Shown here piece after piece: positions 1-64,000 of a stretch of 64,000 bases of DNA. The notes beneath the pieces are model-generated. The model worked only from the letters and a program-made list of their open reading frames with translations. It was not told the DNA's origin and ran no database searches. A program made the position numbers and the translations under genes. Numbering within the stretch: the stretch's first letter is position 1; every line of letters begins with the position of its first letter. Source of the DNA: Amoeboaphelidium protococcarum X5 (lineage: Eukaryota; Fungi; Aphelidiomycota); contig JALDTO010000137.1 in assembly GCA_023515725.1 (NCBI GenBank), forward strand, positions 1-64,000, given 5' to 3'.

Positions 1-209
1 TAGATGGGACTTGAATACTTTTTACCGCATCAAAGTTACAGCGACATTTTAATTGATGTCGATCTAAGCTGTAACTTGAGTGCCACAATGGCGTAGAGCT
101 CTTCACTTTAATGGTCTTTACCGCCGACACTTAAAAAAGATGATGATTGCTAGTATTATTGTATTTAAACTGTTAAATTTCACTTAAAACATGCAATTCA
201 AGTATATAA

Positions 210-1817
210 TCATTCTGATTCTGTCGTAACCAGCAATCCACTGCTCAGTTCTTGAAATTGTTGGACTATGTTTCCATCATCGGCAAACGCGCAATCTGCA
301 GCTACAACTTTTTACATTTGATCAATCCAGCCGGGGGAATTCAATAATCTTAAAGCAAATTCTGAGTCCAGTTCTTCATTCCCAGACAAATGCAACACTC
401 TCAGATGCTTCAACTATACAAAAGCATCTGCAAGATTCAATTCATGATTCTTAGAGAAGAGGCATGCGGACATGTCAAGCTCGGTTAACATGGGCCAATA
501 ATGCAAACTATCGATTAGAACAGAACTTACATCAAGAGCAGCTAAGCCAATATTGACATCTCCATACGCTTGCAGATTGTTATCCCCAATGTTCAAATAT
601 TGCAAATCCTTACACTCGCGAAGTCCTATCAATAAAATTTACAAGCGCTCTGCATCAAAGCAACAACCGCTTAAAGAGAGCCATCTTAAGTTTTTCAACT
701 TGATTGTTGCATTAGAGAATTGAGACAGATCGGCAAACCCAATTCGATTCAACGACAAATCCAATAACTCTAGCATGCACTTTGAGCCGGCCAGTGAGTC
801 GAGAAAGTATTAGAAACAATCATCATTTAGGCCACAGTCACTAGCCTTGATCTCCTTCAGGGACGAAGATATCATTGTCACCCCAATAAGAATTTCCATA
901 GCTGATTTTCCCAAAGCGTTCCGACTCAGCTCAATTGATCTTAGGTAGGGAAGCTTAGAGACAGCTAGCACCAACAACGACAATTAGCAAATATTGCTTG
1001 CCAGAGATTTGAAACAATCTGAAATATTCAATACTGCCAGGTTGACGCATTGTTTTAGAGCATCAACTATTTCCAAGCAGAACTCTATGGAGAGAGTATA
1101 CCCAGAAAGCACTACAATTTCAATATCGTTCTTGTGCTCAGTCAGAAAATCGCCGAACCGTTTACCATCGAAGATATCGGCAATGCGATAATCGTCTCCT
1201 CGATACACTGCCTCTTTGACCACTCCAATTTATTCTGGAGGTAGCAGCTTTAACTGCTGCAAACGCGTCGAGATCAAGGTCTGAATCAAATCTTCCATCT
1301 GAGTGTCTTGGTCTCGGATTGCCAACTCTCCAACTGATTTGGTAGGGGATGGAGTATCCGACTGAAATATACTGAGAGACGAGACTTTTCCTGTGAATGC
1401 AGTTGATGTCGCAGGCTTTACTACTAACAGGTTGCCCAATTGTAGACGTTGCAAAAATGGAACCACCTCCAGCTCATGCAGACAATATTTGTATATCGGC
1501 TTTTAAGTACATTACTTAAAATTCTCTCTGCGCTCATCGATATCAATTTTGACGGAATCCTTCACTTCTTGTTCAAGTGATACAACTGACTTTTGCTTTA
1601 CCCGCGAGTTTTCAATCTTCTTACGAATTTTCTTAGGACTCATGTTCAGAGGAGCCTTGGCCAGTTCAGCCGGATGGATAAACTCCATAGTGGAGACGAT
1701 TCCGTGCTTTTTGCAAAAGGCTCTAACTATATCATAACGTTGTTTAGCCTCAGGGCCAATGGATGATGCGGGGAGTTTACGAGGAGTAGATAGTTGTTTT
1801 TCAATATCGGATATCAT
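210..1817 (-). CDS. Leucine-rich repeat (RNI-like) protein, ~535 aa
   Basis: ORF-track fragments 1512-1904, 1230-1466, 984-1223 and 414-632 share one frame and are joined by TAA/TAG. ATG at 1817, TGA at 210-212. Repeats such as LRWLSLSGCCF, LQYLNIGDNNL, LTELDMSACLF, LRVLHLSGN. Confidence 0.8.
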
Positions 1818-2751
1818 GATTTTGTTGTAGTGCGATAGTTTATGGAAAAGAATTTTCACCACCAGTGACTTGATCACAAATCTGATTAAATCAGTATGAG
1901 TCAATTAAACGTGTCCTGTTGATATTCATACTATTTGCACCAGTCTGACATCATTATTGAAGTTGTCTATATTGCGGAAACTCTCCATCTAAGGTGCTGA
2001 CGCATACTGAGTGCCCGTCAGGGAGTAATAAAAGTGAAGAAGCCTGGCTGTAACAGGAGCAAAAAATGATCAAGTGGGACGCGTAAAAAGCTGTTCAGGT
2101 GCGATGGAAACATTGGACTTGCTGACTACTCAACATCAAATATTATGCTGTTGCCCGCTAGGGAAGTGGTCAATATCTTATCATATAGATGAGACCATGA
2201 GACTATCAGCCTTGTGATTCGGCTCCTTGTTTAAAATAAATTATTATTATTATTATTATTATATTGCGGAAAGAAAACCACATTTGAAATTTGAAGTTAA
2301 TTTCAAATGCAAACGTTACACACTAAGGAAGTATGTTATGAAATATATCGGCCGACAAATTGCCTTGATGACCATTACTGTTGTGCGATGCGAAGCAAAA
2401 GGAATTCGGGGTAACTGATCGGATATACCAAGTTTCTCATGTTATAACTAACCGTAAGTCACATGCTTAAGTTCATATGTGAGCAAGTTAGTTCAAAAGC
2501 ATACGCGTCTTTTATATTATGCCTCCGAGGAATCGTTTCATTCGGTTATAAGTCGCTCCTCTGAAAGATACTGATCAAGTAACACTGCTCGGTGACGCGT
2601 TGCATTGGACGGATATTCGAATACCTGTATCTGGTGTAAGTGGCGTTGATAATATTCATTCAACAATCCCATCTACAGGTTTAAGAAGATGCAATGCCGA
2701 TTGAGAATACAATCAAGCCAAGACAAGAAATTAAAGTTCAAAACGGTAAAT

Positions 2752-4495
2752 TCATTACAATTTGCCACTGGACGGCTCATAGTCTTCGGCATCTGCGAGC
2801 TGATCCATGGCATCTTGGTCATCATTCTCCTCTTCAAGGGTGAATACATTTCGCTGATCCTTCTGCGTGTTTGATTGATTACTGATGGGACTTTTTGCAG
2901 TGTCAGTTTCATCATCAGTGGACGATGCAATCTCATATATCAAATCACTACTTGCATTACCCGTTCTTTGATTCTGACGTTAGGTGACGCGGTCATTGAT
3001 GGGCGATATTGCCGCATCTTCCATCTCTAATGCCTCAGCCGCCTCGTTCGATTCTGGTAATTCTTCTAATCCATAGCGCGCATTATTAGACGTTGGTCTC
3101 CACAGAAAGGCTATGCTGCAGAATGTAAGAAAATACAGTAAATTCATCCAGCCTTCTTGGTAAAACCAGATGCTAGTCCAATTCTGGGCGAAGTATTATT
3201 CACTCATTGAACTGACGGTGCTCATGCTCACAAATATAAATATAATCACCAACACTGTAGATGCAATGAGAATCCACTATAACGTCTAATACATACTGAT
3301 CTTGTAACTTTATCGACGACTTCGAAGATGTTTCAGGGTATCATGCATTCCTTTATGGATCCAAGAGAGTACAGTGGTCATTGAAAAAGACAGTGGGAGT
3401 ATAACGAGTAAAGCAAGCAAAAAGTCTGCATCACTATCTCTTCGCAGCAGCTAATCTCCAGTATTGTATAACACGAAAGAGACAAACAATGCTACACCCA
3501 TAATGATACACTTGCGCATCTGAGATCCAAGTGTTGGCTTCACCACACCATATCCCAAAGATAGAATTAGTACACAAAAGAGAGACAGAGAGTTCCTTAT
3601 TGCATTCAGGAGTACAGTCATAAACAATAGTCCACGCGAATATCTACCCACTGCATTCCAATTGTCATAGAATCCAAAATAAAATGAATTATCAAGCATT
3701 AGTATGAACAAGACACCAGCGATCCAATTCTAGACTGGCAGAATGTCTTGCCAATAGTAAGCAGTCGATCCAAACCAAAAGATGCTAATTAACAGATACA
3801 AAAGAGATAGAGTACCATAGAACGGCCAGAGAGGATATTTTTCACCCACAAGCTTTCCATACGGCTACTACAGATAAACGTCGACATCCACATCATATTC
3901 AGGTTCCTAAATCACAGCATATGCAACACAATAGTATCCAATCTTATGAATAGGAAACACTGCCTTCTCCAAGTACACGCCATCAATAGAAGTCTTTTCA
4001 GAACTCGTTGAATTCAAACTCACCGACTTGGTCTATATTTACGCATACCGATTCTATCCACCCACTGGATAAAGAACATCAGTCTCCGGCTAGACTATAA
4101 ACTAATCAAGCTGCGCTTCGTCACAATACTTTTTAGTCACTCCATCCCGTGTGCAGATTGATGCCACTTTAGTCCCATTAGCAAATCCACCTAGGAACTT
4201 GTAATCCTGATACTCATAAACTACGAGCGCAACCTTGGAGCCATTAGAGCCAACCACATGAACGTCAAAGAAGGCGTCTTTGCCTCGAGGTATACTCTCC
4301 TTAGGCCAGAAAGGTTCACACGCAGATCTAAAGGCCATCTACATACATTTACACTCTATGTACAGAAGTTAGAATGTTGTTCATACATGAATCTGGAGAT
4401 AAAAATGTTACAGGCTCAACTTCTGCTTATACTTGCAATATCAGAAAGTTGACAACAATAAATTAAATAAAACATATGAGATATATCATCTTCAT
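2752..4495 (-). CDS. PTM1/GPR107/TMEM87 (lung seven-TM receptor family) Golgi membrane protein
   Basis: Signal peptide, lumenal domain and multiple TM helices with LILSLGYGVVKPTLG and an acidic C-tail. One short intron near 4340-4410 (boundaries ambiguous). Ends TAA-TGA at 2752. Confidence 0.8.
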
Positions 4496-4734
4496 TTTAT
4501 AATTATCCGTGTAAGCAATAATTTATACTGTTGTGTGAATGTTATAAAAGAAATAGAAGGGCGGAAAGTACTTAAATGAACGGATAACTGAAAGAACAAG
4601 TCCATGATCGATCGTAACAGACAGACAAAGGACTGAACTTTAAAGATAAAGCGCCGCATTCAATATGTATAGCTCAACATAAATACATCGCTTCTTTTAT
4701 ACAATATATATTTATTAAGCATTCCTATGTATTA

Positions 4735-5787
4735 TCATAACAATGCAGACTTTGAAACTTTAACGTTTATGCTTTAGTCAGAGTCATCAATAATGAAGAA
4801 ATCAGTCTCGGAGAACATTCTATCACTTGATTGACCGCCTTCACCTTGAATGATATCAGTCACCGAGTCAAGTCTCATTAAAGCTAGGCCTACGTTGTGG
4901 TAAGTCGCGATCAGCTTTCCCAATGGACGAGATTTAACACCATCTTACCGATCACTCACGCGCGCATATATATTCTTGTACTGAGTTATGCTAAAGTTTG
5001 CCTCCTTATCGAATGCAAATTCATTTTCACTACACCTAATGCTTTTATTGACATAGTAATGGACAATTGCAATTAAAACATACCTTAAAAGACTCATCTT
5101 TATTGGCATAATCCTCTTGCGGACAACACCGCGATGATGCGTCCTGATAACTAGTTCTTACCCAACATAGCATCCTTTGTGGTAGTCAATGGCATTCAAA
5201 AGATCAAGATTTGACTCCTGAGGTATCAGTTCACCAGGCGTAAATTCGCTATTTCCCTCAGGAATTCCCAGGTGAAATCGTAGTAACTAGTAATCAAACT
5301 CAGAATTGCCATTTGATCGTAATGAACGATCATCACTGCAGAGAGCGCGATAGCCTAACCTTACATGACGTGGATCTTTAACCAAACTTTAAAACTTTTG
5401 TTATTTCTAAATGTCTTCTGGACTATTACCAACAACCTGGACAACTTTCAGGTCAGAGACATCTTCAAACTAAACGCGAGATCGCAGCTTGTACCTTCTT
5501 AAATGCGCCTTCAACTAATCAGAGACACGATTGTCGCATTCAACCAATAGCTCATTATCACCACTGCCATGCGCATATACAAATGCATCAAACATCACTC
5601 TCCCGGTTGAGGATAGAAATGCAGAGTACAACAGTCGCTACTACTCAAGCTTGTTGACGTTTTAAGTTATCAGTCCTTGTAGATATGGTTTAGCATCAGG
5701 ACCACTTATCCTCAGAACGTGACGATCGGGTACTCTGGCAAAGCTAAACAGCCGCCTACTTGCTAAAACTTTAAGCATACTATGCAT
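4735..5787 (-). CDS. IBA57: Mitochondrial Fe-S assembly factor IBA57/CAF17 (YgfZ family)
   Basis: RHVLRISGPDAKPYLQGLIT and the family signature KGCYVG[TAA=Q]ELVIRTHHRGVVRKRIMP (TAA at 5158-5160). Probable 48-nt GT..AG intron at 5036-5083. Confidence 0.9.
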
Positions 5788-5960
5788 CAATGAAAAGACG
5801 AAAAATTGACAATATAGAAGTCACAAAAGGACCAAGATTGGGAAATAATAGCGGAGTGATCGTCCAGTGACGAAACGCGCGAATAATGATCAAAGCACCG
5901 ACAACGAAGAAACTCAGAAGCTATAATATGTGTAAAATATTTATATTATTACGAAAGTAA

Positions 5961-6353
5961 TCATTATGCGCGACTAGGTACGGCACCTTGTGGCTGAAGC
6001 ATCTGCTGAGCACCTTGCTACTGCAATTGATATTCCTACTCCATGGCCACGATAGCCTGCTCCTATTCCATGGCGATCATCAGAGGTACAACACTAATAA
6101 TGGCAGATGTGGTGACGATCCATGCGAACTTACTTGCAAATTTCAGAAATGTCCTCGATGCCGCCAGAGTCTTGGAGGCAGAAGACTAGATTTGCGCGCG
6201 CGTATGTGGTGGAATGATGTCCTGCAAAGCAATCAGGCGGTCAAACAGAGTCTCATTTGCAATATCGATATCCACAGAGAGATCAGATTCCGCGTAATTC
6301 GCTGTTTTACCTCCAGTAGAATCGGGCGATCCAACCAATTTAGCCTTGTTCAT
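5961..6353 (-). CDS. TOM22: Mitochondrial import receptor Tom22, 130 aa
   Basis: ETLFDRLIALQDIIPP, then AWIVTTSAIISVVPLMIAME (TM), then a Gln-rich tail. Several Gln residues are TAG/TAA. Confidence 0.88.
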
Positions 6354-6566
6354 TATGTATTGACTTTGATATTTTATTCCAAGCTGTTTGCTAAGGAGCG
6401 ACAAGCGAAATTTTATAATCACTAATAAAGAGAGAGAGGGGCGACGCTGATGATTCGCGAATGAAAATGGACAAAAAGTTAAAGAACCTTACTTACTTTA
6501 TCTTGTTTCATTAGCTTCATTCGTCACGGAGACTTAATGATACAATCTTAATCACACACATCAGCA

Positions 6567-7337
6567 TCAGTATCCAATGACTTCCTTGACAAAGACAACA
6601 GTCACACGATTAACAGGAGACATCGGATTAGGTCCACGGATGGCAACAAAATTGTTGATCTGAGATCCTGGAATCTTGTACGCAATACGCACACGTGCAG
6701 ACTCGACTGGCAAGCAGAATTCCTCGGTACGCTTGATAGCATCTTCATACGTTGGAACAATCTTGTGAGTACCGCAAACCAGAACCAGATGACCAGCTGC
6801 AAAGTTGAACGCACCAACCTTGGTACCAGTCAAATCAACAGCGGTAATGTCACCTTTCTAGCTGATGGCAGTGGCACTTCCAAAGACAAAGTCTGCGTTG
6901 TGACCAGCCTTGGTAGCCTTGGCCTACTCAGCTGGGTCAGAAGTAGCCCAGACAGCAGGATGCAAGTTGTTCCACTTGGTCTGAGTCTTCAAGTGCTCAA
7001 CAAAGCCAATCTCTTCCAGAGAGGTGGAGTGAACATTAAATACAGACTTTCCTTCTGGCACGTAGCTCTTGACAAACTCCAGCGCTTATTCCTTAGTATC
7101 ACACACCACAACTTTGTACTACACATTGATAATCACAGTCATCAATGATAAAATGTATGAATGAATAATATAAAAACAATAAGTACATACCTTCTTCTCC
7201 TCCAAAGCTTTAACAGTCTTGGATACAACATCTTCAGATGGCAACTTGGCCCACTTGTCAACCGGTAAAGACTTCAGTTGAGCATCAGTAGCAATCAATT
7301 GCTTCAAAGTTTCCTCAGGATGAGCAGTCACAGGCAT
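6567..7337 (-). CDS. LUD-domain (LutC/YkgG-like) protein of bacterial type
   Basis: STSLEEIG, ADFVFGSATAISQKGDITAVDLTGTKVGAFNFAAGHLVLVCGTHKIV and C-terminal RVTVVFVKEVIGY. 72-nt intron at 7119-7190 (GTATGT..TAG). Confidence 0.75.
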
Positions 7338-7610
7338 AGTGAATGATGGTGAATAATAAAAACTAAGAGATATAACAATGCAAATTTGGGAGTGAAGTAG
7401 AAAGGGAGTGAAGAAGGGCGTGAAACACAATGCAGCAAATGCTTATGCGGAAATGCTGAAGTAAGCAACGTAAGCAGATTGTCGTTGTTTGACAATGGCC
7501 CGAAACGGTCTCGGCTCTTTCCCTCAAAGTCACAGATACAGTATAATCAAAATACTATAAAACACGTCACCCATCAAGCATTGAAATAATAATAATTGAA
7601 TACGAATCTC

Positions 7611-7962
7611 ATGCCTGATACTGTAAACACGTTTGAAGTCACGTAAATTCACAAAAAGATGGTTCACCTGCAGAAAGTAGAATTAAAGTATAGTTGGGTG
7701 GATACTGTTATTCTGATTATGGTAAGATTTCGATATTGGCAATAACATACAAAACTTACTACTAAGGTAGGCGTCAATGGTACTTTGCTTCGAAATGCTA
7801 CTTCTGAAAAGTGCCTATGACTGGTATCCAGAAGATAAGTACATAACGGCCGTTCAAGCTGCTGCATAAATCTAAGTGGGATTGACTGTATTGTTTATGG
7901 TGCATGATTTCGTAAAGAACCACGTTTTCATAATCACTGATAATCAGCCACGTTCTCGTTGA
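7611..7962 (+). CDS. Small hypothetical membrane protein, ~100 aa, two exons
   Basis: ATG at 7611, intron 7722-7770 (GTAAGA..ACTAA..TAG), frame preserved to TGA at 7960-7962. Two hydrophobic stretches. No recognised homology. Confidence 0.4.
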
Positions 7963-8198
7963 ATAATGCCTGTACATAATCATGAACAATTGCAATGTTT
8001 TAAAAAAGCTGTATCTTTAGTGAACTTATGTTTTTATATTTTATGTCAAACAGCTGGCCAGATCGAATAATATGTGACAGCACTACGACTTGACCCCGTT
8101 AAAATCCTGTCGACAATCACCAGGAGATCATTATCTCTCCTCCCAGACAGCTAAAACGCGTCAAAATGACTATAATTGACGCTGCGAATTAAAATCAA

Positions 8199-8882
8199 AT
8201 GGATGAAGTGTTTGAAGAATCTGTAGTGTTATCTGGCAACAATGCTAAACCAAAAATGCATCCGCACAAACTGAAGCGCCAGTTATCAGTGCTGAATAGG
8301 CATAATGAGTAGGTAGAGTCGCGTCTTCATGAGCTTTCATCACTAAACAAGCATCTGAACGAAGAGAATGCCAGGACCAAGTATAAATATGCTGAATCTC
8401 AGGATAATTTGGATAATTTGTAAACTATGTACGATCAATTAGATTCTGACGCGTCTACCATGAGATAGCGAATATCTAGCCTTGAAGGTCAGATTAAATC
8501 AAATCAAGATGAGTACCATATTGTGGCTTCTTCAGCTGATAAATTACTGGAGTAGATTAAAGATTTGACTGACAAGATGTCAGAGTTAGAGTCTATAGTT
8601 TCTGATAAAGATTCCTCTATACATAGCCTGAATCGTGAACTATAGAATAAGGCTGAGGAAACGCGTCAAAAGGATCAGCAACTTAAAAAGCTCGAAGAAT
8701 CTCTTGATGGCTTAAAGTAAACTATAGAGGCAAAGGACTAAAGATTATTACAGTCTGAATCTGAAAATGCTAGGCTGTAGTAGGAGAACACGTTATTTAT
8801 CCGTTACATACGATCACTTTTGACGCGTATTATGGAGTCTGATGGAGAGGTTTAGAATATATTAAACGCCGTTTAGAAATGA
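8199..8882 (+). CDS. Hypothetical coiled-coil protein, 227 aa
   Basis: ATG-to-TGA frame with TAR=Gln and a heptad-like E/K/Q/L-rich sequence. Absent from the ORF track. Confidence 0.7.
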
Positions 8883-9122
8883 ATTAAGTGAAAGAATATT
8901 GTGAATTTATTTGTATTTGGTTATTCAGTATGATTGCTGATGGTTGATACGATTGTAGATTATCTTTTTTGAAGGGGATTATAAAATATAGAGCTTTGTT
9001 TTACTTTTATTCGAACGCGTTTCAACTGGAAGCGTTCTTCTCTTTCTCCCTTTGTAAAGTTCATCGTTTCAGCAGATACAACTTGACACTACTACTTTGA
9101 ACAGTACTGAGAATTTATAGAG

Positions 9123-12044
9123 ATGACTATAAACTAATAGCAGGTGCTAACTGGTAAAATCACGTCGCAGGTTCTGGCTCATGCATTTGGTTAGATCTCG
9201 CTTTGTTGCAATGGTTCAACTGTAATGTCCTGTTCTGACGACTCTTTTATCCATGTCTATTCTGGAGTAGGCGGAAACGTGAAGAGCAGTACTGATTTTC
9301 AACTGGATACTGAAAACAGACAGAGCATTGAACTGGACTCTTATGCTACCTGCATTGACTCGCATGGAGAGTTGTTGGCTTATGGGTGCGATGACTATCA
9401 GGTGTGTTTGGTGAAATTGAATGCCTTGTAAGACCCCAAGATTATTTTACGGAGCACTTTGCCTGTGAGGAGTGTCAGGTTTTCACCAGATGGTAAAATG
9501 CTGGCTGTAGCTTCCGATGACATGTCTCTTCTCCTGTACAAGATTGCAGATGATTCTGTGTAAAGATTGACCGGTCTCCAAAAGTCTGTGATCCACATGG
9601 CTTTCAATCCCCAGTCTTCAATGTTGGCGTGTGCAACATGCGATGGAACCGTGTCTATATTTAAAATTAACGATAACTCTGGGGATTTAGTTCACACCAC
9701 TGGTAAACTTTTCAAAGCTCTTGAACCCGAATCTGATGTCCTGAAAATTGACTGGAGTTCTGATGGTAAATATGTCGCTGTACCTGGTAGTAAGAGCGTT
9801 ACCTTGTTGGATGCAATGCTGAATTTCCGTGTGGTCAAAACTTTAAGTAATCACTTTCGCTCTGATGTGAATATTGCCAAGTTTTTCAATTTTAACTCAG
9901 ACTTGATTGCTTGTGGTGAAGATGGTGGAAGTGTTCGATTGATATCGATCAAGGATGATTCTGTTCTCAATAGCTTTGCAGGAGAAATGAAGATTTGCGA
10001 CGTTCTACTGATGCAAAATGGCTCTGATATGCTATTTGCAGACTCTATGGGGTAGATTTCATCTTGGGCTGGTGCTGTAGTTGGCCAAGACCGCTCTAAT
10101 GATGGTGTTGCTGTAGAGCAAAATAATTTCACTTCGAATGAACTCATTGAAAAGGTCCCATTAAAAGAAGTATCTGCATTAAACAAAGTTCAGAAGTCAG
10201 TATCAAAAAAGTAGGATGAGCCTATGCATGGTGGTGATATAAGTGACTTGGATAGTGATGCATTTGACGGACTAAGTGATGTGGACGATGTTTCTGTGCA
10301 CAGCAGTGTCTCTGAGAAGGTTAGGAGTAAACCGGTTCTCCAATTGAGCAGTTCAGTATAAAGTTTTCAGCCAGCATCAACTCCGTTTAAGGATGGTAAA
10401 CGCTTTATGGCTTTTAATATGGTTGGGACAATCGACTCTGTGCAGTCAGATGATTACCAGAGCATAACCATTCAATATCATGACTTAAGTCAGCGTCCAA
10501 TAAACTTCAAGGCCATCTATCCATTCACAATGGCTGCAATGAGTTAGAATGCTGCTCTGTTCGCAGCTAATAGGATAAGCGATGAAGAGTCGGGATGTGT
10601 TCTGTATTATAAACCATTTGAGAATTGGTCTTAGAATGCCGAGTGGACATTGTACCTGAGCGCTGAGGAGAAGATTGAATGTATTGGTATCGATTAGTAT
10701 ATTGTTATCGCTACTAATAAGTATTTGAGAATATTGACTCTGAGTGGGCTCGAGCGATTTATATTCTGCATTCCCGGTCAGGTGGTATCATTATCTGTTA
10801 AGAATGATGATTTGATGTTGGTTTACTTCAATGGCTCATACAAATGTCAGTTGAAAAACATATCGTACCAGGACTCATTAGTGGTCGATGTTCCTATAAA
10901 GCCTGCTTAAAGTATAATGTGGCTTGGATTTAGCTCTTCCCTGCGTCAACCTGGCATATACACCGACGATGGTCTTCTATTGGCTTATATTGCCAAGTTT
11001 AATCAATGGTGTCCGCTTTTGGATACATCAATCTATTCAAAGGACAAGACTGATTTTTATTGGCCTATTGCATTCGATGACAAGTGTCTCTCTGTGATTA
11101 TATGTAAGGCTGGTGATAAGTATCCACGTTTCCCTAAACCGATCGTAAGTGAGCTTGATCTTAAGTTGCCTTTAATGGCCTAGGATTCTAGTCAATTCGA
11201 GTAGAATTATCTGCTCAACTCGGTTGTGTTAGATGAATCTCCTGACTCTGATAACCACCTTTTGGTTGCTGATATGGACAAAAATTTGTTGTAGATGCTG
11301 CAAGTTGCAGCCAAGGCCAAGAAAGTGAACCGCTGTGTTGATTTATGCAAGCTGTTGAGTTTGGACAAGTCTTTGGAAATTGCGTACAAGTTGTGCCAAA
11401 AACTCAAGTTGGACAACGTGTGTCAGAAGGTGGAATAGTTGTTACAGCAGAGATAGATGCTCTAGATGGAAGTCGAGACAGCGCCTGTTTAGTTGGAGCC
11501 TACCATAAGGGATATGCCGTCAGCTGAGCAGTACGATGGCCAACAGCAATAGCAAGTCGTCGCCGAAGTACAACCTATGGTCCGACAAAAGCTGAAGCCG
11601 ACTTTTACGCCGAGAAAGTAGATTAATGAAGAGATATTCCTCTCTCCCGCAGTCATACCCAGTGATCAATTGATGGACAAGATTGCGCCTCCTAATCCAT
11701 TTAAGCGGAAGCAAGATTCTAGTCCTGTTGGTGGATAGCAAATGCACAGTGATAACATGTTCTCGAACGTGTTTGCACGAAAGTAAAAGCTCGAACAGAA
11801 GGTCAAGGGAGAAGTAGCCGCTGCTGGTGGTGGTAGTGGTACCACGGCGAATGGTAATAGTAATGACCAGACAATGAAGAAGCGAAAGATGGCCGAATAG
11901 AGAACGTTGAGTTTTGGCGTTGTATAAAAAATTCTACCTGCCGTGGATGATGTCAAGCCCCATGTCACTAATGAAAATGTCGCCTTTTCAGTGCCAAACT
12001 CTCAAGATTAAACAGTTAATGGTGTCGCTGATTCTCGTGAATGA
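9123..12044 (+). CDS. CTF4: Replisome hub Ctf4/Mcl1/AND-1 (WD40 plus SepB domain)
   Basis: N-terminal WD40 repeats, the signature FQPASTPFKDGKRFMAFNMVGTI, LRILTLSGLERFIFCIPG, and FYWPIAF..ICKAGDKYPRFPKP. Single frame to TGA at 12042-12044. Confidence 0.9.
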
Positions 12045-12084
12045 ATAGTGTGAAATTTATGTATTTATAATCTCATCAGTATCA

Positions 12085-12960
12085 TCATTATATCAACATT
12101 AATTATCTGCGAATCGTACCTAATAGCACACTTCTTCGACTTGTTTCATGCAATGAATTCGAGTCATTTTAGGTGTTCAGAGATTATATAAAATCAGCAT
12201 CAACATGTTTAATACCGTATAGATGATGTAGGAGATTTTCTCTTAGATTTTATAGCTAGGTGTCGATGTATTCAAGCGAGTCAGATATCAATAGTTGAGC
12301 CAACGTCTTATAGTCGACAATCGGATTCAATGGCAGGTTGTCAATTACTGAGTGTGCAAATTAGACCATCTATCTACGACTAGACTCTTTACTGGTATCG
12401 ACATCAATAGCTGGCTACCTCTCTTCATATATAAAGTCTATATAAACTTTCGATATCGATTTCAGTTACAATAACACCTCCATTAGTTCTCTGGATGGAT
12501 TAACAGAGTAAATGACATCATACGGGAAGGCGCCTTAATCTTTCAGCATTGCATCCAAAACTAAATCTTCAAGAGTTTGATATTTAATATGTACCCAGAG
12601 TTCATTGCTTGAATCTGTTGCTGAGGCAATATTACCATAATTATTATTCAATGAATTTATCAAAACATCAATGGAAACGTTACTGCTGGAGCCACTCTAA
12701 ATGTAGTCCACCTTGAGACAAGATCCACTGGCTAGACTCTCATAGCACGACAGATCTAAAATATTTTCAAAATCATTTGGCATTTGCAAAGGAGTTGGAG
12801 GTACGGTATATAGGTAAAGTTTATGCATAAGACTACTCCATAAAACTCCTCTCACTACGTAAATGATAGCGAGCGTCGTCACTGCCGTTTGCAACTTGAT
12901 CATCCAAGAATTGTAACTGTCATTGCATTTAGATGATACGACATTATACTTTCGAACCAT
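12085..12960 (-). CDS. Hypothetical protein with N-terminal hydrophobic anchor, 291 aa
   Basis: ORF 12697-12960 extends through TAG/TAA to TGA at 12085-12087, followed by further in-frame TGAs. Confidence 0.6.
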
Positions 12961-13292
12961 AACTTTTATAATAGTCTACTCTTTAATTGTACTAGGATAT
13001 CTAAGTTTTTTTTTAATTCATTAGGGGAAAAGAGTAAGATATCAAAAAGAACCCATTGCTGTTAGAAGGCTGAATGAATAATAATCAAACAATAGACAAA
13101 GGTGATCCGACAAGTGTCAAATTGAAACTTCGATCGCTCAATCGAAACTGCTCGAGAGAACGCTGAGAGTGATCAAGTGATTACAGAAAGTTTAGAGCGC
13201 GTTCGTCTGGCCTTCATCTCGTTCCTTAGTCCGCTCATACACATCACCAAGACTTTACCAAGTTTGTGAGAAATTCATCATTAATACAAATA

Positions 13293-13664
13293 ATGTCAGA
13301 TCTGGAGACTAAATTCAAGAAGGCTGCGTACTTGATTAGAAATGGTCCACCGAGAGCTGATACTTCTAATGAGGAGAAGTTGAAGTTTTACTCGTACTAC
13401 AAGCAGGCCACTGAAGGTACGTTCGTTCGTTCGTTATTACACGCTAAATGTATCTACTATTTGTATATTTTAATTAAAAGTGTAGGCGATGTGCAGGGAG
13501 CTTAGCCTTGGGCTGTCTAGCTGGAGGCGCGCGCCAAGTGGGATGCCTGGAATGAGTTGAAGGGAATGTCCAAGTAGGATGCCATGCAGAAGTATGTTGA
13601 TCTAGTGGCAAGCGGCGACGCGAACTGGGAACAACACGAGGTTTTGAAGAACTTTAGCGGTTGA
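13293..13664 (+). CDS. ACB1: Acyl-CoA-binding protein
   Basis: EEKLKFYSYYKQATEGD and ARAKWDAWNELKGMSK[Q]DAMQKYVDLV. 69-nt intron at 13417-13485. Confidence 0.93.
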
Positions 13665-13806
13665 TTCAGGCGCGTTAACAAATGGCGTTCCCTGTCATAT
13701 GTTATGACTGATTGCAGTGCGATCGCTTATGAACAAAAATACAATATTCAATTCTCAAATATAATCGAGTCTTAACTTTACACTTATATTTCATAAAAAT
13801 GATAGT

Positions 13807-14910
13807 TCACTATTCACTTTGCATGACCAGCGAATTCTTTATAGGATCATCTGAATTGTACTCTTTATTAATGGTGTGACTCTCCATAGGAGTAGATTCA
13901 CCATTGTCCAGCTAATCCAGAGTATGATCTTCCATTTACCATTTAGGTAACATTGAACTAACCTGCGCATTATCTGCAAGAGTTGGCTTATTATCATCCA
14001 CCATAGCAGAGTCATTAATGGGAGCAGCAGCAGAAATAGAGGAAGTAGCAACGCTCGCAGGAGAAGATTATGGCATGGCTGCAAAAGACTTGCGACTTAG
14101 TAGAAGAGCTTTCAGACTTTTGATCTCACTCTTTACCTCATTAACTTTCAACACGACATCTTACGCGTCAAATTCATCACCATAGGTGTTGTTGTTATTG
14201 TTACTAACATTTTATCTTTCAATGAGATCGGATAGCGATGATTGCAATTAAGAAATTTAAGACTCCAACTGCGTTTTAATCTAGTCTTTAGTCTACGCAA
14301 TATGACGCTCCATAGCCTTATCAATCGCAGCCTCCCACTTCTACTCTACATCTGAACTAACGGTATCCTTAACTTCCGCCAATCTCATCCACTGAGGCAC
14401 TGACTGGTAAAAATACTTTTATACCGCGTGGTAACCAGCAACAACTAGAGATGAAGCAAATGCAGATATTATGAACATATCAACCCACATTCTGGCACGG
14501 CTGTTGTACAAAGAAGGCCCCGGGTATGGTTAATGAACAACGGCGGCAGCAGCATTAGATGGATACTGAGGCAATGGAGGCGGCTGAGATGACGCGTTAT
14601 ATGACTGAACATTACTCTACTCAGAATTCGCGGACGGAGACGACTAGGAATATACAATCTTCATCACTTGCTAAATGTCATCCGGAGACAGCCCTTTAGA
14701 CTCAAGGAATGCCATCTTCTTGGCCATGGGAGCATTCGACACTTTTGGATCGAGCATAAATTTGACTGCGGCATCTACCAGGCCCTGATTGCTCTATGTT
14801 GATTGAGGTGCAGGTACTTGCTGATTCTATTCTTATTTCACTTACTTTGTCTCACTCGGTGCTTTATCAACTCCAACAGAAGCTTCTCCCGACTTGTTAG
14901 ATTCACTCAT
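13807..14910 (-). CDS. PEX14: Peroxisomal membrane anchor Pex14
   Basis: LVDAAVKFMLDPKVSNAPMAKKMAFLESKGLSPDDI, then a TM segment, coiled coil and SLKALLLSRKSF. Confidence 0.9.
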
Positions 14911-14989
14911 TCTATTACGACACTATTCCGCTATAACCTTTTAACACAATTTTTGCTTCAGTCAATACAATGAAGAAGGAAAGAAAACG

Positions 14990-15090
14990 CGTCTCTCTTC
15001 TCTCGCTCTCGCTCTCTCTTTCTCACTTCTCTCACCGTTATTATTGCGCCCGACCTGTCTCTCAATCTTTCTGTTCTCTTTCTCGCCTGT
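14990..15090. promoter_or_regulatory. CT-rich tract in the PEX14/TOA1 divergent promoter
   Basis: Pyrimidine run (tctctcttctctcgctctcgctctctctttctcacttctctc) next to ACGCGT in a 316-bp head-to-head intergenic region. Similar GA/CT tracts lie upstream of TOM22 and PMC1. Confidence 0.45.
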
Positions 15091-15226
15091 TGTGTTGAGT
15101 GAGGCTTTTCAGTTGTTTCTTTCTAGTACTTCCCTCTCTTTTATTGTGGTATACTGTAGTAAGAACTTTCTGTCTTGTTAGTAGAAATATTTCAACTTTA
15201 GAGAAGGAAACGCGTGTAATATCAAT

Positions 15227-16096
15227 ATGACATCTAATAGGAGGAATACTGGTTTGGAGAGTACTACCGCGTTGTATAAGCATGTTATCAATGAGGTTTG
15301 TGAGAAGGTGCAAGGTGAGTTTATCAACGCGGGAATTGATGAGAGTGTCCTGCATGACTTGAAATGGCTATGGAGACGGAACGTGGCAAAGAGTTAGTGT
15401 TGCGCTCATGAGCAAGAAGCTGCGGATGAATTTGCCGAGTTTGGCTTCAAGATTGAAGAATTGAAGCCATAATAATAACAATAATAATCAGAGTCTGAAA
15501 GTTAAGATGAACAGTAAAAGTCCAAGTCATAACTGCAATAGGCTCAAGACGATGATGATGATGATGATGATTTGTCTCCAATTACCGATGATGAATAGCC
15601 GGTGGAGTAGTAGTCATAAAGCACAGCGGAATAGGGAACGCTATAATTTTTACCTCTCACATCTACTACGAACTAATAATCCTCATCCAAGAGAAAGAGA
15701 GCTGATGATGATGATTAAAAGAAGAGCAATGATCAACCGCGGAGTAAAAAGACTTTAAATACGTCCAAGCTTGACGCGTAAAAACAGAATCTGGATGAAG
15801 TTGATCTCGGATCTGATTTAGATGATAGCTCCGACTAAGAAGAAGAAGAAGAAGTAGAGAAAGATCATGCTGATGATAATAATACGCCTGGTTAGTAGAG
15901 TGGAAAGGCCGCATAGTCTGGCAACAGCAGTGGTGTGAAGAAGTCCAAATCTCAACCCGCCGGTCTTATCCTGTGTCAGTACGATAAAGTTACCAGGAGC
16001 AGAAACAAGTGGAAGACGCAACTTCGTGATGGCGTAGCTAATGTTAATGGTCGAGATTATGTTTTCAGCAGAGCCTAGTTGGAATTCTAATTCTGA
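15227..16096 (+). CDS. TOA1: TFIIA large (alpha/beta) subunit
   Basis: LYKHVINEVCEKVQGEFINAGIDESVLHDLKWLW, an acidic linker, and LILCQYDKVTRSRNKWKTQLRDGVANVNGRDYVF. Confidence 0.92.
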
Positions 16097-16235
16097 TATG
16101 AGGTTGAGAATTCATAATAATAACACCTGCAATACTTGATCAATAGTATACTAGGTAGTTTTTCAAATAAATCAGTTTCATCATACATTTAAAATTACAA
16201 TCACTCAATTGCTAGTAGTATTGTCAGTCAGTTGA

Positions 16236-16691
16236 TCAATCCAATTTTTCTAAACTGGTCAATCTTTGTATAATATTTCTCTTGCTAGTCTCACACATTT
16301 CACCAGCTAGAAATATTTCATCCAGGATGGCGTACACTTTCCAAAAGTTGAATAGGAGATCCAGTTCACACACATTGCCAAAGAACTCATCCAGCACCTC
16401 GACGAATAGATGGATCGCTTCCAAGTAGGCCAATTCATTGACACCGAGCTGTGGTGCATTAGGAGATGGTGATATGCAGAGAGTAAAGTACAGGCCGGCG
16501 TATCGTCTATAGACCAGTTCATAATTACGAAATTCTACAAAGTTACTCTAACTCTTGGAATCTCTCAGCGATATCACTCGGTGCACCTCAGCCTTCAATT
16601 TGCTCTTCTCATCCTCGCTATAACTGGCATACCATTTCTCCAATCTCGCCTTTCCCTGTCTATTCTACACAAGCACAAATCTAATTGTCAT
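16236..16691 (-). CDS. APS2: AP-2 adaptor sigma subunit
   Basis: MTIRFVLV[TAG=Q][32 protein letters not shown], and [31 protein letters not shown]. Confidence 0.93.
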
Positions 16692-17099
16692 ACTACCCCG
16701 TAATTGTTGATTTTATATTTTTATACAGAGATTGTTTGGTTGATGCAAGAATTGTGTTGAGAGAAACACAAAATGAAACGAGAGAAATCAATTGAGATGA
16801 TCAGGGCGCTTTTAACATATTGAGATGGAGAGTAATAGTTACAATAATGTTTGCTGCGATTATGGTAATACCGGGAGTGGAGTCATTAGTATTTATTGCA
16901 GTAACAATATTACCCACTCGATTTTGGCTTGACGCTAAAGCAAACAGTAAGAGGATCTAATTGTGTGCATTGAAACTTCAACGTCAACTCAATACGCGAG
17001 CTAGAAATTAAGTTGATCGAAAGAAAGTCAATAGATAAGATTGCAAGAGATATATATATTAAAACTTATACGGAGAGATAACAGTGCACAGTAATATGT

Positions 17100-18197
<1,098 letters not shown>

Positions 18198-18317
18198 TGC
18201 TAACGATGATACTTATTTCTATATTTTGTACCACAGACTTATGTAAAGCGACTGTAATAATAATATCCAAGGGAGAAAGAATAATGCTAATAATAAGAAG
18301 CGAAAGATAAGGAGTTT

Positions 18318-19487
18318 GGGCCGATCTCTCGTTCGTGCACTTCAAAGTTTTTTTGAAAATTTTCTTTAGTAGATCACTAGATGATGGTTCGCTTGTTTCA
18401 CAAGTATTTTGATATGATTTGTAGCATTATAGTATATATGGTTCTCATTGAAACTGGTCTTAAATCGAGATATTCTCTCTGAACCCGTGTCTTTCCTTTA
18501 ACAAGTAACTCGCCTCGTTTGATTATTACTCTGCTAAACATGAAGGTTAAAGTCTCATTGATTGAGGACTTGTCGCGTTACTTTAATGTCATTGGTATTA
18601 GTCTGATTCTACATCTGTAGCTCTATTTGTCTTATTATGTATCCAAGTCAAAAAACGTGCGCTATCCATTCCTGCAAAGTAAAGATTCTAGACTAGACGA
18701 TACTTCCGATTGCTATCCGTGTGTTCAGAGTAAATCAGAAACTCGGATATCAATGACGCATCGTGACGTGGTCTGATACGATGGTGTTAATGATTGAATC
18801 ATTCCCTGTTAAAATGATGCAAGTTGACGCCTTACTTCTCTTCTTGATAAGAAATTGCAAGAATTGTGATATTATTAAATAATAGAAAGTTGCATTTATA
18901 TCTTTGGGTGCGTCCCTATTGAAACTGTCTCAGTCTTGGCGCTGGCCATTTCACAGAGTATCGCGTTAATGTCTGAGCTTGCATTGTAATGTCACAGAGT
19001 TTATCAAGAGGGAAGTGACATTGGTTGCAGTTGACCTGGTGGAGCAGTCTTTTTGCATTTAATGTGTGATGTCTGTTTGCATATCTTGCTAAAATATTAT
19101 CGCGCTAATTACAATGTTTAGTCTCCATGTCAGAAAGTATTTTCGTTTGCTAGTCATTGTTGTTGTATCATACTGTGATTGTCTTTGCGTCTGATTAAAT
19201 TGGGTAAATGGTGGACGGCTGCCGTGCTTAGTACTGCTATGGAGGCGCTCATTGGTACTGCAGATGTCGAAAGGCTTATGCAATGAGTTTAGGCATGGTG
19301 CCAGGCTAAATTGATCAAGGTTAAGGTGATGGTGTCTAGTTGTAATATCAGGTTGAGTTTTTGGGCTTTGTTACGTCGTTGAGACAGTTCGAGGATTACA
19401 GTTGCTACTACGGGGATATGTGGGTACCCCGATGAAAAGATCGCCGGAGCTTTTTTAAAGTGTACGAGTGATCGCTTAACCCACATG
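18318..19487. repeat. Dispersed ~1.17-kb non-coding element, copy 1
   Basis: Aligns end to end with 60851-62025, from GGGCCGATCTCT to AACCCACATG. Flanks are unrelated, no ORF is conserved, and the ends are imperfect inverted repeats. Confidence 0.9.
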
Positions 19488-19797
19488 TATCGCGAAGAAT
19501 GTACAAAGCTAAAAGCCAATAGAGACTGATGATATTGATATGATCTGATCAATCCAGAACATCATAGTCCAGTTCCAGCCTCGTGGCGCAGTACAAGTCT
19601 AGAACATCAAGCGCGTTCTAATAGCCAGCTATAGCGAATAATGACTTTCTCACTGTAATAAGAAATATATTGATCATCACTCAATACAGAATATTTCTAG
19701 TTCTTTTAATGACGTAATAATATTTAAAAAATAAATCATGACATGTCAATAATAAGTATTATACACTAGTAAGTAGTATATTAATAACAAGTGCTAA

Positions 19798-20511
19798 TCA
19801 CTGCAGGAGGGAGCGAGCGAATTGATCACGAACGTTGACGAACGCATCACGCAGACTGCCTTCATTCAAACCTTCGCGCAGAATGTTACGCAATGACCCG
19901 CCTGAACTACCACCATCTGTTCCACTGCCAAGTACATCTCCCGTCTTTCTAATGGCACGCTGTGCGATCACTTGTGGATCCGACTCTAGAAATACACCAC
20001 TGTCTACAGTCTCATCAACTACCAGAAATACAGAGTCCAGATTCTCCATCACAGTTCTCTTTTCAATCTAACCACGTAGGACTTGAGCCAAAGCACCGGA
20101 TATCACCTCTAGTACACTGCCAACCAGAAGTTCATTCTCATTCGACGCAGCGATAATATGGATAGACACATCGGAAAAGTTTCTATACACTGTCATGTAC
20201 TGAGAATCAATCAGAGTCACATCTCCCGATGGAGAGTTGGCAAGAGCAGCCGCTTTGGGATTCAAGTTGTGCTTGATGGAGGTCTTTTCAAAAAGCAGCT
20301 TCTCAAAGGCTTTCTAATCTTTGCCGGTCGATAAGCTGGTTGCCTTGCCTTATTATTACGTCTGAGCAGGTTAAGCTGCAGCAGGGTGATTATAGTACTT
20401 GGCCAAGATCCTCTTACCATCCAAGTCCATGAATATTATCGCTTTCACCAGATACAGAGTGAAGTTGGTATTTTTCAAGAATGCAGATTATTACGCTGTT
20501 GGAGCCACCAT
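19798..20511 (-). CDS. RET3: Coatomer zeta subunit
   Basis: TLYLVKAIIFMDLDGKRILAKYY, FEKLLFEKT, ENELLV and MENLDSVFLVVDETVDSGVFLESDP. Confidence 0.92.
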
Positions 20512-21030
20512 ATTTATTTTGTAGATACTAGTGTTTTATAGTTTCAAAAATACCTAGACTTGAAATATACAATAATCCTGTTAACACCACACAAGAATTG
20601 AAAGAAACTTCGAAGGAAACAAGAAATAGCTTAATGAATATCTTCTATATTGTTACTAGTTCTTACGAGGAACAAACGCGTATTATAATGCAATGACTTA
20701 TTCACCATGGCATGGATATATTGTATTCCTTTCCAACGATACTCATATCTCTTGCCCATATCCGCATCGTTCGCGCGAAATGTCATAGCTACCACTGTTG
20801 CCGAAGACATTGATGACAGCCAATCAATGTGGATGGCAACATATTGGCGTAGCCACGTCGTATTTTTAACATACTTTTACAAAATTCCCGCCTCAAGTAG
20901 AAGTACCTCTCTTCTCCTTTCAAACTCTCACGCTACTTATCTAATAACTAGCACATTCACATAAGACCAAATTGTTACTGCCTAATTAGAAGTCCCGTAC
21001 GAACAAACAATCGATCTTATAACTATAACT

Positions 21031-22224
21031 ATGAAACTGTCTTTGGTTGCAATTCTGTTGTCCGTCTTTGCTGGTGATTCTCATGCACTAATTGAGCCAT
21101 AAGCTTCCCTGAGTGATGCGTTCAAGTTCAGCTCCAACTTTACTGCTCCAAAGTTTGGAGATAAACTGAAAGCTGCTCTGGGGTCTTTCAATGAAGATGA
21201 ACGTGACACTGGTATCTAGGGCAGAAGTTTTTCATCGATTGACGTCAATGATGACCGCATCCGTATCAAGTCCGACTCTCGCGTTAAGGTGGGTAAGCAA
21301 AAGTCCTTTAGTCGTGTCGATGTTGAATTCTCTACCAAGAGTAATCTGCCACGCTTCTTCTATAGGTACTTGGCAAAAGAGTCTCAGACTACTGCAAACT
21401 TTGCCTCTCGCATTGCTTTCCTTCGCCTGGTTGAGTTCAATGACACCATTGCTCTAGGTGCCTCTAGCCGTATGTTGAACTTCCGTGGAGATAGCTCGAA
21501 CTCTGGCTCTGGATCTGGTACTGGACGCTCGTGGTCCAAGTTCACTGATCAGAAGGGTAACAAGAAATTCGCCTACCAGAATGGCACTGTTCAGACTGCT
21601 CAGACATCATTGGTATTCGAGAATGATCCTCACTGGGGCAATCTGAATGTAACTGTGAAGGCATTCATTGCCGATATGCCAACCACGAACTTTAGTGATC
21701 CGGACTCTGGTACTAACAATGTGGCATTGAATCCTAATGCTATCAAGTGGAGTGTTCTGATCAAAGACTTTCCGTACAAGTATGAGAACTCAAAGGTTGC
21801 TCTGATTATGGGATTCTTTGAGCGTGACAATTCCGTCAGTATGAGCAGTAACTCAGAGGCTATAGTCTAGATTGGTAGCAGCGGCGGTGTCTTCTCTTGG
21901 AATACTTCTGTGGTTGCAGATGGTCAGTTGAAGCCTATTTAAGTCAGCTCTCTGTACACTAACTCTAGTGATTCATCTGCCTATGCAGACATTGTAGTGA
22001 CCTCTGGTGATGGTAGCAGCGCCGAGTCCAAGACTCTATCCTCAGAGACATCCAGGAACGGAACATTTGTTGCCTTCGTGTTCCCAAAGGCCAACTCTTT
22101 AATTTGGGATCCTGAAGTTGCATACTATGGAAGTGCCTCTGCAACCAGTGTCGCGTCGAGCTCTGTTGCATCTAGCTCCATGTTAATGGCTGGATTGGCA
22201 CTACTTTACGCGCTAATTCAATGA
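21031..22224 (+). CDS. Secreted, probably GPI- or tail-anchored surface protein of unknown function, 397 aa
   Basis: Signal peptide MKLSLVAILLSVFAGDSHA, a beta-rich body with several NxS/T sites, IWDP, a Ser-rich spacer and hydrophobic C-terminus MLMAGLALLYALIQ. Confidence 0.75.
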
Positions 22225-22521
22225 ATGTTCGATGGTATTATCTGACAATTTTAATGACAGAAAAGTATAAAAAAATGAATGAGAACGACGCGAATAATAT
22301 GATTAAAAATAAGATGATAAAAAATACAAATGTTTTGTTTAAAAGTTAATAGCAGTTGTTTCAAGACTTGAATGAGCGTTTTATTGTTGTTTCACGTTGT
22401 GCGCATTGTTTTTAGTTTCTCACTCGTTTCCCTTCACGTTCACTTGTTCTCGTCTTCGCTGTCGTCATTGTCCCATTTTCAAAGAGACTGAGATACCATT
22501 TGATACAAGGAACGTTTTAAA

Positions 22522-23188
22522 ATGCCCAAAGTTACCAGATCAACAACAGCAAAGGCCGCTTCTAAAGATGTGTCTCCTATTGTCAAGGCTGCAGCGAAGA
22601 AGGTACAAGGAACTAGCTCGAAAAGTCCTGATGTAAAGAAAACCGCTCCGGTGAAGAAAGCTGCTGCGCCTAGTAAAGGTTTAACAGTTGGCGATAATGC
22701 ACCTGCTGACTTGCCAGTATCCGATGATACGGGAAAAGAAATGCCACTGGGTGAAATTTGGAAGAGTAATGGAGTGATTATTTTCTTTTATCCAAAAGCG
22801 AATACTCCTGGATGCACCACTCAGGTAAGTTTTGAATCTTCTCCTTAAGATTTCTGTAATTGTTATTTACTTTCGCTCTGTGTAGGCTTGTGGATTTCGC
22901 GATAATTTCGAATCTATCAAGAAGAAGGGATATCAGATTTACGGCATGTCGGCTGACAGTATTAAATCTCAAGCTAACTGGAAAGCGAAACACAACTTTT
23001 AGTATAGCTTGCTATCTGACCTGTCCAAGGATCGTACCGCCTTGAAAGCTCTTGGCGTGAACAAGGGCGCGTCATCAATCTCGCGTTCTCACATCATTAT
23101 CGGCAAGGGTGGTGTAGTTGAACAAGTGGCATATGGTGTGTCTCCTAAGGATAGTGTTTCAGGGGCGTCTGAATTTGTTGGTATCTGA
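22522..23188 (+). CDS. DOT5: Peroxiredoxin Q/BCP (Dot5-like) with basic N-terminal extension
   Basis: FFYPKANTPGCTTQ|ACGFRDN across intron 22825-22885 (GTAAGT..TAG). K/A/P-rich N-terminus. Confidence 0.9.
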
Positions 23189-23555
23189 TTCTCATATGAC
23201 AGCAGTTTGATTTACTGTATATCTGAACTCTATTTCGTGAATCTAGTTTAAAATGTTGTTTCGATCCGTACTTTATTGCTTATGATACTTATTTCCGGAC
23301 CCACTCCATTATTGTGAGATGGCTCGTTTGTAGACGTACATTAAATGAAGCTTTTGCTTCACTCAGCGCAACCGTAGATACCTCAGTTGCATCCATAACA
23401 GCAAGTATGCTCATAAGGGGGCATGCATGATCGCTACCTCAGTCCAATCACGAGTGTTAGCATGTGTAAGGAACCAAATCTAGGGGTCACTATAACTTTT
23501 TCTAATTTTACTATAATCTGTATACCTGTTAAAAGCAACAAGCAGACTAAAAAAT

Positions 23556-24965
23556 ATGATATCCATTTTGATATACGTGTAAACAATTTTGCATATCGTA
23601 TATATTGCGAGTGCCGCCAAAATGAAAATTGGCCACTGGAAATTGCTTGACCTGCCCCTGGCGCTGGAGGAAACATTGCCAGGTCAATTATATCAAGGCC
23701 AAGTGGAGGTTACCGTTGATCTGAGTATTACTGCAGGCGCTAAGGCTATCGGGTTGGAAATTGCTAATGCAGCCTAGATGTTGGCTCTTCCTATAGTTGC
23801 TCCGGGAATTGGTGCTTTAACTATTCCATTTGCATGTAAAGAGTATATTCAAAGTATACGATCTCCGGTAATTTATCATCTGAACGCAAAGTAGAATTCT
23901 GTGCACAAAAGTTCTAATTTAGACGGAGTCAATGGGAAAATGTTGCGGCATGTTTCTGAAAACAAAAGATTTCAAAAGCACTATGTTAATCGTTTGCGCA
24001 ATGATCCATTATACCAAGAAAAAAGATTGTATTAACCATCATCCAAGTTTTGCAATTCGCACTACTCTCAAGTATACATTCTGTTAGATTTCGCCGATGA
24101 GTATGCTTAAGAAAAGACTCTGGATAATTTTATGTTGAATTTTGGTATGCAATGGGGAAAGTACGAGATCAACGTTGATTTCGTGCCTCTCTCTGAATAT
24201 CCTGCAGGTTTTAATCGCTGGCATTATGTGGCTACGCGGACGGGGTCGTTTGCCTAGCATTTTGCGAATCTAGAGCATGTATTTGCGTTCGAACGGCTAC
24301 CTTATACTTCATCGGGTGGTAAAATTGATCTAACTGATATTTTGCAAGGTCGTCCATATGTTCTGTTTCGCTTTGCATTTAAAAAGTTGGAGGGTCATAA
24401 TTTGCAGCGTAAACCTGATCACTTGCAATTGGCTTTATTTGATTTTGGGTTTAAGGAAAGAGAATTCAGGGTAAATCATGTCGAATTTGATCGTTTGACC
24501 ATCCAGAATGGCGACAGGTCAGTGGAAATCAGCCAAGACTTCTTTAAAGCTTCCCACTTGTTCCAACTTTTGTGTTCGTGGTAGCCTGATTGTTCGCGAT
24601 CTGGTGTTCTATCCTCAGACTCTCTAGATCTGCCTTTAATTGATTTTCTGCAAGGATATTATGATAATGGTTAATTTTTGTGGCCTACACAAGTTTCTCT
24701 GGAATTTATAGTAAAATTGTTGGATACTATGGAGTACATCATGCTGGATCTATACACGTATAAAAAAATGGCTGATTTAGTAATTTCATTTGTAAAGACA
24801 AAGAAGGAAATGGTTCAGCCGCTGCTCTTTTTAATATCTGGTCTGTCTTTTTACAAAGAGTACGTGAAGAGCGCGTTGTCTGCGGAAGTTCGTTAACTAA
24901 TTCAGCATATATTTCGCAATCACAAAGAAGATTTTGAATATAGATTGCTCATTAGTGATCAATGA
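23556..24965 (+). CDS. Secreted protein with a C-terminal BTB/POZ-like domain, 469 aa
   Basis: One TGA-free frame joining ORFs 23589, 24342 and 24678. Hydrophobic N-terminus MISILIYVQTILHIVYIASA. BTB-like segment DRLTIQNGDRSVEISQDFFKASHLFQLL..LIDFLQGYYD..VKLLDTMEYIML. The domain call is by eye. Confidence 0.6.
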
Positions 24966-25618
24966 GATAAGTATGATTGCTGTAGAATAAATAGAAATAA
25001 ACGAATTAAATATTAAGTTTTCGAAATGAGAAGTCTTAATTACTTTGTTTTTCTCTTCAATGAGCAATAGAATGAACGAGGCTCTAACCTTAACATAGGC
25101 TTCTAAATCACGCCGCTCCCATCAGTACTGTAACTGGCAATCTCTGGACAACATTAGTAGCAAAGACTTCAGCATATTAAAGTTAACTCCTTGAGATTCA
25201 GCAGATTGAAACTCGTAAAATGTGAGTGTGAATTTGCTTATTAACATTTGACACGTTACGCCCTTCACGCTCGCGTCACTCACACCGCTTGGCACATACT
25301 GTATATCTATCTATTCGGGTGAATTTAAACTCTGTGCCCTAAAACTATTCATAATCCGACAGTGTATGAATCCCCTAAATGTAATGATTTATTTGAGTTC
25401 TTTAGGTGTTTGAGAGTTATACACATAGATTTACAGTAATCACATTCGTCTCAATGGATATTCGTTCGTTCACGTGTATTTGTTTCAAGTCGACGCAATC
25501 GAGCGAACATCCCCGTGTCTCTTCTACTCTCTTGACTCTCATATTTCCTTTCTGTTGAATCTTAATACAGTTCGGTGTTACGGTATATTGCGTGGCGATT
25601 ATTAAAGTTCAATTCAGA

Positions 25619-27146
25619 ATGGAAAGCGGAATTGTGAATGGAAGATATTACTTGCAAGAAATGGTTGGAGAGGGATCGTATGGCTAGTAATTTTTCAATT
25701 TACTTCTTAAAGTTCTGATCATTCTATCATTATATTTTAAAATTTCATTCGGGTCTTTGTAGAGTATGGCTATCCCTTGACATGGAGTCTCATAATCAGG
25801 TGGCCTTGAAGATTTTTGATATCACGTCTGCTGATAAGCCTACTAAGCAGCGAATTTAGAATGAGATAAAGACTCAGAAGAGTTTGGGCCGTCATAATAA
25901 CATTGTCTAGTTTTACTAATCTTGGCTTTAATAACCTTTAGTGTTCTGTGCCATAGAGTATGCTGCTGGCGGAGAATTGTTTGACAAGATTCAGCCTGAC
26001 GTTGGCCTAAATTCTAGTCTTGCCCATCACTACTTTCATTAACTGATCAGTGGACTGGAACATGTGCATAAACACGGTGTGTGTCATCGTGACATTAAGC
26101 CAGAGAATCTTCTGCTCGATTCTGATGGATAGTTGAAGATTGCAGATTTTGGATTTGCCACATTTTACATTGTCAACGGCGTGGTGCAGCGCAAAAGTCT
26201 CATATGTGGATCGCGGCCGTACTGTGCACCTGAAGTATTTTTCGAGAATTATAATGGTCAGCTGGTGGATATCTGGTCATGCGGAATTGTGTTACTGGTT
26301 ATGTTGACTGGGCAGTTGCCGTGGACTAGCGCTACGGAGGGCGATTAAGAGTTTGAACGCTTTGTCAATCTGTATTATAACGATCGCAGTCAATTGAAGA
26401 ATGTATCTCCTTTCCCAAGACTGGATAGTGAAGAAGTGTTCCAACTGCTGTGTGGAATGCTGAGCGTCTAGGAAGAGGATCGATGGTCCGTGTAGTAAAT
26501 TAAGAGCTGTAGGTGGTTTAAATAGAGGCGATTAAATCCATCTACTGAAGATATTACTTGTTCTCTGCTGTCTCAAATGGATATTGATGATGTGATGGCA
26601 TCACAAGACTTCATAGAACCTTATTCATCAGCTTCAGAAGTAGCCCCAGCTATTGGTGATTAAGATTTCGCACTATCCCAGCCAGCGATGATGTCAGAGA
26701 GAGGTGTCATGCAGACATCTGCTGTGCAGCATAAGTTCTCATAGTCTGACGCGATAAGTATGGATGGATTTTTGGGAACTCTGAGAACTCAGATGACCAC
26801 ACAAGGCCGTCAATATCCACTTGGAAATAGATTGACGCGATTCTATGCTCAGGCTTCTTCCATTGACGTTATAGCTGAGAGATTGTGCGCTATTCTTAGT
26901 GAGTATCTAATACAACATAGAGTGAATGATTAGGCTATAGAGTTTGACACTGCTGATAGGCGCAAAATACCGTTGAAGGGTCAGATTCGACTGCAAAAGT
27001 TGTCTAATGTTGAACACTAACGTCATCAACTTAATCCTATAATTCTTATCAATTTTGTTAAAACAAGAGGAGATCCTATGGAGTTTAAGAGATTGTATTA
27101 TGATATTAAGACCCAGTGCAAAGATTTGATTTGTAAAATACATTGA
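25619..27146 (+). CDS. CHK1: Checkpoint kinase Chk1
   Basis: GEGSYG[Q]V across intron 25687-25762, EYAAGGELFDKIQPDVGL, HRDIKPENLLL, and C-terminal KA1 motifs RLTRFY, DRRKIPLKG and RGDPMEFKRLY. Confidence 0.92.
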
Positions 27147-27268
27147 TGATGCAGTATTTTGAGTTTTCGAGCTAGCATTTATGTTTATAGAAGGTAAAGC
27201 GATATATATCTAGGATTGTTTAAAGCTTTCCCCATAACATGTAGTGTTTAAGAATGTGAGACGTTACG

Positions 27269-27503
27269 ACGGTTAGCATGTTAGGGCGACCGGAGAAATT
27301 ACGATTAGCTGTATCAACTACAATTCAGACAGTGCCACTTCGCTGAATGTAATTTCTAGTATTTATGAGTCGAAATAATTGTCTCAGTGGGAAATACTGA
27401 GCAGCTGTGCTTTACCGGGAGTTCCCACCGCGATAATGGTGAAGCGTGAATTTTACGGTTAGATCATCAAGCGACCGGAGAAATTTCGGTTGATTATTAC
27501 AAT
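27269..27503. repeat. Two imperfect ~50-bp direct repeats between convergent CHK1 and CC2D1
   Basis: Exact 15-mer GCGACCGGAGAAATT at 27286 and 27471, each preceded by ACGGTTAG and followed by TACAAT. Confidence 0.7.
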
Positions 27504-27642
27504 GGCTTCTTGTCTTTCAAATACACAAGTCTTCAGAAGAATTATACTATAAACTGTATATTACAGAATAATAACAATAGTTAATAGTAGTTCATACGCT
27601 ACCATATTTCATACCTCATTTTAACATTTACATATATTGAGC

Positions 27643-30243
27643 TCACTCTTGCTGACTTGCCTCTTCATACTCTGATTGCATGACTTTTATTCTAGCAAGA
27701 GCCTTCCGGGCGTAATCCAAATTGCCCAATTACTTGAACCGCAAAGCCATCTACTTATGATCCTCTATAGATTACTTCAACAGCGCGAGATACCTCTCCA
27801 TAGTCAACTGTCCAGTCTATACCTGAATAACTAACAGATTCATCTTGAGATCTATGCGCTACTTCACATCATTAAGATCATCGACAGACTTACCACTTCT
27901 GGTACTCCTCTGCTCAGCAATAGCTTTTATGGTCTCTGTTTACAGCATTTCCAAAACGTTGTTCGACACTATCGCCTCAATATTATCAAACTGTTCTACA
28001 AGTTGTTCTATTAGTTAATCATCACGAGCACTTTATGACGACTATGCCGTTTTAGGAGATACAGAAGTACTAGAAGTGGCGGTATTAGCTGATGCTGGCG
28101 ATACACCAGGAGAAGACTTCTGCATGGTCGGTGTGGTACTATTGAGGGACTTGGATGAACTATCTACTTTCAGTTCTGCAGCCTGACTCCTGTTCAAATC
28201 AGGCGACAAAGTGGCAGAGGTAGACGAAGTAGGAGGCTATATAGAAGAAGGCATATTAGACTGTGGAGCATAATCTCCAAAAAACAACCACTTATCATCC
28301 AGAGTAACGATATCAGGTTTGAGCACGGGCTATCGTAATCTAACCTGAACTTCCAGCGTCGCCCCAGTCTCTCTTTTAGAATTCCCTTCAATTAGAGGCA
28401 GGATGGAGTATACCATGCTCTCAGAGAGTAATTGATCCAGCTTTAACTGGGCCCGTCCAATTAATGTCGACTTGCGCAAGAATCCTCGATAATGATATAG
28501 ATCAAAGGTCATCTTCCTTCGTTCAACATAACGCTGGAATGCTTTATTTCTCTCTATACGAACCACCTTAATGAAATCAATTTGAGGGTTCTATGTCTTT
28601 CGCACAACTGGAGTATCACCTTTGACTGCATTATCACCACCCGTAACATCACCTATATCCCATGATACAAATGAGTCAATCTAAGCAGGTGATACTTCCT
28701 TGCTATCAAGACCGGTAGCTCTGACAATCTTCAACTCCAAATCTTAAAGAGACAATTCGGTGAATAGACGATTATATTGCAACCGAATCTAACGATAATA
28801 AAACTATGGAAGATATCTTGAATCTTGCTTTGTCAGCTCACTCTCCACTTGAATAAGATCAGCATTAAAATCCTTTTTATATTTATGAAATTCCAATGCT
28901 CTCCCTTTGTCACCAGTCTTTAAATAATACTAAGACGCCTAAGTACACAACTCTATCTAATCTTTCAACTTTTGCCTAATCTATTATAAAAGATCTTTAT
29001 TATCAGCAGATGGAACTACAAACTAATTACTATTACTATTCCTATTGACAGAATCAGTATTGGACTGCTTCTAAGGCACTTTGGGTGGCGGCTATGGAAG
29101 TTTCTTTTAGTCCAAGGTATTAGGTGGACTCTGCGCAGACGGAACTTTACTCATATCAATCTTTTATCCAACACGAGCTTGCTGAATAAACTACTCAACT
29201 AGCTTACTCTTCTACAGCATATCCCTCGCTCCCTGTATATCATCCAACTTTTTACACCTGATAGCTTAAGATTTAAAGAATCTCTGCCGCTCCTGGAGGT
29301 CTTAAATTACCGATTCATCTACAGATGGTTTAACACTAGAATGTCCATCTTAAACAGAAATCGACGTAGGTGCCTCAGTCTAAATTTACCCCACAGGCAA
29401 TGATAGCTCTTGCAGCCGTTACTCTAACTACTTGTAATTCTGAAATACTAATCGGGCCGCAACTTTATCACCAGATTTATTAAGCTAAGCAGCTTTCACC
29501 TTCTCCAATCTCACATACTTTGTCATGACTTGAACATCTTTACACTGCAGCTTCATTTCCAACGGTATCGAGTCACCATCTTCTACAGATGGTTCCTATG
29601 TTTGATTAGGTACCTCCTACTATTAAACACTTTACATCACATGAATTTGTTACTCAATATGATCTGAATCTTCCTGGTGTCCTTATTAAGAGTGTTAAGC
29701 ATCAGATTCATCTCCATGATCAGCAGAATCAGCAGGGTGACCAGTTATAGCGTGAAGTTCAGCAAGAAGTTGATGATCATTCAAATCTTCATCAGTTATT
29801 TGAACATGAACTTCATCATTGTCTGACATTGCGCCATCACTACTAATACTACTATTGATTACAGCCTGTAACTACTCCGGAGATAGTTCATTCCGCTATT
29901 ACTACTACTACTCAAGCAACCGCGGTTGAGGCTTGATCTGCCGCCTCTCAACTACTTTGCTCTAAATTGAATTGTTCTCTTATAGTATAAAAGCAGCAGC
30001 AGCAGCAGTATCATCCCCGCCAGATAATAATTACAATTCAGCAAGTAGAGCTGGGTCATTCATGTCCTCATCAGTAAAGTCCACCAGTACATTGTCTCCA
30101 TCATTAGCATCATCCTTTCCCGTTGAACCAATACTCATTCCATTAAGAGACTACATCAAATTATTAACATCAAAGTCATCAGCATAATCTTCCCCAAGTT
30201 TGTTACTCTTATTCCTGCTTTAATCCTAGCGTTATCTGAACAT
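27643..30243 (-). CDS. CC2D1: CC2D1/Lethal giant discs-like protein (DM14-like repeats plus C2 domain), 866 aa
   Basis: Acidic N-terminus, helical repeats (AVKCKDVQV..KYVRLEK; AIRCKKLDDIQGARDML), and C2 domain FQRYVERRKMTFDLYHYRGFLRKSTLIG..RETGATLEVQVRLR[Q]P. Confidence 0.8.
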
Positions 30244-30470
30244 TTCAAGAACTAGTTGTTATTAAATGCAAGTGTGGTCCTTTGTCTACAATATGAAGAA
30301 ATAGAAACGGAATGATGGGCGACTTCAAAAGGGACGCGCGTCAGAGCACTGCGAGAGATTGAAGACAATGAAACATGTTTAGTTGAAGTAAGATACACTT
30401 TGGCATTGTCATAAATATGCGTGTAATAGTAGAGATGTAAATAGTAAGTATTAAACATATCAATATAATA

Positions 30471-33400
30471 TCATTTCTTAACGCGGCGCCTGTCACGACG
30501 TAATCTCTCTTCTTCGATTAGACGCAATTGATAGGCTAGCAGTTGACCGTTCTTGCTAGCAGATAATTACTTGAGCTTTTATGGCGACGTACTCTTGATT
30601 GACTCTGAATTATTAATGGTCATATTTGGCGCATCCATTCTATTATCCACAACACCATTTAATTCGGCCGACACTGCAATATCTTGGTCGAATTCATCTT
30701 GTTCAATATGTTCATTATCATCAAAATTCTGAGCGGTAGATGTGGCCAATATTACTCGAGCCTCTTGAATACGCTCAGACATGCGCTCCATAGTTGGCTC
30801 AAACTTCATAACTACTTTGTGATCAAATTCTATGCCATACGTCAACTTGATAAAGTATGTGATTCTTTTGGCGTATACCTCGTTACCTTTCAGATCTTGT
30901 ACAAAATCAGCCCGTGATAATTGACGTCCTCCGCCACTACTAGTGACATTACTCCTTCCAGATAATATGCTGGCTATAGGTTCATCTGGCAAAACTTTGA
31001 CGTAAATCTGGCAAAGAGTTGCAAGAATGTCCTCGAACGAGTTAGGATGACTTGGTGGTAGAACGGGAGATGCCAACATACTAGGACTAAGAAGGAGACT
31101 CTCCTGACTACTGCTAATGTTACTTTCTCCATCACCTTATACCGATATCTGATGTCCAGAACCACGTCTTGACCAAGATTCCTACAATCCACTAATACTA
31201 TTTAACTACAAGACGTCCAGATCTAAAGCCGGCTTTGGTGTAACTGCAATCTCAAAAAGTCCACTGATAGCTGCCACGTTATACTTGTCACTGAGATGAA
31301 GTCTTGCTTCATAAACACCAACCTCCCAAGGTAGATTGTCCTTCTCAAATATTAACACGCCGTGTTAACCATCTTAAGATCCACCGCTATCATCACCGGT
31401 GTCCTTTTGCTATTCAAAAACACCATCAGACAAGTACTTATATGCACCATGGCTACTAGCAGAGGTGATAGACTTTGAGGTATTAGCAGTGACTTTATAT
31501 AATCCGATCCAGTCTTTAGGAGAGTTATTAGGTGGAGCTGTCCACTAAATCTTGATGGAATCTCCAAGTTCAAATTTCTATAATTCTCTCTGATTACCAC
31601 CATCTACCATAGCAGGTTATAACAGACACACCGAATACTTCTAATCAAGATCCGCGTCTTTGCTGGATGAACCATCATCTTCATACTTTATCAATTTAAC
31701 ATCCTAAAGCTTGTTACCAGCCTCGACTATCAACTGCTTAGTATCCTTAATAATCTCTTCGATCCTGGGCTTTGCGACATCCACTAGAATTTTCTCAACG
31801 TCATTCAGATTAGATCCCACAGCTTTTTCGAGCTTTGACACGAGAGCCTCACCAGCCTTGTTCAAGTCCAATACAATCTTGGCCACATCATGGAGTACCG
31901 CATTATCTGGCTAACTGGTCAAAGTCTTCTTTAGCTAATTCTTTATTGTCTTACTAACACCAGAGTCAATTCGCAACTTATCACCATACAGACGCCGCAT
32001 GTGAGGGGTCTCAACATACTCCAAGAACCACCAGTTCACCAGATGACTGAATAGAGTAAGTGCAAAGATACTGCCACTGCCACTGATTAGAGTCAGTCCG
32101 TAGAAGGAAGCCATACCAAGAATCTTCTCTGGATTATTCAAGTACCGATAGATGCCAGTGTAATGCAACTAGGCTGGAAATTCTTCAATAAAAAAGTCCG
32201 CATAGAACCAGCCAAACTCACCGAGGACATTAAAGACGGACTTTGACATCCACGCGTGAAGAGCCACTAGACTTACACCCAATAACAGGCGCACAATATA
32301 CTAACCTTCCATCAGAAGACTGATGTAGAATGAGCTGAAATGCAACTTCATCGCCACAATCGCAAATGATGCATGTGTCATTGTTAAACAGAAATTGTAA
32401 ATACACTTCCAGCTGTTAAAAGCCTCCTAATTAGTACCACCGTACTTGATAAAGTGCTTCGTGTACAACTTGTCCTTACTCTGCAGTCTAAGTAAGAGTC
32501 CTAATATGACAGAGTAGAGAATTCGCCACACCAGTGCCTATGCAAGAAGGAATCCATTTGATCCAAACATTGCCACAACGCACATCTATAATAGAGTACA
32601 CACAACGGCCAAATCTTGAAATCTACACAGATCCAAATTCTGGAATACAACCAGGTCACGTCGAAAGTAAGCAGACGATGATCCTGACCGTTTCCCATAC
32701 AAAATCTCTTTAGATCTAGGATCAGTCTTCCAGGACAGGTCGGAGTTGCCATAGATCTTTTAGATATGCGGCTCTTCCACCAGGTACAAGAATATAAATT
32801 GAGCCGAATGGGCCAGTATGGAGACAGCGAGCACTATATAACTGTTGGAGATCAGCGATATGCCATAGTATCCCGCATAGCCAATGGAGTACATGGGATG
32901 AGGTGCCATCTCAAATACACCATCAAAGTGCAGCGTGGAGTCCAGCTGGAAGAAAAAGTCACCCCAGAACCAGGCATAATCTTGAACCACTCGGTGCGCG
33001 TCCAGCTTAACCCAGATATTGAATAGAATTAGCAATACTCCACCAATAAGTCTCAACAAGTCAGCAATACCAAAATATTATATAGAAGAATCACCGCCTG
33101 TCCAGCTAATAGTAAAAGACATGGCAAATACAATGTACGCCACAAAATCATTGACCAGAATGAGATCTACAAGATTTCTAAAGAGCAGCCAGGCATTATA
33201 CTCTAGCGGTACCTAGTCAAAGTCATAATCTGAGCCCATCTTCTTAGACAACTCCTCCTTCATTAGCGAATATAGCCATTTTCTATCCTTGTTATCGCGA
33301 TCGAATAGCTTATACCTAGAACATATATCAGTGAACCAGCTCTCATCGCTCTACTTCTTCAACACGTATCCCAGGCCGGCATTGTACATCAGTCTCCAGA

Positions 33401-33617
33401 ATGCGAATACCAGCAGGAAGAACCACTTCTTATCATAGAACAATGCAAACATGATTATATTACAACCTGCAAGTCCCATAGTGGCAAGTTCTAGCACAGT
33501 GTGTGTCTTTCTGCTTGGTGGCCAATTGGAGAACAGGTTAGCCAACATATCCTAAGTCTTTGGCACACTGAACAACTTGCCATCTCTAGTCTTTCCCGTC
33601 TATTACACAGAATTCAT
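30471..33617 (-). CDS. CHO2: Phosphatidylethanolamine N-methyltransferase Cho2/Pem1
   Basis: [47 protein letters not shown] and [28 protein letters not shown]. Confidence 0.94.
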
Positions 33618-33976
33618 ATTATAAAGATTAGCAATGACTAACAGCAAAAATATATTATACAGTCAATGATTGTAATATAAACTTTGATTGCGAGCCCAAG
33701 CCACTATTGTATTACTGAGATTAGAGTGAGAGATTGTCTCTTCTGGTTGATCGAACTGAGCCGCGCGATCTTACGACAATTCCTCACAGATTTCTCCCTC
33801 TCGGTTTTAGTAGTTTCTCATACGAACTGTTGTTGTTTGGAGTATACAAAGAGTTGATAGTAGTGATCAGCTCCGTCAAGTAAATAGAAAATAGAAATAA
33901 TGAAAAAAGTATCAAACTACTACTACGACTACTATAAATCTTCGTTATTTAACCCTCAAATCACGCTTTTAAAATA

Positions 33977-36900
33977 TCACTGTAAGACTTCAAATTTATT
34001 GGATGCAGATTGAGTTGAAGTCTACTCCTCGGTGATGGCTGAAATCTAATCAACTGACCCAATTGCAGGGATGGTATTGCGTTTCTTTTATTCTGAACCA
34101 GGTGCTTGGTCTTTATCTGCCGCGTTCATCGCCTGACTCACAATGTTCTACATTGGAATTCCACGTTTACCGCTGTGAGGCGATCCACCATGAGAGCGAT
34201 GTCCACTGCTGATAGAGTCAGTTTCAATGGAGCCACTGGAATTGATACTGTGTCTAGCGGTACCTCTCAGAGCCTTGAAAACGTGTAATTGAGTTCTCAC
34301 AGATCCGATAGCGTGTTGCCACTGCAAACGCTCTCTGGTCATCACCAGGCGAGACTCATCTCTTAGTCCGATAGGTACACCACAAACTACACAGCCATTA
34401 CCTGTAGGCAGCAGACGGACAACCACACCAAGAGGCAGAACTAGCAATCCCACTAAAACTGAAGCAGCCCACATACCTCCTGTAATAGGAACTGTCTTGA
34501 AGACACTTCCACCAAAGAACATGATGATAACTTGCACTCCGACAATAATTACCGACATTGGAAGAATAAATCGATTCTTGGTAATACCTTTGAACACATT
34601 CAAACTTCCATCAATAGTTCTGCAGTTAACCTGATTGAACAATTGCAGAAAGATGAACAGATTAAAGACAAAGGAATTCAACAACTTTGCCTAGTCTGGC
34701 TAACTGACATCAAGTCTGAAAATGGTTGGCCCAACGTACAGAGAGAACAAGTTGGCAAAGATCTAGAAGGCAGCCTGCCCCAAAATCATTTTCCACATCT
34801 CAACACTGATAAGCGGATCCTTCTTACTGTCAGGCATTCTGTTCAAAATGCTCAAATCCGGAGAATCAGTGGCCAGAGATAGCGCAGCCAGCGAGTCCAT
34901 GATCAAGTTCACCCACAACAACTGCACAGCTGTCAACACACTCTTGTTGTCCGAACTAGCGACGGCACTAACAAAAGCAATAGTCACGGCAGAGATATTG
35001 ACAGTCAGCTGGAACTACAGAAACTTCTTCACTGAATCGTTAACACTTCTTCCCCACATCATAGCCTTGACAATACTCGTGAAATTATCATCCATAAGAA
35101 TGATGGCACTAGCCTCTTTACTAACTTCGGTACCTGTGATACCCATACTGAAGCCAACGTCTGCCATTTTCAGAGCAGGAGCGTCATTAGTACCATCACC
35201 AGTCACTGCGACAGTCTCGCCCATCTCCTTCAACTTACCAACCAGAATCTACTTATCACCAGGACTAGATCTAGCAAGGACCTACAGGCGCGGAATAATG
35301 GCCTCCATATCTTCATTGGACAATCTTCTGAACTTAGGACCCTCCATAACTATTCCACCCTTGGTGTAAATACCACATTTGGTAGCAATTGCCTTGGCGG
35401 TATTGACGTTATCACCAGTGACCATACGTACAAATACACCAGCAGTCTGACATCTCTTCACAGCCTCAGGTACACCATCACGCAAAGGATCTTCAATACC
35501 GACCAGCAAGACAACGGCCAGGTTGCGCTGACACATTTTCTCCAACTTCTCTGCAGCCTCGGCAGGGACCTCTTTACCAATGTTGTCGGCGCCCACAATC
35601 TCAACGTACTCGCTCATAGGAATATCCTTGAAGGATACAACAATAGTACGCAAACTCTCATCAGCGAAATTGGATATTTTGCCTTAAATCTGATTTCTAA
35701 GCGCATCCGTCAGTGGAATGACTTTATAGCTGTTGGAGCTTTAATCTTCAAAAGCCATCACCTAGTCAGAATACTTTAGCACAATCTCAGACGCACCTTT
35801 GACGTAGAATCTGACCGTGTCATCATTGACTTTGATTAAAGTACTCATACTCTTACGCTCACTACTAAAAGGATACACCTAAAGAACAGAGCTCTCAGCC
35901 GCCTTCTTGTAAGTAGTATAGTCGTGTAAACCAATCTTGGCACAGAATTCCAGCAGAGCAGACTCAGTCTTATTACCCACAAAAGACTTGGCACCTTTCT
36001 AGTCAACTTCCTCAAAAGCGGTAGAGTTCATAACAACAGAATCTATCAAGAGATTAACATACTGAGGACCGCTGAATGACTAGGATTACACCTATCTATA
36101 CTTTGTATCCAGCACGTCTTCCTCCTTCTCATTCAACTTCTTCTTCAGCTTGGCAATACCACTATCATTCTTAAATTCAGTCTTGCACCCAATAAATCCA
36201 GCCACCACAGTCATTCTATTCTGTGTCAATGTACCAGTCTTGTCACTACACACAGTAGTAGCATTACCCATAGTCTCACAAGCACTAAGCACACGCACCA
36301 TGTTATTGTCCTTCATCATTCTGCTGGTACCATACGCCAATGCAATAGTAACAGCCAGCGGCAAACCTTCCGGAACAGCGACAACAATGATCACAATAGC
36401 CTAGATAACAATGTTGATGATGGATTCAAAGACAATAGCTCCCTCAGGAAATCCGTCCAAGCTCTCCTGAACGCAATATTTAACTAGTAGAATGATGAGA
36501 AGCAGAATACTGATACTTGCACCCAATTTGGCAATAGATTCTGCCAGACTGTCTAATTTCACTTGCAGAGGAGTGTCTTCAGTTGGCACACGAAGACCCA
36601 TCATAAGCTTACCATTGAAAGAGTGCTCACCGACACAGGTAACCAAGAACTGGCCAACACCCTCAGTAATCTTACCACCACTCAATACGAATGGATCGAT
36701 ATCAACTGCCCCTTCAGTGTACGGTGTCTTTCTGATCATGTCCGACTCTCCGGTGGCAGAACTTTCATCAGCCTTCAGATTGTGACCAGAGATCAGGATA
36801 CCATCCACATTCACCACATCACCCGGCTCAAGCAGTAAAACATCACCAACAACGATATCATAGATGGACAATAACTGCACATTGCCACTTCTCAAACACT

Positions 36901-37453
36901 TCACCTGACGGTCTTCCTTCTTGGCGTTCAACTTTCTAAACTAAGACTCTTTCTGGTAGTCATTGACGGACTGCACAAGCACCACAATAATAACTGCGAT
37001 AATGATAGCCACACCCTCAACCCAATGCGGATCCTTGTCCTTTGTCGTGGCACTGAGATCAATGTAAACTCCGACGACAAGTGAAACGAACGCAGCCACA
37101 CAGAGCAGAATCAACGTCTTGTCATGCAGAGCAATCCACACCAGCTCAAAAATGTTCAACTATCTCTACTCTGGCAGCCTATTAGCTCCATAAAATTCCT
37201 TTCTAGAACTGTAATCTCCATCCTTATATAGTCCAGTTAAGGGATTGCTCTTCAATGCTTTAATCAATCCGCTGACACCACCCAGAGAATGGAGATGATC
37301 AAGATTCTTGGGATCGAACATCTTCTACAACTCCTCAATAGGAACACTGAACTCTCCATCACCACCGCCACCACCACTTTACAGAGGCTTCAATTCATCC
37401 ACAGGAGCAGACTCACGCTGAACTACAGGCTTCTCATCTTTAACGTCCCCCAT
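33977..37453 (-). CDS. PMC1: P2B (PMCA-type) Ca2+-ATPase
   Basis: [54 protein letters not shown][TAG=Q]FQLTVN and [20 protein letters not shown]. Confidence 0.95.
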
Positions 37454-38186
37454 CTTTGACAGAGAGAGCGTATCAACTAATAAACGATCGGAACTAATTT
37501 TGCCACAGGTTATTCCAAAGTGGAAAGAGAGAGAGTGAGAGTGTGTTTGTGTTTGGGAGGAAAGAAAGGAGATGTGTGCGATCAGACAAAGGAAGAAGAA
37601 TAATCCGCTCTAGTAGCCGAATACATAACGGAACGTACAAACAAACAATGAACTATAAGAATAACCGGTAACGTGGTAACTCAGAATCAAACATTGTCAT
37701 CATAATCATCATTACTAATGCGTACTAAGACCATTAATCATAGCGACATATTATGGATACGATCCCTGAAGTATATCTGAAACGAAAGTTTGTATGCATG
37801 GTATAAGAGTTTAGCTATAATACTCTTATTTTATCCTGTGAATTACGTAAAGAATGAAAAAATATTAAAAGCAACATACCCGCAACTCTAGATTCCCACA
37901 TGCCGCAAGTTTGATCGATAACTTGAAGGTGTATCGTATATATGTGTAGGCGCTTTCCAGAGAGTTGATAGATAGACAGAAGTCTGATGCTCAAATGTGG
38001 CGCTCTGGATCGTGTTTCCGCAATGCACGATCACGAGAAACAGAGTTCATGTCGCCCCTTTTCATTTCAGCTTCTTTACTGGCGCCTTAGTAACGATCGC
38101 TTCACTTTGCTTTGTATTTCCATCTTCATACAATCAATCATATTAGTCATTTTTAGTATTTTATACTCGGTCAAGTCTAATTCAAT

Positions 38187-39017
38187 ATGCCAACAGGTTA
38201 GAGTTCGTGGACGCTGACTCCTCAGAAGAAGGAAAGTAATAAGACCAAGTTTATTGATTTGTGTAAAGCTCCTATCGATGACCAGCTGGAGGTCTTTTTG
38301 AAGTCCTTCATCTTTGCTCTGGGAAACAATTGGAAGGAGGTTGTTACTCTGTCTAATCAGTTTAAGAAGGCATGCAAGGAGGGCGGCGAAGGTAAGGATG
38401 ATCTGAATGTTGTGCAAGCTTCCGACTTTTTGTAAAAGTATGGTGTCACTCGTACTGCGTCACAAAGATCTGCCGAGGTGAAGGACATTGATTTGAACAC
38501 TGACAATCGCATTTCTTTTATTGAATACTTATTGTTGCAGTTCAAATCCATGGTTCTGAATGAGTTCTATAAGCGCATCAAGGAGGATCCCATTGAAGAT
38601 TTGAGTGACTCTGCAATTGGTGTGACGGGTGTGGGTGAGAAGTTGATTGATTAGCTGTTCGCCGTGGCCAAGGGCGTGGATCCGGAGGTAATGAAGGCTA
38701 TTGAAGAGTTCACCGCCATGAAGAAGTAGCGCGATGGAAAGATTCAAGATCTGAGTGACAAGGCTGCGCTGGGCGGTGTCAAGGGAAAAGCCGCGGCTAA
38801 TGAATTGGAACAGATGAAGACTGAAGATCTGACTGATATGAACAGGATCGAAATCACTCTGAACGCGGCCAAGAGAAGAGCGGCGAAAGACTCGGGCGAG
38901 ATTGCACTGAAGAAGAAACAGAAGGAGGAAGCCGATGAGAAGGCGCGCAAGTAGAAAGAGTCCCGTGATAGATTGGCTCAGCGCGCGGCTCTGTTCAACA
39001 ATGCTCAGTCTCAGTGA
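38187..39017 (+). CDS. EF-hand/coiled-coil protein resembling the Ca2+-regulated 34-kDa actin-bundling protein (ABP34 family), 276 aa
   Basis: EF-hand EVKDIDLNTDNRISFIEYLL, then a charged helical C-terminus with GGVKGKAAANELEQMKTED..IEITLNAAKRRA. Confidence 0.7.
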
Positions 39018-39342
39018 CCTGTCGATCCCAACAATTGTACAGATAGCAAGAAATCTTTTTCTTATTGACTGTACCTTTAAATACATGCTGGTGCAAAGTA
39101 TACTGTACACATTCTGATTTCTGTTTTACTTCTTTGTACTTGCCTCTTGTTGATCGCATTTTAGAATATTTTCCAATGAGCTGTCAAATCGATTCTAGCA
39201 TTAGATTGAAAGTGAATTCAAGTCATGACAAAGATTTGTAATTGTGAGGCGCAAGATGGTGAATAGGCGAGTATTACTTTCGCTGACGGGTGCAGAAAGT
39301 CAAATTTCAAACCATTTATTGTTTCATTCAATGCTTATCCAG

Positions 39343-40248
39343 TCATTATTAATTCATGTCCATCTGTTTCTGGAAATGATCTCCTAGTCTTCGACCCAAC
39401 TCGTCGGAAATTTTGGTCGTAAACTTAAGGCAACCACTAGCTATTGTAGTGTCTCCCAGATAGATGCTTTTTCCGCGAATGGCATTCTCAAACTTGTCTT
39501 TAACTTAACGGGCCACCATTTGCACTTGTTCACTCGACAGCTTATCATATTTTACCAAGTCTTTCATGTGACGATGAGCAGTAAGTTCTCCACTACCAGA
39601 CGTGGCGTCATACACGTATTCATCCGCTTCTCCATTGGGACAATATACCATTAAGATTTATATAGGCTTATCCTATCTGAGCTTAGACATGTCAAGTTCA
39701 GCGAGAGAACTCTTTAGCAAGCGGGATGCCTGATAAACGGCGCCATGGAACTAATTGACCGCTTGTCTATGAGGGCCAGCATATTAACGAACAACGTTAC
39801 GACAAGCAGCATGACTGCAATCAGGGACGTGAACATTATAAAAATCAAACGCGTCTACTACCGCTAGCTAATCACCAATGTTTACTTCATCAAAATCGTA
39901 CGGCTAATTAGGCTTATCAATCAGGTCCATCATTTTCGATACGTGCTTTGCTTAGAAATTGTTTGTTTCATGCATCAACATGATTGGTTCATCTGATTCC
40001 ATATCATCATGAATCTAGGCCTACTCCAGCAGCTTGTTACCTTCACCAAGCTAGCTAAGACGAGATCTTGGAAGCTGAAAGTTTTTGCCATCGCCAGGAT
40101 TATGGAAAGTGTACTTTTTATCGTCCGAGGACTACGCGCCAGAAAGACCATCGACAGGCATATCACGCGCATGCTAGTGATTCATTGGCACAGAGACCAC
40201 CACTGCTACCAAGCAGGAGACCGCGTTGAAAGCTTGCCAAATTTTCAT
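39343..40248 (-). CDS. Secreted protein with a KCTD/T1-type BTB-like domain, 301 aa
   Basis: Signal peptide MKIWQAFNAVSCLVAVVVS, then YTFHNPGDGKNFQLPRSRLSQLGEGNKLL..VSKMMDLID..LAVVDAFDFYNV. Ends TAA-TAA-TGA. The domain call is by eye. Confidence 0.6.
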
Positions 40249-41276
40249 TTCTATTGATTTATAAGTGTTAGATACTTGATAATTACTTGTTCTAAGTTGT
40301 ATTCTTAATAAAAAAGATAAAGAAGAAGAGATATATCTAATAAGAGCCTTCATTAGAATTTGGTCTAATGTCACCCACCATGAAGTATCGACAACGCTCG
40401 AAACGGTGCGCTGATTGGAGAAGATCTGGCGGTCCATGATATTCTAACACGAGTGAATTCCATGAGGTTACACAGTAGTATAATGTATTTTGTTAGAATA
40501 AGCAAAATAGAATAGATAAAAGTCAATTAAATAGTATACGTGCCGTGTGGCTGAGCTCTATTGATCAGAGCTCAAGAAACAAAGTGGCGTAGCAAATTTC
40601 TCCTTATCCGAGACGACGGTTAAGGTTAGCGACAGAACATAAAACCCAACATATTTAAAGCTCGATGTAATGCTGCACGTTGATTAAATGCATTTAAAAA
40701 GAGTAAGTGTTAAAATAATATACCATAACATAAGTCAGTCAGTCAAGATGAGAAAGCTTGTTCACAACAAACTAAAATTAGTAGGCAGAACCAGGTGACT
40801 GTCTTTGATAAACTACTCCTCTAACTTCTAACATCATAAAGCTCCGGATTGATTTCCTGGTTTTCAAGGCAAACGTGCATTTTATCTATCAAAACTTCTG
40901 ACGCCTTGTGCTACGTGCGCTTCTCGAACAATTAGAACTGGCAGGGACACGGGAGACACCGTCCCAATGAAGATTTTTGTCAGTCATTGAAAACACTATT
41001 TCTAGATAAAATTATATTCAATAACTCAAATTAACTATTCAAAAAATCCTAAAACCCCACTTGTACGATAAATCTGTCAATAAAGGCGGAGCCATTGATC
41101 ATCCGCAGGCAATCGACTCAATCTACAGAGATTGAGATATCCTCTACTGTTGTCAATCCATCTAACACTGAAGATCACAGCGCCGATCGCGCGTCGTTCT
41201 ATGCGCCTTAACGTTTAATCTTTCTTTCCTCACCAAAAATCAATTTACTTTGTTTAACTGTTGTTGTGGAGGAATA

Positions 41277-44897
<3,621 letters not shown>

Positions 44898-44970
44898 CGC
44901 GATTAGTGAGAAGTAAAGTATTTTGAACATCTGCTTTGAACAATAAAGTCGATTTAATATTTACTCTACT

Positions 44971-45900
44971 TCATATTTCCTATAGCTTCTTCTTTTTCAT
45001 GGATGCTGCTTTTACAGCTGACTTTAATATTTCATATACTTATTGAATCCTTTCTAATGCACATTCCATTAAGTCGTTATATGTAGAAGGACTATTATCT
45101 GAAGCGTTCTTGCTACGATAGACACAATTGGTGACGCGTTAAAGCGAGGGCATTGATGCAAACATAAGCTGGGAGTTGACAGTAATGTTACTTCCTTAGT
45201 TAAATTAAGCAAGTTGAGATATATCGCTTGACACGACACTACCAAGACTTGAGGTAGTTAATGACAAAGACGCCACAACTAAATCATATAATTTAACTTC
45301 AGCATCAGATAGTGCGCAAGAACCAGCAACGATTGCCAACGAAGTAATCAAATTCAACAGCAAAGTGAAATCTTAGAATAAATTAGAGCCAACATCATCA
45401 GGCATAAATTATAGAACTTGAATATTCAAATCAATTGACGCTTTGGGATAGCGGTGCAGCATAATTGACGGTACAAGAGCTTTCTATACTATACTAGCCA
45501 CGGTCCGCGAGTATTCAGAATTTCCACTAAGACTGCGATCAACGTGTGCAAAAGGAGCAATTTACACGTCAACATTGAATTTACATACCGCCACACCATC
45601 TTGAGAGTATTTTTATTAATCACCTGCGCGACTACTATGCGGAATAACAGACGTATCTTCTATAGCGTAATAGCTTCCCTCGCTAAAATTTGAAGCACTA
45701 CGAGACCATGGTCGATGATGCGGACCGTACACAGACGCGGCCACTTTGATTCCTAAATACTCTACGTATGCAGTTCCGCACGTGTCATCGCTCATATATC
45801 CAGCCTTTATAAATACATCTCCATGTTTTGATAAGCTTTATTTATATTCTGAAGGCATTAACATCGCTCTAAGCGGCACAGAGATTTACGGAGCCTCCAT
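44971..45900 (-). CDS. RNase PH-type exosome core subunit (Mtr3/EXOSC6-like)
   Basis: GTAYVEYLGIKVAASVYGP, NVDV[Q]IAPFA, IMLHRYPKASIDLNIQVL and SCALSDAEVKLYDLV. Absent from the ORF track. Confidence 0.8.
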
Positions 45901-46318
45901 TATCACAAATGCGATTGCAATGTTGGTGATGACAAAAAAAGGTAAAGAGAAAAAGGAAGTAAACTACCTAATAAGGTGTCCATACGAAAGTTTAGATGGT
46001 ATGAAGCAGATCTAAATAAGACTGAGTAGAAGCACATGATAGAGTAAAGAGCACGCACGATTTAGTAAGGGAGTTTCCATAAAAGGGAAATCCAAAGCCA
46101 CAATTTGAGAACTCCGTTTCACAATGCTTACTAACGCTGAGCGACGGCCGTGCGTGCTGGTTGGCGCGTAGAACTTTTTAAGCCAGTTCTGGCCGCTGCC
46201 GAGACCCTTTTTGCCGCTGCTGCTCTATTAAAAAAGTTGTTAAAATCATTGCACTTGTCGGAACGTGCTCTGTTTGAACTAATCTGCTTTACTTTCCAAG
46301 AACACCTTGTTATTAAGT

Positions 46319-48014
46319 ATGGTTCGGAAGATTTACGAGTCGGATCATGTCACGCTATTTACTCCCGATGGGCTACATGATCCACAATCCTCTGATCACC
46401 AGTGTGATAATAGTGGCAATAATCTGGAAGTGCTTCTAGCTGAGTATTTTACAGCGTTTGAACAAGATTGTAATGTCTTGGAATCCTCTTACACCTCATA
46501 ATATCATGAATCACTTTGGAATAGTCTCCATCTGCCAGATCAACTACCGTCATTCAACTGGTAAAAGTATGTTATAAAGGTGCAAATCCTTCTCCTTGGT
46601 GCGATATACAAAAAATATTATCCGCGTTTGAGCTCTCCCGTTAGTGGCAACAAAGCTGCTCCAGCTGCGAAGAATGGCGATCGAGCGCGTGTTGTTTCAA
46701 ACACGTCGACTGTGCGACGTTTGCGGTCAAATGCGTTTAACTAGTCACTTGATGCACCGAACGTGGGTGGTGGTGATGTCTTTTATTCCAGATAATCTTC
46801 CGAGGATCTGTGTGATGATCCTCTTCTGCTCTCTGTGCCGCCAAGTAGCCGTAGTAGTTCCATGTCATCTTCTGGTATTTCGACTTGTCGTTAAAGCCCA
46901 TCACGCACCGTTTGCCTGCTTGATCCGATCTCTGAGCTAGTCCATACCGAACGCGTCTACGTCGAAGACATTTCCATGTTGATTAAGGTAAAATTAAAAA
47001 TTGGGAAGATAATGAGCTTATCATTAACTCAATCAGTTTGATGTGTAGTATGTGTATGAACCTCTAACAGTTGAGAATTCAGTTCTGGCCCTCTGTATAT
47101 TTGCCAATTTAAAAGATATTTATAATTTGCATGTTGAGATTCTGCAAGAATTGGACCAATAGGATGAATAATAACTGTCTGCATCATGTATTGGTTCAAT
47201 TTTCTTAAAAAATTCATCTAGATTCAGGATATATGCTTAATACTGCTCCAACTACTCCAATGCTGTTCTCCTGCTGCAAGATTAGCCTTGTGTTGCGCTT
47301 AGAAAACTTTTGGCTGCAGCTCCACTAGGTGGCCTAAATCTTGAGAGTCATCTTCTAAAGCCTATACAGAGAATATGCAAGTATCCTCTTTTACTCAATC
47401 AAATTATGAAGCAATCCTGCTGTACTTAAGGAGAATCTGAACATTTGCGACTGATAGTTGCGCAATTCCATGAACACCTACTGTAAATCAATGATGAGAC
47501 TAGTTAGGCCAAGAGTTTGCACAAAGTATGTGAAGTTGCTTCATCATTCAAGTAGAGCTATAGTATGGTGCAAATTGATAGAGAATTGATAAAAGAGGGC
47601 AGGTTGATATTATCTGAGCCAGCGATCGGTGTCGTTATGGTGTTCTTGTTCAATGATCAGATTGTGATTGCCAGTGGTGAAGTTGGCTCATTAAATCTAC
47701 TATACGCTATTCCCATAGGCAGTGTCAATGCAGTGTCACAAATCAGCTCAGGTTTGATTCTGGAGACTGTAGAGCTGGGGTACTTCACTTTCCAGGCTAA
47801 ATCTCAGCAGTCATCACAGAGGTGGATTGATGCTATCATGTCTTCAACCACGTCTTCATGCAACACTCAATAGTTTAATGCGCAGTCTCGCCATTTGCCT
47901 CAAGTAAATATCAATGTCAAGACATATAGACACTCGGGAAACTATGAGCAATTAATGACACCTCAGATGAACACTCTGTACATAAGTCACCAATGGACTG
48001 GCGAAACGCGTTGA
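46319..48014 (+). CDS. Dbl-family RhoGEF (DH-PH)
   Basis: ISELVHTERVYVEDI, IFANLKDIYNLH, LESHLLKPIQRICKYPLLL and PH segment FLFNDQIVIA..RWIDAI. Intron 46988-47048. An alternative upstream ATG lies at 46124. Confidence 0.82.
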
Positions 48015-48201
48015 ATGATAAGCGCCTTCTTTGTCAAGTGGGCCGTCCTCCAGTAGTCGTTGTTAATGAGTGAAATTTACAAAAATGAGAGTAGTCTTAT
48101 GAATGAATGACAAGCTGTGAAGAATTGTACAATAGGAATGAGTACCAAGCAATATGGATTATGAATTTTAATACTTCAATGGATGATAACAGATTATATA
48201 T

Positions 48202-50307
48202 TCATTTTCGACTTGACTTTCTAGTGCCAGCAGTATTATCAGCAGCGGATTGCTATTTCTTCACCTTGTTTAAGCGTTCATGTAGAGTACGCTTGCTACT
48301 ATTCTAGGCGGTAGAACTTGCACCAGCACCAACAGGAGCATTAAATAATCCAGGCGAATCTTTCCTATTTGGAGACCATGGAGCCATCTTTTCATCACGA
48401 CTGTAAGTGGACGGGCTCTTCAATATACTTCCATCAGGGCCATGAGCAACACCACCACCATTACCATCGGCACGCGGACGCTTCCTCTCAGGACTGACGC
48501 AGACATTTTCAAAAGTCTATCGAAGCACTTTGGCGGCATCAAGAGGTGACGAAGACTTTTAGTGTGATCTACCTCGTCTCTGCTGAGCTTTGAATTCATT
48601 GTCAAGTTCCATCATATCGAGAACGCGTTTAGGTGATGACGGTGCAATAGGCAAACGATTTAAAGCAGGAGATGCCGGTACTGACGTTGGAATGGCCACT
48701 TTAGATTACCTGTAGTCTTGCATGTTGGAATCTTACATCTGCTACTACTTAGCATCTAAAGACCCATTAATTTAAGCCAATGCAGGGATTTGATTGTTAA
48801 TGTTAGAAGGTGGTTTAGAGGCCTAATCTTTAGGCTCAAGTAGAAACATTGTAAACTAACCTCCACATCTGGCGGTAATTACACGCCTTCCTTTAAGTTG
48901 TACTTTAAATGGCACAGTCTCATCTTCCATTTCTTCATTACCCAGCTGATACGAGTGACCACTACCAAAAGTGTACAAACTACCACCAGCAGTGTATGCA
49001 ATGGTAAATCTAGATTGAGCATCTACTCCAACAACTTTGTCTTCATTCAGTGGTGGAAGTCCGTGTTGGTCATCAAATACAACTTGTGGCACTTCTCTAG
49101 GATATGGCTAATACTTTTACTTGTATGAGGCAGTGTTATCAACAGTCTAATTTCCTTATTATTACAGATTTGAATCACTATCAGCAGCACCATTCATAGC
49201 AAGTGTAGTTTCCAGCTCAGTATCCCGTTCATCTCCAAACACAGGTCGATCCGCTTCATAGCCCAACTATCCTTCCAGATTGGCACCCCACGTAAAGAGT
49301 CGACCATCTGCAGATACAGCCACAGAATGTGACTCTCCAGCAGCAATATCAATAATAGGCGGTAAATCTATTCTGGTCTTTCCATCAGCAGCTATGGCAT
49401 ACTGAACACGCTCGGGACCATTCAAGTGAGATAGTAAATCACCAAGACCCAGCTAACCACAATTATTGCAACCAAATGCATACAACTCGCCATTACTATT
49501 AACGTACATGGTATGATAAGCACCACCTGTAATCTTCACAATCTAATGCAGAATACTCTATCGCTTACCAAAACCTTTAATCTCATAAGGATCCAGATTA
49601 TTCTTGAATCTTGAACTAACACGTCTCCCCAGCTAGTATTCATCATTAGCACCAAATGCCCACAGCGTATCATCAGAGGTGATTGCAAATATATGATTTT
49701 CACCACTGCCCAGTGCAACTACTGTCTCTTTACCGAACGCACGCAATTTAATGGGCAAATTCTAACTCTTCCTCTCCATAAGTTTATTAAATCCGAGAAT
49801 TCCAGATGGATCTCTAAAACTACCCCAGGCGTAAACTTCACCAGCGTCACTCAGCACTGCACAAAAGGAATCGGCACAGACCATCTGGACCACTTTCACG
49901 TCCTGTCCATCATCATCTTTAATCCCAACTTTGAGTGGAGCCCAGGCTTCAGTGCCCTTCAACGGTTTCTCTCCATCACCATCATCATCACTAGAGTCCT
50001 CATCATCACTCTCCTCAATAACTTCTTCATGTGTAATTCTACCAAGAGCACCTTGGTCATTTATACCCCAGCTGTAGACGTTGCCATCTATGTCCAGAGC
50101 CAATGTGTGCTAACCACCACATTCCACGTCCACAATCTACTTGTCGTTCAACAACTTGACATTACCGGGCTTCCTGCGTTCATTCAACACAGCAGACAGA
50201 CCAAGCTCACCACCCACTCCAGAACCAAAAGTGAATACATGGCCAGCCTTCTGAGATCGTTTTATAATCTATCTCTAATGCTTATCAGGTGAATTTTATA
50301 GCCTCAT
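48202..50307 (-). CDS. RCC1: RCC1 family Ran GEF (Pim1/Srm1-like)
   Basis: RCC1 repeats VYSWGINDQGALGR, VYAWGSFRDPSGILGF and LYTFGSGHSYQLGN, then a basic low-complexity C-tail. Confidence 0.88.
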
Positions 50308-50524
50308 AACTCGAATATAAATTTTAATGACACTAGACTTAAGATACTATCACGAAATATAAATGAAGAAGAAAAAGAGAAACTGAACAAAAGAAAAGCG
50401 TTCAGATTCAGAACGCGATGAGCCGACGTCGAGATGGCATCTTGTTCATACAGATTAGCTCCTACAGTATAACAGAATCAAAAATCACCGACTTACTGTA
50501 TATTCATTCACTTAGAACAGATTT

Positions 50525-53128
50525 TCATCGCCTGCTTGCCCAAGGCCGTTATCTTTTAAGAACGGTGCAAATGATGAGGGAAAGTGAGTAAACGTCACCT
50601 GCTTTGAGAATCAGCGCGTTACGTTCCACTACATTCTATCTGTAGTTGTGAAGCACTTCTGGCGACGCGTAGTTGATGGACAAGCCTTTCAGTTCACTAA
50701 ACTTGAAGCCACTTATCTTTGGAGAATCGCTGTCTGCAATTTGAGCGATACCAAAATCTGTCAGTATAGGCACAAGCTGCCCATCTCGATCTACATCCAG
50801 TAGCACATTCTGCGGTTTCAGATCACAATGTATCACTTGCTGATCATGAACAAATTCTATCGTCTAGGAGAGGAACAGTGTTATTCTCATAAGACTTCGC
50901 TTCGTCAGCTTGTACATCTACGACGTGGGAGACTCTTTGTAGATGTATTGAGCCAAGGTGCCCAGAGGATAGTACTGAAGGAGCATTGCCGGTCTTTAAG
51001 TGTCATCATATCCAAACACGTGACAGATGAACGGCGCATCCCGGAATCGCCATAAAAGACTTAGCTCTTGATAGAATGACTGCACCTCTAGTGAACTCAA
51101 CGAATTTAGAGTACTATTCCAGAGTTTAAGTATCACATCATGGTCCTGCGATCGCTCTATTATATCTGAGTTCAATATTCGTGTGCGATACAACTTTGAT
51201 GTTCCACCTTTGGCCACCATTTACAATAGCTACACGTCTGTTGAAAGCTCAAACTTTAGAAATCCAGGTATGTACATAGCGTGCTGAGTCTCAACCTCCA
51301 TAGTGCGCCCATTTGTTTACGAGAAGGTTGTTGAGTAGACGGATTTCTTGGCCGAGATATCAGATGTAATGGTGTTCATTTCAATCAAGTTCTTCTACGA
51401 CGGAGGCATCAACTTTATCAGGTTTCTTTTTTATCGCCTTCGTTTATAGATAACGTAAAACAACACAATACCTGCTAGGATAACCACAAGACCCAGAATA
51501 CTTAATAGCATTATGACAAGCCACGATTGCAATAGTCCGTCTGTTTACTGCAATATTCCAGGTGGCAACTAACTTGATACAGACGATACTTTGAAGGTAG
51601 ACTGTGTGAAGGTCTAAACAGGAAACGATGCATATTATTGCCACTAAGACGACTGGGTAATGAGCAAAGTCGACGACTCCACAGCTGATGAAGGCTAAGC
51701 AACGGGTACTTCTGTTGTCTGAGGAGAAATTTCAGACAGTGCATCTCCAACTGATGAAGAAGATACTTATGCCGAATAGTTCACCGTGGAACTGCCATAG
51801 ATTAGGGAAGTAAACGTGGAAGCTGTCAATGAATTGAACATGCCCGGACTACTAGTGCTTTCTAATTGTGTCATTGTAGATGTACCATATAGTGTGCTTG
51901 AGTGCGTGCTATCAGAATCTACAACGACATACCCGGCTCCTAGATGAAAAGCAGCAACATTTACAAAGCCAAACTAGTCTACAACTATACCGAGCCCCAT
52001 GTCATCGAATTCACCACTGGAAGGAGCAGTAAAGAAGCTGGCAATGTAAGTCCATCTCATAGCCTAAGGATTAACGCGCACTATAATTCCAACTTTGCCT
52101 GAGCCATAAGGTAAAGTGCCCACTTAGCCAGCTGCCCAGCCTGTAGCCACCAAAAGGCCGGTGTATCGATCCAAAGTTATGGATTCAATAGCATCATCTT
52201 ACGTAGACCCATATATAAAGTTTTTATCCTACATCCAGGTACCTTCAAGATCTAATTAGGTTATCCACATATCAGACTTTGGTCCAGATGACGACTATTC
52301 CTTTTGTTAAATATAGCCAGCAGAGTAAATTGAAGATCCATCTTGGGAAAACACGATTGAATTTATACCAGCTCTACCTATAAAAGAGCTTTTATACTAC
52401 AGCTCCTTGACTAAAGTGCCATCTTCCGTAGAAATCTTGACAAAATACGCGTTCAAGTCATTGATGATTCCACCTGCATAAATATACCCATTTTAACGTG
52501 AATCCAAGAGCAGAGATCTCAATTCACAGCCATTTTGTTAACGCCGCTACACTGTCCACACGTGGCTACCATTAGTAGAATACTTTGAGATAAAACATTG
52601 ACTTGATGTCCATGTTGACGTATAATCTGGCGAGGAGGGAGAATTCAGTCGGCCATAAGTTGATCCAACAATATACAAAAACTCATTATCAACATCAACT
52701 TGAATATCCATCGCAAAATCGTCAGCTTTCGACCCGAAGACGCGTGACCATTGTATGGCTCCTGTTGCATTTAGCTTGAAAAGAGCAATATCAATGCCAC
52801 CAATGATGGGCTGATTGGAGATGAATTGATTAACGCAACGCCCCACTGTGTACACATCGCCAGACGCGTGATGAACACTCAAAGCTTCCAGCTGATTTCC
52901 CCTCTCAATACCAAAAGAGAGATCAACTGAAATTTCTTTATATTCAGGGCGGCCCTTTGCTATATGAAATAGCCCATTTTTAGAGCCACACATCCACTTT
53001 GCACCTTGGGAATCCAACGCTAGGTCTGTAACATTACTTGAAACAGCCAACTGTTATAAACTTTAGGGCGCCACCAGACTGAATTAGATAGTCGATAATG
53101 CCAAGACCACATAGAGTATCGCATTCAT
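50525..53128 (-). CDS. Receptor-like kinase 1: signal peptide, SBBP propeller, Ser/Thr stalk, TM, truncated kinase; 867 aa
   Basis: SBBP-like GGIDIALFKLNATGAIQWSRVFGSKADDFAMDIQVD..LYIVGSTYG. TM at about 51445-51510. Kinase motifs ILKLW, FYQE, HCDLKPQN, DFG, YASPE, GDVYS. Ends RPWASRR-TGA. Confidence 0.85.
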
Positions 53129-53330
53129 TTTATGAATTTTGTCAAGTGTGTATAAGTTAAAAAATCATTCAATACTAGACTGAATTAAGATATTCAAAGA
53201 TGACTAAGTCGGGCGGCAAGTCTTATAAATAGATGGGGCTCATCTTAGTAAAAGAATTTCATCATGAAATCTCAAATGTCCTGTACTGTATGTTCAAATG
53301 GTAATTAAATTCTTCTAAATTTATTAAACA

Positions 53331-54733
53331 TCATTACACTTACTATTAATTATAACGCTTTCCAGTAACAGTCCAAGGCTTTGAACGAGTCAAAATGTTG
53401 CACATCATTACAGCATATGCGTACACGTCGCCCGCTTTCAGCACTTGTGGTTACTTTTCAACGACCTGGCGCCTGAAATTCGACAAAACTTCTGGTGCAG
53501 CATAGGTCACCGTCAAACCTTTCTACTGACTTACTTGGAAAGCTGCAACCTGCAGAGCACTATTATCAGCAATACAAGAAATTCCAAAGTCAGATAGAAT
53601 AGGAACCAGCCAATGTGCAACTGGATCAGAATCTAACAGTACATTCTACGGCTTCAAATCACAATGCACAATTTGCTGATTGTGCATATAAGCCAACGTC
53701 TGAGCCAGAATCTTTAACAAAACATGAACCTAAACCTTACTGTATGGAAATTTAGTAACAGCTTGGCCTTCTCGAAGAACGTACGATGACAACGTGCCAA
53801 ATGGATAGTACTTCAGTAACATGACAGCTTCAAAAGTATCACAGTAAGTATATAGCTTTGTGATGTACGGAATATCTCTAAACTTCCACAACAAACTCAG
53901 CTCCTGGTAGAATGCCTGCTGATCATTCACAGACATTTACCCAATTGCATGATTACACACCTTGGCCACCGCCTGTTCATTACCGACCATATCATTGATT
54001 TTAGGTGCCAGAATACGGACAGCGTAAATTTTAGATGTGCCACCAGCAGCGACTTAATGCAGCAGCTAAAAGTCAGTTCCAAAATCACTCTTGAGAAAGG
54101 CAGGAATGTAGATTGCGTAATTAGTTGACAAAGCTGTGGTCTGCGTTTGCATAGCTGTTGCACTTGAAAGGTAACCAGTTTGCTGTGAAGATGAGTACGA
54201 TGTCGCTTTATATTCATGTCTTGATGTAGTATTAGCCTTTAACTATGTACGTCTTCTACGCTGACGACTTATCATAATAGCGCCAATCAAAACTGCAGCT
54301 ATAAAAGCAAACGCAACTATTCCCAATATACTTGCTAGCGAAATGATGCTAGAAGGTTACTACTGAGGAGCTTATGATCCATCATTAGGGCCAGAATCAT
54401 ACGACGCAGTGGATGTGAACTAGTAACTTACATAGCTAAAAGGGAACGCAAAAGTCAGCATAGTAGATGTAGTATGCGACGACGTCGAGCCAACCACGGT
54501 GGAACTATTCAAATTAACCAAAGACGACCATACATAAGTAGAAGATTCCATTGTTGTGCTCGTAAACATAACAGGAGTGGAAGACTTTGTAGTTGTAGTG
54601 GTAGTCGGAGTAGAGGTAGTAGTTGTTGTTGTCGTCGGGGTGGATGTTGTAGTGGTAGTCGTAGTAGTAGTAGTTGTGGTAGTAGTGGTCGTCGTTGTTG
54701 TTGTTGTGGTAGTAGTCGTTGTTGTTGTCGTAG

Positions 54734-54788
<55 letters not shown>

Positions 54789-56249
54789 TGTTGTAGTAGT
54801 GGTGGTTGTAGTTGTTGGAGTCGTTGTTGGAGTCGTTGTGGTGGTAGTAGTAGTTGTTGTTGTCGTAGTCGTAGGAGTCGTCGTCGTAGTCGTAGTTGTC
54901 GTAGTCGTAGGAGTCGTCGTCGTAGTCGTTGTCGTAGTCGTTGTTGTAGTTGTAGTTGTTGTCGTCGTCGTGGTAGTTGTCGTTGTCGTAGTCGTGGTAG
55001 TCGTCGTAAAAGGCTTCGTCGCGGTCGTCACCAACTTTGAAAGCGCATGACCCAAGTCCTAGTCAATTGCCAATCTGCCATTTGCTTCCAATTAGCACGC
55101 TATGTTCACATATCCATATCCATCAACTACTATTCCAAAACCGATATCATTCCAATTAGTTCCAACAGAGTAAAATCTATATAAAGTTATTCCAGCAAGA
55201 GTAGAAGGCGAAAGTCTCACGTAAAACCCATCTTTTCCACCCTCATTGAACATTCCCAAGAACTCACCCGTTGCCCATCCAGTGACCCAAACATTTCCGG
55301 ACGCAAAGTCGACAGTGATGGCTTCAAAAGCTTCTTCTTCCGAGGATCCCATTATCAAGCTCTTAGGCTACCTAGTACCAGCCAAATTGAACTCAGTAAC
55401 CCAGGCATCACCCTTTCCAGCCCAGGCTTTACCATCAATCGATCCCTAGATATACCCGGCGGCAAAAATACTAGAACCAGAAAGACTAAATGCCAGAGAA
55501 TTGAAGCCAGAGTTTGGAAAGCCAGAGTTTGAAGTGGATGAAATTTCGCTTCCATCATGAGGACTGAATATGGTCAAAAACGCTTTTTAATTGAAAACAC
55601 CACCAGCATAAATGTAATTATCATTGTTAGGCGCAACTAGAATTGATCTTATATCACATCCAGAAGTTGAAGTCTTTTGTACAGTCCAAATGTGTTGACC
55701 AGCAGCGCTATACTTTGATAGAAAGCACTGCGAAATGGACAGAGACTGACTTGAACCCGTGTTCACATAGCCATAAGTATTACCAGCGACGTACACAAAC
55801 TAGTTATACGAATCGACATATACTGTCTTTGGAAAGTCATTATACATTGAACCAAGTACACGCGTCCATATCACTGTGCCAACTGAGTTGACCTTAACCA
55901 GCGCAATATCAACTCCACCAATCAGTGATTGGCCATTAAACGCGTTGCTACAGCGACCCACAGCATACACCTCCAGCGTGGCAGTGTCAACACTCACAGC
56001 TTCAAATTGATTACCAGTGCCAGTACCATAGGTGACAGTGCGAATAATGTTTCTCGATGAAGGTTACAAATTTACCAGTGCGTAAAGGCCATTCTTAGAG
56101 CACGCAATCCACAGCGTGTTGTCTGAGCTTAATTTGACGTCTGTAGAGTTATCGCAAACAATTGGTGTGTAATATTGAGCTTGAGCGAGTTGAAACAGCA
56201 GTGCGATAATAAGCGCCAGCAGAGAGTGAAAGTATCTAAGCAAGATCAT
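53331..56249 (-). CDS. Receptor-like kinase 2: signal peptide, SBBP propeller, poly-Thr stalk, TM, truncated kinase; 972 aa
   Basis: ORF fragments 56064, 55800, 55587, 55092, 54420 and 53730 share one frame. Motifs HCDLKP[Q]N, SDFG, YAAPE, GDVYA. Ends KPWTVTGKRYNQQQVQ-TGA. Confidence 0.87.
54588..55007 (-). repeat. Poly-Thr (ACN)n coding stalk of kinase 2, with a pure (GTA)16 run at 54736-54783
   Basis: Degenerate trinucleotide repeat translating to about 140 residues of Thr with occasional Pro/Ser. Confidence 0.95.
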
Positions 56250-57541
56250 AAAAAATAGATAATCAGATTGTAAACACTTTAAAATGTTAATGTTATCGAT
56301 GGGACAGAAAGATGACTCTAGATGAAAAAAATTATTGACAGAGACTACTGCTGTTCACCAACTACCTATTTATAGCTCATATCAATGACAGCACAAAGTT
56401 ACTGAAAAGGCGGGTGTTGCGGTAACCAATTTGCATAAAATAAAACCCCATAATAATGGATAATCGCTTAACTCGAAGGATATATTTGGGACAGAACCGG
56501 ATTCCGTTTACTAAAACAAGTTAAATAACACTCTTGTTGATTCGGTACTGACGGATGAGCTAAAACTTGATCACTCGATCTTCTCACCTTATAAAGTTGA
56601 AACAACTGTATATATGATCGTTGCATCTCATATTCACTTCATTCTCTCTCTTTGTCCCTTCCTACACTTAAAAGATGCAGGCTGAAACAAGAAGATAGAG
56701 GGGCAGATGAAAAACCAAAAGCTTAACATCACAGTTCTCCGTGGTTTATTGAGTACAAATGCCGTCCCGGCCTCGATCTTAGAGCGCGCCTTTCTGTATC
56801 AAAATTCGGTTAGCGATTATTGTAAATTTCAAGAGGAAATCGCCGTCGAAGCACAAGCTGGGTAATATAAAGTGCCGCAGTTAACGAACAGATTACACTT
56901 CGTTTGTTGGCAGCCTCCTCCATTGGTAAGCTTTAGAATTTACACATTCAATTTCTTTAAACTTTTAGATTGTGACTCAATTCAACACCTTCTGAAAGCT
57001 CTTCACTTGAACAACTAGTGCGCCGAATCCAAAGACATTTCAACACAAAACGCGATGAACTTAATTCTACGACACCTGTTATAAACAACGAGGCTTTACG
57101 GCACATATGGAGAACTATTGACGATATGGAATGCAGCGAAGGAGTATATACAGTAAAAAGCACCTGATGACTTACTAGAACCGGATGTACGGAGTCTCAT
57201 AACTGTGGAATGTGCTAGTAAGGCTACATATCATTCCAGACAGTTGACTTGATTAAATGGTGCATGCGTGTCAATCCGACGACTTGTTATTGCCCAAATA
57301 TGCCACAAAACAGGCTTTTCAGTACAGTTGTAGTAAGTAGCATTGATCTTTACTGCAATATGTAACACATGTGGCTTGGCACCAGCAACGGCATCGTCAA
57401 AAGTACTAAAATATGTGAGCTTAAATGGCGAAACAGCCAACCATTTGGGTGTTGAAAGCCTTGAAAGAGATAAATGACAAGTTTTATCATAAACACAGTT
57501 ATCTCTTTATTATCATCTCATTTTAACATCAATATCAATTC

Positions 57542-60500
57542 TCATTATTTACTGTAACGCTTCCCATTTACAGTCCAAGGCTTTAAACGCGTCAAAATGT
57601 TGCACATCATTACAGCATATGCGTACACGTCACCAGCTTTCAGCACTTGTGGTTGTCTCTCCAGGAAATGATGTCTAAAATTCAGCAAAACTTCCGGTGC
57701 AGCATAAGCCACAGACAAACCTCTCTGCTAACTGACCTGGAAAGCTGCAACCTGCAGAGCACTGTCATCAGCGATACAGGAGATTCCAAAGTCGGATAGA
57801 ATAGGGACCAGCCAATGTGCAACAGGATCAGAATCGAGCAGTACATTTTACGGCTTCAAATCACAATGTACAATTTGCTGACTGTGCATATAAGCCAAAG
57901 TCTGAGCCAGAATCTTCAACAAAACATGAACTTGAACCTTACTGTAAGGAAAAACATTAATTGCTTGGCCATCCCCAAGAACATAAGACGACAACGTGCC
58001 AAACGGATAGTACTTCAATAACATGACAGCTTCAGACGTGTCGCAGTAAGCATATAGCTTTGTGATGAAAGGAACATCTCTAAACTTCCATAATAAACTC
58101 AGCTCCTGATAAAATGCCTGCTGATCATTCACAGACATTTACCCAATTGCATGATTACACACCTTGGCCACCGCCTGCTCATTGCCGACCATATCATTAA
58201 TTTTAGGTGCCAGAATGCGGACAGCGTAGATCTTAGACGTACCACCGGCAGCGACTTAATGCAACAACTAAAAGTCAATTCCAAAATCACTCTTGAGAAA
58301 GGCAGGAATGTAGATTGCGTAATTAGTTGATAAAGCTGTGGTCTGCGTTTGCATAGCTGTTGCACTAGGAAGGTAACCAGTTTACTGTGAAGATGAGTAC
58401 GATGTAGCCATGTACACAGGCTTTGACTAAGTGGTTGCCTTAAGCAATGTAAGTCTTTTATGCTATCTATAAACCATGATAGCACCTATGAATACGGCAG
58501 CAATGATAACAAATGCAACAATGCCCAAGATACTTGCGAGAGAGAAGAGACTAGAAGGTTACTACTGAGGAGCCTATGATCCATCATTAGGGTCAGAATA
58601 AGACGACGCAGTGGATGTGAACTCATGACTTGCATAACTAAAAGAGAACGCAAAGGTGAGCATAGTAGATGTTTTATGCGACGACGTAGACCCAACCACG
58701 GTGGAACTATTTAAACTAACAACCAAAGACGACCATACGTAAGTAGACGACTCCAATGTTGTGCTAGTAAAAACATCAGCAGTGGTTGTCGGAGTAGAGG
58801 TAGTAGTTGTTGTTGTCGTGGTAGTAGTCGTTGTTGTCGTGGTAGTTGGAGTAGTTGTTGTGGTAGTGGTAGTCGTTGTCGTCGTGGGAGTAGTAGTCGT
58901 CGTCGTTGTAGTCGTGGTAGCAGTGGTAGTTGGAGTTGTTGTAGTAGTTGTGGTAGTAGTTGTTGTTGTAGTCGTTGTCGTAGTTGTTGTCGTAGTTGTT
59001 GGAGTTGTTGTGGTAGTAGTAGTGGTTGTTGTTGTCGTAGTCGTAGGAGTCGTAGTCGTCGTGGTAGTAGTTGTGGTAGTTGTTGTCGTAGTTGTCGTTG
59101 TCGTAGTTGGAGTTGTTGTTGTAGTGGTGGTGGTAGTCGTAGTAGTCGTCGTAGGGGTCGTCGTAGTCGTCGTGGTAGTAGTTGTACTTGTTGTAGTCGT
59201 CGTGGTAGTAGTTGTTGTACTTGTTGTAGTAGTAGTAGTCGTGGTGGTCGTCGTCGTAGTAGTCGTAGTAGTAGTCGTGGTAGTAGTTGTTGTCGTCACA
59301 GGCTTAGTCCTTGTCGTGGCCAATCTCTAAAATGCACGAGCCTAGCCTTATTGAACCGCTATTCTACCATCATTCACCAATTAGCAGGCAATATTCACAT
59401 ACCCATAGAAATCGACCACTATGCCAAGACCCATATCATCCATAGTACTGCTTACGGTGTAAAAATTATAGGCACTCTACCAGTTTAAAGTAGAAGGACT
59501 CAGTCGCAGGTACACACCATCCTTTCCTCCATTGTTACTGAATGAGCCCGCAGTTCCTTTTATCCAGCCAGTGACCCAAATGTTTCCGTTAGCAAAGTCA
59601 ACATTAATTGCTTCGAAAGCATCTTCAGACGATGAACCATATATCACACTCTTGGCCGACCTAGTACCAGCTAAATTAAACTCAGTAACCCAGCCATCAC
59701 CTAGTCCTGATGCAGATTCTCCATCGATCGAACCCTGGATGTACCCGGCAGCAAATATAGTAGAACCAGAAAGACTAAACGCCAAAGCATTAATTCCAAT
59801 TTTAGTGTAGCCGGACACAACTGTGGATGAGATCTAGCTTCCATCATCAGGACTGAATATAGTCAAGTGTGCATTAACATTGTTAAACACACCACCAGCA
59901 TAAATGTAGTTAGCATTGTTAGGCGCCACTAGAATAGATCTTATATCACATCCAGAAGTTGAAGTCTTTTGTACAGTCCAAATGTGTTGACCAGCGGCGC
60001 TGTACTTTGATAGAAAGCACTGCGAAATAGACAGAGACTGACTTGAGCCCGTGTTAACATAGCCATAAGTATTACCGGCGACGTACACAAACTAGTTGTA
60101 CGAATCGACATATACTGTCTTTGGAAAGTCATTGTACATTGAGCCAAATATACGCGTCCATATCACTGTGCCGACTGAGTTGACCTTAACCAGCGCAATA
60201 TCAACTCCACCGATAAGTGATTGGCCATTGAACGCGTTGCTACAGCGACCCACAGCATATACCTCCAGAGTGGCAGTATCAACGCTAACAGCTTCAAATT
60301 GATTACCAGAGCCAGTGCCAAAGGTGACAGTGCGAGTAATAGTTTATGTTGCAGGGGCCCATTGAACCAGAGCATAAAGGCCATTCTTAGAGCCAGCAAT
60401 CCAGAGCGAGCCATCTGAGCTTAATTTCACGTCAGTTGCGTTATCGCTGACAACCGTTGTGTCATATTGAGCATGAGCGAGTTAAGGCAGAAAAGCAAGC

Positions 60501-60547
60501 AGCAATGACAGCAGATGAAGATAATAATACTAATGCTTAATGATCAT
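57542..60547 (-). CDS. Receptor-like kinase 3, close paralogue of kinase 2; 1001 aa
   Basis: Same architecture, with long peptide segments identical to kinase 2. Ends KPWTVNGKRYSKQ-TGA. Confidence 0.87.
58780..59298 (-). repeat. Poly-Thr (ACN)n coding stalk of kinase 3
   Basis: About 170 codons, mostly Thr, punctuated by Pro. Confidence 0.95.
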
Positions 60548-60850
60548 TAAAGTTAGATAATCAATTTATCAACACTTTTAATTGTTACAGTTATTACTAT
60601 TATTATTATTGAAGTAAGATGACACCATAAGAAGATAAAGACTGTCAAACACTTAAGTGGGCATGTGTGTTACGACTTGCGCTATTTTTAGCACTCAATT
60701 AAGGACATGAGGTTATTATGTAAAAAAACTCGAGAGGGTAGAATAGAGTTGCAAATAACTGTAGAGAATATACTCCGGATAACAATGAAACAAAGCTTTA
60801 ATCAAAGGTCGATAAAGGCGATGGAAGCATTCGTTAAAAGTTAGCAAAAG

Positions 60851-62025
60851 GGGCCGATCTCTTGTTCGTGCACCTCAAAGATTCTTTGAAAATTTTCTGT
60901 AGTAGATCACTAGATGATGGTTCGCTTGTTTCACAAGTATTTTGATATGATTTGTAGCGTTACAGTATATATGGTATCCATTGAAACTGGTCTTAAATCG
61001 AGATATTCTCTCTGAACCCGTGTCTCTCCTATAACTAATAACTCACCTTGTTTGATTATTACTCTGCTAAATATGAAGGTTAAAGTCTCATTAATTGAGG
61101 ACTTGTCGCGTCACTTTAATGTTACTGGTATCATTCTGATTCTGCATCTGTAGCACTATTTGTCTTATTAAGTATCCAAGTCAAGAAAGTGCGCTATCCC
61201 GTTCCTGCCAAGTAAAGATTCTAGACTAGAGCGTTTCATGATGATATTTGCGATTGCAGTCCGTGTGTGCCGAGTTAATCAGAAACTCGGATATCAATGA
61301 CGCATCATGACGTGGTCTGATACGATAGTGTTAGTGATTGAATCAGTCCTGTTAAAATGATGCAAGTTGACGCCTTACTTCTCTTCTTGATAAGAAATTG
61401 CAGAAATTGTGATATTTTTGACTAATAGAAAGTTGCATTTACTGTCCGATTTGGGTTCGCCTCTAATGATACTGTTGCAGTCTTGGCGCTGGTCATTCAT
61501 ATATTGTCACTCTAATGGAGCTTGCATTGTTCATGGAGTTGTTTTGAAGAAGAAGCTTTTGGTTGCGGTTGACTTGGCGGAGTAGATTATTTGCTTGCAA
61601 TGTGTGATGTATGGGTGCATATCTTGCTGAAGTACTATCGCGCTGTAATTAAATGTTTAGTCTCTATATCAAGAAGTATTACGTTTGAGAGTCATTATTG
61701 TTGCATCATACTGTGATTTTCTTTGCGTCTGATTAAATTGGGTAAATGGTGGACGGCTGCCGTGCTTAGTACTGCTATGGAGGCGCTCATTGGTACTGCA
61801 GATGTTGAAAGGCTTATGCAATGAGTTTAAGCAAGGTGTCAAGCTAAATTGGTCAAGGTTAAGGTGATGGTGTCTAGTTGTAATATCAGGTTGAGTTTTT
61901 GGGCTTTGTTACGTCGTTGAGACAGTTCGAGGATTACAGTTGCTACTACGGGGATATGTGGGTACCCCGATGAAAAGATCGCCGGAGCTTTTTTAAAGTG
62001 TACGAGTGATCGCTGAACCCACATG
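60851..62025. repeat. Dispersed ~1.17-kb non-coding element, copy 2
   Basis: Same orientation and ends as 18318-19487. Terminal regions are near-identical and the centre is diverged. Confidence 0.9.
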
Positions 62026-62553
62026 CTGAAGATACGATAAAGCTGAATCTTGAAACGGGCCGCCTTATGCCCTCATACCGCTCTCGTTCTCATTGTTCTT
62101 ACTATATTGTGTAGTACATCTGTTGTGCAACTAAGAGCCAAAGAGAAAGCAGATGCAATCATGATAACTTTGATGTTGTCCTAAGGTAATGTACTTTAAA
62201 GTTGTTTCGTCTCTCTCTTCTCTGCAAGTAAATGAAGTCGCGTTGCATTTCTATAGCTAGTACTAGTAGTTCACATGGTTATAATCCTACGCACCTATCT
62301 TACTTCTTTCAAATTCAAAGGCAATGGTGCCTAGCTTTCGAGAATGTTCTCACTTGACAAACTTTGGTGCGATAATTAGAGATTATAATACTGCCGTTTG
62401 ACGAATTCACGGCGGCTCCTGGGTGTGGTTAGAGTGATAAGGGGCAACTCGGGATCCGATGATGTGCAGTCCTCTATTTTACACACTTTTCTCTCTCTCT
62501 CTAAACATTATAATCTCGGAAATCCATTTAATTCTCTGACTCGAATTTTCGAC

Positions 62554-63354
62554 ATGCAGGTACTTTTGATTTTGGCACTGTTTGTCATTGCTGTAGCTCA
62601 TTTGAATGAAGCTGCTGTGGTGTCGACGCGTAAAAGTGGCAAAGTATCATCAAGTAGTGGTAAATCATCTGGAAAATCACCATTCTCTTCATCAAGCAGT
62701 AAGAACAAGCGCACCACTAGTGAAAGTAAGAAGATTGAAAAGGTTGCGTCGGAACTGGAGAAGGAATTGTCCTAGGATCAGCCGTAATAGTAGTAGCAAT
62801 TGAGGCAGGTATCATTCGTTGGAGTACCTGAGTCTAGCTATAATAATTTCTATGTCAAGGCTTAAAAATCTGCTAAACGTCCATACTATTTCCAGAGAGA
62901 TGTGCCGTTTGCAGCTATCTCTTCTTTCACCGGGTACGATTTGTCCTTTGACAGTGACGCGTACGATAAGCTGGAGAATTATGCTGAAAATCACATGCAG
63001 ATTTTCAGCGGTGCACTGAACGAATTCACTTCTGGTAAAGACACGTACGTTGCAACCGCTCTATCTGTTGACGCGTTCAAGAGTGGGAATTACAAGTTTG
63101 TTCCATATATGTCCCGCACTAATGATGGCAATATCAATGTTGTCATTCTGAATGAGGACAAGTATGAGCTGATTGTAAGAGGATCATGCGATGTCAAATA
63201 GGACGTGGATTAGATTGACTCCAACGTCAACTGGCGTGATGATGATGACGCGGCAAAGTTTGCTTGCAGCCTGTGGAATGGCTTCCGCAAATATGTCTCG
63301 TCAGGTGATCCTCAAATGGGTTATGTGCCTGCTAAGAATGCTCAGCGGTACTGA
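62554..63354 (+). CDS. Secreted protein of unknown function, 266 aa
   Basis: Signal peptide MQVLLILALFVIAVAHLNEA, a Ser/Lys-rich segment, a poly-Gln run spelled TAA-TAG-TAG-TAG-CAA, and a globular C-terminal half. TGA at 63352-63354. Confidence 0.75.
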
Positions 63355-63472
63355 TCTTTAATTCTTTTAAATTTTATACATATTATACTAATTAAAATAA
63401 ATTGCTATCAATTTCATTTGGTTTTAACCTCTTTATTCGCTTTAGTTCATAACTAGGAGTAAAAATATTCTA

Positions 63473-64000
63473 TCAAATCTATTGAGTACACTAGTTACAT
63501 GTATAAGTCTATCGTTCTTATAAACAGCTGGAATGCACTTGATGAGAGCATTTGAGAATCGCTAAAGAATCGTCATCTTGAGCAGTGTCGCGGACGTTAT
63601 TATAATCATTGAGTTTCTAATCGCACAATGAGCATTTTACATCAACATCACCGGCCCCTTTCCTAATAGCTCTGGCTTTCCGTTAACGCTTAAGATATAA
63701 TACAAGCAGATGAAGATAATCCTCCTGATATATGACATTAGTCTCCACCAAAAGATTGAGAGTAGATTTGAATTCCTTAATACTGCTAATCAATGCATCT
63801 CGGATAGCTCTAGTTAGTCTTGCATCATTGCCAATGAAACTGAGGAGCTTCAGAATATCAATTTACTCATAAGCATTTACCAGTAGCTATTGAAGCAGTT
63901 CTGGCCACTGGGAACTCTGCTCCAACACACGCTACCACACGTCCTCGTCCTTAACACTGAGACAGAAATTAACAATAGACACCACATCTCGTGTCTGGAA
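63473..64000 (-). CDS. VPS41: 3' end of a HOPS subunit Vps41-like gene with RING-H2 (partial)
   Basis: DVVSIVNFCLSVKDEDVWQRVLE, then CSLC..CSHQVHSSC..CNQC-TQQI-TGA. The 5' part lies outside the window. Confidence 0.72.

What the first reader, a model, noticed from the sequence alone, without database searches (positions are those of the whole stretch)
50525..60547. Tandem cluster of SBBP-propeller / mucin-stalk receptor-like kinases
Three co-oriented, apparently intronless genes each encode a signal peptide, SBBP-like beta-propeller, Ser/Thr stalk, single TM helix and cytoplasmic kinase. SBBP repeats are typical of prokaryotic surface proteins, and single-pass receptor kinases are absent from model fungi. 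Inference: a chimeric, expanding receptor system that holds a variable propeller away from the cell surface, plausibly for sensing host walls. Receptor-like kinase expansion in aphelids may already be reported, so novelty needs a literature check.
Basis: partly seen in the sequence, partly recalled or inferred. Interest (0 to 1): 0.8.

Follow-up and report, generated by a model that had tools for sequence, protein, structure and literature searches.

The report
Propeller-on-stalk receptor kinase gene cluster
Three neighbouring genes of the alga-killing fungal relative Amoeboaphelidium protococcarum each encode a cell-surface receptor: a bacterial-type seven-bladed propeller on a long sugar-bearing stalk, one membrane span, and an internal protein kinase that lacks the last third of a normal kinase domain. 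What they sense is unknown.

Summary
With TGA as the only stop (TAA/TAG = Gln), the minus strand carries three uninterrupted paralogous genes: A 50525-53128, B 53331-56249 and C 57542-60547. Each encodes a signal peptide, a ~370-aa ectodomain, a Ser/Thr or near-pure poly-Thr stalk, one TM helix and a protein kinase.

The ectodomain is a divergent SBBP-type seven-bladed propeller. Pfam's cut-off is missed or barely met. However, sequence search reaches true SBBP proteins (E 1e-23 to 1e-69) and CylK (2e-10). An AlphaFold model (pLDDT 88.9) matches bacterial SBBP clusters at TM 0.86.

The kinase keeps all catalytic residues (non-RD: HCD) but stops just after helix F. It therefore lacks the GHI subdomain. 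All 15 subfamily members, and 12 further kinase reading frames at the other loci sampled, stop at this point.

Both domains are under purifying selection (dN/dS 0.05-0.29). The subfamily has about 16 copies in the assembly, and there are at least 104 related kinase matches.

Receptor-like kinases in aphelids are already reported (Mikhailov 2022, cited in PMC10608142). This scan also found the same family on other DNA of this genome (s1-563795, s1-552539).

The parts
50525..53128 (-). Gene A: complete coding sequence, ATG to TGA, 867 aa under the TGA-only code
   Evidence: It is 86.6% identical over its full length to NCBI MIR68_005911 (P0006) and 92.5% to MP228_003900 (P0151), with the same start and end.
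53063..53128 (-). Gene A predicted signal peptide
   Evidence: Hydrophobic leader read from the translation. No signal-peptide predictor was available.
51935..53062 (-). Gene A ectodomain: divergent SBBP-type seven-bladed beta-propeller
   Evidence: AF2 model of the 86%-identical homeolog: pLDDT 88.9, pTM 0.90, 28 strands. Fold matches: CylK TM 0.80 and SBBP clusters TM 0.86. By sequence it hits CylK at 2e-10.
51524..51934 (-). Gene A Ser/Thr-rich stalk (up to 50% S/T in a 40-aa window)
51446..51523 (-). Gene A transmembrane helix, followed by KRRRQKR on the cytoplasmic side
   Evidence: Hydropathy maximum 3.14
50528..51274 (-). Gene A kinase domain (non-RD HCD; DFG; SPE), ending 8 residues after 'PW' with no GHI subdomain
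   Evidence: Pkinase 49.5 bits on a stop-free piece. The full-length homeolog covers Pkinase profile positions 19-199 of 263. Alignment.
53331..56249 (-). Gene B: complete coding sequence (972 aa from Met36 of the ORF)
   Evidence: It pairs with C181_B2 in the tree.
55080..56177 (-). Gene B propeller ectodomain
   Evidence: 40% identical to the ectodomain of A and 76% to that of C. One SBBP repeat scores 16.9 bits, below the 20.5 cut-off. The same repeat in homeolog B2 scores 24.8 bits, over the cut-off.
54348..55079 (-). Gene B stalk, including the near-pure Thr/Pro run (tandem array 54589-55001)
54270..54347 (-). Gene B transmembrane helix
53334..54119 (-). Gene B kinase domain, truncated after helix F
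57542..60547 (-). Gene C: complete coding sequence (1001 aa from Met8 of the ORF)
   Evidence: It pairs with C181_D2. A Logan contig from SRR845265 is 100% identical to 58790-59966.
59369..60469 (-). Gene C propeller ectodomain
58550..59368 (-). Gene C stalk, with the Thr/Pro run (tandem array 58800-59293; periods 3 and 24)
58469..58549 (-). Gene C transmembrane helix
57545..58318 (-). Gene C kinase domain, truncated after helix F
   Evidence: Pkinase 40.6 and 20.0 bits on two stop-free pieces. Alignment.

Best explanation
The three genes encode type I single-pass receptor Ser/Thr kinases of Amoeboaphelidium protococcarum.

Shown:
- Each is one uninterrupted reading frame under the TGA-only code.
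- The ectodomain is a divergent SBBP-type seven-bladed beta-propeller.
- The cytoplasmic part is a TKL-like, non-RD protein kinase. It keeps the catalytic Lys, Glu, Asp, Asn and the DFG Asp, but ends right after helix F.
- Both domains are under purifying selection.
- The genes belong to a tandemly duplicating subfamily inside a large receptor-kinase superfamily.

Inferred:
- The leader is cleaved, and the propeller sits outside the cell on a heavily O-glycosylated, extended Thr/Pro stalk. At roughly 0.25 nm per residue, 140-180 residues would reach tens of nanometres.
- A still unknown ligand binds the propeller, possibly a glycan or a surface protein of the algal host or of bacteria.
- Ligand-driven clustering brings the kinase domains together. 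They then phosphorylate each other's Ser/Thr/Tyr-rich juxtamembrane segments or a downstream partner.
- As in other non-RD kinases, activation probably does not depend on activation-loop phosphorylation.
For: Gene models and code.

Paralogy over both domains: A is ~41% identical to B and C; B and C are 76-83% identical.

Propeller:
- A 180-aa ectodomain piece finds 1852 proteins at E<=1e-3 and 265 at E<=1e-10.
- The best non-aphelid hits carry PF06739 SBBP at 76-380 bits or are named SBBP repeat-containing protein.
- The aphelid sequence alone hits only CylK in the PDB, at E 2e-10.
- The AF2 model has pLDDT 88.9, pTM 0.90 and 28 strands.
- Fold matches: CylK TM 0.80, E 8e-18, against ~0.6 for other seven-bladed propellers; bacterial SBBP clusters TM 0.86, rmsd 2.4-2.7 A over 352-360 residues.

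Kinase:
- Pkinase scores 77.5 bits on the full-length homeolog.
- B-Raf and EGFR are the best solved relatives.
- The catalytic motifs are invariant in 15 paralogs.

Selection: dN/dS is 0.05-0.16 for the kinase and 0.09-0.29 for the ectodomain, with dS 0.26-0.58.

Topology: N-glycosylation sequons follow the leader, and an Arg/Lys cluster follows the TM helix.
Against:
- The kinase lacks the GHI subdomain, which normally stabilises the C-lobe and docks substrates. Catalytic competence is therefore not assured.
- The glycine-rich loop is degenerate (xGGxSK).
- AF2 did not produce a confident kinase model (pLDDT 32.7).
- Pfam's SBBP model does not reach its cut-off on the window's own proteins (16.9 and 17.7 bits against 20.5).
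- The signal peptide and the TM helix were judged by eye and by hydropathy only.
Confidence: 0.7

Rival explanations
1. These are surface adhesins or glycocalyx proteins whose cytoplasmic kinase-like tail is a pseudokinase or scaffold. Without helices G-I the domain cannot fold into an active C-lobe. It would act only as a docking or nucleotide-binding module, or it would need a partner kinase with a complete domain.
For: - The kinase covers only Pfam Pkinase positions 19-199 of 263.
- All 15 paralogs stop 4-12 residues after 'PW'.
- The GHI subdomain is one of two features that define eukaryotic protein kinases (abstract of PMC3415842).
- The G-loop is degenerate.
- AF2 gave no confident kinase fold.
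- More distant single-pass kinases in the same genome have complete domains and could act as partners.
Against: - Pseudokinases usually lose catalytic residues. Here the beta3 Lys, alphaC Glu, catalytic Asp and Asn, DFG Asp and APE are invariant across paralogs that are only 40-45% identical.
- The kinase is the most constrained part of the protein (dN/dS 0.05-0.16).
- The AF2 failure is explained equally well by a shallow alignment made of fragments.
Confidence: 0.22
2. The gene model is an artefact. Either the ectodomain and the kinase are separate genes, or an unseen 3' intron and exon supply the missing C-terminal third of the kinase.
For: No transcript data could be obtained. The low-complexity Thr run could in principle hide a gene boundary.
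Against: - About 16 paralogs at 31-94% identity all keep ectodomain, stalk, TM helix and kinase in one TGA-free frame of 863-1074 codons.
- The stop falls within 0-12 codons of the same residue in every paralog. With only one stop codon in this code, chance would not place it so consistently downstream of a splice donor.
- No conserved coding sequence lies within 900 bp downstream in any frame, apart from allelic DNA similarity or the next family gene.
- Only 202 bp separate the stop of B from the ATG of A.
- Two independent NCBI annotations use the same start and stop.
Confidence: 0.05
3. The genes are decaying copies (pseudogenes) of a once functional family.
For: Under the standard code they appear full of stops. 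A few family copies elsewhere do contain TGA stops or are partial (C264:1658586, C264:2026507; L010, L011b/L012b).
Against: The apparent stops are all TAA/TAG, which encode Gln here. There is no in-frame TGA and no frameshift in A, B or C. Purifying selection acts on both domains.
Confidence: 0.02

Closest known systems
Aphelid receptor-like protein kinases reported in the Amoeboaphelidium genome paper (Mikhailov et al. 2022, Curr Biol, doi 10.1016/j.cub.2022.08.071; known here only through its citation in PMC10608142)
   Same: Same organism group and the same general class, membrane receptor-like kinases. [quoted passage not shown] These genes are very probably part of that set.
   Different: The paper is not in the held library. 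I could not check whether it describes the SBBP-type propeller head, the poly-Thr stalk or the truncated kinase. NCBI names the proteins only 'hypothetical protein'.
Plant CRINKLY4 (ACR4) receptor kinases
   Same: Type I single-pass receptor Ser/Thr kinase with a seven-bladed beta-propeller ectodomain (abstract of bioRxiv 10.1101/2020.08.10.245050). This is the closest eukaryotic analogue in how it would work.
   Different: - The CR4 propeller is of the WD40/RCC1 type and is followed by a cysteine-rich domain, not by a mucin-like stalk.
- Its kinase is a complete RLK/Pelle domain.
- I found no sequence link. The best solved kinase relatives here are B-Raf and EGFR, and the best solved propeller relative is CylK.
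Bacterial Hanks-type Ser/Thr kinases with extracellular propeller sensors (for example metagenomic protein P0143; from general knowledge, M. tuberculosis PknD with an NHL propeller)
   Same: A protein kinase joined to an SBBP propeller in one membrane protein. P0143 has Pkinase at 167 bits plus SBBP at 178 bits, and it matches the aphelid ectodomain piece at E 9e-13.
   Different: - The order is the reverse: kinase at the N-terminus, propeller at the C-terminus.
- P0143 has a complete kinase domain (profile positions 2-256 of 263).
- It has no Thr stalk.
- Its kinase is only remotely similar to the aphelid kinase (E 1.3e-5 against the family profile). The two combinations therefore look like independent assemblies.
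Bacterial SBBP repeat surface proteins and the CylK propeller (PDB 7fh6, 7ron)
   Same: Same propeller family by sequence (E 1e-23 to 1e-69 to proteins carrying PF06739; 2e-10 to CylK) and by predicted fold (TM 0.80-0.86).
   Different: Those are secreted or surface proteins or enzymes without a kinase. The aphelid repeats are so divergent that Pfam's model mostly stays under its cut-off.
Giant-virus collagen-repeat / propeller proteins (Indivirus, Klosneuvirus, Fadolivirus; BFVD models)
   Same: Similar seven-bladed propeller fold, TM 0.77-0.79, E down to 2.5e-17.
   Different: These are not better matches than bacterial SBBP clusters (TM 0.86). They have no kinase, and I did not test sequence-level kinship.

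Membership tests
Pfam PF06739 SBBP beta-propeller repeat | At least one repeat or whole-protein score over Pfam's gathering cut-off (20.5 bits) | tested here: inconclusive
   Window gene B piece: 16.9 bits. Other window pieces: no hit. B/C-type fragment P0001: 17.7 bits. A-type full-length P0006 and P0151: no hit. The homeologous B2 repeat at C181:147504-147605 scores 24.8 bits, over the cut-off.
Pfam PF06739 SBBP beta-propeller repeat | Significant sequence homology to bona fide SBBP proteins | tested here: met
   phmmer with a 180-aa ectodomain piece gave hits at E 1e-23 to 8e-69 to proteins that carry SBBP at 76-380 bits. One is named SBBP repeat-containing protein. CylK is hit at 2e-10 with the aphelid sequence alone.
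Pfam PF06739 SBBP beta-propeller repeat | Seven-bladed beta-propeller fold matching known SBBP propellers | tested here: met
   AF2 model: pLDDT 88.9, 28 strands. TM 0.86 and rmsd 2.4-2.7 A to ESM Atlas clusters in which 89-100% of members carry PF06739. TM 0.80 to CylK. This is a predicted model of the 86%-identical homeolog, not an experimental structure.
Eukaryotic protein kinase (Pfam PF00069 Pkinase) | Score over the gathering cut-off (31.7 bits) and presence of the catalytic residues (beta3 Lys, alphaC Glu, HxD Asp, Asn, DFG Asp, APE) | tested here: met
   40.6 and 49.5 bits on window pieces. 77.5 bits on full-length P0006. The motifs are invariant in 15 paralogs.
Eukaryotic protein kinase (Pfam PF00069 Pkinase) | GHI helical subdomain (helices G, H, I; subdomains X-XI). 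Together with the activation segment, it distinguishes EPKs from eukaryotic-like kinases (PMC3415842). | tested here: not met
   The match ends at profile position 198-199 of 263, at the protein's C-terminus. All paralogs stop 4-12 residues after the 'PW' that follows helix F. There is no downstream exon. More distant paralogs in the same genome do have the 63-74-aa tail with the W..dP..RP motif.
Non-RD kinases | The residue before the catalytic Asp is not Arg | tested here: met
   HCD in all 15 paralogs.
Plant-type RLK/Pelle (IRAK) family | Kinase domain groups phylogenetically with RLK/Pelle/IRAK kinases | not tested
   There are only hints. The best solved relatives are B-Raf and EGFR at E 4e-10 to 5e-12. 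An Xa21-like plant RLK appears at E 1.3e-6 in a word search. I built no kinome-wide tree. I file the kinase as TKL-like, not as RLK/Pelle.
Type I single-pass membrane receptor | Cleavable signal peptide, one TM helix, N-terminus outside and C-terminus inside | tested here: inconclusive
   A hydrophobic leader with A-x-A, one hydropathy peak (maximum 2.85-3.14 over 19 residues), an Arg/Lys cluster after it, and sequons on the N-terminal side. No dedicated predictor or experiment was available.
Mucin-like O-glycosylated stalk | Long Ser/Thr/Pro-rich low-complexity segment; O-glycosylation | not testable with these tools
   The composition is shown: up to 97.5-100% S/T in 40-aa windows in B and C, and 50% in A. 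Glycosylation itself is inferred.

The most novel reading that the evidence does not exclude
A whole clade of aphelid receptor kinases works as active protein kinases without the GHI subdomain. By my sampling this clade has roughly 45 genomic copies in the assembly. It derives from complete TKL-like receptor kinases that still exist in the same genome. This would be a natural 'minimal EPK': it keeps the activation segment and helix F but has shed the substrate-docking and allosteric helices. It is fused to a propeller of a mainly prokaryotic (or giant-virus) type, which serves as the sensing head of a lineage-specific recognition system in a parasitoid at the base of Fungi.
Probability: 0.35. 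Interest if true: 0.7.

Novelty: new variant of a known kind. Interest (0 to 1): 0.5.

Why it matters
Aphelids are the sister group of Fungi, and model fungi lack single-pass receptor kinases. This lineage-specific receptor family shows how a phagotrophic parasitoid near the fungal root may sense its surroundings. It does so by joining a propeller type that is mainly prokaryotic to a eukaryotic kinase.

The consistent, selected loss of the GHI subdomain is the less expected point. If these kinases are active, they challenge the view that helices G-I are needed for a stable, regulated eukaryotic protein kinase. They would also offer a compact natural scaffold for studying kinase core function.

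A. protococcarum destroys algal mass cultures. Surface receptors that may take part in finding the host are therefore reasonable targets for study.

Tried and rejected
1. Standard-code ORF calling gives only fragments. I rejected it in favour of the TGA-only code.
2. Pfam on stop-free ectodomain pieces gave almost nothing. SBBP membership had to be established through homologues and fold.
4. The first ectodomain alignment (A1) put C-terminal fragments in the wrong blades. I replaced it with a checked subset (A2).
5. The AF2 model of the kinase domain failed (pLDDT 32.7). I drew no structural conclusion from it and ran no fold search on it.
6. Word-based protein searches with the full protein and with the kinase region found only the A-type orthologues plus a few weak hits. 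They even missed known paralogs, so they say nothing about distribution outside this species.
7. I looked for a hidden downstream exon or a conserved read-through extension and found none.
8. A tblastn search found no remnant of a family gene between B and C.
9. I considered a giant-virus origin of the propeller, a lead from s1-552539. The viral models match at TM 0.77-0.79, which is no better than bacterial SBBP clusters at 0.86. The origin stays open, because most sequence hits are unnamed metagenomic proteins.
10. The primary genome paper is not held.

Full report
**Reading frame and organism.** Under the standard or bacterial code the region has no ORF above 249 aa. Across the whole window that code gives no ORF of 300 aa or more. 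With TGA as the only stop there are 34 such ORFs, covering 56.6 kb of the 64 kb. Three of them lie head to tail on the minus strand: 50525-53164, 53331-56354 and 57542-60568. They hold 32, 23 and 23 in-frame TAA/TAG codons.

Between paralogs B and C, 11 of the 32 positions with TAA/TAG are TAR in both. Nine pair TAR with CAA/CAG. One TAR is the Gln of the catalytic-loop motif HCDLKPQN. TAA/TAG = Gln is the code known for Amoeboaphelidium protococcarum.

The organism is confirmed by database proteins. P0006 is NCBI 'hypothetical protein MIR68_005911 [Amoeboaphelidium protococcarum]'. It equals the ATG-to-TGA ORF of the syntenic copy on contig C181 of this same assembly. P0151 (MP228_003900, another assembly) is 92.5% identical to gene A, with the same first and last residues.

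**Architecture.** Each translation shows the same order of parts:
- a hydrophobic leader ending in a small-x-small site;
- N-x-S/T sequons;
- a ~370-aa ectodomain with six or seven 'VDxxGNxYxxGxT'-like motifs;
- a low-complexity stalk, Ser/Thr-rich in A and an almost pure Thr run with scattered Pro in B and C (DNA tandem arrays at 54589-55001 and 58800-59293);
- one 26-residue hydrophobic helix followed by an Arg/Lys cluster;
- a kinase domain.

A is ~41% identical to B and C in both ectodomain and kinase. B and C are 76-83% identical. No other ORF of the window belongs to the family, and there is no family remnant in the 1.3-kb gap between C and B.

**The ectodomain.** Pfam on stop-free pieces gave only one sub-threshold SBBP hit, 16.9 bits against a 20.5 cut-off. 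The Pfam SBBP model run over the whole genome did exceed the cut-off on one repeat of the homeolog of gene B (24.8 bits).

Because the family scans left the domain open, I used the exhaustive protein search with a 180-aa stop-free ectodomain piece of a close paralog. It found 1852 proteins at E<=1e-3 and 265 at E<=1e-10. The best non-aphelid hits carry PF06739 SBBP at 76-380 bits. One is a Kiritimatiellia protein named 'SBBP repeat-containing protein', and another is from the alga Ochromonas/Chlorochromonas danica.

The aphelid ectodomain alone matches only one solved protein, the cyanobacterial enzyme CylK, at E 2e-10.

An AlphaFold2 model of P0006 residues 22-402 (86% identical to gene A) was built on a register-checked alignment. 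It has mean pLDDT 88.9, pTM 0.90 and 28 strands, that is seven four-stranded blades. Its fold matches are:

| Library | Best match | TM-score |
|---|---|---|
| PDB | CylK (E 8e-18) | 0.80 |
| PDB | other seven-bladed propellers (G-beta, YncE) | ~0.6 |
| ESM Atlas | bacterial clusters with 89-100% PF06739, rmsd 2.4-2.7 A over 352-360 residues | 0.86 |
| BFVD | giant-virus collagen-repeat proteins | 0.77-0.79 |

So 'SBBP-like beta-propeller' is right by homology and predicted fold, although the repeats are too divergent for routine Pfam annotation.

**The kinase.** Pkinase is over its cut-off on window pieces and scores 77.5 bits on the full-length homeolog. The match covers profile positions 19-199 of 263 and ends at the protein's last residues. 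The best solved relatives are B-Raf and EGFR (E 4e-10 to 5e-12). The B-Raf alignments stop about 60 residues before the end of the B-Raf domain.

In an alignment of 15 paralogs the beta3 Lys, alphaC Glu, HCDLKPxN, DFG/DLG, APE and the helix-F motif GD(V/M/I/T)(Y/F) are conserved. Every protein stops 4-12 residues after the 'PW' that follows helix F. Helices G, H and I are therefore missing. According to Taylor et al. 2012 (PMC3415842, abstract), the GHI subdomain is one of the two features that set eukaryotic protein kinases apart from eukaryotic-like kinases.

This is not a gene-model artefact, for four reasons:
- No conserved coding sequence lies within 900 bp downstream in any frame.
- Only 202 bp separate the stop of B from the ATG of A.
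- The stop position is fixed across paralogs that are only 40% identical.
- Two NCBI annotations end at the same place.

The HCD motif makes these non-RD kinases, and LKPxN points to Ser/Thr specificity (general knowledge of kinase motifs). An AF2 run on the kinase domain failed (pLDDT 32.7), so it tells nothing either way.

**Family size and history.** The ectodomain piece of gene A finds 21 places in the assembly. After fetching them, about 16 are ectodomain-stalk-TM-kinase ORFs of 863-1074 codons. These lie on contigs C137, C181, C146, C264, C212, C192 and C155, mostly as pairs of diverged copies.

C181 carries the syntenic counterpart of this cluster, but with four genes rather than three. 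In a maximum-likelihood tree A pairs with A2, B with B2 and C with D2. The B/C duplication therefore predates the split of the two contigs, and A is a deep branch.

The kinase domain finds at least 104 places at E<=1e-10. I sampled 18 further loci:
- Twelve ORFs end 0-6 residues after the end of the family's kinase profile.
- Several of these have SBBP-like motifs and Thr stalks upstream.
- Eight more distant ORFs have tails of 63 residues or more, most of them 63-74, with canonical GHI motifs.

The truncated kinases are thus a derived clade within a larger set of single-pass receptor kinases.

**Selection.** Nei-Gojobori estimates with the TGA-only code give dN/dS of 0.09-0.29 for the ectodomain and 0.05-0.16 for the kinase. 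Synonymous divergence is 0.26-0.33 between the C137 and C181 copies and 0.46-0.58 between B and C. The genes are functional. The propeller changes 2-3 times faster than the kinase, but there is no gene-wide sign of diversifying selection. B and C are mosaic: residues 119-238 are 91-97% identical at the DNA level, and residues 268-446 only 62-78%. This suggests gene conversion or recombination within the array.

**Interpretation.** The best reading is a family of type I receptor Ser/Thr kinases. An SBBP-type propeller is held away from the membrane on a mucin-like stalk and signals through a non-RD, GHI-less kinase.

- Shown: gene structure, domain identities, conservation and family context.
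- Inferred: surface location, O-glycosylation, ligand binding, clustering-driven activation and catalytic activity.
- The main rival is that the truncated kinase is a scaffold or pseudokinase. The perfect conservation of catalytic residues speaks against it.
- 'Sensing host walls' is a reasonable guess for an algal parasitoid but has no support here.

**Novelty.** Receptor-like protein kinases of aphelids have been reported. PMC10608142 cites Mikhailov et al. 2022 for differences in receptor-like protein kinase sets between aphelids and fungi. The primary paper is not in the library, and other searches found nothing more specific. NCBI calls the proteins 'hypothetical'.

Other agents of this scan described the same family on other contigs (s1-563795, s1-552539). 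My results agree with theirs on the propeller, the stalk, the kinase and purifying selection. They do not support the view that giant-virus proteins are the closest structural match.

I rate this a new variant of a known kind: a receptor kinase with an SBBP propeller head and a GHI-less kinase. Whether the 2022 paper already describes these details remains to be checked.

**Limits.**
- There is no transcript evidence.
- A Logan contig from run SRR845265 is 100% identical to 58790-59966. Whether that run is RNA or DNA is unknown to me.
- Proteins containing TAA/TAG were passed to the tools only as stop-free pieces or as database protein ids. Full code-6 translations were used only inside scripts.
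- The structure model is of the 86%-identical homeolog, not of the window's own protein.

Noticed in passing
L001:2233-8004 and L004:2-6458 (G000:C181:142233-156458): The syntenic counterpart of this cluster on contig C181 has four family genes (A2, B2, C2, D2) against three here. C2 and D2 share an identical first 316 aa, as does the 950-bp contig C238, which points to a very recent duplication or an assembly duplicate. Synonymous divergence between the C137 and C181 copies is ~0.26-0.33, very high for alleles.
   Followed up: partly
window 53331-56354 versus 57542-60568: Genes B and C are mosaic. DNA identity is 91-97% over residues 119-238 (blades 2-4) but 62-78% over residues 268-446 (blades 5-7 and the start of the stalk). 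This suggests gene conversion or recombination inside the array.
   Followed up: partly
G000, many contigs; sampled loci L015-L032: There are at least 104 genomic matches to this kinase type. The nearer ones (12 of the 20 sampled ORFs) share the truncation after helix F. Eight more distant ones keep a canonical GHI tail. Several truncated ones carry other SBBP-like propeller heads and Thr stalks.
   Followed up: partly
window 48202-50349 (-): The gene immediately downstream of A, 217 bp away, reads as an RCC1-repeat protein: repeated 'G..H...L...G.VY.WG.N..GQLG' motifs with a long basic, low-complexity tail. I ran no family scan on it.
   Followed up: no
window 17562-17993 (-) and 26025-26330 (+): Two other, unrelated protein-kinase-like stretches in the window give weak tblastn matches to the family kinase (27-33% identity).
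   Followed up: no
window 41172-44897 (+) and 33977-37696 (-): Two large ORFs (1242 and 1240 codons, TGA-only code) are paralogs of each other: 28% identity over 970 aa, E 7e-63. Function not examined. The C181 contig has the counterpart of the first (L005:2885-6610).
   Followed up: no
P0143 (metagenomic, Logan; 1114 aa): A bacterial-style protein with a complete N-terminal Pkinase domain and six or more C-terminal SBBP repeats. It has the same two domains as the aphelid receptors but in the reverse order.
   Followed up: partly
window genes A, B, C: juxtamembrane segment just before the kinase G-loop (for example B residues ~745-757): A motif 'T-x-Y-A-I/L-Y-I-P-x-F-L-K' directly N-terminal of the degenerate glycine loop is nearly invariant in all 15 paralogs. 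It may be an N-lobe extension or a Tyr-based docking or phosphorylation site.
   Followed up: no
window 62236-63354 (+): A 373-codon ORF upstream of gene C has an internal Met followed by a hydrophobic leader and a Ser/Lys-rich segment. Another first-reader note calls it an orphan secreted protein. Not examined further.
   Followed up: no
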